From Paramecium tetraurelia (lineage: Eukaryota), in the NCBI GenBank assembly GCA_000165425.1, contig CT868000.1, positions 240,173 through 297,279 on the forward strand: a stretch of 57,107 nt of DNA, written 5' to 3'. Under the pieces are notes generated by a model, which saw only the letters and a program-made list of their open reading frames with translations, made no database searches and was not told the origin of the DNA. Below are positions 1-57,107 of the stretch, piece after piece. Numbering within the stretch: the stretch's first letter is position 1; the number at the start of each line of letters is the position of its first letter. The position numbers and the translations under genes were made by a program.

Positions 1-187
1 ATTTCAATGATGTTTTATCCTATTTTCCAATAAGGATAGTTCGCAATAAATTCAAAATATTAGGAATAATTGAGTGCTTTTTATGGAATGATATTTGAAT
101 CCTTATAATGCGGTAATAATTTAATACTTGCAATTAATAATATATATCATAATTTCATTCATTCTGAAATCTCAAATATTATAATTA

Positions 188-1780
188 ATGAAACAGGAAT
201 CGTGGGACGATTTACATTTGGCAAATGAAAAATCTATTACTAAAATCTTGGAGCCTGGAGAGTAAGTGTTATTTTCAAGTCTACTCTATAAATTCAATGA
301 AGTCAATAAACGCCAAGAGAGAACATTACTGATTACAAGCCATAACCTATACAATCTATCGAAATTGACAGTGAAAAGAAAAATACCTATCAAAAGAGTT
401 TATGGAATAACCATAGGTCTGATTGGTACAGAATTCGTGGTGCACGTGCCTGAAGAATACGACTATAGATATTCAAGTTCAGAACGAAGAGATCAAGCAG
501 TATTAAGCATAATCAAGGCCTATTGTTTATAACACAGAGGCACTGCATTGCCAGTCTTCTACAAGGATGAACTTACTCTCACTGCATATACGACAACTAA
601 AGTGGACAAAAAAAAAGGTGTCAATAGATTACCAACCACTGGTTCGGAATTAATGAATGAAGAGTAATTCAGAAAGAGGATAGATTCATAAACAGAAGAA
701 CGATTGTAAACTCGAGCAAAGACTTCGACACTCTTCGCGAGATAGAAGGGTGAGGTAGTAACAATTGATGACTTTGACCTAATAAAAGTCTTGGGAAGAG
801 GAGCCTATGGAAAAGTGATGCTGGTCGAGAAGAAAAGTGACAAATAATATTATGCTATGAAATCAATTAGAAAAGAAGACATTGCTGATCCAGAATAATT
901 AGAACACACCAAAACAGAAAGATTAGTGTTGGAGCATGTAAATCATCCATTCCTTGTAAATTTGCATTGGGCATTTTAAACACCTGAAAAGTTGTTTTTT
1001 GTTACTCAATTCATGAAGGGAGGAGAACTATTTTAACATCTGAAACATGTCAAAAGATTTGATGAAAGCAGAACAAGATTTTATGTTTCAGAAATTGTAA
1101 ATACTCATTATCATTTTAGATATTAGCATTAGAACATTTGCATTAGAAAAATATCATCTACAGAGATCTAAAACCAGAGAATGTTTTATTGGATGAAGTA
1201 GGTCACATTTGTTTAACAGACTTTGGAATGGCCAAAATGCTCAAAAAAAATGAACTCGCCAAATCATTCTGTGGAACTCCTGAATATCTAGCTCCTGAAA
1301 TACTTCTAGAAACTGGACATTCTCAATCTGCAGATTGGTGGGCATTGGGCATACTAACATATGAGATGCTCTATGCATTACCTCCATTTTACAATAAAAA
1401 TCAAGATTTGATGTTTAAATAAATCCAAACCAAAGAAATTACATTCCCAACTACACCACAACTCTCCAACGAGGCCAAAGATTTCATTTCTAAAGTAAAT
1501 ATCCAGTTTAATCTAGTTAACAATTAAAGATCCAAAACAAAGATTAGGAACAGCCAAAGTCGATGAAGTCAAAAATCATCCATGGTTTAAAGGAATCAAT
1601 TGGGAAAAACTCTTGAAAAAAGAAATTGATACTCCTTTCAAACCCTAAATCCAAGGTGATGCTTGGATTGATAATTTCGATAAACAATTTACAGCAGAAG
1701 AAGCTATCAATTCATATGCCCCTGAGAATAATCTAGTCAACCAAGATGAATTTAGAGAATTTGACTATTATTAAAAATGA
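188..1780 (+). CDS. AGC-family Ser/Thr kinase (AKT/SGK/S6K-like) with N-terminal myosin-I TH1-like domain
   Basis: Code-6 translation: N-term [21 protein letters not shown]...[14 protein letters not shown] (TH1-like); kinase motifs [30 protein letters not shown]-terminal hydrophobic motif FREFDY. Introns 1097-1119 (23 nt) and 1495-1516 (22 nt). Confidence 0.92.
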
Positions 1781-1847
1781 ATTGAAAATAAATATGTAAT
1801 CATTTATTAATTATGAATTTATGCTAAAGTAATTCCAAGGAAATAGG

Positions 1848-4173
1848 TCATTATTTTTAATCTCTTTATAAGCATAATCTTTGAGACAGATGTTGAGCTA
1901 ATCGATTAGTTTTAGAAATCTTAGATTTACATTTGGCTAGAACTCATAAATCATAAATCCCCTCTTTTTAGAATAGAATTCATTCTGTAAATATAATTTA
2001 ATATTTTTCTATTGATCTTTTCTTATGAATTTTATTGTGATAAATATCTGCCAAATATTCTTATAATGTCCTGCAATCTTTTTGTCCTTCGTCTGTACAT
2101 TTTAATCATTTTTTTCAGTCCTTCTATAGTTTTGTGAATAACTTCTTAAATACAGAATTAAATAATAATTCCTATCATTATTATTGATTTTATTAGATCT
2201 ATTATATTTCGAAATTAGACAACAAGAAAGATAATATTCTTGTTAGAAAAAGGATCTAAAATTCATTTGGTTATCTCCTTCTCTAGTAATTTTTCATTGT
2301 TATGAATATAATTTAGTCTGAAACTATACTTTTCAACTTAATATCAAATAAAAAATTATATATGGGATTTAAAGTAAATGGACAGTAACTTTAAACTTAA
2401 TAAATATTATTACAATATTTTACTAAAATCGTGAACAATTTTATATATTTTTATTAAAGTAAATAATTGCTTTACTTAGGGTAAGTTAATATTTGAAAAG
2501 TTCAGATAAAGTATATTTTGAATTATATCTAAGCTGGCCATTTCCATCTGTTATAATAAAAAATCTATTTGTAAATTATTTGTAAATTTTTATTTATTAT
2601 GAATTATTGAAGTATAAGCAAAATTAATGATAGAATAACAATATTCTTTTTGAAATCTTTATTTTTTGAAATCTTATGTGTTACAATGGCGAAATAGTAA
2701 ATAAAGATATATCTAACTCATGAAGTTTAAATAGAAAGCTAGATTCAAGAATTTATTATTTTGGTTTTGAAATAAAGTGAAAAATTTAAGACAATTTTAT
2801 AAATGATAGAATCTCTAATCAAAAAAGATATATTACAAAATTAGCAAAATGAAAAAAGTGTCTATAATACATATCACTATTCCTTAATTCATTTTCCTAT
2901 CAAAGATCGGATTGTTTACAAGTCTCTAGTGTTAATCTTAAACTAGGGTAAGATTTATTATTATTAGCACAAAGTTCCATTTAGATCTTAACTCAGAGGA
3001 GACTTTTTTGCAGAATATTTATCAGGAGTTAAATATTTTTTTTTTTCTAATAGTTAAATAGTCTTGGTTATTGAATCTTAAATATCCTATACAGATACCA
3101 TTTTAATCGAATTAATAAGGTGATTTGATTTCCGGAAGTATTACAGTTTACTTTTTATTTATTTTATAAGGACAATAAATTTCTTAACATAATTTTAGTT
3201 TAGTTTTTTCTTGGAACTAAGTATCGATGATTGTAATATAATTATCATTCCGATAAACCTTCTTGCTCATATTATTTTTTGTAGAGATATTCTAATCATA
3301 AAGTTGAAGGTTTTCTGTTTCGAAAATCCGTTTAATCTCACATCCTTAAGGTCTAGGATCTCTACTTGATGCTCTCTGAGGACTTACTGAGAATGAATAC
3401 TTAATATTCATTTTAGCCTTTTCCTTTGGAATTTTCTTACCAAACATAATAATAGATTTATTGCTGTATATAGTTTAGATTGGTTCATTCATCTTTAAAG
3501 AATTTAGATATTAGGCCTTGACTATTAGAGTATTCATTTCAATGGTAGGTTAGAGATTTTACATATTAAATCGTTAATTCCTTTCTAAACTTTAACTATA
3601 GAGCCTTTCGTAATTTTGTTGCTTAGTTTAATGAAGTGTGATGAGATTTAAACAATACTATCTAATATCACTTGGTTTAATACCTTTATAATAGCAGAAT
3701 ATCGTAGAGTTTCCAAAAATCTGAATCATAGAATTGGAACACTCTCTAATTTTCTTAAATATTTTATTGCCAATTCGGTAGTGATTTCTTCACATAAGTT
3801 GAATTGGTATCTTCCTTTGGTGATTGCATCAAATCCTCAGATCTTTTCTGAATTTTATTAAGAATAAAATTAAGATTTTAACCATCACAATTTAAAATGT
3901 CAATGATACTTGAAATATAGTCAATAGCATTTGGAGTCTTGCACTTTTCAAACAATTAAGAAATCCTTATATGGAATCGGCGGATCAATCTGTTGGTTAA
4001 AATAATTAAAACTTTTTATCATGATCTTAAAGGTTATAGTTTTTGTATTTTTCTTAAAGTTAAGGGATAATTGTGTTTAAATCGTTTTCTTTTTGTTCGA
4101 TCTCTTATTGAATGCCCCTAAAAATGGTATCTAAATCATCTGGATTAACCTCATACAATTTATTTAATTCCAT
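1848..4173 (-). CDS. Hypothetical ~760 aa protein with one apparent +1 frameshift
   Basis: ATG at 4173 (MELNKLYEVNPDDLDTIFRG). Long code-6 frame with two GT..AG introns (23 and 22 nt). The frame is broken once at the A11 run (3036-3046); removing one base makes the length fit a TGA at 1848. No family recognised. Confidence 0.65.
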
Positions 4174-4602
4174 ATTTATGTATAAAAAATAAATTTATAA
4201 ACTCTCTGAAAACATAGGAACTCTAAAGAAATAGAAAATTTGAGAAAACAGGTTGACATTTAATATAAATAATTAATGTGTTGAACATATTCTCATCCAA
4301 ATACATTTTTAAGAAATGCTTTTTTTCCTATACATTTTAAGGTATTTAAATTTGAAATTAAGTACATTTTTTAGTTATAAATCAATTATATTGAAAAATA
4401 TTCTAAAAAGTGATTTCAGTTTTTGATTATCATAAATCTATGAAAAACCTTATATAAACCCAATTTTGCTTCAACTATGACGTTTAAATGAATTTGGATA
4501 AGAATTAGTATTAAATGAATTTCTATTAAAGCATACCTGAAATTCTGTCCTAAAATTTATTTAAAAAAAAAAAAGAAATCAATAAACATTAATTATTTTT
4601 CA

Positions 4603-6414
4603 ATGATGGATCAGGAATAGACCTGTTAAAGACATCAAAAGGATATAGAATATTTTTGCATAGAGAAATCAAACTAATCTAAAATATCATTCCTCTGTTA
4701 AGATTGCATAGATGAGGCAAACCCTTCTTAAAAATAAGGTCAAGGAAGGTTCTTTAAATTTGATAATATTCTGAAACAAGTTGAATAAGCAAGCGAAGCA
4801 TTAAAGACTAAATAAAGTGATCTCAGCTAAATAATGAAGAAGTTTGAATAATTCAAAGAAAAAATTGAAAGGTATAATAATTCAATAACATTTTAGATAA
4901 ATAAAAGTAGAAAAAACTTTCTTTCATGATCTCTCATAAAAAATTAGAGATTTATAATTTTTTGGTAACCAAAGGGCATTTCCTGAATTATCAAAAAACT
5001 CTTCTTATTAAAAAGCAATTTTAAATGAAGAAAGAGAAGAAGGTTGGAATAACTTTAGTTAGAAAATGAAAAATGAATTTGAGTTATTTACGACTGATAT
5101 GGATAATTTCATCAATAATCAATAAAATAACTTTAATTTTGAAGCTTATGCTGAGTACTCAAACTAAAATGGAGGCAAATATAGTAAAAATTAGATTAAA
5201 GAAAATTAATAAACAAAAAAAAGTCTTATATTGAAAAAAGAGGAATAAAAGAAAATTTAAATAGCAGCTAATCCAGCGCTATTAGACTCTAATGGCATAA
5301 TAGAAATAGATTAAGTTGTATAACCTTAAAAAAATCAATTAATATAGACGACATAATAGTTTCAATCAATTCAACCAATTCAACCAATTTAACCAATTCA
5401 ACCAAATTAACCAATTCAACCATAATAACAATAGGAAACAGGGAACTAATAAGAAATTGCTTAAGGTACTCTATAATAAAGTATATTTAAATTAAACAAA
5501 AATCTTTTCAAAGTTAAAATAATAGAAAAAGAAGAAATAAAGCATATCTTAGTTATCAATAAAGAAGTGCAAATAGTGGCATCTGAAAGAGAAGTTCGAA
5601 TATGTAAGCTTCTCAGATCTTAGGAAGGGAAGATAATTAATAAAAAAAAAATGAATAACACTATTTTGGATATTCACCTTGTTTCTCCTTAAAAAGTTCT
5701 TTTTTTCACCCAAAAATTATTGTACTTATATGACTTTAAAGATTTGTTACTTATAAAAGAAAAAACAGATAAAATTGAATTAAAGAAAAATTTATTTGCT
5801 TATTAAAATGGTTTCTTATACAGGTATGAGAGCTCAACCTAAGAATTGATAAAGTAAGAATATGGAAGCGACAAACAGCAGATAAATAATTTCGTGGATC
5901 TTCCAGATGATATGATGGTTGTTGCGATTAAAATTGTAGGTGACTAATTACATGTTGGATTTAGTAATGGAAAAATAAGACATTATGAACTTTCAAATTT
6001 AATTTAGAAGGATGAAGAGTATGTAATAAATCGAGAGGAAGAAGGAATATTTAGATTTTTTTATTTTGAAAAAGATTATTGCATCGGAGTTCAAAAAACA
6101 GTGTTATACAAATTAATCTATAAATCTAAATTTATTGATGATATAGTTAGGACGAAAGAACTTATAAAACAATGTGCATATTTGATAGACCACCAGAACA
6201 AAAAAATTGAAATTCAATGTTTATTACCAAATAATGTAATTTTCATTAGTATTTTTAGAAAGTTTTTACTTATAAGAAAAAAGACGATGTGGTATGTCGA
6301 AATAAAAAATTAAAGTACACCAAAATCTCTTGTATACAGGCTTGTCCTAAATTTAAAAAATTTTATTATGGATACATAGGTGGAGATGTAAAATGTGTAA
6401 AGCTTCAAATTTGA
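4603..6414 (+). CDS. B-box-like zinc finger + coiled coil + Q/P-rich linker + probable beta-propeller protein
   Basis: N-term CQRHQKDIEYFC...FLCQDC; coiled-coil composition; (IQP)n linker; C-terminal beta-rich segments such as LHVGFSNGKIRHY and FYYGYIGGDVKCV. Introns 4872-4896 and 6236-6258. Confidence 0.7.
5361..5423 (+). repeat. 9-bp coding tandem repeat, 7 copies, encoding (IQP)n
   Basis: ttcaatcaa ttcaaccaa ttcaaccaa tttaaccaa ttcaaccaa attaaccaa ttcaaccat; in the gene frame it reads QSIQPIQPIQPIQPNQPIQP. Confidence 0.9.
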
Positions 6415-6594
6415 GTGTATTAAATTAAGTAATTTAATAAACAATTTAATTATTATCAATTTTTATATAACAAATTCTTTGTTCAAAGTATTCTATCCCA
6501 AATGAAAATATATTAGCTATTTAGAGTAAAAACGATGATAAAATCAATTAAGATTTTTCTTAATATAAATTTAATTAATTGACATTGTCAATAG

Positions 6595-7260
6595 ATGGGG
6601 ACATGTGCTCAATGCAACTCAAAGATTGAAATTATTGAGAGTGATCCTTTGATGTCTAAGGAAAGTGTATTTTAGAAATTAAAAGAGCTAAATCAAAATT
6701 CAAAATCAACAATTTTTCTGACGATGAGAAGTAATAAAAAGACTGGTAATGATAATTTGGCTGATTAATCTTCCTAAGTTAGCGAAATTAATGATGAAAG
6801 ATCAGAGATGAAAAATAATATACATGGAAGTGTGAAATTAAGAAAGAGGACATATAGCTTTTAAGAAAAGCAGATGTTGTAAAAACATGGTCACATTAAT
6901 GATTAAAATGATTCGCAAAAGCTTAGATGTTTTAGATTTACAGATCCAAACCTTCCAAGAAACCTGTCAAATTCATCAAGTTCAAATAGTTAATTTAGAG
7001 AATTCAATGCTCATTTCAAAATTGGTGAAAAATCAATAATTGAATCTGACGAAAGCAAATCAATAAAAAGTATTTTAAAAAAAGAGCCCAGACAGAAGAG
7101 TGAGACAAAGTCTGTTCATTTTGCAAAAAATATCAGTATGAGTTAAACGAGAATTACATCTAAATCATGTCATCATAAATAACACAGAAAGAAAAAGAAA
7201 AAACAAAAACAAAAACTAATTTGCAATTAAAATTAAAGATTTGAAAATTATTAATTTTGA
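6595..7260 (+). CDS. Hypothetical 221 aa protein with probable N-terminal acylation motif
   Basis: Intronless code-6 ORF starting MGTCAQCNSK (Gly2 plus nearby Cys); low complexity, basic C-terminus. Confidence 0.75.
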
Positions 7261-7268
7261 ATTTTGTA

Positions 7269-9621
7269 TCACTTTTTTTATTTACTAATCCCTTTTTCAT
7301 CTTCAACTTTAGGAGCTATTCCAAGTAATGTGTCTCTGAACTTTTAATACTCGCTCTCAAAATTTGATATTTCATCTAGAACTTTAGTCTTGAATTTAAT
7401 AATAGAATAAATACATCTCCTGGTTGTTTTGTTTCTTTCATCGCTTGAGCTAAAATCTCTTTCTCATTTTGTTCCTTGGCTTGCTATTCTCTAAGCTTAA
7501 ATCTTTCCTAATAATAATTGACCCTCCTGACTTCTCTATCCCAAAATTATCTCATGACTTTTATTTCATTCCCTTGATCTTTGCATAAACTTTAAGGGAA
7601 TTCTAATAAATGCAAGGTACCATCTGAATCACCAACAGCCACGATATGTGCCATATTGTCATTAAACTTCAATGAAGTGATAGCACAAGCTACAACCTAA
7701 AATTATAGTGTCCATTTATGTGATTAATCTAACATATCCCACACATCTAGGTTTCCATCAGTTTTTCCAATGATAATTACTCCTGCTCTAAATGGAGAGA
7801 ATCCACCACAAGTTATATGTGCACCTTTCAAAATTAGACTATCAAATATTGGTTAGGTTGAATTATGTTTCCATACACAAAAATTGAAATCGTGTAAAGT
7901 AAGAATGATATCATCGAAAAATGGACTAACATCCAATGCTATAGGAGGTCTCATGCTTCTTGCCTACTGCCATATCGTTGTGACTAATTAATTCTTTTAT
8001 CCCTCTTCTCCCTATCTTTCACCCCAATCTAAAATGAAAACTTCTCCTTCATCAGATGTCCCAGACAATGTGGGTGTTTTCTAATCTATAAATAATTTAA
8101 TTAAAAAATACTCTTTCTAAATTGCAAGTATCCACCACCCATCATTCCACCTCCTTCAGGTCGATATAATTATATTCCATATGTAGCTTTCCAGGGAATA
8201 GATGAAATCTAATTATTTAATCAACTAATTACATCTTATTATGTCTTTTTGCTGTCCTTATCTATCAAACGTGTATCCCAAAACAAAATTTGACCATCAG
8301 CACTAATACTTGCGAATTAATATGTCTCCTATGATGTGGTTAGAATAAGATGGTTAAAGTGTTTTTTATCGAATTCCATTCCTATAGGGAACCATTTAAG
8401 GGCTAATGCAGGGCTTTTGTGGGATGCAACCTACTTTTTCAATACATCGTTTGCTGCAGCTGCTTAGTATGAAGCAGGGTCTTAAAGAGCTGATGTCATT
8501 TTTGGTAATAACTCTTGTATTTCATCTAAAGTTAGTTTATGATACAAATACTTCTTTCTTGTTTAGTTTTTTATGTTTTTTTGGATGCAAAAACAGAAAG
8601 TGCTGTTCCACTTAAATCCCAAAGCATAACTTATCCATTAATTGCTCCTCCTATAATAATATTAGGGTCTTTTGGGTTGAATTCAAATGCTAGTATTTCA
8701 AGAGGCGATTATAATAGTAAAACTGGTTCAATTGAATGGATATCTTCAAAATCCCAAAACACCACCAAAGATTTATGAGACTTCAATTATGAAATAACTC
8801 TTTCTTCAAATAATAGATTTTCCACAAAAGACTCTGCAACAATATATTTTGATTTGATTGCCTGACTAGATGGTTAGAATTGTATGCACTGTATTTTTTT
8901 CCCTTTACAATTTAAATAACTGAAACTTTTGATTTCTTTGATTACATTTGTAAGTTCAGCATTTTAGTCTATAATGAATATTAATATGTTATATACCTCC
9001 ATTTAGATCAGATGATGGAAGGACATTGAAATCATCTTAGTAAATATCAATAGTTTCATTTGATTAAAGAGCTTCTTCCATTAATGGATAGACAGTTTCT
9101 AAAAATTTTAGAAGTTTAAAATCCTCATCAGGTTGTTCCTATCTCTCATCTCCTTCGTCGACTTGAAGTGCTTTGTTAATTTTTCTGTTCCACACTGTTT
9201 GAGAGGAAGCATCTAAAACAGGATTACATCCTTGTATGCCCATATCTATAACTTTATTTTTGACTAATTAGAGGGGGTCCTTGTCTAATGCCTTGATTTC
9301 TCCGGTCCTTTCGGAAGTCTCTTGATCACTAAATTTGAATGTCAATCTAAATAAGGTGGATTGCAAAATTCAATACCCAAATTCCTTTCTCTTTTTGATG
9401 AACTGCATTTTGATTAGGGGTCTATCCTTAACGTATAGAGATAGAATATCCTGGTTTAATTGAAAATTTGATTACTTGAATGGTTTCATCATCATGAGGT
9501 GTTTTATAAGGTCTGGGTTCAATGGGCTTTTCTTCAACAAAATCATCGTCGTAATCCTCAGATAATTCTACTAATCAGAATGATAGATACCGGCCTTGTT
9601 ATCTGAATCCGACTAGCTCAT
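7269..9621 (-). CDS. WDR63: Axonemal dynein intermediate chain, WD40 (WDR63/DNAI3/IC140-like)
   Basis: Segments KMQFIKKRKEFG, DIGIQGCNPVLDASSQTVWNRKINKALQ, PLMEEALQSNE; WD repeats IIGGAINGQVMLWDL, FASISADGQILFWDTR, AGVIIIGKTDGNLDVWD, VAVVDSDGTLHLLEFP; several tiny introns. Confidence 0.85.
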
Positions 9622-9793
9622 TATTTATATTATTAAAAAATAATTTGGATTTGGTTGGTAATTATAGAGTGTTTTAAATCCAATTGGAGGAGGAAGGAGA
9701 AGATGAATGAAAGTTAAAAAGAGAATAATTATATTAGTCAAGGTCGATAATACTTTAATTATTTATTACTAAATTAATTTAATTTATCGTTAG

Positions 9794-10215
9794 ATGTTTG
9801 TTTGTTGCGGTAAGAAGAAAAAGGATCGTAAACATTTATCCTTAGGGAATCTGCATTAGTTAAATTTAATTTGTTAAGATGGTCTATATTTTGATAAGAC
9901 TCTTAAGATAATAACAGAAAACAATAAGACTAATGTATTTGATTAGTAGTATTTAGGTAAGTGAAATAGTGAATAAGGAATGTAAGTTTTACTGTCCAAT
10001 CTGCTTCAAATATTATGATTGTATGGATATAGATTAAGTTAGGTATGTTATAATCAACCTGCTGTTCGAATTATGTTTGTCATATCTGCGCAGTGTAATC
10101 TTTAAATAATAAAATGTATAATTGTCATTACTGCCGGAATGAACATTGCAAGTACGTGGATGTAGATCCAAACCAATAGTTAAAAGTATATATCGACTCA
10201 CACCATAAATTATGA
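9794..10215 (+). CDS. Small RING-finger protein with N-terminal Cys/basic membrane-anchoring motif
   Basis: MFVCCGKKKK start; CPICFKYY...TCCSNYVCHIC...CHYC RING ligands; TGA at 10213-10215; short intron(s). Confidence 0.8.
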
Positions 10216-10290
10216 AACATTTATAATAATTAACATAAATGAATCAACATGAAAATATTAATATGTTATGATATGTATCTAATGCATTAA

Positions 10291-12011
10291 TCATTCATCA
10301 ATGGATTTTGAGGCATAATTGATTTCACAATTATAGATTGTTTATAAATCCTTGTTGCTGAGGGTATCGATAGAGTTTAATTGTTGATAGAATCTAAAAA
10401 TATAATATGAAGTTTATACTAATCTTATGATTTAGAGTCCTTGATAGCAATTTTTCCTAATTATTTGAATTTGTTTTAAAGGATGCCATTTAAATCGCAA
10501 TGAGTATTTCTGGCATGACCAGATGGGAACATAACGAATTGACTATCCAAATTCTTGCCATCCTTCAACAAGATTTGAACTCTTGTTGGAATACCTTCGG
10601 GATATTTATCATCATATTCCTTTCCTCCATGTTCGAACTCAGTCAAGGCCATGAGTTTCTAAGAATAGATATTGATAGCATACTCTTGTATCCTTATTTC
10701 TAACGGCTGCATGACTGTAATCATATGGTGAAAGGAAGAGAGCTTTCCAGATTTCATTCAAATCATTGGTGCTTGATAAGAGTTAATGGAATGATTTTTC
10801 AGTGAATGCCTTTCTCAACATAGTGCCCAAGATGTAAACCATTGAGTGATCAGCAGATTATCTAGTATGAGGATCTCTTTTAGCTGGGTCTCCAATAATT
10901 CCAAAGGCTGGTTCATAAGCAGTGACTTTAATTTTATCAATGGAGTCAATTGAGTAGTTTTGGACGAATTTGGTGTCCAAAATAAGCTTTTACAATCCTT
11001 CCAAAGCACCAGCAGATTGATGTTCATACAAACCTAATTTGAAATGCATTCCCATCACTGCATAATCATCTCCACCTAATGAGAGAGTAATATCAAAAGG
11101 ACTGTCTCCCTTAGTCTTTTAGAACAATCTGAAAATGGCTTCTGGGTTACGGAAGATATCAGCTGGACCAACAAATCCATTCATTGATCTCTACAAACAT
11201 TTAATGGCTGCTTCAGTAGAAATGGCAGCAGATGCACCCTTAGAATCTGATAATTGATGTCCTGCTCTGATGGCTCTGAATGGGATGTAATGAGCAACAA
11301 ACATACCGATGGCTGATTCAATTTAAGCTGGATTGGCTCCTAACAAAGCTCCGTATGTGCAGATTGATGCAATAGCTCCATGAACAACGTGATCTATACA
11401 ATATTATACGAATATCAATACCAATTTTGTATGTTTTCAATGAGAATACTTCAGCCAATCTTCCTCTGATTTCATCACTCAATACCATAGCCTTAAGTGC
11501 TGTCTTTCCATCAATAGCTGCATTTTGTTGAGCAGCTGCAATAACAACTGGGTAGTAATCATTGTGACCAAATTCACCTGCTCTTCTTGCTGGACTACTA
11601 GCATCATATCCAAACACTGTGCCATTTGAATCCCATTCTCTGACAGCGGCGGAGTTGGCTACGATTGCATTTGTGGCTGGCACCCATAAGTTGCTTCCGA
11701 AAACCTTGGCAAATCCAAGCTTTGGTTTGGAAGCTGCTCCAGTCTTGGCTGCCAATGATTTGGCTTCTTTACTAATGTTTATTCAAGTATTCGTACGCTA
11801 AAATAGTTGGAGCATTTGTTTTCAAAGCTAAAGCACTTAAGCCACAGAATACTGAATCTGTGTGGAAAAGTTTGCATCTCTCGAGCACTTTCACACTTGG
11901 ATTACCATTTTTCATGAATTCAATGGCATACTCTCCTAACTCTCTTGCTTGATTCTTGTTGGCTTTTAAGACAACTTGACTGAAGGCACGACTAATTGTT
12001 TGGGTTAACAT
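10291..12011 (-). CDS. prpD: 2-methylcitrate dehydratase (MmgE/PrpD family), probably mitochondrial
   Basis: ANSAAVREWDSNGT, GEFGHNDYYPVVIAAA, IDHVVHGAI, IRAGHQLSDSKG, KLGLYEHQSA, MFPSGHARN; N-terminal MLTQTISRAFS presequence-like leader; three tiny introns. Confidence 0.9.
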
Positions 12012-12752
12012 AAATATCTTTTTATTTAATGCAAAATTAAACTCAATTTCCATTAATATAGCGCATTAATATGATGGAATTAAATATGACAATTATTCAT
12101 TTTGATCAATTTATTTACGCAATACGCCATAATTAATTTTTATAGTGAGCATTATTTGAAAAATCTTGTTTCTCTTCCCCATCCTCTTTTACTTTCATTT
12201 CCCCAACCATTCCAGCCTAAAAGTTATAGATACGATGCTTGGTTCTACTAATCATATTATAAATTTGATATTTAAACTACGTAAAAGTGGTAAAATATAC
12301 TACCAAACTATGTAATCTACAATGTGTAAAGAGTGTGTGTCTAAATCTATCTGAATTTCTTCAAAAAAAAAGAAAAAATAGAAATCCTTATTTATTATGT
12401 AAAAGATGATATAAACTGATAATATGTCCTTTATAAATCTCTATAATTTACAACACAAAATAAAATCCATTTTTAAATGATTATTTATTAGTTTACTATT
12501 GGAAAAAATCATTTATTTTTGAATTAGAATTACATCTCTTTTACACGAATAACAGTAAAGTAAACACAGAATAATTGCAATATAATTGCTATTCTAATTA
12601 TCCTTACGCAATAATTAATATTGGATTACATAGATATATCATAACCCTTAACAATTTTTAGATTTTAAACTCTGTATATTTTTTTATTCATTATTATAAT
12701 AATATTTGATTATTATAATATTTAGTTTCACAATAGTATCTTCCTAAAAATT

Positions 12753-13387
12753 TCAAGAAAGATTCAACTACACTTCTATGTATTCATTTCTTGGTACCAT
12801 ATCTATGATGGCTTCTTTCATTCCGTTTGGTAACAATCCACCTGGTTTACCATAGTTCATTTACTCCAGCTTCATTACCACTCGGCATTCTCAAATTAAA
12901 TTTTGATGGGTATGGAATATCAATCCTACTAAGACGTTTTGAATAACCATCTTCCTCTAGGAATACCTAGATTTTTCTCGACTATTGAAAGGCTACCGTT
13001 GGCTGCTTATAATAAATTATCCATTTGAGATGTAGGTACAACAAATAATCCATTTTTTGTTCCAATGTGATCTCTTCCATATTTATCTAAAATTGCAGTG
13101 ACAATTATAAATGAAGCTCCATTATGAAAAGTTTTCAAATGCTGATCAATATAATCTTAATTCAAAACTACTTATGGTTCCGGTCTGAATCCTTTAGGTA
13201 TATTGAGGATTAACTCTTCACTCCAACCTAAATTATAAATTAAGGGTGATTTGCTGCTCTATTTGTTGCGATTAGTATCAATTTCATAGCAAGCCTATCT
13301 GCCATCTATCTTAGAATTGAGATTACATCATACATATTATTAATTAATGAGAGGAAACACTATGAATATAATCCACGTCATTTTCAT
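12753..13387 (-). pseudogene. Bacterial polymorphic-toxin C-terminal-domain-like gene with signal-peptide-like leader; two +1 frameshifts (pseudogene or assembly errors)
   Basis: Reconstructed: MKMTWIIFIVFPLINQQY^IDGRQACY...IPKGFRPEPQVVLNQDYIDQHLKTFHNGAS...YGRDHIGTKNGLFVVPTSQMDNLLQAANGSLSIVEKNLGIPRGRWLFK/RLSRIDIPYPSKFNLRMPSGNEAGVNELW/KPGGLLPNGMKEAIIDMVP. Intron 13310-13333; extra bases at 12937-12940 and 12846-12849. Confidence 0.75.
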
Positions 13388-13620
13388 ATCAATTAATATA
13401 AATATTTAAAATATTTAAATTCATAAAATAGAATATTAAATATATAAAGTAATTATTGATGAAAATTATAAAATCTGTCGGTATCACTAATAAAATTACA
13501 AAGTACATCTTAATTGTTATTTGTTACTAAATGTATAGACAATAAGATTTTGTAAATGTTAATAATATATATATAAGCATAAATTAAAATATAGATATTT
13601 TACTCTAAAGTGTGATAAAT

Positions 13621-15229
13621 ATGTTAATTTTTTGTATATTGATTGAATTTTTTTTGAAGGTGTTGGCAAAAGAGTTTTCGGTTTATAAAAATAATTAATA
13701 TTTGCTTCTCAGTTTGGAATCATATTGGGATCAAACTTAACTTATGAAACTCAATCAGATTAACCCTGCTATATCATAAATTAAAAATTAAAGAATAAGC
13801 AATCATAAGAAATCAATCTAGTACTTGAATTTAATGAGAAGACATTTGCGAATTTTTATGATAATGGGAAATTGAATGGAGATATCAATTTTATAGTTTA
13901 GATGGTACCAATTTCAACTGGTGCAGTTGTATTGAGCAATAAAGGGGAATTAATTTATTTAAAATTAGTAGAGAATTCTTTTCAATTGGCTGATTCAAAG
14001 ATGTTATCTATTACAAAATAAGTATTCCTCAAACCTGTGTATCTGCAATACATCTAGAATTCGAATGATTTGTTGATCCTTACTGAATGGCAAAACTTTG
14101 AAAATCAAATTGGATAAGAGGGCTAATCAATTTTTTGCGAAATTATAAAGATTTATGATGTTTTCTTAACGGAAAATATAAAGAGTGTGGCCATTCTCGA
14201 AGACTTACTATTTGTGGCCTCAGGTGAATAAGGGTTGCATGTCTATTAGGTGAGCAAAAGAGTATTTGAACAGATACAATGCACTGTGGAATTTAAAAAC
14301 ATTACAGATATAAGAGTGGTTTCGGAGAATTCAGTGGACTATATTTTTGCACTTGACTATGAAAAAGGCATCAAAGTAATCACTTTCAATACTAAAACAG
14401 GATTGTTCTACGAAAATAAATCATTAACTAATATACCATATAGAGGGGAGATTATTGATTTGTATTAGGATGTGTTAATGGTTGTTAAAGAGAAGGAAAT
14501 TGATTCTATAATTCATGAATTGCGTATTTAATATGAGACTAATACATGGAGGTTGATCCATTAACATTCAGCATAGAAGTACATTCAAGATATTGAAATG
14601 ACTGAGAATTACGCTATCATTTTAGGGAGAAATGGACACGAAATAATATATCATTCTCTCCCTTCTTATGATATTAAAATTCAGGATAAAATTATTATAC
14701 CTGGATTACAGAAACTCTTTTTTCTTGATAAAACCCAGTCTAATAACATTTAGGTGTTCGGAGTAACAAAACATATGTTCTTCACTACAAGACTATAATT
14801 GTTTCCTCAATTCATTAGTTGTTTCTATAGCAAGGAGGAAAATGAGATAAAGTTTACTTATCATCAGAACTCTACAAAATGTCCTGGGTCAGCTTAAAAT
14901 AAGATTTGCCAATTCAAATAAAATTACACTGTTCAATTTGTTCACCCTATTCTTTTACATCGGAACAATCGATCTATGTGTATATAACATGTCTGATCAT
15001 TGTAGCACTCTTTGTAATAGTTTTGGGTTTTTTGATAAAAGAATTCAACAGATACCAATTTATTGTAAAAAATCATAGCTCGAAAGATCCCTCTGATTAA
15101 TAAAGTGGAAGTAGGGCTCCTCCAACCAATGATATATATGTTCTGAACTCATTTGATAGCCGATTGAAAATTAGTAAAAAATCATATATACCTTCCATTC
15201 ATGTATAAAATGACTAAAAGATTGAATGA
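13621..15229 (+). CDS. Type-I membrane protein (signal peptide, beta-rich ectodomain, one TM), paralog A; contains frameshift(s)
   Basis: MLIFCILIEFFLKVLA signal; ectodomain aligns with paralog B (IPYRGEIIDLY vs IPYPGEILDIY; AIILGRNGHEIIYHSLP vs AIVIGRNGHQILFHSIP). TM YITCLIIVALFVIVLGFLI is in a shifted frame after the T-run at 14953-14956. Confidence 0.7.
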
Positions 15230-15257
15230 AAATATAAAATTAAATATTTTTAATTAT

Positions 15258-16994
15258 ATGTTCATTATTCTTTAACTCTTGGTTTAACAAATCTAATCTG
15301 AATCTATTTAGATTCTAACCAAGCAAGAAGCAATCCTAGATGTCTTTAGTTCATCTGGAATAATCCTCGAATAATAATTAACCAATTCAAGTTTATGTCA
15401 CATCGTTCCTTAATAACTGGTGGCTCACGACATTGACGACAATTCAATAACCTTAATTGAGAGCTACAAGGATGATTTATTTAGTTTAAACTTTGAACTT
15501 GGATCCTTCAATGGAAAAATAGGAAAAATTATCAAATTTGTCTAACTCAACAATGGTGTTCTCGTCTTATAAGATGATGGCCAATTGAAGTATCTAAATT
15601 ACCAAAATAACTCATTTCAACTGAAATCTACCTTCAAATTAGAAATAGAGAAATTTGCATTAGAAGGCAATGTATTCTTGGAATACTTCTATTACTAATC
15701 ATAAGTGTTGTTGATAGCAAACACTTAAACTATTGCCTTAGATATCATCCATGACGAAGATGATTTGTATATCAAATAGTATAAGATTTATGAGTAATGG
15801 CAAATCTCACACATCAATAGCATTGCCACTGTTGGTAATATTATGATTGTGGCTATGGACTCTGGTATAAAGATATTCGAATTTAAAGATCATTTATTAA
15901 ATGAGATTATGATCGAAATTAGCCACATTAACCGTGTTTAGGATGTGAAGATATTTAATAAAAAGAATAATGAACTTTATTACATTTATTTGTTAGATAC
16001 AATCTCAGGAATTAATCAATACATCTTTAACACTGTAACTTAAAAATTGGAGCATAATTCTAAGTTAGGGATTATTCCATATCCAGGAGAAATTCTTGAC
16101 ATCTATGGTGAAATCTTAATGGTTGTGAAGGACAAATATTTGTACGAGATTCGAGTTGATTATTATCGAAATTAATTCACTCTTGTTAAATAGCATCAGT
16201 TGGAAACAGATATCATTGATATAGAATTAACAGAACAATTCGCCATAGTGATTGGCAGAAATGGCCATTAAATTTTGTTTCATTCAATTCCATCCACTTA
16301 TTCTTAATTTGAGTGGATGAATTAATTGGTTATACCGAATTTGAAATAACTGGGAATATTGTCTTTAAATTTAGATCAATAGAACTTAGAACTGAAAGAG
16401 GCCACTTCATCTCACAATATCATTATTGGAATTACGTAACATAAGTTCTTTTTTTCGAAAGTGGAATTGGTAAATATCTTAATTATTCGAATTAGGAGTA
16501 ATCCTTTATTTAATGTTATTCCGATGAAATCACCTCCTAAATTTAATTGAATTATAGTCACAAGGCTACTAGATGTAAGACTAATTTGAAGAGGAACGAA
16601 TGCGATCTAATCAAAAGCTATACAATCTAATTCGTAGAGCCCAAACAGTTTGGAGGTAATAAATAAACTTATTTATTAATAATATTACTTTACATAGTAA
16701 TATTGTTACTATTTATTTTATTTATTGGATCCTTAATATATCTCTATAAGAAATATCAAATTGAACCTAAATAATAGTCGTGTGAACAAACACCTGATGT
16801 AACATAAAATTTGAAAACAGACCATTAAAGCAATTTTCCATAGCCATCGTCGAAAGAGATAGCTCCTGTCTCTAGAGATGACCAAACAACCAATTTCTGA
16901 ATAGCGAGATTAAATGAATCTGTAACTTCGAAGCAAAAGACCCATAACACAAGAAAATGGTGATTTATCTCCAGGACCCTTCGAAATCAGTTGA
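15258..16994 (+). CDS. Type-I membrane protein, paralog B (tandem duplicate)
   Basis: Hydrophobic N-term MFIILQLLVQQI; long beta-rich ectodomain; TM LLIILLYIVILLLFILFIGSLIYLY; introns 16470-16495 and probably 16799-16820. Confidence 0.8.
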
Positions 16995-17372
16995 ATTTAA
17001 AAAATCATTATTTTCTAATTATATTATGATATAAAAAAGCTAGTCACTTTAAATCGTTAGGATCTAGAACTCCATTTCATAGGATTTATTCAGAAGTATT
17101 TGATTCGAGCACAATAATTGTCAGCATAATCTTATTGTATTTCATCACCTTTCAAATGAGAACTCTGATAATAAATATATAAAAGTAATTATACCTTTGG
17201 AAAAGGAATTTAAGTATTCAAATATAGAGATTAAGAGAGAAAGAAGAGATTCAAAAGTTAAGATAAGATCTTCTGAATATGATGTAGAAGTATATCAAAC
17301 TTAAGGAAAAGAATACTAAAAATGAATTAGTTATATTTAATTTTAATTGTTTTTATAACAAATTTAAATCGA

Positions 17373-18564
17373 ATGGCTGAAGACATCGATTAGAAATTAC
17401 TTTAGAGATTTGAAATCATCCAAAAAATTCGAAAGGTTTCTGGAGGAGTCATTTGGAAAGCAATAGATAGGAAAACTAATAGTGTATTTGAATTTATTGA
17501 AATATTGTTAGTCGCTATTAAAAAGATCGATTATTCAGCTAATCCTTTGCATCTTTTGAAATCTATGAGAGAAACAGTGATACTTTAAGAAATTTCTAAA
17601 CATCAAAATATTATGAAAGTTTTGTAAGTTATTAATAAAGGGAATGATCAATATACTATTTATGATTTTGTAGAGATGGATTTGATTTCGCTAATCAAAG
17701 TCAAGATACTCGAACCAGTATTTAATCATCACATTCTTATAGAAACACATCCAAATAATATTATGCAATATAGTATCTGCTCTTTACTTTATACATTCTG
17801 GAGGATTGGTTCATTTAAGTTTGACACCATCTAAGATATTGGTTGATTCTGAATGCCAGATCAAATTGATAGGGTTTGGATTCTCTCAATTGCTACCAAT
17901 CAAGGACCCAAAATACACATGTTTGCATTATCTTCCACCAGAGATCTTATTGTAAGGGAAAGTCAATACATCTGCAGACATCTGGTCATTGGGATGTATT
18001 TTCGGAGAAATGTTGTGTCATCACACCTTATTTACCGGTAATTCCACTTTCAATCAAATCGAAAAGATAGTTGAACTTATAGGGAAACCTAATGATACCA
18101 ATCTAAGCGAATTAGCCCCCTATGTTCTATAGGGCATATAATCAGATAGAAAGAAGGCATTCACAAGTATAAGTGATGATTCGACCGCGATTGATTTGTT
18201 AAAGAGAATGCTGGTTTTTGAACCTCATGAAAGAATCACTCTAGTTGATATTTTAAAGCATCCTTATCTTAGTGAATTCGCCAACAAATGTGAATTAAAG
18301 AAAGCCATAGCTCCCTTTTAAATCGAAGAGAATTCTTTCAAAGAGTTTTAGAATGTCTTAAGAGAAAGAGGGAAGAAGATTGAGTAGCCTTCTATTAATA
18401 ATTCCTTCAATTAGTAATTGGACTCTAGCAGAAAGAAATCATTTAAAGAGTCGACTCCCATTTCAGCTTTGAGGTAAAAGACAACAACTAAGATCAAAGT
18501 GAATTCTCCCATCCAAAGTCCGAAAATATAGAAATTATATTAAATTGATGAGAAATAGAGATGA
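17373..18564 (+). CDS. ERK7/MAPK15-like pseudokinase
   Basis: ERK7-like start MAEDIDQKLLQRFEIIQKI..VIWKAIDRK and C-lobe DIWSLGCIFGEM, FTGNSTFNQIEKIVELIGKP. G-loop reads RKVSGG, the HRD loop reads HLSLTPSK, DFG reads GFG, and there is no TxY. Confidence 0.85.
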
Positions 18565-18625
18565 AAAACTAGTTATAATCGTTTACATTAATTCGCAATG
18601 TATATTGTACTTATATTATATAACA

Positions 18626-19117
18626 TCAATCTGTATGTTAAGATCCCTTTGTGGCACCAACACCTGGCTTTCCGTGTCTTGTTGGTTTATATGTCAATGA
18701 AAATTCACCCAAATATCTATACGTTTGCAATTCAATAGTACCTTCCGATCATGTCAAACTTAATTTCCACGTTGCTGAATTATCTGCCATTATACACACC
18801 TACGATTGAGCCAACCATTTCTGGGACGACAATAGTGTTTCTTTAGTGAGTCTTAACTGGTTTGGGTTTCTCTCCTGGTAATGTCTCCTTCTTGGATTTA
18901 CGAATCTATACAAATTAATTGTATTCTCTACTTTCTTCATTAAGTTTTAGAAAGCGTGAACTTTTTCACCTTAATTAGAAATTCTTCTTCTTTATCTTGC
19001 TCTGAATTATTCAACCAATTTATCCATGGGCAATTTAACAAGCTCTTCGAGTTATAAGCCTCTGTAGGTAAACTTTTTGACACCCTTGAATTATTTATCT
19101 TATGTTTATTCAGCCAT
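18626..19117 (-). CDS. RPS15: 40S ribosomal protein S15 (uS19)
   Basis: [61 protein letters not shown]; two tiny introns. Confidence 0.97.
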
Positions 19118-19529
19118 TATTTGAAAAATGAAAATTAAAGGATTTTAATATAATCTAAAATAAATAATTATAAATAAAATACCTAACCTTAAATAATAAT
19201 CATAATTCACTACACAGTGATTCCAATGTGATATCAGTATTACAAATTATGAATTCAATCTAACTCTTTCAATTTCATATACATGTGTTGAAGTGGAGTA
19301 AAAAATGAGATAAGTTTATATATTTTAATATCCATGAATTATATCATACTATCAATAGGAAATCTACAATTCAAATATGTAGAGATCTAATCTTAAAGTT
19401 GATGAAATTAAATAAGTCTCTGAAATGTTCTAAAACTTATGTGTCCAAGACAACATGGGTTGCTCTTTTAACAACTTTAAGATGATTATTTCTAGAAAAT
19501 CAAAATGAAAAATTATAATAATAATAAAA

Positions 19530-20852
19530 ATGGGGAGTAAATGCTGCAAAAGTGACACCTATCGAACAGAAATGGTTAGTGAGATAAGAAATTTCAATTT
19601 CAATGATCCAAAATAAGAATTTTCACTTGAATAGCGAATTATCAGAGAACTTATGCTGGACACAAAAACAGTTTACTAATTGTAGATCTGCTTAAAAAAA
19701 TTTTTGCTTGAGAATGCCTTCTTAATTAAGGAGGAGAAGATTGAGGCATAAGACAAGGGAATAGTCTCAAGAATTTCAGCACCTCCTTTATTGGATTAGG
19801 TTTGGCAATTGGCAATTTTATATTCATAAAATTACATTACAATTTGTAAAAAGCTTGTAGGATGTATAATTGATAGAGAATATAATTAATAAAATATGCA
19901 TTAGAAAATTCTGAAAAGGATGTTGCCTGATTATGATGATAAAATGTATTAAATTGAATTGGAGTTTATCATTTGGATAAATTCTTACGAATTGGAACAA
20001 GTGATGATTGATATTCACAATTGCATAGTGAATGAAGAAACCTTGTCTTTCGAAATGATCTTGATTTTAATGATGCAGATCAAACTGAATTTATGTAAGA
20101 ATGAGACAAAGAAATTTCAAATGAAACAGATTAGCGATAAGAATATCGAAGTTGTATTTAAGAAAATATAGTAATTGATGCCTCGGGATTTAGAATTTAC
20201 CATAATGCATAAATATTGCTTAAGTCAGTAATTAGCCAAACAATACATTTACGAGTATTGCCATTTTATGACGATGCTGAAATTCTCTCAAACTGTTTTG
20301 GTTCCTAGTGAAGAGGTTGATTAAGTTTGGCACACCCATTAATGTATGACAAAATAATATCGCTAGTTTTGCTATGCAATCTATGACAGATTTATTTATC
20401 ATAATCCTGCTAACTTAGGAAATCAAATTGCAGTTTAAGATTTCTATTCACAAACACTTTTATTTTACAAACGAATTTTTAAATATGAACCTGATTCCTA
20501 AATTTGGCCTTGTAAAGAAGAAAGGTGGAATCCCTAAAACTGTTTGGGATCATGGGTGAATCTTTACAGATTGTCAATGAGTATTATCCAATTAATTCAA
20601 GAAAAGCTGCAACCAACCTCTAAGAATATTCTCTAAAAGTATCAGACTTGGAAAGGAACAAATGTTTTTCGAGATCAAATTTAAATTTAGGTTGAAAAAT
20701 CTACGGAGATGACTCAGAGTGCTTTATAATATTACAATTACGAAGTTGGTTGCTACAGTTTATCCGAGTTGGAAGAAGATAGGTTTTCATCGAATTAGAG
20801 GAGAAACGAGTTGTTTTTTGACGATGATGTCATCATAAACTCTATTTAGTGA
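19530..20852 (+). CDS. GRDP/DUF1399-like protein with N-myristoylation/palmitoylation motif
   Basis: MGSKCCK start; EYCHFMTML...LVPSEEVDQVWHTHQCMTKQYRQFC..IYHNP typical of GRDP-like domains; degenerate first copy APPLLDQVWQLAIL; 441-codon frame. Confidence 0.75.
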
Positions 20853-20888
20853 TATATGATCTATTGTTGATAATTAATTTATATTTCT

Positions 20889-21883
20889 ATGGAAAAAGCT
20901 ATTCTAACATTGGGCCTTGCATTGCTCCTGGGCACCCTATACAATTTGAATTCCTCTCCTTCTCTTGATTTAAAGTAGAAGTACACTGAATACAAATTGA
21001 CCTTCAATAAACAATACACTTCCGCAGAAGATTTATATAGATTTTAGGTTTACTTGTAAACCTTAGAAGAAATTGCACTCAAGAATGCCAGATTGGGTAG
21101 ACAAGTGTATGGCGAAACCTAATTTGCTGATATCACTGATGAAGAATTCAGAGAACAATATCTGACATTAAAATATTCCCCTGAAGAATATGCAAATGTA
21201 CAAAGAGAGTCATTCTCACATATTACAGCTGACCCTAAAGAAGTCGATTGGAGAAATCTAGGAGCAGTTACCCCAGTTAAGAATCAACTTAAGTGCGGAT
21301 CTTGTTGGACATTCAGCACAACTGGAGTTTTGGAAGGATTTTTCAAAGTTACAACAGGTGAATTGCCCTCCTTATCTGAATAATAATTGATAGATTGTTC
21401 AACCACAGTTGACTTAAACTTCGGTTGTAATGGTGGTATGCCATAAAGAGCTTTGAATTTTGTGAAAAGAAATGGTTTAACAACAGGAGACAAATATCCA
21501 TATGTATTTTATAATTTAAATCATTATAGTAAGGAGTATAAGGAGAACAATGTTTAGTGAAGGGAGGATTATACAAAGTCAATGGATCTAAAGTATTAGA
21601 TATATCAGAGTGGGCTTTGTATCAAGCATTGTAAGTACAACCAGTGTCTATTGGTGTTGATGCAGGAGGATGGAAGAATTATAAGCCAGCTGAAAGAGAG
21701 GTCTTTAATTTTGATGAATGTGGAGATAATTTAAATCACGCAGTCTTGGCTGTTGGTTTTACTCCAACTGCTACAATAGTAAAGAATTCATGGGCTAATA
21801 CATGGGGTTCTTCAGGTTACATTTATCTTGAAAGAGGTAAAAATACTTGCGGACTTTGGAATACCATGGTTGTTCCTATTTGA
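20889..21883 (+). CDS. Papain-family cysteine protease (cathepsin L-like) with I29 propeptide
   Basis: Signal peptide; propeptide [25 protein letters not shown] (catalytic Cys), LNHAVLAVG (His), KNSW (Asn); one intron near 21504-21529. Confidence 0.96.
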
Positions 21884-21970
21884 TTAATATTATATAATAA
21901 TCAATAATGTCCAATTCGTTATTGTTTTCGAAAATTCCTTAGACTCTCTTTTTATATTAATAATTATATA

Positions 21971-22536
21971 ATGAATCAGATTAATCCAGATTAAATCTTA
22001 TCATCAGAGGAGGTCAAGGCAGCTAAGGATGCCTTTGAGGCATATGATAAAATGGGCTATGGAACGTTGGAAGTTGAAGAGTTGCAAAAAATACTTGAAG
22101 AATTTGGACATAAGCCAAGTAAGGAGGAGTTATAGTAAATGATTACTTAGGTTGATGTGAAGAATAAGGGATTTATAGGTAATAGTATTGTGTATTATTT
22201 GAGACTTTGAGGATTTCAAGAGAGCAATAGCAATTTACAAGATCATAGAAGAGGATAACGAAGAAGATGACACATGTAAATTAACAATTATATTGTATAA
22301 GTGGATGCTTTTGTGGCTATGGGAGGGAATGCTGATAAAAGTGGAACTGTGGATGCAACAAAATTGATATAAGTAAGGATTATTATTATTTAGATTATTA
22401 AATCTGATTTTAAGATGACAATTGATATTGAAGTAAAGATGCATAAATATGAACTTAGAGATTGATTAATGAAATGGATCGTGACAAATCAGGTTAGATA
22501 TCATATTAAGAATTTAAAAACTTACTCTCTGATTGA
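21971..22536 (+). CDS. Calmodulin-like outer-arm dynein light chain (LC4 / 18 kDa type)
   Basis: EF-hands YDKMGYGTL, VDVKNKGFI, MDRDKSGQISYQEF, plus LC4-type DAFVAMGGNADKSG and MTIDIERLI; four tiny introns. Confidence 0.85.
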
Positions 22537-22642
22537 AAGATGTAGAATTATGTTATTTATTGATTATTTATTCGCATTTTAACTCTTATGTTGTTTCGAT
22601 TATTGTAATTTAAGAAATAATTATTTGTTTGTTAATTTAACG

Positions 22643-23616
22643 ATGTCGAAGTGGTTAGATATGAGTTTAACATGTACCCAAATTAGTTTCAAGTCACAAC
22701 AACCTGTTTCATGTATTGTAACATTCATCAATCCAAGATAGTCCAATGAATTGTGTCTTTGAACATGATGGACACAAATTATATTTAGGCAATATCAATG
22801 CAGCAAATGACTCTACATATCTCAGAAAACACGATGTTGGAGCTGTACTGTCTGTGATTGACACTAGTGATATTAAATTAGAAAAGTCAGTTATTCACCT
22901 AGTAATTACATTCCTTATCATAATAGTGGATTGCAGCTGAGGATTGTGAGACAGTTCAACTAATTAGATATTTTGATTAGGCATCTAATTTTATATAAGA
23001 CAACCTAAGACACACTAATATATTAGTTCATTGTTATGCTGGTATCTCAAGATCAAGTTCATTGATAATTGCTTACTTACTCAAATATCAAGGCTACACG
23101 TTAAAAGAAGCCCTAAGCAAGTTGAAATGCTAGAGACCATAAGTCGATCCAAATAATGGGTTTTTGGAGCAATTAAAATAGTATGAGGAGAAATTGAAAT
23201 CAAGCAAAACTCAATAGAGTTCTAGTCTTAATAAAAGTGCAAGCAAATTTATAAGTCTGAGTTCAAGCGTTGAAAAATAGAATTCGATCCCAAAGGGTCG
23301 ATAGAACGTTTCAAACTTCAATATTTATAGTAATCTTAATCCTTAAGTTACTAAAACTAATATCAGAAATCTTTAATTGAAGACTATTACAGTTCCAAAA
23401 GCAAAATAAAGCTTCTTAGAGAAGAGTTGCAGTCCATCTAATATTAGCACATAAAATAGCTGTTAAGGGAAGAGTTTCTTTTCGAATGGTAAACATGAAG
23501 ATCCTTGGAAACAGTACTAGAAAATAAAAAATTAGGAAACTGTTTGGAATAAATAAATACTGGGAATGAAAAACATTTACAGTAATCACAGTAGATAACA
23601 TTCTTTAAATATGTGA
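22643..23616 (+). CDS. Dual-specificity protein phosphatase
   Basis: KLYLGNINAA, VHCYAGISRS active-site loop, PNNGFLEQL; low-complexity tail. The start codon is inferred via two tiny introns. Confidence 0.9.
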
Positions 23617-23678
23617 ATTTGAGTATTGATATTTTTATAAATAGAAATTTACTATATATAAATTAAACTTAATTATTT

Positions 23679-25391
23679 ATGCTTAACATTTGTCTAAGTG
23701 GATTTGATTCAAAAGAGAAGACTACTCTGTCAACATTTATTGAGGAACTCTCCGATATAGGATTCAAACAGTCTCAAGGCATGACTTTCTAAGTTAATGT
23801 TTTGGTGTGTAATTCTGCTTTTTAGTCAGATAAATATAAAGTATTATGATTGCCATAAAAGGTAGCAAAAAGACTAGATGTTGATGTTGTAAATAAAGAG
23901 TGGATCTATAATTGTTATAATTAACGCTAAAAACTAGATACAAAAAAATATTTACTTAAACCATTCAGAAATATCAAATTGGCGCTATTAGGTTTTATGA
24001 AGAGTGAACTCGATAAATTAAAAGAATTTATAGTTAAAAATGAAGGCGTTGTTGAATCAGATATCAATCAATCCGATCTTGTAGTCTTTAAAAAAGGCTC
24101 TTAATTTGAGTTCGAATTAAAGAATTGCACAAAGTGTTTAGTAGATTCCGACTGGATTATGTAATGTTATGAAAGAGCTGAATTCGTGCCTACCCAATAC
24201 TTCCAATATAATTAGTAGAAATTGAATGCAAGAGAATTACTAGAGAATTTATAAGGAAGTGGTGTGTTGGAGGCATTAAAAAAAGTGCAACTTTCCGAAT
24301 ATTGTTATCTCACCAATTGTGTGATTTATATTGCTGTTAAGGATGACAATCTCAAAAGGATAATATCACAATTGATTTCAGCTGGAGACGGGTTCTATGT
24401 CAACACTCTCCTCCCCATTGTTACTCATGTGATCTACTTATAGGGATGTAGTGAGGAAGTCAATCAATAGATATATTAAGTTATTCACCCTATGTGGCTT
24501 TGTGAATGTTTTAGATTAAGACGAAGGTTGAGAGAAGATGAATATTAAATCAGAATTAAATCTTCCTTTGAATAGACTGCTGTGAATAGTTTTGCAGCTA
24601 GTCAAGAGGAAATTCAAAGAGATTAGTTTGTATTTGGTAAGATCCCTGACTCGAGAGCTTTCGGAGAAGAAAATAATAACACTTCGAAATTCGGACTTAA
24701 ATCTTAGTCATTTAGCAACAATAATAGCAATATGTTGGCATTCAATAGATTCTCAAATAATACTGCAAAAAAAACCAAGTTATTTGAATAATGCTAAATA
24801 TTTGTTTTTGATCATCCAACTCTTGATAAGGCTGTTCTTTCGTTATTGAATGATAATGGAGCATTAGTCGAAAGATTAACCTATCCAATGAAAGTCAAGG
24901 TTTCGAATCTAAAGATTAGCAAATCTAAGGCTGTGCTAATCTTTTTATTGCCTGATCATGAATAATGTAAAGAAACAACTTAGATCATTGAAAAAGATTG
25001 CAAAGTACAATCCATAAAGTATTACAGTTATAGATGGGTTAATTATTGTTTAGAGAAGAATCTTTTGGAACTTTAAGTGGTCAATAAAAAATTATATCAT
25101 CTATAGCCTACGAATTAATAAACACCTACTCAAATCCTAAAGAACAAATTAATATATGTTACAACAAAGGATATCAATCAAAAAGTAGTTTTTAAGGAAC
25201 TGGCTAAAATAGTCACAGGCAAATTTCCAGAATATAAATTATCAGAATTAGATTATTATGTCTCAGATAAACAAGGAAAGAAGTTTAAATAAATATTAGA
25301 TATAAATAGAGGTGGTAGGTTAATGAATTAAATTGAGATCAAAGATATTGATTGGTTGTTATAGTAATATATTAAATAATAAAATCAATGA
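23679..25391 (+). CDS. Multi-BRCT protein (TopBP1/Rad4-like)
   Basis: ICLSGF...VVNKEWIYNCY, LKPFRNIKLALLGF...VDSDWIMQC, VTHVI...IHPMWLCECF, SYRWVNYCL (repeated BRCT W-x-x-x-C motifs); 21-nt intron 23841-23861. Confidence 0.85.
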
Positions 25392-26345
25392 AAAGTATCA
25401 TTTTATTTATTTTCTAATTTTAATCTTATATCCTATTATCAAATTTAATCTTTATTTGATGATATTTAATGTTAATTATATATTATATTTTACAATATTC
25501 TATTTTTAGATCAATACAATTTAATTAATAAATTAATGAGTTTCCTAATCTAAATATACTTCGACTTGGAAATGGCCCATTGTCGCTCTTTCTAAAATTC
25601 TTAAGATAATAATTAAATTCAATCGTCTAATGCTATATTCATTTATTTCATCGATTATATAAATTATATCTTTTTTCTATTTGGTGAAACAAGCCAATAT
25701 AATAATACTTTGTCCTTAAATTCTCTGCAATAGTAATCTCCATATTTACAGAGTAATAGCGTTTCTTGTCATAGACTAATCCAGAATTTCAAAATATGAA
25801 TTTGATATTTCGCAGACTATAATTTAAGATGATCAATACACCCTCAAAAAATGAGTAATTTAACTAGAACTTAAAATGATCAATAAAAACCTTTGAAACA
25901 TGTGTAATTTAGTATGTTGTTATTTAAATAAAAAAATTATATTCAATATCTTATGATCAAATATCCTTCTTTAAATTTGTCGTAATCAATCATGATGGTG
26001 AAATTTATGATCAAGAAATTATTTCCATAGAAGTAATTCATCGGTTATTTCTTAAGTGCTTTCTTTCCTTTTTTGCTTTATTCTATTTTTAGCCATTTCC
26101 ATAAATGGGATTTGTCTAGATTTAGTCGTTTTAGATATTATTTTTGGACTGTTTTCTTCTTCGGCCGGGCTATTGTCCCCGTTTAAAATCAACTAGTGTA
26201 TGGTATGAGATGGAAATGCTTGCATATTTTAAATAATATTGTAATAGATAATGTGGGGATTAATATAAATAACTGACGAATTGTTATCCATATTGATTAA
26301 AGATTTAATCAAAATTATTAAATAAATTTACACACATGAATTAAT

Positions 26346-27522
26346 TCATATAAATTTCTTCTAGAAGAAATTATGTAGTAAAATTTGATGACAATCTATT
26401 CTTTGATTATGATCAATGCAGAACATCTTTGTGAGTAAATCAAGGAGATCGTGATCTTTTATTAACTAACCTAATTATAATTATGGCTTTGGGTAAGGGA
26501 GAGAATTTAGTTTGGTTTTAATTTTGGATCTCTCTTTCATCCATCTTGGAATTGGACCAAAAATGGATTGGATTATTGCCAAGTGCATTAAATCATTGTT
26601 TCCTACTTTAATAAATACGGATCCTATATGGTTTTTTGTTTTGACTATATACCCGTATATAATTCAACAATAAGGCATGCTAGACTCCAAATGTCACTTG
26701 AGGTATCCCAGGCATCGCATCTCAAGATTACTTCAGGTGCTCTGTATTATCTAGTATTGATGACAGTGCTATGATGTTCATTGGCTTAGGTGGCACCTCC
26801 CATGTCAATTAATTTCACAAGATGTCTTAGTCATTTTACTTGTGTATACTTTTGTTGGTGAGAAAAAACGATGTTTTCTGGTTTTAGATCAGTGTGTGTA
26901 ATGCCAAGAGAATGCATAAACAAGAGCGAAGTAGTGATCTGTTGAAATATTGATTGGAGTTCTGTAATGTTGAGAGAATTTTATTGGAGATATTCATGGA
27001 GATTAAGGCCAAGCTGTATTTAATTGTTTAATATGCTACCCTTTCAAGTAAGATACAATGATAGTCCTACCAAGCGAAGTAATCATAGAATCTAACGATA
27101 CCAGCCTCACCAAATGGATCAAACTACTAGATTTATTTTAGAACTTCCACTTCTGTGTGATCAGTTTGGCTCAAGATCTGAATATTAATCGAATAACTTT
27201 AACAGCATATGGAATTCCTAACTCATCTATGACTTCTAACACCATTCCGAATGTCCCTGAACTTAAATACTTTGTGATAACATATTTGTCAAGTTTTTCC
27301 CCAATCTCGTATAAGAACTGACATCCTGATGAGCAGCTAGAACTACTGCTGCTACTTTTATCGCTGCTACTTTCAGAAGAAGAGCTACTACTACTACTAC
27401 TACTACTCTCCGTAGTTGAATTCATAATCAATCTACTTTATATTTTGCTAATATCACTTAAGCTTAGAAGTATTTCTACTTCGGTATCGATATTGAGTTG
27501 TTGAAGTTTCTTGCCCTTACAT
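26346..27522 (-). CDS. CLK/LAMMER-family dual-specificity kinase with Ser-rich N-terminus
   Basis: SSGTFGMV, AVKVIR, THTDLKPENI, LIDMGGAT, INTRQYRAPEVIL, LAMMER-like MHLAIIQSIFGP; several tiny introns; start inferred via a 22-nt intron. Confidence 0.9.
27330..27407 (-). repeat. Coding trinucleotide (AGT/AGC) tract, poly-serine
   Basis: (cta)n/(ctg)n on the plus strand; translates as SSSSSSSSSSSESSSDKSSSSSSSCSS in the CLK N-terminus. Confidence 0.9.
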
Positions 27523-27561
27523 ACACTATTTTTTAATATTATTATTAATGTTATTATTTAA

Positions 27562-28367
27562 TCAGACAGGTGGCTTTATACCTGAAACAGACTATCTAAC
27601 AGTTGAACCTGAAGTTTTCACAACTGACTTGGTGACTGTAGTGGATGAGGTCACAATCTGTAATATAATAGATAGATTTACCTTCTGTTTCTTTAATGCT
27701 TCTAATTCTATTTCTGCATTCATTAATTTCTCTTGAGTTTCACTATATTCATGATTAATTTCTTAAAACTTTCTTTTCCATACTTCTGCTTCATTATTGA
27801 CTTCCATAATTCTTTAGGTCACTGTTTCACTTTGAGTCTGTTGAATCAATAATCTGAGCCTTTCATTTTCATCTTCCAATTCATGCACCTACACTCGATT
27901 AGGAATATGAATACTCTTGTATTGTCCATTTACTTCACTACTTCAACAGTCTTTTTCTTTTCCAATTCAGAAATCAATTATTATAAATACAAGACTTCAT
28001 CTCTCCATGGAGCTTCAATCTCTTCTCTGGAAACTACTCCCAATCTTACTACTGCCTATTATTAAGGTGGACAGCAAGATTAAGCACTGGATCCGCACTA
28101 CATATTTGAAGCACACCCTCCAAGTTGTATTGATTATCCAGGATTGAATGATGTTTGCATTTGATAATGTGTGGATAACACTTTGCTTTGGTATGAATTT
28201 TATTTGCCTTTTTTGTGCCAAAATTAATAGGCTTCTGGTCTTTCGGATCTCAAGTAGGTTGTGTTCTAGATTTCATCAAACTAATTTACATATTAAGTCT
28301 AAGGAAGTGTAACTTATTTTCTTTCCTATACAATGGATTCTTAACGAATTGTTGTGTAATTACTCAT
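27562..28367 (-). CDS. Hypothetical coiled-coil protein, possibly cortical/cytoskeletal
   Basis: MSNYTTIRQESIVQERKQV...; heptad-rich ELEDENERLRLLIQQ and EAEVWKRKFQEINHEYSETQEKLMNAEIELEALKKQK; S/T/V-rich tail; two tiny introns. Confidence 0.75.
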
Positions 28368-28396
28368 ATCTTTAATATATAATTCTTTAATTAATT
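28368..28396. promoter_or_regulatory. 29-bp divergent intergenic spacer (candidate bidirectional promoter)
   Basis: Only 29 nearly pure A/T bases separate the minus-strand ATG (28367) from the ZNF598 ATG (28397). Confidence 0.55.
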
Positions 28397-30899
28397 ATGG
28401 ATAAAGTAGAATCAGATTGTGTACTCTGTGTATAGGAAGCAGACATAATTGGACTGGGTCATTGTAACCACAAAACATTCTGTTATCAATGCATGATCAA
28501 AATGAGAGTGATAAGCAAAATAACAATGTGTCCCATTTGCAAGCAATAACTTGACAAGATAATTCTCACTGACAATCTCAATGCTCAATTCGCAGACTTT
28601 TAAATCAATAAACTCATACCAATCACATATTCAGTATGATATTAACTTATATCACACCTTTAGAAGGAAGCAAAAGATGTCTTTTATACAGATTCCGAGG
28701 ATATTAAAACGAAAGTCGAAAGTCTCAACAATTTTAAATGCCCATTCCAAGAATGCTAGAATGGGTAATTGATGAGCAATTACAATCAATTACGATTCCA
28801 CCTGAAAGATTAGCATCAACGATAATTTTGGTATCAATCAATTACTTATCCTTAGTGACGTCTGTATTGAATAGAAGACCTGTTTTCTGGTTGAATAATA
28901 GGTGTATACAGATTACGAACACCGTAAACATCTACAACATGGTGATTATGACGAAGATGGCAATCTCATCTTTAAACATCCCTATTGCAAATATTGCAAA
29001 AAGAACTTTTATGACGAAGACAAATTCAAATACCACTTGAACATCGCTCACATAAATTGTAATTTGTGTGACAATAGAAAGTTTGTATTCTACAAGGATC
29101 ACTTAAGTTTTGAAAAGCATTTAAAGCTCTCACATTTTTTATGTGAAGAGCCATTATGCAAATCAATGTTGATAGTATTCAAAAACGCAGGTGAACTTGA
29201 TATGCACAAGAATTAAAGTCATCGAAATGATCCAAGAATAAAGAAACCAAATCAATATAATATTCAATAATTTGCTGGATTTTATGATAATCCAAAATAA
29301 AACGTACAAAACAACGACAATGAGGGATGGGATTTCAGCGATCAATTCCCATCACTTAAATAAACAAATCTAAGAGCTGTTGTTCATCGTGATTAACATA
29401 ATGATGAAAAAATCGACTTTAGAGACTTTTTATATGTTGATTACAATGATGAAATAGATAAATAATCTGATCAAAGTGAAAAACTCCATTCTTAATAAAA
29501 TGTTCATTTAGAGGATCTTCGTCTTGTCAAACCTGCAACTATTCCAAGCATTAATCATGATTCCTTTATTAGAAAATGTTCTTTCTTCTTGAGAAATCAA
29601 AAAGGCAAAGAAGATCAAATTAGAAAAATGATTAGCATGTTTGAATAAGAGAGATATGATCCTGAAAATTTTACCACTGATTTCATTAGATTATTTGAGT
29701 TGAAAACAGGATTAAGATTGATAACCTTCTTTATGGCTATGAGAGAGCTTAAAGAGAGGAAAGATTTATGGAAAAAAGTTGATGATGTATATTTTAAAGA
29801 GTTGCAGAGGTTGCCAAAAAAAAATAATTCAATTATTATGTAATGCAAAACTTACTCAGAATTGTTTTTAAAATTATTAGATGAATTGAATATCAATCTG
29901 GCTTGTAGAATTGAAAAGGGAGAACTTAAAAATTATGCTGATACTGCCATGCCAAAAGAGAGAATATTTTAATTTATTGAAGTACTCAGACATGTAAAAA
30001 CTTAAGAAATGGGTAAATTCAAGTTTGCTTTGAATTTTGGTTTGGTCCAATAAGTATTGGAGCACATTAAATAAAAGATTTTATTAGATGATTTCTCAAA
30101 CATTTAAGGTACTTACTTAATTTATGATTAGAACATATCTCAAAGATTAGCAATCATGATCTAGTTCCTTTCTATTTGTATGTTAATTTAAGCTCAAAGA
30201 TCTTAAAAGGAGAGTAAATTCATAAAGAATAAAAGGATGTCAATGAATGTGTATATTTGGAATACTTCTAAAAAAATCCAAAATTATTCAATCTTATTTC
30301 AAAACCTGAAGTAATTGAATCCAGCAAATAGTAATTATTGTAAAAGATCCCAAAAAATTAATAAGGAAGTGGTTTAGATATGAATGCATTTGATTTTCCG
30401 TCCTTACGTAATTATAATAATAAATTTGTAGCTAAGGCACCAAAAAAAGAACAGACTATTGAATAATTCTAAGTCAAGACTGTTGAGCCTTAAAAATAGT
30501 AATAGCAGGAGAAGAAATAAAAATAGAACACTTAATCTAAAAAAGGGAAATAGGAGGATAGTGGAGCTGCAATATTTTAATATTAACCTACATAAGAAGA
30601 ATCCTTCCCTAGTCTTATATCTCAACCAGGTATCAATTTCTAATTATCATTAGCTGAAATACAACCTAAACATGTAACCAAAGTAACTGGAACATTTGTA
30701 GAGGATGAAAGTTTTGTACCACTTACTACTTACTAACCAGTTAGAAATTTAGAAGGAACAGAATGGGATTCAAATCCTATAGTACCAGTAATTTAATTTT
30801 GTTAATAAATTATAGAAAAAAAGCTCGTAAATGAAGGAAGTTGCCAAGATAAAGAAGAAAAATAAGACTATAGTGTAAATATCTGGCGGATTTTGTTGA
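28397..30899 (+). CDS. ZNF598: ZNF598/Hel2-like RING E3 ligase (ribosome quality control)
   Basis: N-terminal RING CVLC...CNHKTFCYQC...CPICKQ; C2H2 array HPYCKYCKKNFYDEDKFKYHL..HINCNLCD..HFLCEEPLC; several tiny introns. Confidence 0.88.
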
Positions 30900-30943
30900 A
30901 TTATTATTGTTAATTGGTTGAATTTAAAATATTATTGATAAAT

Positions 30944-32252
30944 TCATTTTGCTAAATTTGTTTTTAACACTTCTGCTACTTTTTAGATAAATTCCAAAGT
31001 ATTCAAATATTAATCTCGTGGGACACTAAAATATACAAATATTGATATACTTCAACGTATTATGAACACAAATGGCCAAATCCTTAGTCATGAATCCTTT
31101 TTCAACCGCCTCGATTATACTTGCTTCAAGAGTATTGCAAAATCTTTCTAATTCTTTATTGTTATCTAATTTGGCTCTATGTAATAATCCTCTTGTCCAA
31201 GCATAGATACTGGCAATGGAATTAGTTGAAGTTTCCTTGCCCTATTGATGTAATCGATAATGTCTTGTAACAGTTCCATGAGCAGCTTCAGCTTCCACAC
31301 ATCCGTCTGGACTAACTAATACACTTGTCATCAAACCAAGAGATCCAAAACCTTATGCCAATGTATCGGATTAGACATCTCCATCATAATTTTTGCAAGC
31401 CCAAACAAATCCTCCTTCACTCTTGATCATATATGCAACCATATCATCAATCAATCTGTGTTCATACCAAATCTTCTTAGCTTCAAAATCAGCCTTATAC
31501 TTAGTATCATATAAGTGTTAGAAGATGTCTTTGAATCTGCCATCATAAACTTTAAGAATGGTATTCTTGGTTGATAAATAAAGGGGATATGCTAATTCAA
31601 TTGCATGTTAGAAGCAAGCATGAGCAAATGCTGTTATTGATTCATCTGTATTGTACATGGCCATAGCAACACCTCCTGTGCCTTAGAAATCGAACACTTC
31701 GACTCTTTATGGTTCACTTCCATCTTTTGGTGTGAATAACACTTCGAACTTTCCTTCCTTTTAGAAACGAAGATCTGTAGCCTTATATTAGTCACCAAAA
31801 GCATGACGACCAATAACTATTGGCTTAGTCCATCCTGGAACGAGTCTAGGAATATTCTTAATCAAAATAGGTTCTCTAAACACTGTTCCATTAAGGATGT
31901 TTCTAATAGTACCATTTGGAGATTTCCACATATATTTCAAATTGAATTCCTTCACTCTTGCCTCATCTGGAGTGCTATGATAATTAATATATTTCGATAC
32001 ATTGTAGCACATTTGATTCCTACTTTGCACTCTTGAATTGCCTTTGCACATTCGATAGTAACCTTGTCATCAGTCTGGTCTCTATTCTCCATTCCCAAAT
32101 CATAGTATTTTATTGGAATATCTAAGAATGGTGTGATGAGATATTCTTTAATCCAAGCCCAAATAACCTTTCATATTTTTCTATCTTACTCTAGTCATTT
32201 CATCTCCATCCATTTCTACAACTGGATTATTCACCTTGATTTTTGCGTCCAT
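30944..32252 (-). CDS. IDH: NADP-dependent isocitrate dehydrogenase (no presequence, likely cytosolic)
   Basis: [81 protein letters not shown]. Confidence 0.97.
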
Positions 32253-32727
32253 TACTAATAATTTTAATATTGTGGGAATTTATGAATGCGTTTATAAAAT
32301 TGTTGATAAGATATTTTGATAAATTATATTTTGTTAAAGCAAAGTATTTTGAAATTGGATAAGCTCCTATTGATATTTTATGTTATCTGGGAAAATGTTT
32401 GGATGAAGAATTAATAAAGATATTATAATAGGAAAATCAAAGATTTGATTAATTTGTAAGATTGTTAAAACAGCAAACCATATATTAATTCTATTAATTC
32501 AAAATAAATATCTCTAATTCACCTTTATATTTTGTCACTAAAGCCTAATGAAATCTTAATTTCTAAAGTAGAATTCAATAAATTAATAAAGTAGTCCAGA
32601 ATACAGCATTACAATAATCAGCTTAGCATTTATCATTGTAATTGTACCAGATATTTTAATTTAATATATCTTAGTGCATTTTGTAGATATTAATTTCATA
32701 ATTTTAACGAATTATAAAATTAAGTTA

Positions 32728-33516
32728 ATGTTAAATTCAAAATTTACTGTGAAAAGAGAACCACTAAAAGAAAGGTTTCTATAAATAACTAATAAATTAA
32801 ATAATCTTGATATCAAATAAGGTACAAGCAAGGCTCATAGAATTGATACTTTGAATGAAAGAAGCTATAAAATAGATGAAAGAATAAGAGCCATTAAAGA
32901 GAATTATAATAAATAAGTCTTGTAGTTAAAAGAATAAGTTTAAGGACTGTCTGAATAAATTGACTAAGAGAGATAGGAATTTAAATAATAGCATAATTAG
33001 TATTCATAAAAGGTGTCAGATTTGGAAAAGTCGACACAAAAACAATTACAAATTGAATAAAGTGAAAGAGTAGATGGTATTAATTAATTGACAGCCTACT
33101 TAAATGAAAAGGTATTAAAAATTAATAATTATTAGCTTACTTTCATTAAATCAGATTTGACAATTGAATCAAAATTAAGAGAAGAATTAATTGATGAACT
33201 CTAAAGAGGATTAGAAAATTAATTACCTAAAATGAATTAATAAATCAAAAGTGAAAAAGAGGATAGAGAATTATTTGACAAATAAATTTTGAAAAAAAGC
33301 ACAGTTGAAATGAATAAATTGTCGAATTAGTTAAATGATGTTTCAAGATAAACTTTAGAATAAGAAAATTAAATTATTGGAATGTTATAAGAATTGATTA
33401 TCAGAACTAAAGAGGACTTAAAATAATTGTCAGAAGAAAGACAGGAAAAAGAAGAAGAAATAATTAATTTGATTGAAAAGACTTGTGATAGAATGGTCTA
33501 AGCCTCATTGATTTGA
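32728..33516 (+). CDS. SF-assemblin / striated rootlet protein
   Basis: ~260 aa segmented coiled coil starting LKERFLQITNKLNNL and ending EEEIINLIEKTCDRM, typical of the SF-assemblin/beta-giardin family. Confidence 0.75.
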
Positions 33517-33733
33517 ATATTAATTTTCATTTAAGAATTTCAATATCACTAAACTAAATATAACTTTTGAAAATATCAAAAAAAATCTAAATATTCGAAA
33601 AAGAATTTATTTCAAATGATTTTAGAAACATGTTTTGTCCTGTCGGAATTAAAAAATATCAGTTTGATAAACATCAATAATAATAATCAAGAGACTATAT
33701 TATATCAAAAAATCCTTGTTATTATATCTATGT

Positions 33734-36700
33734 TCAAAAAGGGAATTAATTTTCTTCGAGTAGATGAAATAGATTATAATCTTCATTATATCCAATTTTA
33801 ATTATTAAATCATGGAATACCTTTTTCAACACTGAAATTTGATATTAATCAACAACAATTTCTGAATTGTGACCATGTTTGACCAAATGGAGAATGATAT
33901 ATAATGCATATAATCCACTATAATCAAAATTTAAACTTTAACCAAAACTGTTTACATCATTCACAACTCCAAATTGATAACTAAATCTCCCTAGTTCTTC
34001 TCTGGGTTTCTTTAATTTAATTTCGAATTCATATTATAAGAATGAAATTACATTTTTCATATAAGGATTCTTCTCTGGATTTATATATTATGGATCCCTG
34101 ATTCTTAATGAGAGAGATGACAGCAAATAGCAATAACATGTTTTCCTTTTAAGATTAACAAAAACTATTGAATATTCAGTAGGATATTCGGCAATTGGGA
34201 TAACTAACCAATCGAAAATATCGAATATAGTTTCATCCTGTCCTGTATATTCAAAAGTGAATTGATTAGCTTCAAAATAATTAATTCTAAAGGTGGAATG
34301 GAGTAAATTAAAACATAATGTTTAGTAAAATTAAGTAGGAAACAATTTAATATTAGTTGTATAATGTTGAAATACATTATGATTTTTACGTTGATGGTAA
34401 GATTTTTCTTCAAAAAATTTTAGTAAAAAATTAAAAATCAAATTATTCAACTTGCCATCTTTATAAAATTACTTCATCATAGGAATTTCAATTATCATTC
34501 CATATCTTTTAGCAGCTATATTTCCTTTTTAAATGAATTCTGAAGTGTTTCTTTTGATGGTTGGTAAACTAGTGAATTGAGTTTTTATAGTACTTTCATC
34601 TTTTGATTTTGGAAATTCATAACTAACTTTTGGGGAGCTGACATCCATCTAATCCATTTATTAAAATAAGTAATCCTTTCGTTTTAAAAGAGATTTTTAA
34701 AAAGATTCTTGGTTTTCTTCTCCTTAAATCATTTCATTAATCATTCTAAGTATTTATTAATCATCATGTAATATAGTACTATAGTTTTATAAATTCGAGT
34801 TATAAACAGCACTATTATTGATGGCGCTTTTATTTTAAACCGTATCAAGCACATCCTCAAATGTCATCTTTTTTCTTTTTTCCAAATATTGCTTTATTTT
34901 GCCATTGATTCTGAAGACTTCTTATAACTTTTAAATTTCTATTTCCTTATCTACTTCATCGTTTATTAATTCATGATAATATTCTGTCAAATCTTCTTAA
35001 ATTTTGGTTAATTTATCTTAACTATCCAAATATGCTTATGCTTATGGTTGATCAATTGATCTTTTCTTTTTATTGAATAAACCAGAAAATTCATCTTCAT
35101 CATATTCTTCACTTCTTTGAGTTTCAATAATTGGTGCTTATTAATGAAGAGCAGAATTATTTTTATTTGTACCTACTCTGCTTCCAGGTTATAGGACATT
35201 CTTTTTTCCTGTAAATGATCTGCTAGCCTACTATGCTAATTAAATTGAAGTTTCACTGGTTTCTGATTTAGGTGATAGATCACCTTATTGTTTGTTTTTA
35301 CTAAATAAAGAAGACTTCTTAGAATGAGGTTCCTATTACTCAGACTTTTAATCTGAAATAATCGACTTTTATGGGGAATTCATGGGCGATTATTAAATAG
35401 CAGTTTATTACTTGTTTCTGAATGAACTGACAAACGTTTTTTTTTATTAAGGAGTTTACTCTTCAATATTTTTATTTGATCTTTGTTGTGGTGTATCATT
35501 ATTTGTATTTGTATTGTTTTTAAATCTTCCAAATCTGCTACCCCCAGATTAAGATTGAGAATTTTAAACTTCATTTTACTAAGCTTAAGGAAGTTGTGCT
35601 ATTAGTGGAATAGTTATTTTCTTTTTGGAGCCTATTTAGATTGACTTTAGACTGGAAATAACGGTCTACTACATCTTAATCAAGGCCCAAATCAATTTGG
35701 ATCTTAGTTACCTTTTCTCTGAGAACCCAAATTTAATTTTATCAATAGGAGTACCTGAAATATATTGCCAAAGCCAATTTACTATGTATTCAGTTCCGTC
35801 TGTGCTATCAGGCATAGCTTTAGAATATATAGTTTGGAGCTGGATTATTGTAGGTGATTAAAGATGATATCAATTTATCAAAGGAATTTTTCAATTCATC
35901 TTTAGTTACATTCTTATTTTAGAGATCTACAATATCTAGAGATTTTTAAGTCATATGGTAAATTGCAAAAACCCATCTGGTATTTTTAATATACTATAAT
36001 ATGATTAATCTTTCATTTTCAGCGCCTTATCTCCTTCTAGGTTTAAAGATTATTTCAAATTCTTCACAAATTTCATCTCCTTCTGCTACTACAAAAAAAG
36101 GAATTAATGGTGTTTTGCTCTACAAATCAAAATAATACAAATAAGACAGCCAAAAGGCCATCATGTGAAGTTTAGATTTTCCAGATTTTTAGAGTAGTTC
36201 AAAATCAGTTAATTAAACTTCAATTCCTGTCCATTAGCCTGTTAGAAATGGGTCTAGATTTGCCACTTAATATTATTTAATTTCATTTTCATTCCATTAT
36301 GCTAATGCTGGCAATGGAGGATAATCAACATGTAAAGATTTCTCACCTCTGAAAAATAACCACAACAATTGAGATTTTAATTTTACCTTGTCACTCGGTT
36401 ACAATTTTACAAATGATTACCCTTTGACAATAGTTTGATACAAATAATTTATAATATACATTCCCCCATCAGTTGCTTTATCTTCCTAATATATGTAATT
36501 CACAGTCTTGAAAGATACTTTTGCCAATCCTGTTTTTTTAAGTAACTGTTCATATGATTTTTTTAAATCATCCTTCGTCTTATTTTTCTAGAGATCCACA
36601 ATATCTAAAACTGTTGTTTTTAAATTAAATATCCCAGTTACCCACCTATCGGTCCAATAGAATATGAGAATATAGTTAATTGGATCGCCCTTTTGTTAAT

Positions 36701-37010
36701 TTTTTCTTAATAAAGAGTTCAATTACTCCACAAGATCTAACATTTATCTTTAATAAGCTAAGTAATATTAGTGAACAGCTTTAGAACGCTTTTAAAGGTA
36801 GTTAATAAAGTAAATCATACTCTTAAAATTCATTTTTCCATCATTGTTTAATTTCAACACATCATCGTAAGTAATGTGCACACCCAATACTAAATCATCA
36901 ATAAACATAATTTCATCTGGTGGTGAAGTTAATTATTAGGCTGACTCTGAAAAATTTTAGTATAAATCATTATATTCTTCATCTTGAAATTCACTTAACG
37001 AAATATTCAT
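33734..37010 (-). CDS. ~1090 aa protein with three degenerate Ulp1/C48-like domains (pseudo-protease); one +1 frameshift
   Basis: Span is 3277 nt = 3x1092+1. Domains 1 and 2 align internally (RWVTGIFNLKTTVLDIVDLQ vs RWVFAIYHMTQKSLDIVDLQ). Domain 3 GKLNNLIFNFLL..LFPTQFYQTL..IFDIFDWLVIPI..SIVFVNLK..SGLYAL follows the C48 pattern without the catalytic His/Cys. Confidence 0.6.
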
Positions 37011-37653
37011 TTATAAATATAAAAATCAAAATCCAATTTCATCTAACATAATTATTAGATTAAACCTTATATTTGTACAAAATATTGATTAATAACAGAA
37101 GTGATAAATTTGTTAGAGATGTTTATTCATATTGATTTATGAATTGAAATTAAATATTTTATGAAAAATAATATATATAGATCAGTTTTAAATACTTTAT
37201 TCATTCTATTCATAATGAGCTGAGTAAATATTCATCATTCTGATAAATTATTACAAATTTTAATTTTTACTATTAAAATTATTTTTTAAATAATTATGGG
37301 TTTAGGATAATCTAAAAAATAGTCTTCTTGTACGAATTTAAAAATCTCTCAACTCCATTATATCAGTCTTGTTATAGGGTTAAGGATTTCTGTTAAGCCT
37401 TTATTAGTTTACTATTTTTATTTAATTCTAATAATGTCTGACTGTCAAGAATCATTATGTTCCAAAGTGGTTTAAAGGTTGGATATGTTATTATGAATTA
37501 ATATGAAAAAGATATGAAAAAGTAATGATAAATTATCATTGTAAATATGATAAATATTGAAATTAATTATGATTATTAATAAATTAGGACTTGCTTAATA
37601 ACTGTATATATAAATGTAATTTTTAGATTTGTTTATTTAATAAAAATATTGTA

Positions 37654-37983
37654 ATGATATCCGAGTTTGATATTCTTAACTATTATCCGCTCTAATTATA
37701 CGATTTGTAAATGCCCATGACTTCACAACTGGAAATTGAAAATTTCAACGAGAATGAATGCTCAGCAAGAAAATTAAGGGTTAGCTCCTAATGTTTAATT
37801 TTAAAAAAGTATAAGAAATTTAATGTTCTAGAAAAATCAGACATAAGCCAAAAAGACCATCGCTATTAAAAATAGATGAAACCGCCAGGAATGTTAAAAT
37901 TTACAGCCTTAGGCCGAGTCAGACGAATTTAGAGAATCTAAATGAAGACTAAAAATAAATTGATGACTGAGATAACTCCTTGA
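37654..37983 (+). CDS. Possible small hypothetical protein (109 aa)
   Basis: Open code-6 frame MISEFDILNYYPLQ...TEITP* with higher GC than its flanks; no motif recognised. Confidence 0.35.
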
Positions 37984-38111
37984 AGTCTAAAACTAAATGA
38001 TCTTGATTAATTTATATTTTATGTTATACTTGACAGATTGAAATCCAAAATATAAGATTTGATCATAAAATATTACGAAATATACATTATATATATTTAT
38101 TATTAAACTAA

Positions 38112-39960
38112 ATGAATTAATAAAACATTATCGAATTCTATCCACACATACAGGAACAGTTCTAATCAATCCTTTTCAATTTGTACAGAAATGAAACTTT
38201 ACAAAAATATCATAGCATAATTCAATAAATTAAAACAAAATTCCCATTTCCAAAATAGATGCCATAATTTATGTATCCTAATGCTGAATAAATTTCAGAG
38301 TTCTTTCTATAAAATTATTAACCAATCATTTTGGATTTGCCCGCTCTTTGTTTGAAGCCTAATGTGAAAATAAAGTTATACAAGAATGCTGTATATTTTG
38401 GAGAAATCCATCAAGAAATGAGACAAGGACAAGGAGTTCTTATAAAAGAGAACAAACAAATTTATGAAGGGTATTTTGCACTTGATAAAAAAGATGGGAT
38501 TGGGTTTGAAATATTAAAAGGAGATACATATTATCATGGGCATTACGTTTAGGGTTATCCTCATGGAGAAGGTGTTTATATGTCTGCATCCCATTAGTAC
38601 ATTGGTTAATGGCAACATGGGAAGAAAGTAACAAATTATACTAATAATAAGAGTGGAATCGGATGGTGTGAAGGAAATAAGAATGACTATTTTCTAGGGG
38701 GTTGGGAAAATGGAAAGTTTTATGGATTTGGATTACACATTTATGATTCAATGTATGAATTATAATTAAAATAATAGTTATTTTGGTGAAGTCATCAATG
38801 ATTTAAAGTATGGTTATGGAGAAGAATACTTCCTTGAAGGTGACATTTATAAAGGGTAGTATAAGAATGGCCTACCAAATGGTAAAGGTAAATATATTTG
38901 GAAAAATGGAAATTAATATTAGGGTGATTTTCAAAACGGTTTGAGATGGGGAGATGGATTTTGGGAATAAAAAACAGAAAAAGGCATTTAATTTTATAAA
39001 GGTTAATATGTGAACGACAAGAAAAATGGTCATGGTCATTTTCATTATTCGAATGGCACTTAATTTATTGGTGAATTTAATGAGGATCAAAGACATGGAT
39101 ATGGAGAAATAATTTGGCCAGAAAGGGCTACATATAAAGGGTAGTGGAAACAAGGTTTAATGGAAGGAGAAGGGATGTATTCCTATGAAAATCATAAATT
39201 ACAAGGTATTTGGAAATAAAATTAATTAATTTCATAAGAGAAAGTTCGAGTCTCTTTAAATTAATTTCCAATATAACATTAATTAAAAGATATAGTTGAG
39301 GATGAAGAAATTTAATCTCAAGTTGCAGAAGAGCCAGATCATGAAAAAATTGGTGATAATTTTAAGAAAATCTCTCTCTAAAGCAAAACTAGTCTATGTG
39401 TTTCTGACACTTCTAAATTTCCTTAATTCATTTAACTTTAAAAATAATAAGATATATTAATTGGTGGTCAAACCTATCCAACATAACGAATTAATCAAAC
39501 TACCTCAATTGGTATTTAAACTGAGGTTAATTCAACAAAAAAGAAATTACTTACTGAATTACCATCAATTCAAACAAAGAGAAAAAATATTTAATCAAGT
39601 TACAGTGTTGATAGTAAAACTAAGGTTAAAAATAAGAATTTGAGTGAATCTAATACAAATACTAACTCTCCTAATACGAGAGAAAGTGAATTTAAAAATA
39701 ATAATCTTCAGTAATCATAAGAGAAGAAATCAAGGAAAGTTAAATAAAGGTTATCTTTACTAACAAAAATTGAAGAGAAAGTATTAAAAATTAGACTTGA
39801 AAAAGAAAAATTGAGTCCTTATAAGTTTGAGAAACTGTGGAGTAAAAAAGTACGTCGCGATCCCTTATTATATTAGGTTGTTAATTAAGCTAGATCTCTG
39901 ATATATCCACCTGTATGGATTCCTCCTTCTTTACATCCTTAAATAAAAAGAAAATCGTGA
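38112..39960 (+). CDS. MORN-repeat protein
   Basis: Tandem Y-x-G-x-(F/W)-x-x-x-x-x-x-G-x-G repeats (YEGYFALDKKDGIG, YKGQYKNGLPNGKG, YKGQWKQGLMEGEG); low-complexity tail; two introns. Confidence 0.92.
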
Positions 39961-40026
39961 GAACAACATACTTGATTATTTTTGTAAATAATTTTCCGAA
40001 GATAATTTAAAACAATAATAATTAAT

Positions 40027-41082
40027 TCATTAATTTGGATCATTGATGCTGAGTCGACGATGATCTGAATTATTAATCTAATTATAAATTCGTATTTTTA
40101 CTGTTACTATGAAAGAGTTAATTGTTGTATTATTGCATTTAGAAATTGTCTCCTTTCCCATTATAAATTGGATTGGAAGCATGGTCTTTGAGTAACAAGC
40201 TGTCATTATGATGATTTTTAGGCCACAATATACCATCACCAACAGGACGTCCTCCTTCCATTTAAATTGGCAGGAACCATGACAATTTACTCATTCCAAA
40301 TACTTGTACCCAATTGTAATATGGTTTCAAATCATATTGATTAAAATCATCATTTTGTTAGCCTGTCTCTTCATTTCTTTTCTTCTCTAAGTTTTCTATT
40401 GTGGTTCTATTACTTAATACCAATTCTAAATGAAATTTAAAAAACATAGTTATTAAACATGATGCTAAACAACTAATTCCAAATGCGCATAATAATAAAA
40501 GGGCATCAATAAAATGTAGATCTCCTTCTGAATTAAGATAGAGCATAATATTTTCAAATTCTATGTATAAACCATAACCCAATCCAATTACAGCGCAATA
40601 GGAATCAAGAATAACATAAAATAGCATTTGCATAAAAAACTTTCTATTTTGGAATCCAACGCAATTATTTATCCAAGGACAATGGTGATCCATATTTAAC
40701 ACGCATCGATTACATGCTGAACAATGCTAATTATTTTTTATCAAACTAAAATACATGGCATCTCTCAGGTTTGAAAATATGACAAACTAAACAAAACTTC
40801 CTTTTTTTTTACTCAGGGTCGTTCAAAAAATATCCCCAGTTTTAGGGAACTCTGCCTGGGTCTGTAAACATTGTTTTAAATAGACTCCAACCCAATAAAG
40901 TAGTTAATATCGTAAATAACAACAAATAAGGAATCCTATAACTCGAACCTATTTGAAATATTATATCATATTTTACTTTCAATCAAATCCATCCAAACTA
41001 CTTTAACATTAACTATGTAAACGAACACAATTGAAAAACAAATGAAGTAAATGAAAAATTTATTAAGGTACTTCTTAATCAT
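40027..41082 (-). CDS. DHHC palmitoyltransferase
   Basis: [53 protein letters not shown] helices. Confidence 0.96.
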
Positions 41083-41262
41083 TCCTTGGTATAAATAATA
41101 ATATAAATTCAAATTATATAAATTTCATATAAGAATAGTTTATTCATTTTTAGGTTTCCCTCTGCTTGAATTAATATTAACTCTAGTTATTTTCTATTGT
41201 ACCCAAATCCTTATGTGTAATTTCTTTTACTTGTGAATTCAATAATATTAAAAATTCATAAA

Positions 41263-41688
41263 ATGAATTATAAAGTAGAGTCAGCTGATGAATACTTAAG
41301 AAGAAATAGAATTATGGAATTATTTGAAGATCTTTGCACTAAAGCCAGCTACATTTAGCCTGAGAATTTAGAAGAGTTTTTTGTTGAAGACTTGAAGATT
41401 AAATAAAAATAAGGGTATCAATAAAATATAACGATTGTTTAGATTCATCACTCCAATCTTTACAAAGGCAGAAATTTAAAATATTTTTGAATTATTTGAT
41501 TTAAAACGTGATGGATATATTACATAAGAGAATTGTAGAAAGGCATTATTAACAATTGCATCATCTCAAAAATAATAAGAAGTAATAGAAGCCACTCAAG
41601 TAAATCATATATTTTATAAATCTAGGTAATTGATGAAAAAGTCGATATCAATAGATTTTAGAGATTGGTTGAATAATTCTTAGGATGA
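41263..41688 (+). CDS. EFCAB10: EFCAB10-like protein (RIIa-type D/D helix + EF hand)
   Basis: ADEYLRRNRIMELFEDL...QPENLEEF; IFTKAEIQNIFELFDLKRDGYIT; two introns. Confidence 0.75.
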
Positions 41689-41946
41689 AATACTCTAACA
41701 CATTATTTTATTATGATAATAAAAATCTATAATATAGGAAATTATATTAATAATAATATAAATTTATTATGAAAGATCTAATCTTTCAAAGACTTACTAT
41801 TTCAATTGTATTATTACAAAATCCCCAAGTATTCAAAAAATTATTTAATAACTAAGAATAATTTATTAACATGAAAATTGAAATATGCATTTACATATAT
41901 AGCAAATATAATCCTGATAAAAAATATCCAATTAAAATCTAAATAA

Positions 41947-43066
41947 ATGACCAAGCCCATCCCAATGGCCTTACTCTAGAACAAAATAGGCTCTTAACCT
42001 TATCATGAGGTAAAAAAGTTAAATCTTTGGGGAATAGATTGTGAGGATGCACCTTCTCTCACTATGTTTCCTAACCTTTAAATTCTCTAATTATCAAGAA
42101 ATTAGATTAGAACCTTGAAACATATAAGCGGATTAAAGTAATTAAAAGAACTTTATCTTGAGAAAAATAATATTAAAGATATTAAAGAATTAGAGTATTT
42201 AAAAGAATTATATAACCTACGAGTTTTAAGTTTGATAGGTTTAAAATCCATTATATATATTAGAAAATCCTGTTGTGAAGCATCCTGAATATAAAAAAGT
42301 GGCTTTAAAGCATTGTTTAGCATTGCAAGTGCTGGATGAATTCAAAATATTGGAATAGGATCGATAATTCTTAAAAGAGCAAGAATTGTCTGTTTAAGAT
42401 TTATAATAGAATTTGGATGCTAATTCAAATCAGATGGATACAAAAGAAAATCAAAATGAAAAGCAAGTTATTGCTTCCAAAAAGAAAGTTAAAGGAATAA
42501 AAAAGTTGAAAGTGGAACCTAAATCTTCTTAATCATCTAATCAATCAATAAATGGGTCAAAAAATAGGCTTGATATTCATTCCTAATTGATATAAAATAC
42601 TAATGATGATGATAAAATAAATCAATTTAATTCAAAACCCTCTCAATAATCTAGGAAAAATACCTAAAAGTGCATCACAAAAACTAAAGCCAAAATGACT
42701 AAAAAATAAGCTGAACCTTAACCCCAATACATTGAATTAGGATCAGATTCAGATTGTTCTTAATCCAATAAAATCAAAACTAAAAAGAGCACTTTGAAAA
42801 AGTTAAAAAAGTTATCAGATATATCTGAGTAGAATAGCCAGCTAGTATAATCTAATCAGAATGCAGAGGAACAAGAAAAGGATCTTTAAGAATCTCAGAA
42901 GTCAATTCGACAAGAAAACAGCGAAGAGGATGAAGAAAATCAAATAGATAGTAGAGATGAAAAATTAAGTCAGCATTTGCTTTCAGTTATATAAAACTTA
43001 ATAAAGTTTATTGATAAAACCGCTTTGTAATGCTTATATTAGATTTTATGTGAGAAAGATAAATGA
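41947..43066 (+). CDS. Leucine-rich repeat protein (CFAP410/C21orf2-like)
   Basis: VKKLNLWG, LQILQLSRNQI, LKELYLEKNNI, LRVLSLIENP, LRRcap YKKVALKHCLALQVLD; disordered tail. Confidence 0.8.
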
Positions 43067-43222
43067 ATTTATTCAAGATAATATGAATATATTAATAATT
43101 CGATTATGAATCTAATAATTGATTTAATTTAAGGAGTAATTCTTAAACCTATTCTTCGTTATTCTGTCTATATTTTCTAAAATTTAATTTGATTATAAAT
43201 TAACATTATAATTTATATTGTA

Positions 43223-45573
43223 ATGCAATACTCTAATAAGGATAAATAGAAATAAGAGTTAAATTTTCAATTGTTGGATGAACTTAGAGTGTTTGTGACT
43301 GGAACATTTGCTGCTTTCACTGAAGATGTGAAATCGTAAATAAAAGTAATCTACTTCATTATCAACATAGTAAAACAATGGATATTTTTAAAATTTAGAT
43401 GGAGAAAAGGGTTGGATAATCCCCATAAACAATTATTAGAATTTGATAACCAACGTATAATTGATTAGAATTAATAGATAAGATCATAATAGATGGATAT
43501 TGTAATAAAATAATTGCCTCAATTATTGTAGAAGTTATAAAATCTCAACATGAAAGAAATTAAATATTTTGATAATGGATAATTGGTTACTTTGAAGTAT
43601 GATAATATGATAAATTATGAATAAATCGACAAAGCATTGCATGAAAATTTGTATTAATATCAAAGAGATTGTATTAAATAAGGATTAAAATTTAATGGTC
43701 GAATTTTGATTGCAGATGATATGGGTGTTGGTAAGACAGTACAATCTCTGGCTCTTGCAAGCATGTATAAATAAAATTGGCCTTTATTAATCATGTGTCC
43801 TTCGCCATTGAGATTGAATTGGTAGGATGAAATCATACACTGGTTAAAAATCTATAAAACAGACATCTAGTTAATCAATAGTGGTCGAGAAGGAATAAGA
43901 ATGAATGCCAAAATAGTTATAGTTTCATATGATATTGTTAGTAAAATAAAAGATGTAAAAATTGAGATAACATTTAGAGTTTAATGAGTAGAAAGTTTTA
44001 AATTTGCATAGCAGATGAGTGTCATTACTTAAAAAGCCCTTCAGCAATCCGAAGTCAAGCATGTGTTCCTATTTTGAGATAATGCATGAGAACAATTTTA
44101 TTGACTGGCACACCTGCATTATCTAAACCAAGAGATTTATTTAATTTGTTGAATATAATTCGACCTGATATTTTTGGTAGTTTCAAGGAATTTGGATATC
44201 GATACTGTGATCCAAAGTTGAGTAGATATACAAAAGGGATTGATTTTGATGGTGCATCAAACTTAAAAGAATTGCACTTTTTGTTAACTAACTATATCAT
44301 GATTAGAAGGTTAAAGAAAGATGTTTTGAATTAGTTACCTGAAAAGAGAAGGGTGAAAGTAAGAATTCCGGGGGAGGCAAGTCTAGTTAAGTAAATAGAT
44401 GCACTTTTAAAATAATTGGGGAATATTGACATTCAACAGCTTATCAATAAGGATGCCATTTTTTAGGAATCCTCAAAGGACCATAGCGAGCAATTACTAT
44501 CTATAAATTCAATTTTGTAGAAATGTTATATGTTAACAGGCTAAGCAAAAATAAAGGCAATAAAGGATTATATAAATACATTGTTTGAAAATGAAATCAA
44601 ATTTTTATTCTTTGCTCATCATTAGGATGTATTGGATGCAGTTCAGGAATATTGTGTAGAGAATAATATTTAATATATGAGAATTGATGGTAGCGTTAGT
44701 ATTGAATAAAGACATTTGAATGTGCAAATGTTTTAAAATAATGAGGCTATTCGAATTGCTATTTTGAGTGTTACATCTGCAAACTATGGAATTACATTGA
44801 CAGCAGCATCAACCATAGTCTTTGGTGAAATGCATTGGACTCCTGCTATCATGATGTAAGCAGAGGATAGGGCACATAGAATTGGTTAAGTTTAATGCGT
44901 TGACTGTCATTATTTAATTGGGGATGGTACATTAGATGATCATATTTTCAATAAGATAGAAAATAAAATGAATACGGTCTCAAATTTTATTGATGGATAA
45001 AAATAAAATTTAGGTGCCTAAGAATTTTCAGCAAACGAAATCTTAATGAAAGGTACTTAAAAGGCCTCATTGATTTCTGATAAATGCGAACCTGTCTTCT
45101 AAGAAGCAAATGTATAATCTTCAATCTAGACATTAACTGAAGATGATATAGAGGAGATCTATCAACTTCTAGAATCTAAAGAAAAACATAAAGATTAATC
45201 ATTTGAATTAGAATAACCAGAGATTCAATAAGAAAATGTCAATTTAATTTAAGTTGATCTTTCAAGTTAGATAAAAAATTAATGTTCTTCTTTTAAATCG
45301 CAATTATTGGATAAATATTTGAGTAGCAACAAAGTAAAGAAAGAAGTAATTGATGATAACAAAGAGCTTAACAAGATATAAATGATTATTGAATAAAACA
45401 ATTTAATAGCTTTTGCAAAACCCTAAAAATTAAGTTATGAATATTTATAGAGTCGATTAGATGGAGATGACAAATCAAAACAAATAGGATAAAAGAAACT
45501 CCTTCTCAAATCAGCTAATTAGTAATCAATATCCAAAATCAATATTGAACCTTTTGACTAAATTTTAAATTGA
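43223..45573 (+). CDS. SMARCAL1: SNF2-family annealing helicase (SMARCAL1/ZRANB3-like)
   Basis: GRILIADDMGVGKTVQ, ADECHYLK, LLTGTPALSKP, MIRRLKKDVL, FAHH, RIDGS, GITLTAA, EMHWTP, QAEDRAHRIGQ. Confidence 0.88.
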
Positions 45574-45791
45574 GTTATTAATATATTTTAGTATTATTTT
45601 ATATTTCATTAGTTTTCATATTAATTGTAGAATTTTTCTACCTTTAATTTTTAATATAAGAGGATTTGTGCTAAAAAAAGAATTTTTCGATAATTCCTCC
45701 TGGTCACTAAATAACTATATATTATCGATGATTTTATTATAATTATATCAATATTCTATAAAATGAAACCATATATTAATTGCAATAACAA

Positions 45792-46752
45792 TCAGTTTTA
45801 ACTATTAAGATAGTGCAGGTATTATTCATATCTTAATGGAGATTATCTCTCATTTATGGCTTATTTTTCAATTTTTCCATCTTTGATATAAATTATTCTG
45901 TGGGCATAACATTCAAGATCAGGATTATGAGTAACCATAACCATAGTACAAGGAATGTGATTAGATTCGTTATATCCAAAATTGTTAAGTTTCAATAATA
46001 TGTCCATGACTTCAACAGTTGATTTTGAATCTAAATCTCCTGTAGGTTCATCCAATAATAAAATCTAAGGTGAATTCGCCAAAGATCTTGCTATAGCCAC
46101 TCTCTACTATTCACCACCCGATAATTCTGATGGTAAATGATCCATTCTGTCTTATAAGCCAACACTTTTCAGTAATTCTCTGACTCTTTTTTTTATTTCT
46201 TTCTCTGACTTTAGTTTATAGATAATTATATTACTAACTTAGCCAAGATTCTCATAGGTAACTCAACATTTTCATAAGCTGTCATTGTGGCTATTAAATT
46301 AAATGTCTAGAACACAAATCCTATAGTTGTCAACCTAAGGTCACTCAAGTATGAATCTTTTGATAATTTATTAACTTCTCTTCCTAATAATCCTATTCTA
46401 ATATTTATAAGTAACTTATTGTGCCGCTAGTTGGCGTGTCTATTGTTCCTACTTAGTTTAGGAATGTTGTTTTTCCACCACCAGATGGACCTCGAATAAT
46501 TACAAACTCTCCCCTTTTGATTGGATAAAATTCATCGTGTTATTTTAAATTGATTTCCTTAAGTGCATAAATCTTTTCATCTCTTCCAATTAGATTAAAC
46601 TCTTAGAAATTTAAGATTAGGATACCTTTTGATACATCTTCGCATTCAATTACATTTTCATCATCTGGTCCAAATTCTTTTGAAGGCAAATTGTATATGT
46701 CTCTTCCCTATCCTTACAAAGCTTCTTTATCTGGAGATCCTGAGAAAATCAT
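45792..46752 (-). CDS. Stand-alone ABC ATPase of LolD/MacB/FtsE type
   Basis: Walker A GPSGGGKTT, IGFVFQTFNL, signature LSGGEQQRVAIARSLAN, Walker B LLLDEPTGDLDS, VTHN; no TM domain; three introns. Confidence 0.92.
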
Positions 46753-46804
46753 TAATCAAGATAGATTGTAAATTTTTATTATAATTAATAATTTTCTAGT
46801 TAAC

Positions 46805-47789
46805 TCAGCTGATCTTACTGATTTTATGTGCTGTTTAGAGAGACTGGTACTTCAGTTCTAGATGTATTGGAATGTATAATAAATTAAGTTTAGAAGAGGA
46901 CTCATAGATTAATAATATTTTTTGTGTTTAAACAAATTGAAATCAATGGAAATTGATATAATCAAGTCCTATCTTCAAATTGACTTAATAATTAGCTAAA
47001 ATCTAATATTTAAGGTTTAATTTAATGAAGCTAGTTGCTACAATTATCTATACATTTGCATAGGTCTGTACATCTTTGATTTCTTTTGAGACATTCACAG
47101 TATTTCTTTGAGCAACTATAGATTGAATTAAAAAATATAATACTTTTATTTTTGACATTTACATCCTTAAAATTCAATTGTAGGGCTTACCAATTACATT
47201 TTACCACTTGATTATTTTACTTATTTATTGCAACATCCGGTGCATTCACACTTAAATGAACATTCTTATCCATATTAAAAGCATTCACAATAATATTTTA
47301 TACATTTAGTTTTTTTACATCTACATGTAATTGATTCATTCCTAATATTCTAATATTATTATTATAAACTAATGAATTTAGCATTATTATATTTACTGAT
47401 CTGAGGGTTGTACTTTCTCTAATTTATTTACTATGACGTTGTCTCTTCTTATCTCTATTGAATTTATCAAATCCAAAGTGTAGGATGAATTGACTAATGT
47501 TATTAACTTGTTGTATACCTTTATACTCCTTATTGGTTGTTCTTTTTTATCTAAAAATGGATTAATCTTTCTTAATGACTAGCTGGTCATCATCAAATTT
47601 GATTCGTCTGATTATTTTGTTTACTTTTTCTTCCAATTTTTATTCGTTCTTTAAAGTTTATATTGATTTATTTTGGAATTGTAAAGGAGAATCTTTTAAT
47701 CCAAATTCTTCTATCGTCTAGATATTTTCCTATTATTACTATTAAACCTTTTTAGGAGTTTTAACTAAATGAATTTTAAAATTATACAT
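46805..47789 (-). CDS. Tesmin/TSO1 CXC-domain protein (Lin-54-like)
   Basis: Two CXC motifs: CRCKKTKCIKYYCECF..C...CECTGCCN and GCKCQK..CSKKYCECL...CTDLCKC. Confidence 0.82.
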
Positions 47790-48881
47790 TCATATTCATT
47801 TAGTTGCTTTTACTTGAAAAAACCACTCATTATTATAAACTCCAATTATCAAAATTAATACATAAGTATACATCCAATATTAATATATACATCTATCATT
47901 TATTGTATTACATTAGACAACTTTATCACTTCCCACCAATTTACCGCCAAAGTATCAGAATTCGTCAGTCCAAATAAAAATAGTATTACAAATAATTTTT
48001 TAAGTTTAGGCTGAATATTTAAAGGCTTTTTTAAATTATATATATTATTTTTCTATATTTCCTATGAATCTACTTATTTAATTCCCTAGAACTCATCTTT
48101 CATTTGAAATAAATACAAAAATTGTTTTAATTTTTTTTACTAACTTTTGTTCCATTTAAAATTGCAATTTACCAGTCTAATTAATCACTTTCCTCCCTTC
48201 TTATTAATCTAACATTTTACAATTAAATTTTATTTATTATGTAAATTTAATCAGAAAAAATAATCTCAATAAAATGATTGAATATTTCTTGTTTAAAGAT
48301 TAATTTTATTGTTACAACAAATTATTTTTTATAAACATATTAATAGATTTTATAATTAAAAACTTTAATACAAATGAGAACTATCGTAATAATTGAAGAA
48401 AATGTTAATACCATTTAATTTTAGGTTGGTAAAATGAATTCCTATCGATTACAAATAGAGGAACCTTATTTGTGAATTGATCTAATACAGGATTCAATTA
48501 ATAATCTTTAAAATTGAATATTTCAGATTCAACTTCAAAAAATAATTCATTCTATTACAAATAACTTTTTTTTTTAATAAATATACTATATTTAGATAGC
48601 AAGAATTATTGTAAAATCATTCTCTATCTTACAAAATTGAATGAATTTCAAAAAGCATTACCTAATGAAACATGACTAGTTCCAAATATATCTAATTTGA
48701 TGTATTTTAATTATATGGCAATAAATTCATTAAGTAATTTTATTTATTAGTGTATCTTGATTTGAAAATAGTCCAATTTGATAAATTGACTTAGTATTTT
48801 AACCTTTATATTAACATTCTAAAATTTACAGTTTGTAAAATTTGGATTGATTTGATTTATTATATTAAATATAAAATAAAA

Positions 48882-49540
48882 ATGGGGCTTTGGGCTTGGA
48901 CATTGAACTAGATGCTAACTCCTAAATTTTGGACTTTGGTTCGAAGAGAAGGTAATACTAAACTATTAAGACTTAGGATTTTGGCAAACCTATATTAGAA
49001 TGCACAGAGCTTAATCAAGATCAAGTCATTATGCAGGAGGTTAAAATGGGCCAATCCAATGCGTTGGCTAAGATTAATTTGGCAATAAATATTATGAAGA
49101 TTTTGATGTCACACGTATACTGTGTAAACAAGCAATTTTTAGATCGAAATCAAAGGAGATGGGTCGAATATAATGATTATTTCAACCCATGGCATACTCT
49201 TGGAGATAGGGTTCCTCCAATATGGCATGGTTGGATGGCACATGTCTATGATGAGGCTCCTTCCAGAACTGGGCATTCATATTTTGTTTAGCCATTTTAT
49301 TAGAAACCTGCAACAGACAATCAATCACCCACACCTAATCATTATTTTCCTTAAGGAGCAATGCAAAGTTTAAATAGATTAGAATTTATGTAAAGTCTTT
49401 CTTGAAAATATTTAAGCAAATACCATAGAGATAGAAGAGCAGCTCCTTTTGAGCCAGGACAATCCCAAGGATTTGAAGGAAAGAAACTAATAGTTGAAAG
49501 ACAGAGCTATTCAGAGGATGTAATGGCAAATAGAGAATGA
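48882..49540 (+). CDS. NDUFA12: Complex I subunit NDUFA12 (B17.2)
   Basis: CVGQDQFGNKYYE, RRWVEY, RVPPIWHGWM; three tiny introns. Confidence 0.93.
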
Positions 49541-49619
49541 TTTAATATATAAATATAAGATATTATCGAGAAGCTAATAATTTTGAGTTCGATGTAATTA
49601 ATGATTAAATAATTAATTT

Positions 49620-50910
49620 ATGGATAAGCACAATTTATAAGAGAATGTAGAGTATGAAACTTCAGAATAAATAACTATTTATCCTACTTTTGAATCTATG
49701 TCATTGAGGGAAGAACTTTTAAGAGGTACATATTTAGGAAAATCTTAGGCATCTATGCTTTTGGTTTTAATAAACCTTCAGCAGTGTAACAAAGAGCAAT
49801 TGTTCCTGTAATATAAGGAAGAGACGTTATAGTATAGAGTCAGAGTGGTACTGGTAAGACTGCAGTATTTAGTTTGTCAGCTTTGTCGATGATAGATTTA
49901 TCTATTAGGTAGAAGATTATTTTTATTATTCTTAGGGAACCTTAAGTATTGATTTTATCGAATACAAGAGAGCTGGCAGAACAAAGTGCAAAAGTGGCTA
50001 TGGCTTTAGGAGATTTTCTTAATGTTTCAAGTAAGAATGTTAGTCGATAATATGATAGTTCATGCTTGTATTGGTGGACATTCTATTTAAGATGATATCA
50101 GCAAACTGTAGCATGGAGTATAGATAGTATCCGGTACTCCAGGCAGAGTATTTGATATGATATAGAGGAAAGAATTAAGAGTTCGCCATTTAAAAATGTT
50201 GATTCTTGATGAAGCTGACGAAATGTTAACTAAAGGATTCAAATAATAAGTTTATGATATCTATAGATATTTACCACCAACAACTTAGAATGTGGTAGTA
50301 TCAGCAACCTTGCCTCAAGAAATACTTGATATGACAGACAAATTCATGAACAATCCCCTTAAGATATTAGTGAAAAGAGATGAATTGACATTAGAAGGAA
50401 TTAAACAATTCTTTATTTAAGTGGATAAAGAAGAATGGAAGTTCGATACTTTATGTGATTTATATGATACCCTAACTATCACTTAAGCAGTTATCTTTTG
50501 TTCTACCATTAATAAGTGCGAATGGTTAGCAAATAAGATGAGAGAACATGAATTTACTGTGGTCTAGATGAACGGAAAAATGTCTTAAAAGGAAAGAGAT
50601 AAAATTATGGCCGAATTTAGATAAGGAAATAAGAGAGTTTTGATTGCTACTGATGTTTGGGGAAGAGGTACTATTATTAAATTAACAAAAAGGTCTTGAC
50701 GTTCAATAAGTATCCTTAGTAATCAATTATGATTTACCAAACTCTAGAGAATTGTACATCCACAGAATTGGTAGGTCTGGCAGATTTGGAAGAAAGGGTG
50801 TTGCCATCAATTTTGTTAAATAAGAAGACGTCAGACTTCTGAGAGATATTGAATAATATTATTCAACACAAATTGATGAAATGCCTATGAATGTGACAGA
50901 TTTATTATGA
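49620..50910 (+). CDS. EIF4A3: DEAD-box helicase eIF4A-III (exon junction complex)
   Basis: [67 protein letters not shown]. Confidence 0.95.
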
Positions 50911-51001
50911 AATTAATTATTAATTCAATATAGCAATTTATTCCCAGAAATACTCTATTGGTAATCAATAATTATATACTTTTATTTTTTATTAATATAA
51001 T

Positions 51002-52253
51002 ATGTTTTAATCTCTATTGAATTTAAAGTACATATTCATGCATTTATATTTTAGATATTCATGGTAACAAAGTAGTAAGGAAGATATAAATAACAAAGAA
51101 TTGGTCGATGCCGCAATAAGCATTTTAGGCTTCAGTATAAAAAATCTGCCTTCTGAAGTAAATTACATGTTTATTTTTTTAGAAGAAAAAAGAAATTATT
51201 CAACAAATATATAGTCGAACAATATGGTTTACATATCGTAAAAATTTCCCTTAAATTTTAAGTATTAAGAAACATAATTATTTAGACAGCTAATAAACTT
51301 CTGATGCTGGTTGGGGTTGTATGTTAAGGTCAGGCTAAATGATATGGGCTTAGATTTTGAGAGTTCATATTAGGTAAAAGAAATAGCATAGCAAAGATTA
51401 TCAATATAAATTACTTTGCGCTTTTTCAGATGATGATGATGATGAACATAAAAAAATGTTTACAGATAATTTCAAACTTTGTTTAAGCCCTTATTCAATA
51501 CAAAAAATTGAAGCCATATCATAAATAAAATTTTCTATGAAGCCCTGTTAATGGTATAGACCTGATTAGATTTTGAATGCACTATCATTATTACATTAAT
51601 AAAAATAACTTGAAGGAAGTGAAGATTTAGAAATAACTATATCTGATAGTCTGCTGTATGATAGATTGTATTCAGAAATGTATGGTCTAAAAATGGATTG
51701 TGAACATATAGTTAATGAAATAAAATAAGATAAAAATAAAGAAATATCAAAAATCTGTAATATTTGCCAAAAGAAAGATCCAAAAGCTTTAGCAATCTTT
51801 TTCATAACAAGAATTGGATTGGATGAAATTAATAAGGAATATTTACCTTTTTTAAATGATTTAATAGATTTGCCACAATTTTAAGGGATTATAGGAGGAA
51901 GAGATGATAAAGCCTATTACATTCTTGGAAGAGTAAACAAACGATTAATTTATTTGGATCCTCACTATATCTAGGAACATATTAATAGAGGGAATGTTGT
52001 GATGCTGAAAGATACTTTCTTTTGTAAAGATGTTAAATATATTAATGAGGAATAAATGAGTCCATCCATAGCTTTGGGATTTTACTGCTAAAATCAATCA
52101 GAATTAGATAAATTCTTTAATTCTATTGAATAAATTAAAAAGAATTACGATAATGAAAAAACCTTTGGTTATATTAGTAGGATAACTCCAAACTCGTATA
52201 TCATTGGATTTGATGAAAATGATATTCTTGTGATTAAAGAAGATGAAATTTGA
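51002..52253 (+). CDS. ATG4: Autophagy cysteine protease ATG4 (peptidase C54)
   Basis: IWFTYRKNF, SDAGWGCMLRSGQM, GIIGGR, IYLDPH, MSPSIALGFYC. Confidence 0.93.
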
Positions 52254-52477
52254 TTAAGATATATCTGGTTACCAAAATTAATTGTAATATTAGTTTTTTC
52301 ATTTATATCTCTTTATCGTCTTCTAAAACTCTTGTCAACAATAAACTGAGATTTACATTAAAATCTAGAAAAATATGATTCTTATACATTCTAGAAAATC
52401 TAACATTCTTAAAAGGGCTTTCTCAACTTTATATTGTAGAAATTGTAATTTGTGATTAAATAATAATTTGTGCAATT

Positions 52478-53460
52478 ATGTTTAAAGTGATATACATTAG
52501 AAATGCAGATCCAGTCTTCTTCACAGAGTTGGACGACAGATTATAAAATTGCCTAAGAAAGCTGGGAGTAGATGTAATATAGGTCGAATTAGAAGAACTC
52601 TATTTTGAATGGGAAGCTGGAGTAATCTTAAATCCTAAATATATATAGAAAATCTCTTTCTACAATAAAGGAGAGTTAATAGACTTTGATGGTGTTATGA
52701 ATTGGGGTTACATGAGTCCTAAACATATGTAGGACTTTAACTATTTCATCGAAGCAGCAGAGAGTGCTGGCAAAGTCACTTTACATTCCACTAATGCTGA
52801 AAAGATATTACAAAGCAAATTACTATAAGGACTCAGATTTGCTAAACATGGAGTACCTATCCCTAAAAGTATGGCTGCTTTTACAGTGAATGCAATTAAA
52901 TAAACTGTTAGATCTAATTTTACTTAATAAGAAAAGGGAGTTGTAAAGGCATTAGATGGATATGGTGGAGATGGAGTATAACTAGCCAGAGGTTAAGATG
53001 AGATAATTAGCATGGCTTCAAAGGAGGTTTGGAAGAATCATTAATCCGTAATATAGAAATTCATTCCTGATTCAATTGGAAGGTCAGTAAGAGCCCTCTG
53101 TATGAATGGTCAGTTAATTTTAGCTTGTGAATTTAGTGATACAGGATCAGTAAAATCTCTTTTATATTATAGGACTTCCGATCAAATAATGGTTATCATG
53201 AATCATTGAAATTAGTCAATAAGATGGATTAATTCAAAAGATACGAAGAAGTTGCTCTTAAGGCAGTTAATGCAATTGAACAAAATCTAACTATTGGAGG
53301 GGTTGATATCTTAGATTCAGAAGTTCACGGATTACAAGTTTTGGAAGTTAATGGATGGTCAGACCTTTGGGACTCTGAGAGAATAACTGGAATTGACACA
53401 TTCTAAAAAGTGGCAGAAAGTTATCTAGCCAGATTAAAAAGACATTATCACAAGGAATGA
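52478..53460 (+). CDS. RimK/LysX-family ATP-grasp ligase
   Basis: GVPIPKS, VVKALDGYGGDGVQL, VIQKFIP, SVRALC, DFRSN, GGVDIL, VLEVNG; intron near 53150-53172. Confidence 0.85.
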
Positions 53461-53582
53461 AGAATGATTATTTAGTAAATAGAAGTTCAATTAGATTTTT
53501 TAATCCAAAAAATTTTAGTTTTATTCATTAAAAAATACACATTATTGATTAATTCTAAAATCAATTGATTAATAATATAGAA

Positions 53583-56500
53583 ATGAAAAAAATTATCATT
53601 CTATTGTTTATTATAAATTTCCATTTTATTAATATCATACCAAGATATTTGGTATAACATTCAAACATTGAAATATAAATTATATAAAACAGAATAAAGG
53701 TTTTCAAAAAATAATCAGATAGTAAAAGAACTACAGATTCCCAAAGAATGTCAACAAATTTATAAATTATCCAGCTGATTTAACTTTTCTAATTGTAATT
53801 GCACCATTTTCACATCCAAACTATATAATAATGCTTAAAAAAAATTTACATTTTATATAAAGAAGAATTCTTGGAGAATTTGAATTTCCTTTACTTTCTG
53901 GTTTATTATGCAAAAACCATTATATAGATCCATGGCAATTGCCATCTCAAAGGATTCTGTTATTATTAAAAAAAATAAATGATTAATTTAATTTTGAATT
54001 ATATTTCAATGCTTTAAAAAATTCTGACATATATTGAAGATTTTAATATAGCAATTCGGAAATTTAGTTCTATTTCAATTAGACCATCATTTTTATTTAA
54101 TTTTTCAGTTACTATTGTAACGGATAGAGTGATTTAAAATCTCAATAATATAATACAGAACGCTTATAGTGACTAGTTAATTTCTAATTTAATAAAGGAT
54201 ATTCTTTAAATAACATGTTAATAAACCCTAGTTAAATAAGTAATCTCTTCTAACTAATAAATATAATCTTACATTTACACAGAAAACAAATTTTCATACC
54301 CCACCCCTTAATAATAGATTTTGTTTTAAGAAATCTTTTAGGAGATCCAAAATTATTTCCAAATAGCAATTTGTTAGCTGAACAAGGCAAAACCAATTTA
54401 ATCAATATTTAAAAAGTCTGATGAGATAATACAAGTTATCTTGTTATAATAAATTACATAAAATAAAAATAAATTTTAGAAGATAAGAGATAGAGGCAAT
54501 GATCGAGAATTTTAAGTTTGTTTATAATGTTAGTTCTGAAAAAAAGTGTCATTGAGTCATTAAAAATTTGTAAGTTGATTCTTATTCTAATAAATAACTA
54601 TTAGAAAATATTAGTAAAATACACATTGATATTAAAAGTGAAATTTAATGTATCTCATTTATTAAAATATTTCAAGTCTAAGTTTTGTGTACAAATAAAA
54701 CTTGATTTATATTCAAATTATTAACATCATAAACCCTTTTTTTCTAGATTAGTTGGCCAATATTACACAATATTGAAGGTGTTAATTTATTTATTAAATA
54801 ATACTTAACAATCCACAAAAGATGGTAATTCCATGAAATATTCATATGCCAATATTTAAAGAGAGCTGCTAATGAAGGATCCTATAGGACAGAATTTTAA
54901 TAGGTAAAAAATTGAAAGATTGGTAAGATTTTAATTTTGGTGGAATGACCTAGCAAGTATAATATATAACTTTGTTTATAAATTTTAATTATTATTTTTT
55001 TATCATTTATTTTGTTTTGATGGAGAAAATATAACAGGATTTAGGTGTTTTTGGTGTGACCATCATCATCATAATGTGTTGGTAGCCAAGATCTAGAATA
55101 TAGGAATAAGTGTTTTTGTGCAAAGAATACATTAAGAAAATGTATAAGTTCATTTACGTTAAATGTAAGCACAGGTTCAAATTTACAACTGTATGTTTAT
55201 ATGTTAGACTAAAGAAGTCAACAGAGTTTAAGTAATGTATCTGTATGTGCCACAAGGATATACTACAAATAGAATAAATGGAATAGCTTTGGAATGCCAT
55301 CAACATATTTGCCACATTCACTATTTGTAGGCAAACATACAAGGATAGGATTTTGGTTTTAGTAATAGACTAGCATAGGTGAAGTATTCAAAAACGCAAG
55401 TTGTAAATGTCTAGAAATAAGTAAAAAATTTTAGAAATTCAATGAGCAAATTTGGTTGTATGCTAATGTCAATAAATCAGTTTAAGATGAATAAGTTCAA
55501 GCAGATAGTAATGAGATGCAGCTCTTTAAATTTTTGCTGCAATAAGTTTTATACAAACGATGAATTTATTTGCATATTAGGACATCATCACTTCAACAGT
55601 GTTGCTTATTCTGCCATATATTTGAGCTTGCATATTTTCATGTGTAACTTCGTAGCCTATATAAAGTATTTCATTACTATTACATAATAGATATTCTGAG
55701 TTTGATTTACACAAATTAGTATAGAGTTTTTATTACTGATTTAAGAGCCTCCTATTTTCACCAATTTCATCTCCTTGACTGCGTAGGAGTAATTCTGTAA
55801 CGCCTTGTGATGACCACAGCAATTGACTTATTTCTAAGTATCTTTGACAATATGCTGTCTATTGAACTATCGATCTTTTTAGCTTAGCTTCTGTTTTGAT
55901 GGGGCCAACCCTAATTAATATCAAACCTTTATTAGAATTTATGTGCTGTGTAGTATGAGGTATTCTTTTAACCCTGTCAATATTTAAGAGCGTTGGCAAT
56001 AGTAAGCAAAGACTTAGAATGACAAATAAGGAATACGATATTTTGACAGCACATTAAATTGTTCATTCATGCACATCAGTTTAAAGTATTTTACTCTTTG
56101 AGCTGTGCAAATCCTATTATAACAAGCATCTATGGCAATTAACAGAATGGCCAGCCATCTATATTATAAAAGTCTTAAAATAAACGGAATTTAGTAATGC
56201 TAAAAAGATAAATTAGTACTTTTATGTATTCTATGTTTTAAAGCTAGAATCTGATAATTAGTTTAGCCAAGATCGATTATTATATATCTAATATGCAAAT
56301 AAAAATTATGCACATTCGTCCCTAATTAAGTTTATATTGCCTTTGTTGAAGTAACAAGTTGATTAACAAATGGTAGTTGTTAGTCTCAAAAAAAGATGCA
56401 GTTATGTTGATGATCTCGAGCCATATTTCAATTCATTATGTTCAAGGCTACCATTAGATTTTCAACACATTTTGCATTGCTAAATGAATGCTTTAACTAT

Positions 56501-57107
56501 GTTATAAATATACCAACTTCTTTCTTGTAATTACCGTTTATATAATATTTAATTTATTAAAATATTTAAAGCTTATTTTATTTTAAAGTTGCATGTTAAC
56601 GTAACATCTTGGACAACTTTAGTGTGCATCGCTTCATTATGTAATACCTCTATTTGGTAGTTATATTCGAAATTTCAGCTTTCTGTAATATTACTTTTAG
56701 CTGAGAGGCAGGTTGTAAGCGTATGTGGTCTAGGATGTAATAAAACGTCGTTGAATTAATTTCCAAAGTAATTCTTTATCTGATTAATAAACATACATAA
56801 TAATAGATATTATGATGCAATCAAATGTCTCATTTTTTGCCTAATGGTAGTTATATGAGTCTCCTGTATTATTCAACTATAGTAGTATCTTGAATACAAA
56901 TTATCCAATGAAACCTTCATATTCTAGCTACAGCATGATGCTATATTGACATAGACAAAAGTAATCCATGCTAAACCAAATACCAACAATAGTTGTCAAT
57001 CGAGAACCTTGAAAAGCCATTCAACAGCGTGATGCTTCTATAATTTAAGCAAGTTCTAAAATGGTGGCACAAAAAAAATTTTTTTAATGAAAAATTTAAT
57101 CGTCTTG
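53583..57107. pseudogene. Tract of decayed coding remnants (signal-peptide-like fragment, RING-like and Cys-rich fragments)
   Basis: No intact long code-6 gene could be built. Fragments such as MKKIIILLFII (53583) and CICMCHK / ECHQHICHIH (about 55230-55330) lie in different frames with TGA stops. Confidence 0.4.

What the first reader, a model, noticed from the sequence alone, without database searches (positions are those of the whole stretch)
12753..13387. Bacterial polymorphic-toxin-like domain apparently domesticated as a secreted ciliate gene
Seen: a minus-strand gene absent from the ORF track. It has a hydrophobic leader (MKMTWIIFIVFPLI), a typical 24-nt intron with an in-frame TGA (13310-13333) and ciliate Gln codons. 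Its ~150 aa domain reads IPKGFRPEP..L...YIDQHL..F..GAS...YG...IG...GLFVVP...MD.LL..ANG....E..LGIP.G.W...L.RIDI..P...NLRMPSGNEAG.NELW.PGG.LP.G..EA..D..P. From memory, this motif string matches an uncharacterised domain at the C-terminus of bacterial RHS/LXG/WXG/hemagglutinin-type toxins. Inference: horizontal acquisition from prey or symbiont bacteria and re-purposing as a secreted or phagosomal effector. The terminal PGG...G..E pattern hints at an ART/NAD-glycohydrolase-like fold. No immunity gene is evident nearby.
Basis: partly seen in the sequence, partly recalled or inferred. Interest (0 to 1): 0.85.

Follow-up and report, generated by a model that had tools for sequence, protein, structure and literature searches.

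The report
Paramecium secreted NADase from bacterial toxin
Paramecium carries an expressed nuclear gene for a small secreted protein whose enzyme domain comes from the NAD-destroying warhead of bacterial contact-dependent toxins, a case of a bacterial weapon taken over by a bacteria-eating ciliate.

Summary
The gene is real. It lies on the minus strand at 13387-12753 of a Paramecium tetraurelia macronuclear window. It has a hydrophobic leader, a 24-nt intron (13333-13310) and 8 in-frame TAA/TAG codons.

- **Intron and expression:** two RNA-like runs lack the 24 nt; two DNA-like runs keep it.
- **Frameshifts:** the window needs two +1 frame corrections, at 12937 and 12849. Contigs of four independent runs lack exactly these two bases, so they are reference errors or strain differences, not decay. 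Intact orthologs exist in P. pentaurelia (201 aa) and P. sonneborni (196 aa).
- **Homologs:** an exhaustive search found 1160 relatives. In 161 of the 173 examined the domain sits at the extreme C-terminus. It follows RHS, PAAR, WXG100/T7SS, PT-TG, PT-VENN, PT-HINT or hemagglutinin modules.
- **Immunity:** a conserved small ORF follows the toxin gene in 15 of 25 bacterial loci. The window holds none.

This is a new eukaryotic member of a known kind. NADase activity and biological role remain untested.

The parts
13334..13387 (-). Exon 1: start codon at 13387-13385 and 18 codons. They encode the hydrophobic leader (a predicted signal peptide with an h-region of about 12 residues) and include 2 in-frame TAA (Gln).
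   Evidence: The leader is conserved in the P. pentaurelia and P. sonneborni orthologs. No dedicated signal-peptide predictor was available.
13310..13333 (-). 24-nt GT..AG intron with an in-frame TGA.
   Evidence: One search gives the sequence. In one search the 24 nt are left out of the contigs of runs X17 and X19 (RNA-like) and kept in X3 and X10 (DNA-like). Splicing gives ..PLINQQY|IDGRQ.., colinear with the orthologs.
12753..13309 (-). Exon 2 with the TGA stop at 12755-12753. As written in the window it is interrupted by two extra single bases.
   Evidence: tblastn of the intact ortholog P0002 covers it in three frames (77%, 81% and 94% identity).
12756..13243 (-). ART-fold, SPN/Tne5-like NAD(P)+ glycohydrolase domain, about 160 aa. 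This is the part homologous to the C-termini of bacterial toxins.
12937..12940 (-). Run of four A on the coding strand. One A is absent from independent runs, and this causes the first +1 frameshift of the window.
   Evidence: 1 base left out at 12937 in X3, X10 and X17; the X19 contig ends there. Orthologs read ..WLFKRLSRIDI.. across this point.
12849..12849 (-). Extra T on the coding strand between TGG and AAA. It is absent from independent runs and causes the second +1 frameshift.
   Evidence: 1 base left out at 12849 in all 4 runs. Orthologs read ..LWKPGG.. across this point.

Best explanation
This is a functional, transcribed nuclear gene of the Paramecium aurelia complex. It encodes a secretory-pathway protein of about 202 aa: an N-terminal signal peptide, a short linker, and one ART-fold domain of the SPN/Tne5 type.

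Inferred origin: a bacterium donated the gene before P. tetraurelia, P. pentaurelia and P. sonneborni diverged. In bacteria the same domain is the C-terminal warhead of polymorphic toxins delivered by T5SS/CDI, T6SS and T7SS. It also occurs as a short signal-peptide protein, usually followed by a small immunity gene. After transfer the gene gained an intron, ciliate Gln codons and AT-rich composition.

Inferred mechanism: the enzyme hydrolyses NAD+ or NADP+ to nicotinamide and ADP-ribose. Because it is imported co-translationally into the ER, cytosolic NAD is protected and no immunity protein is needed. It would act outside the cytosol, in food vacuoles or in the medium, on NAD(P) of ingested or neighbouring cells.

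Shown here: gene structure, splicing, intactness in independent runs, homology, fold, and the toxin context of the bacterial relatives. Inferred: secretion, catalytic activity, target compartment, and direction and donor of the transfer.
For: Gene and expression
- ATG, leader, intron, 8 in-frame TAA/TAG and TGA stop.
- Intron removed in 2 RNA-like runs and kept in 2 DNA-like runs. Both frameshift bases are absent in 4 of 4 and 3 of 3 covering runs.
- Intact orthologs of 201 and 196 aa.

Homology
- 19 of 19 long bacterial hits carry the match 6-20 residues from their C-terminus.
- The exhaustive phmmer search gave 1160 hits at E<=1e-3 and 677 at E<=1e-10.
- In 161 of 173 proteins in hand the domain ends within 25 aa of the C-terminus.
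- Delivery modules upstream of the domain: WXG100_2, Fil_haemagg_2 and PT-TG; RHS in 5 of 9 locus ORFs; PT-HINT, PT-TG, PT-VENN, PAAR, RHS, WXG100_2 or T7SS_signal in 13 of 50 long hits.

Fold
- Model pLDDT 89.3.
- The family profile hits the SPN sequence at E 2.2e-4.

Conserved residues
- Paramecium keeps 34 of the 38 columns that are at least 80% conserved. These include E182 (194 of 199), E163, E128, R157 and H74.
- E182 sits at the start of a strand after a Gly-rich loop, where ART enzymes carry their catalytic Glu (secondary structure; inference).

Toxin status of the bacterial relatives
- A conserved 74-86 aa ORF abuts the toxin gene in 15 of 25 loci.
- A complex model of one such pair scored 0.93, against 0.02 for the best of 3 controls. 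That mark was reached by 51 of 78 solved complexes and 2 of 108 mismatched pairs. The runs agree in at least 94% of contacts and the partner pLDDT is at least 90. The interface includes the conserved Glu and the cleft residues. The model supports binding; it does not show it.

Literature
Against: - No enzymatic or localisation data exist.
- Paramecium differs at 4 highly conserved columns. The Tyr at column 65 (190 of 199) is I or V. The Asp at column 103 (188 of 199) is N. Leu66 is M and Ala166 is V or I. Activity could therefore be lowered or changed. D103N also occurs in one bacterial member that keeps its immunity ORF (L005).
- The residue mapping to SPN R289, G330 and E389/E391 is only partly covered by the printed alignment. 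It rests on an inferred numbering offset.
- The window itself carries two frameshifts. If they are real in the sequenced strain, that strain has a pseudogene.
- The RNA label of runs X17 and X19 is a guess of the tool, and X19 is shallow (depth 4-5).
- The signal peptide was judged by eye.
- The donor lineage is unresolved. The Paramecium pair sits on a stem of 0.76 changes per site in a polytomy, and the best sister has 79/63 support.
- Direct homology to the founding Tne5 protein was not tested.
Confidence: 0.78

Rival explanations
1. The fold is kept but the activity has changed. The Paramecium protein would be an ADP-ribosyltransferase, an ADP-ribosyl cyclase, or a non-catalytic NAD/ADP-ribose-binding secreted protein, rather than a glycohydrolase.
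Against: Paramecium keeps 34 of 38 conserved columns, including the Glu at 182. The only strong structural relative, SPN, and the likely sister family Tne5 are glycohydrolases. The Tne5 paper detected no protein ADP-ribosylation (PMC13285283 passages). D103N is also found in a bacterial member that has an immunity ORF.
Confidence: 0.15
2. Decaying relic. The gene is a pseudogene in P. tetraurelia, the frameshifts are real, and it has no present function.
For: The window needs two +1 corrections. The public model is a 132-aa truncation.
Against: Contigs of 4 runs from 4 studies lack both extra bases and show no other difference over 851 bases. Spliced transcripts are present. Orthologs are intact and 66-80% identical. 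The domain columns are conserved.
Confidence: 0.05
3. Contamination, or transfer in the opposite direction. Either the gene is bacterial DNA mis-assembled into the scaffold, or it is an old eukaryotic gene that bacteria acquired.
For: Up to 51% identity to bacterial proteins. The tree is unrooted.
Against: - The gene has a spliced ciliate-type intron, 8 TAA/TAG sense codons and 32.5% GC.
- Assembled DNA contigs of 2.3-2.7 kb in independent runs span the gene and its flanks.
- The neighbours are Paramecium-type multi-exon genes.
- Only one narrow eukaryotic clade was found, against at least 1160 cluster representatives. The named relatives are all bacterial, from Acidobacteriota, Bacteroidota, Pseudomonadota and Actinomycetota.
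- The nearest Atlas clusters are 100% Bacteria.
Confidence: 0.02

Closest known systems
Streptococcus pyogenes NAD+ glycohydrolase (SPN/Nga; PDB 3PNT, 4KT6, 7WVH)
   Different: Only about 17-18% identity. No member of the family reaches any Pfam NADase model (0 of 57). SPN has an N-terminal translocation domain and is injected through streptolysin O. The Paramecium protein has only a leader and a linker of about 40 aa. SPN is longer in the C-terminal third: SPN residues 233-446 align with model residues 38-201.
Tne5 (C-terminal domain of the Pluralibacter gergoviae Rhs toxin; PMC13285283, 2026)
   Different: Sequence homology to the founding protein was not tested here, because its sequence was not obtainable through the tools. 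The Paramecium protein is a stand-alone secreted protein without Rhs or ShK modules (0 of 57 short members hit ShK). Ciliates are not mentioned in the passages read.
TNT-like NADases (Tse6/Tne1, Tne2, Tne3/4, M. tuberculosis TNT) and secreted fungal AfNADase
   Same: NAD(P)+-depleting toxin domains at the C-termini of polymorphic toxins. Fungi hold secreted or surface homologs, which is a precedent for a eukaryotic extracellular NADase of bacterial-toxin type (PMC10539506 passages).
Domesticated amidase effectors (dae genes of ticks and other eukaryotes, derived from T6SS Tae toxins). Recalled from memory; not read here.
   Same: An interbacterial toxin domain moved into a eukaryote, gained eukaryotic gene structure and a signal peptide, and lost its immunity partner.
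   Different: The enzyme differs (peptidoglycan amidase against NADase) and so does the host group. An antibacterial role has been demonstrated for dae2 and not for this gene.

Membership tests
SPN-type NAD+ glycohydrolase (ART superfamily) | ART fold with SPN as a clear structural relative | tested here: met
SPN-type NAD+ glycohydrolase (ART superfamily) | Sequence membership in the curated SPN/NADase Pfam family | tested here: not met
   No NADase family was matched by any of the 57 family members, even at E<=10, nor by the window pieces. Only a profile-to-sequence match to SPN at E 2.2e-4 was found. This makes it a distant relative, not a member.
SPN-type NAD+ glycohydrolase (ART superfamily) | Equivalents of SPN R289, G330 and the ARTT glutamates E389/E391 (named in PMC6893971 passages) | tested here: inconclusive
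   In the printed alignment an SPN Gly aligns with the near-invariant Gly of LGIP, and an SPN Arg lies one column from the family's YGR. Both fit residues 330 and 289 only under an inferred numbering offset of 183. The alignment stops before the glutamates. E182 (194 of 199 conserved) is the candidate by position in the model.
SPN-type NAD+ glycohydrolase (ART superfamily) | NAD+ hydrolysis | not testable with these tools
   Needs an enzyme assay.
Tne5 NAD(P)+ glycohydrolase toxin domain | Sequence homology to the founding Rhs C-terminal domain | not tested
   The founding sequence could not be obtained through the tools. The supplement holds only strains and primers.
Tne5 NAD(P)+ glycohydrolase toxin domain | Found as a C-terminal extension of PAAR, Rhs, CDI and T7SS toxins, followed by a small immunity gene | tested here: met
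   Met for the bacterial homologs. The immunity-like ORF is present in 15 of 25 loci. The complex model scored 0.93 against 0.02 for the best control (it supports binding and does not show it). Not met for the Paramecium gene itself.
Bacterial polymorphic toxin system | N-terminal delivery or pre-toxin module on the same protein | tested here: not met
   The Paramecium proteins have only a leader and about 40 aa before the domain, and they match no Pfam module.
Bacterial polymorphic toxin system | Cognate immunity gene next to the toxin gene | tested here: not met
   An HMM built from the 15 immunity-like ORFs finds nothing in the six-frame translation of the whole window under the ciliate code.
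Eukaryotic domesticated interbacterial toxin genes (dae-like class) | Eukaryotic gene structure, expression, and conservation across species | tested here: met
   Spliced intron and transcript contigs. Eight TAA/TAG Gln codons. Orthologs in 3 species.
Eukaryotic domesticated interbacterial toxin genes (dae-like class) | Demonstrated role against bacteria or other cells | not testable with these tools
   Needs localisation, knock-down and killing assays.

The most novel reading that the evidence does not exclude
Paramecium took over a complete short secreted bacterial NADase toxin gene, possibly with its Sec-type leader. The leader aligns with those of short Bacteroidota forms, and the FastTree grouping with these forms is weak. 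Paramecium would now deploy the enzyme in food vacuoles or in the medium as an NAD(P)-depleting weapon against ingested bacteria, intracellular invaders or competitors. This would be a ciliate counterpart of the tick dae genes, with compartmentation replacing the immunity protein.
Probability: 0.3. Interest if true: 0.7.

Novelty: new member of a known kind. Interest (0 to 1): 0.5.

Why it matters
Bacterivorous ciliates meet bacterial toxin genes all the time, yet few cases are documented where such a weapon became a working ciliate gene. This case is clean: intron, ciliate code, expression, three species, and an identified fold. It gives a directly testable hypothesis for an extracellular or phagosomal NADase in a genetically tractable model organism.

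It extends the newly described SPN/Tne5-like NADase family to protists. It also corrects a public gene model that is truncated by two single-base errors. As a by-product, it points to an undescribed immunity family of about 80 aa for these toxins in bacteria.

Tried and rejected
- Pfam and NCBIfam on the three window pieces and on the orthologs: no family.
- Pfam on the 57 short family members at E<=10: no NADase, TNT or ShK family.
The organisms of most P-numbered hits therefore stay unknown.
- No whole genome is held for the window. Paralogs and ohnologs in P. tetraurelia could not be searched.
- The search for related loci with alignments A1 and A2: no stretch conserved enough. It worked with the 4-sequence alignment A3.
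- Donor lineage. Three trees were built: FastTree on 201 domain rows, IQ-TREE quick on 61 rows and IQ-TREE careful on 61 rows. The groupings disagree and are unsupported: short Bacteroidota-type forms at 67-86, P0030/P0094/P0035 at 43, and P0025 at 79/63. No donor is claimed.
- Rows left out of the trees: P0001 (truncated); L018, L022 and L025 (stop inside my crude ORF extension); and L020 (long branch), left out of the 61-row trees only.
- Family-level genome search around the Gilliamella locus: 4 of 49 genomes matched. This did not reach the genus of the Tne5 founder, so Tne5 membership stays open.
- Plasmid tblastn: 4 records, for example a Rahnella hemagglutinin-repeat protein. It adds nothing new.
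- Earlier findings of this scan: none.
- Literature searches: Paramecium + horizontal gene transfer + NADase (one unrelated review); Paramecium + polymorphic toxin (16 papers, of which the 10 listed are not about this gene by title or abstract); ciliate + interbacterial + toxin + horizontal + domesticated (none).
- Programmed +1 frameshifting of the Euplotes kind was considered, because both shifts follow a TAG or TAA. It was rejected because DNA-like runs lack the extra bases.

Full report
**Observation**

The window is Paramecium tetraurelia macronuclear DNA. A 123-aa translation of the region is 100% identical to a protein named as such (P0001).

On the minus strand an ATG at 13387 opens a frame that begins with a hydrophobic leader. 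The frame is interrupted by a 24-nt GT..AG stretch (13333-13310) that holds an in-frame TGA. It then continues with TAA/TAG read as Gln.

Frame 0 runs to about 12938, frame 1 covers 12936-12850, and frame 2 covers 12848-12756. A TGA stop follows at 12755-12753. When the pieces are counted separately the CDS has 202 codons, 8 of them TAA/TAG. Its GC is 0.325, against 0.283 for the window.

**Are the frameshifts and the intron real?**

I laid the contigs of four public runs from four studies on 12650-13500. All four lack one base at 12849. This is the T between TGG and AAA on the coding strand. The three runs that cover 12937 lack one A of the AAAA run there. No other difference was listed over the 851 bases.

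Without these two bases the frame is continuous. It then reads across both points as the orthologs do (..WLFKRLSRIDI....LWKPGG..). The frameshifts are therefore errors of the reference, or private to the sequenced stock. They are not gene decay.

The public 132-aa model (P0001) is truncated by the first frameshift. The same call shows the 24 nt missing from the contigs of two runs that the tool guesses to be RNA (X17, depth 51; X19, depth about 5). The 24 nt are present in the two DNA-like runs (X3, X10). The X17 contig ends 6 nt upstream of the ATG. The intron is therefore spliced and the gene is transcribed. The caveat is that the RNA label is a guess.

Because DNA-like runs also lack the two bases, a Euplotes-like programmed +1 shift is excluded.

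**Orthologs**

P. pentaurelia (P0002, 201 aa, 80% identity) and P. sonneborni (P0003, 196 aa, 66%) have intact, colinear proteins with the same leader. No whole genome is held for the window, so I could not look for paralogs. The word-based searches found only these three ciliate proteins.

**Homologs**

- **Long bacterial proteins.** A search among longer proteins gave 19 bacterial proteins of 363-1295 aa (41-49% identity, E 1.8e-19 to 4.7e-32). In all 19 the match ends 6-20 residues before the C-terminus.
- **Exhaustive search.** A phmmer search with P0002 over 1.84 billion cluster representatives gave 1160 hits at E<=1e-3, 677 at E<=1e-10 and 56 at E<=1e-30.
- **Position of the domain.** Of the 173 proteins in hand (3 of them from Paramecium), 161 carry the domain within 25 residues of the C-terminus. 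Five have 2-4 tandem copies.
- **N-terminal modules** are those of polymorphic toxins:
  - WXG100_2 (3 above the Pfam cutoff and 2 below), Fil_haemagg_2, PT-TG and a sub-threshold LXG match among 11 bacterial proteins scanned.
  - RHS_repeat + DUF6531 + RHS core in 5 of 9 locus ORFs.
  - Among 50 long hits, 13 with PT-HINT, PT-TG, PT-VENN, PAAR/prePAAR, RHS, WXG100_2 or T7SS_signal; 7 with other domains; 30 with none.
- **Named relatives** come from Actinomycetota (Mycobacterium, Nocardia) and from Acidobacteriota, Bacteroidota and Alpha-, Beta- and Gammaproteobacteria (25 loci).
- **Short forms.** About a quarter of the proteins in hand are short (45 of 173 have at most 260 aa). The short ones I read have N-terminal signal peptides, like the Paramecium protein.
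- **Pfam.** The domain itself has no Pfam or NCBIfam family.

**Immunity**

In 20 of the 25 loci the match ends at most 18 codons before the stop. The exceptions are L002, L006, L011, L020 and L022.

In 15 of 25 loci a conserved 74-86 aa ORF starts at the toxin's stop codon or overlaps it. Three other loci carry a different ORF of 151-153 aa. Neither has a Pfam family.

I modelled the complex of the L003 toxin domain with its downstream 74-aa ORF.
- It scored 0.93, against 0.02 for the best of 3 controls.
- That mark was reached by 51 of 78 solved complexes and 2 of 108 mismatched pairs.
- The runs agree in at least 94% of contacts, and the partner pLDDT is at least 90.
- The interface covers the conserved cleft residues, including the conserved Glu.
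- The model supports binding; it does not show it.

An HMM of the 15 small ORFs finds nothing in the six-frame translation of the window.

**Fold and likely chemistry**

An AlphaFold2 model of P0002, built with a 57-sequence alignment, has pLDDT 89.3 and pTM 0.80. Block-mean pLDDT is 95 or more over residues 41-200.

- **Foldseek:** the three top hits are structures of the S. pyogenes NAD+ glycohydrolase SPN (E 1.9e-6 to 5.6e-5, prob 1.00). Tankyrase and PARP domains follow at E>0.02.
- **Sequence:** independently, the family profile hits the SPN sequence at E 2.2e-4.

Passages of PMC6893971 name SPN R289 and G330 as required for NADase activity and E389/E391 as the ARTT glutamates. In the printed alignment an SPN Gly aligns with the near-invariant Gly of the family's LGIP motif. 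An SPN Arg lies one column from the family's YGR. Both fit residues 330 and 289 only under a numbering offset of 183 that I inferred. The alignment ends before the glutamates.

The candidate catalytic residue is Glu182. It is conserved in 194 of 199 non-Paramecium domains and sits at the start of a strand after the Gly-rich W.PGG loop. This assignment is an inference.

Paramecium keeps 34 of the 38 columns that are at least 80% conserved. It differs at Tyr65 (I or V), Leu66 (M), Asp103 (N) and Ala166 (V or I). D103N also occurs in a Microscillaceae member that keeps its immunity ORF. I rate retained NAD(P)+ glycohydrolase activity as likely but not secure.

**Published counterpart**

A 2026 paper (PMC13285283; abstract, passages and section 6 read) characterises the C-terminal domain of a Pluralibacter gergoviae Rhs toxin.
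- It is toxic in E. coli and is neutralised by the downstream small protein.
- It hydrolyses NAD(P)+ to nicotinamide and ADP-ribose, and no protein ADP-ribosylation was detected.
- The authors name it Tne5. [quoted passage not shown]

**Origin**

The Paramecium pair forms one clade (100/99) on a stem of about 0.76 changes per site, inside the bacterial family. Its position there is unresolved.
- FastTree on 201 domains groups it weakly (67-86) with short signal-peptide forms that include Microscillaceae and Cytophagales.
- IQ-TREE quick gives a polytomy.
- The careful run gives a 79/63 sister, P0025. This is a 2241-aa protein with a bacterial-type leader, an HExxH motif and three tandem domains.

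I claim no donor. The direction bacterium to ciliate is inferred from distribution: one narrow eukaryotic clade against a family spread over at least four bacterial phyla. The nearest Atlas clusters are 100% Bacteria. Contamination is excluded by the intron, the genetic code, the composition, and the assembled DNA contigs of 2.3-2.7 kb that span the gene and its flanks in independent runs.

**Mechanism proposed**

The leader takes the protein into the ER. Cytosolic NAD is thereby protected, and an immunity protein becomes dispensable. The enzyme would then act in food vacuoles or outside the cell. This part is inference only. There is no localisation or assay, and no signal-peptide predictor was available.

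**Novelty**

Three full-text searches found no paper on this gene, or on a Paramecium NADase of toxin origin. Transfer of interbacterial toxin domains into eukaryotes is known; the dae genes are recalled from memory, and Tne5-like ShK fusions are reported in the paper above. This is therefore a new member of a known kind. It is well supported and experimentally tractable, with moderate surprise value.

Noticed in passing
window 12753-13387 (public model P0001): The public 132-aa protein model for this gene starts inside the intron region and stops at the first frameshift. Both faults stem from two single-base differences between the reference and independent runs.
   Followed up: yes
L001, L003-L009, L012-L017, L019 (the ORF right after the toxin gene): A conserved 74-86 aa ORF with no Pfam family follows the toxin gene in 15 of 25 bacterial loci. 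It is modelled to bind the toxin cleft (score 0.93 against 0.02 for the best control). It is a candidate undescribed immunity family. L021, L023 and L024 carry a different ORF of 151-153 aa.
   Followed up: partly
window 10128-12194, minus strand: The downstream neighbour is a multi-exon MmgE/PrpD-family gene (PF03972 E 1.6e-11, PF19305 E 1.5e-7). It lies in the most GC-rich stretch of the window (0.359 at 10-12 kb).
   Followed up: partly
window 13647-14996 and 15168-16547, plus strand: Two adjacent genes are paralogs of each other (32% identity over 316 aa, E 5e-48). They have no Pfam family.
   Followed up: partly
proteins P0023, P0024, P0025, P0031, P0114: Some relatives carry 2-4 tandem copies of the NADase-like domain in one protein. 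The copies in P0023 and P0114 lack the conserved Asp of column 103. Their organisms are unknown.
   Followed up: no
protein P0157 (1894 aa): A WXG100-type protein carries this domain internally (residues 1270-1404), followed by a papain-fold glutamine deamidase toxin domain. It appears to have two warheads in one toxin.
   Followed up: no
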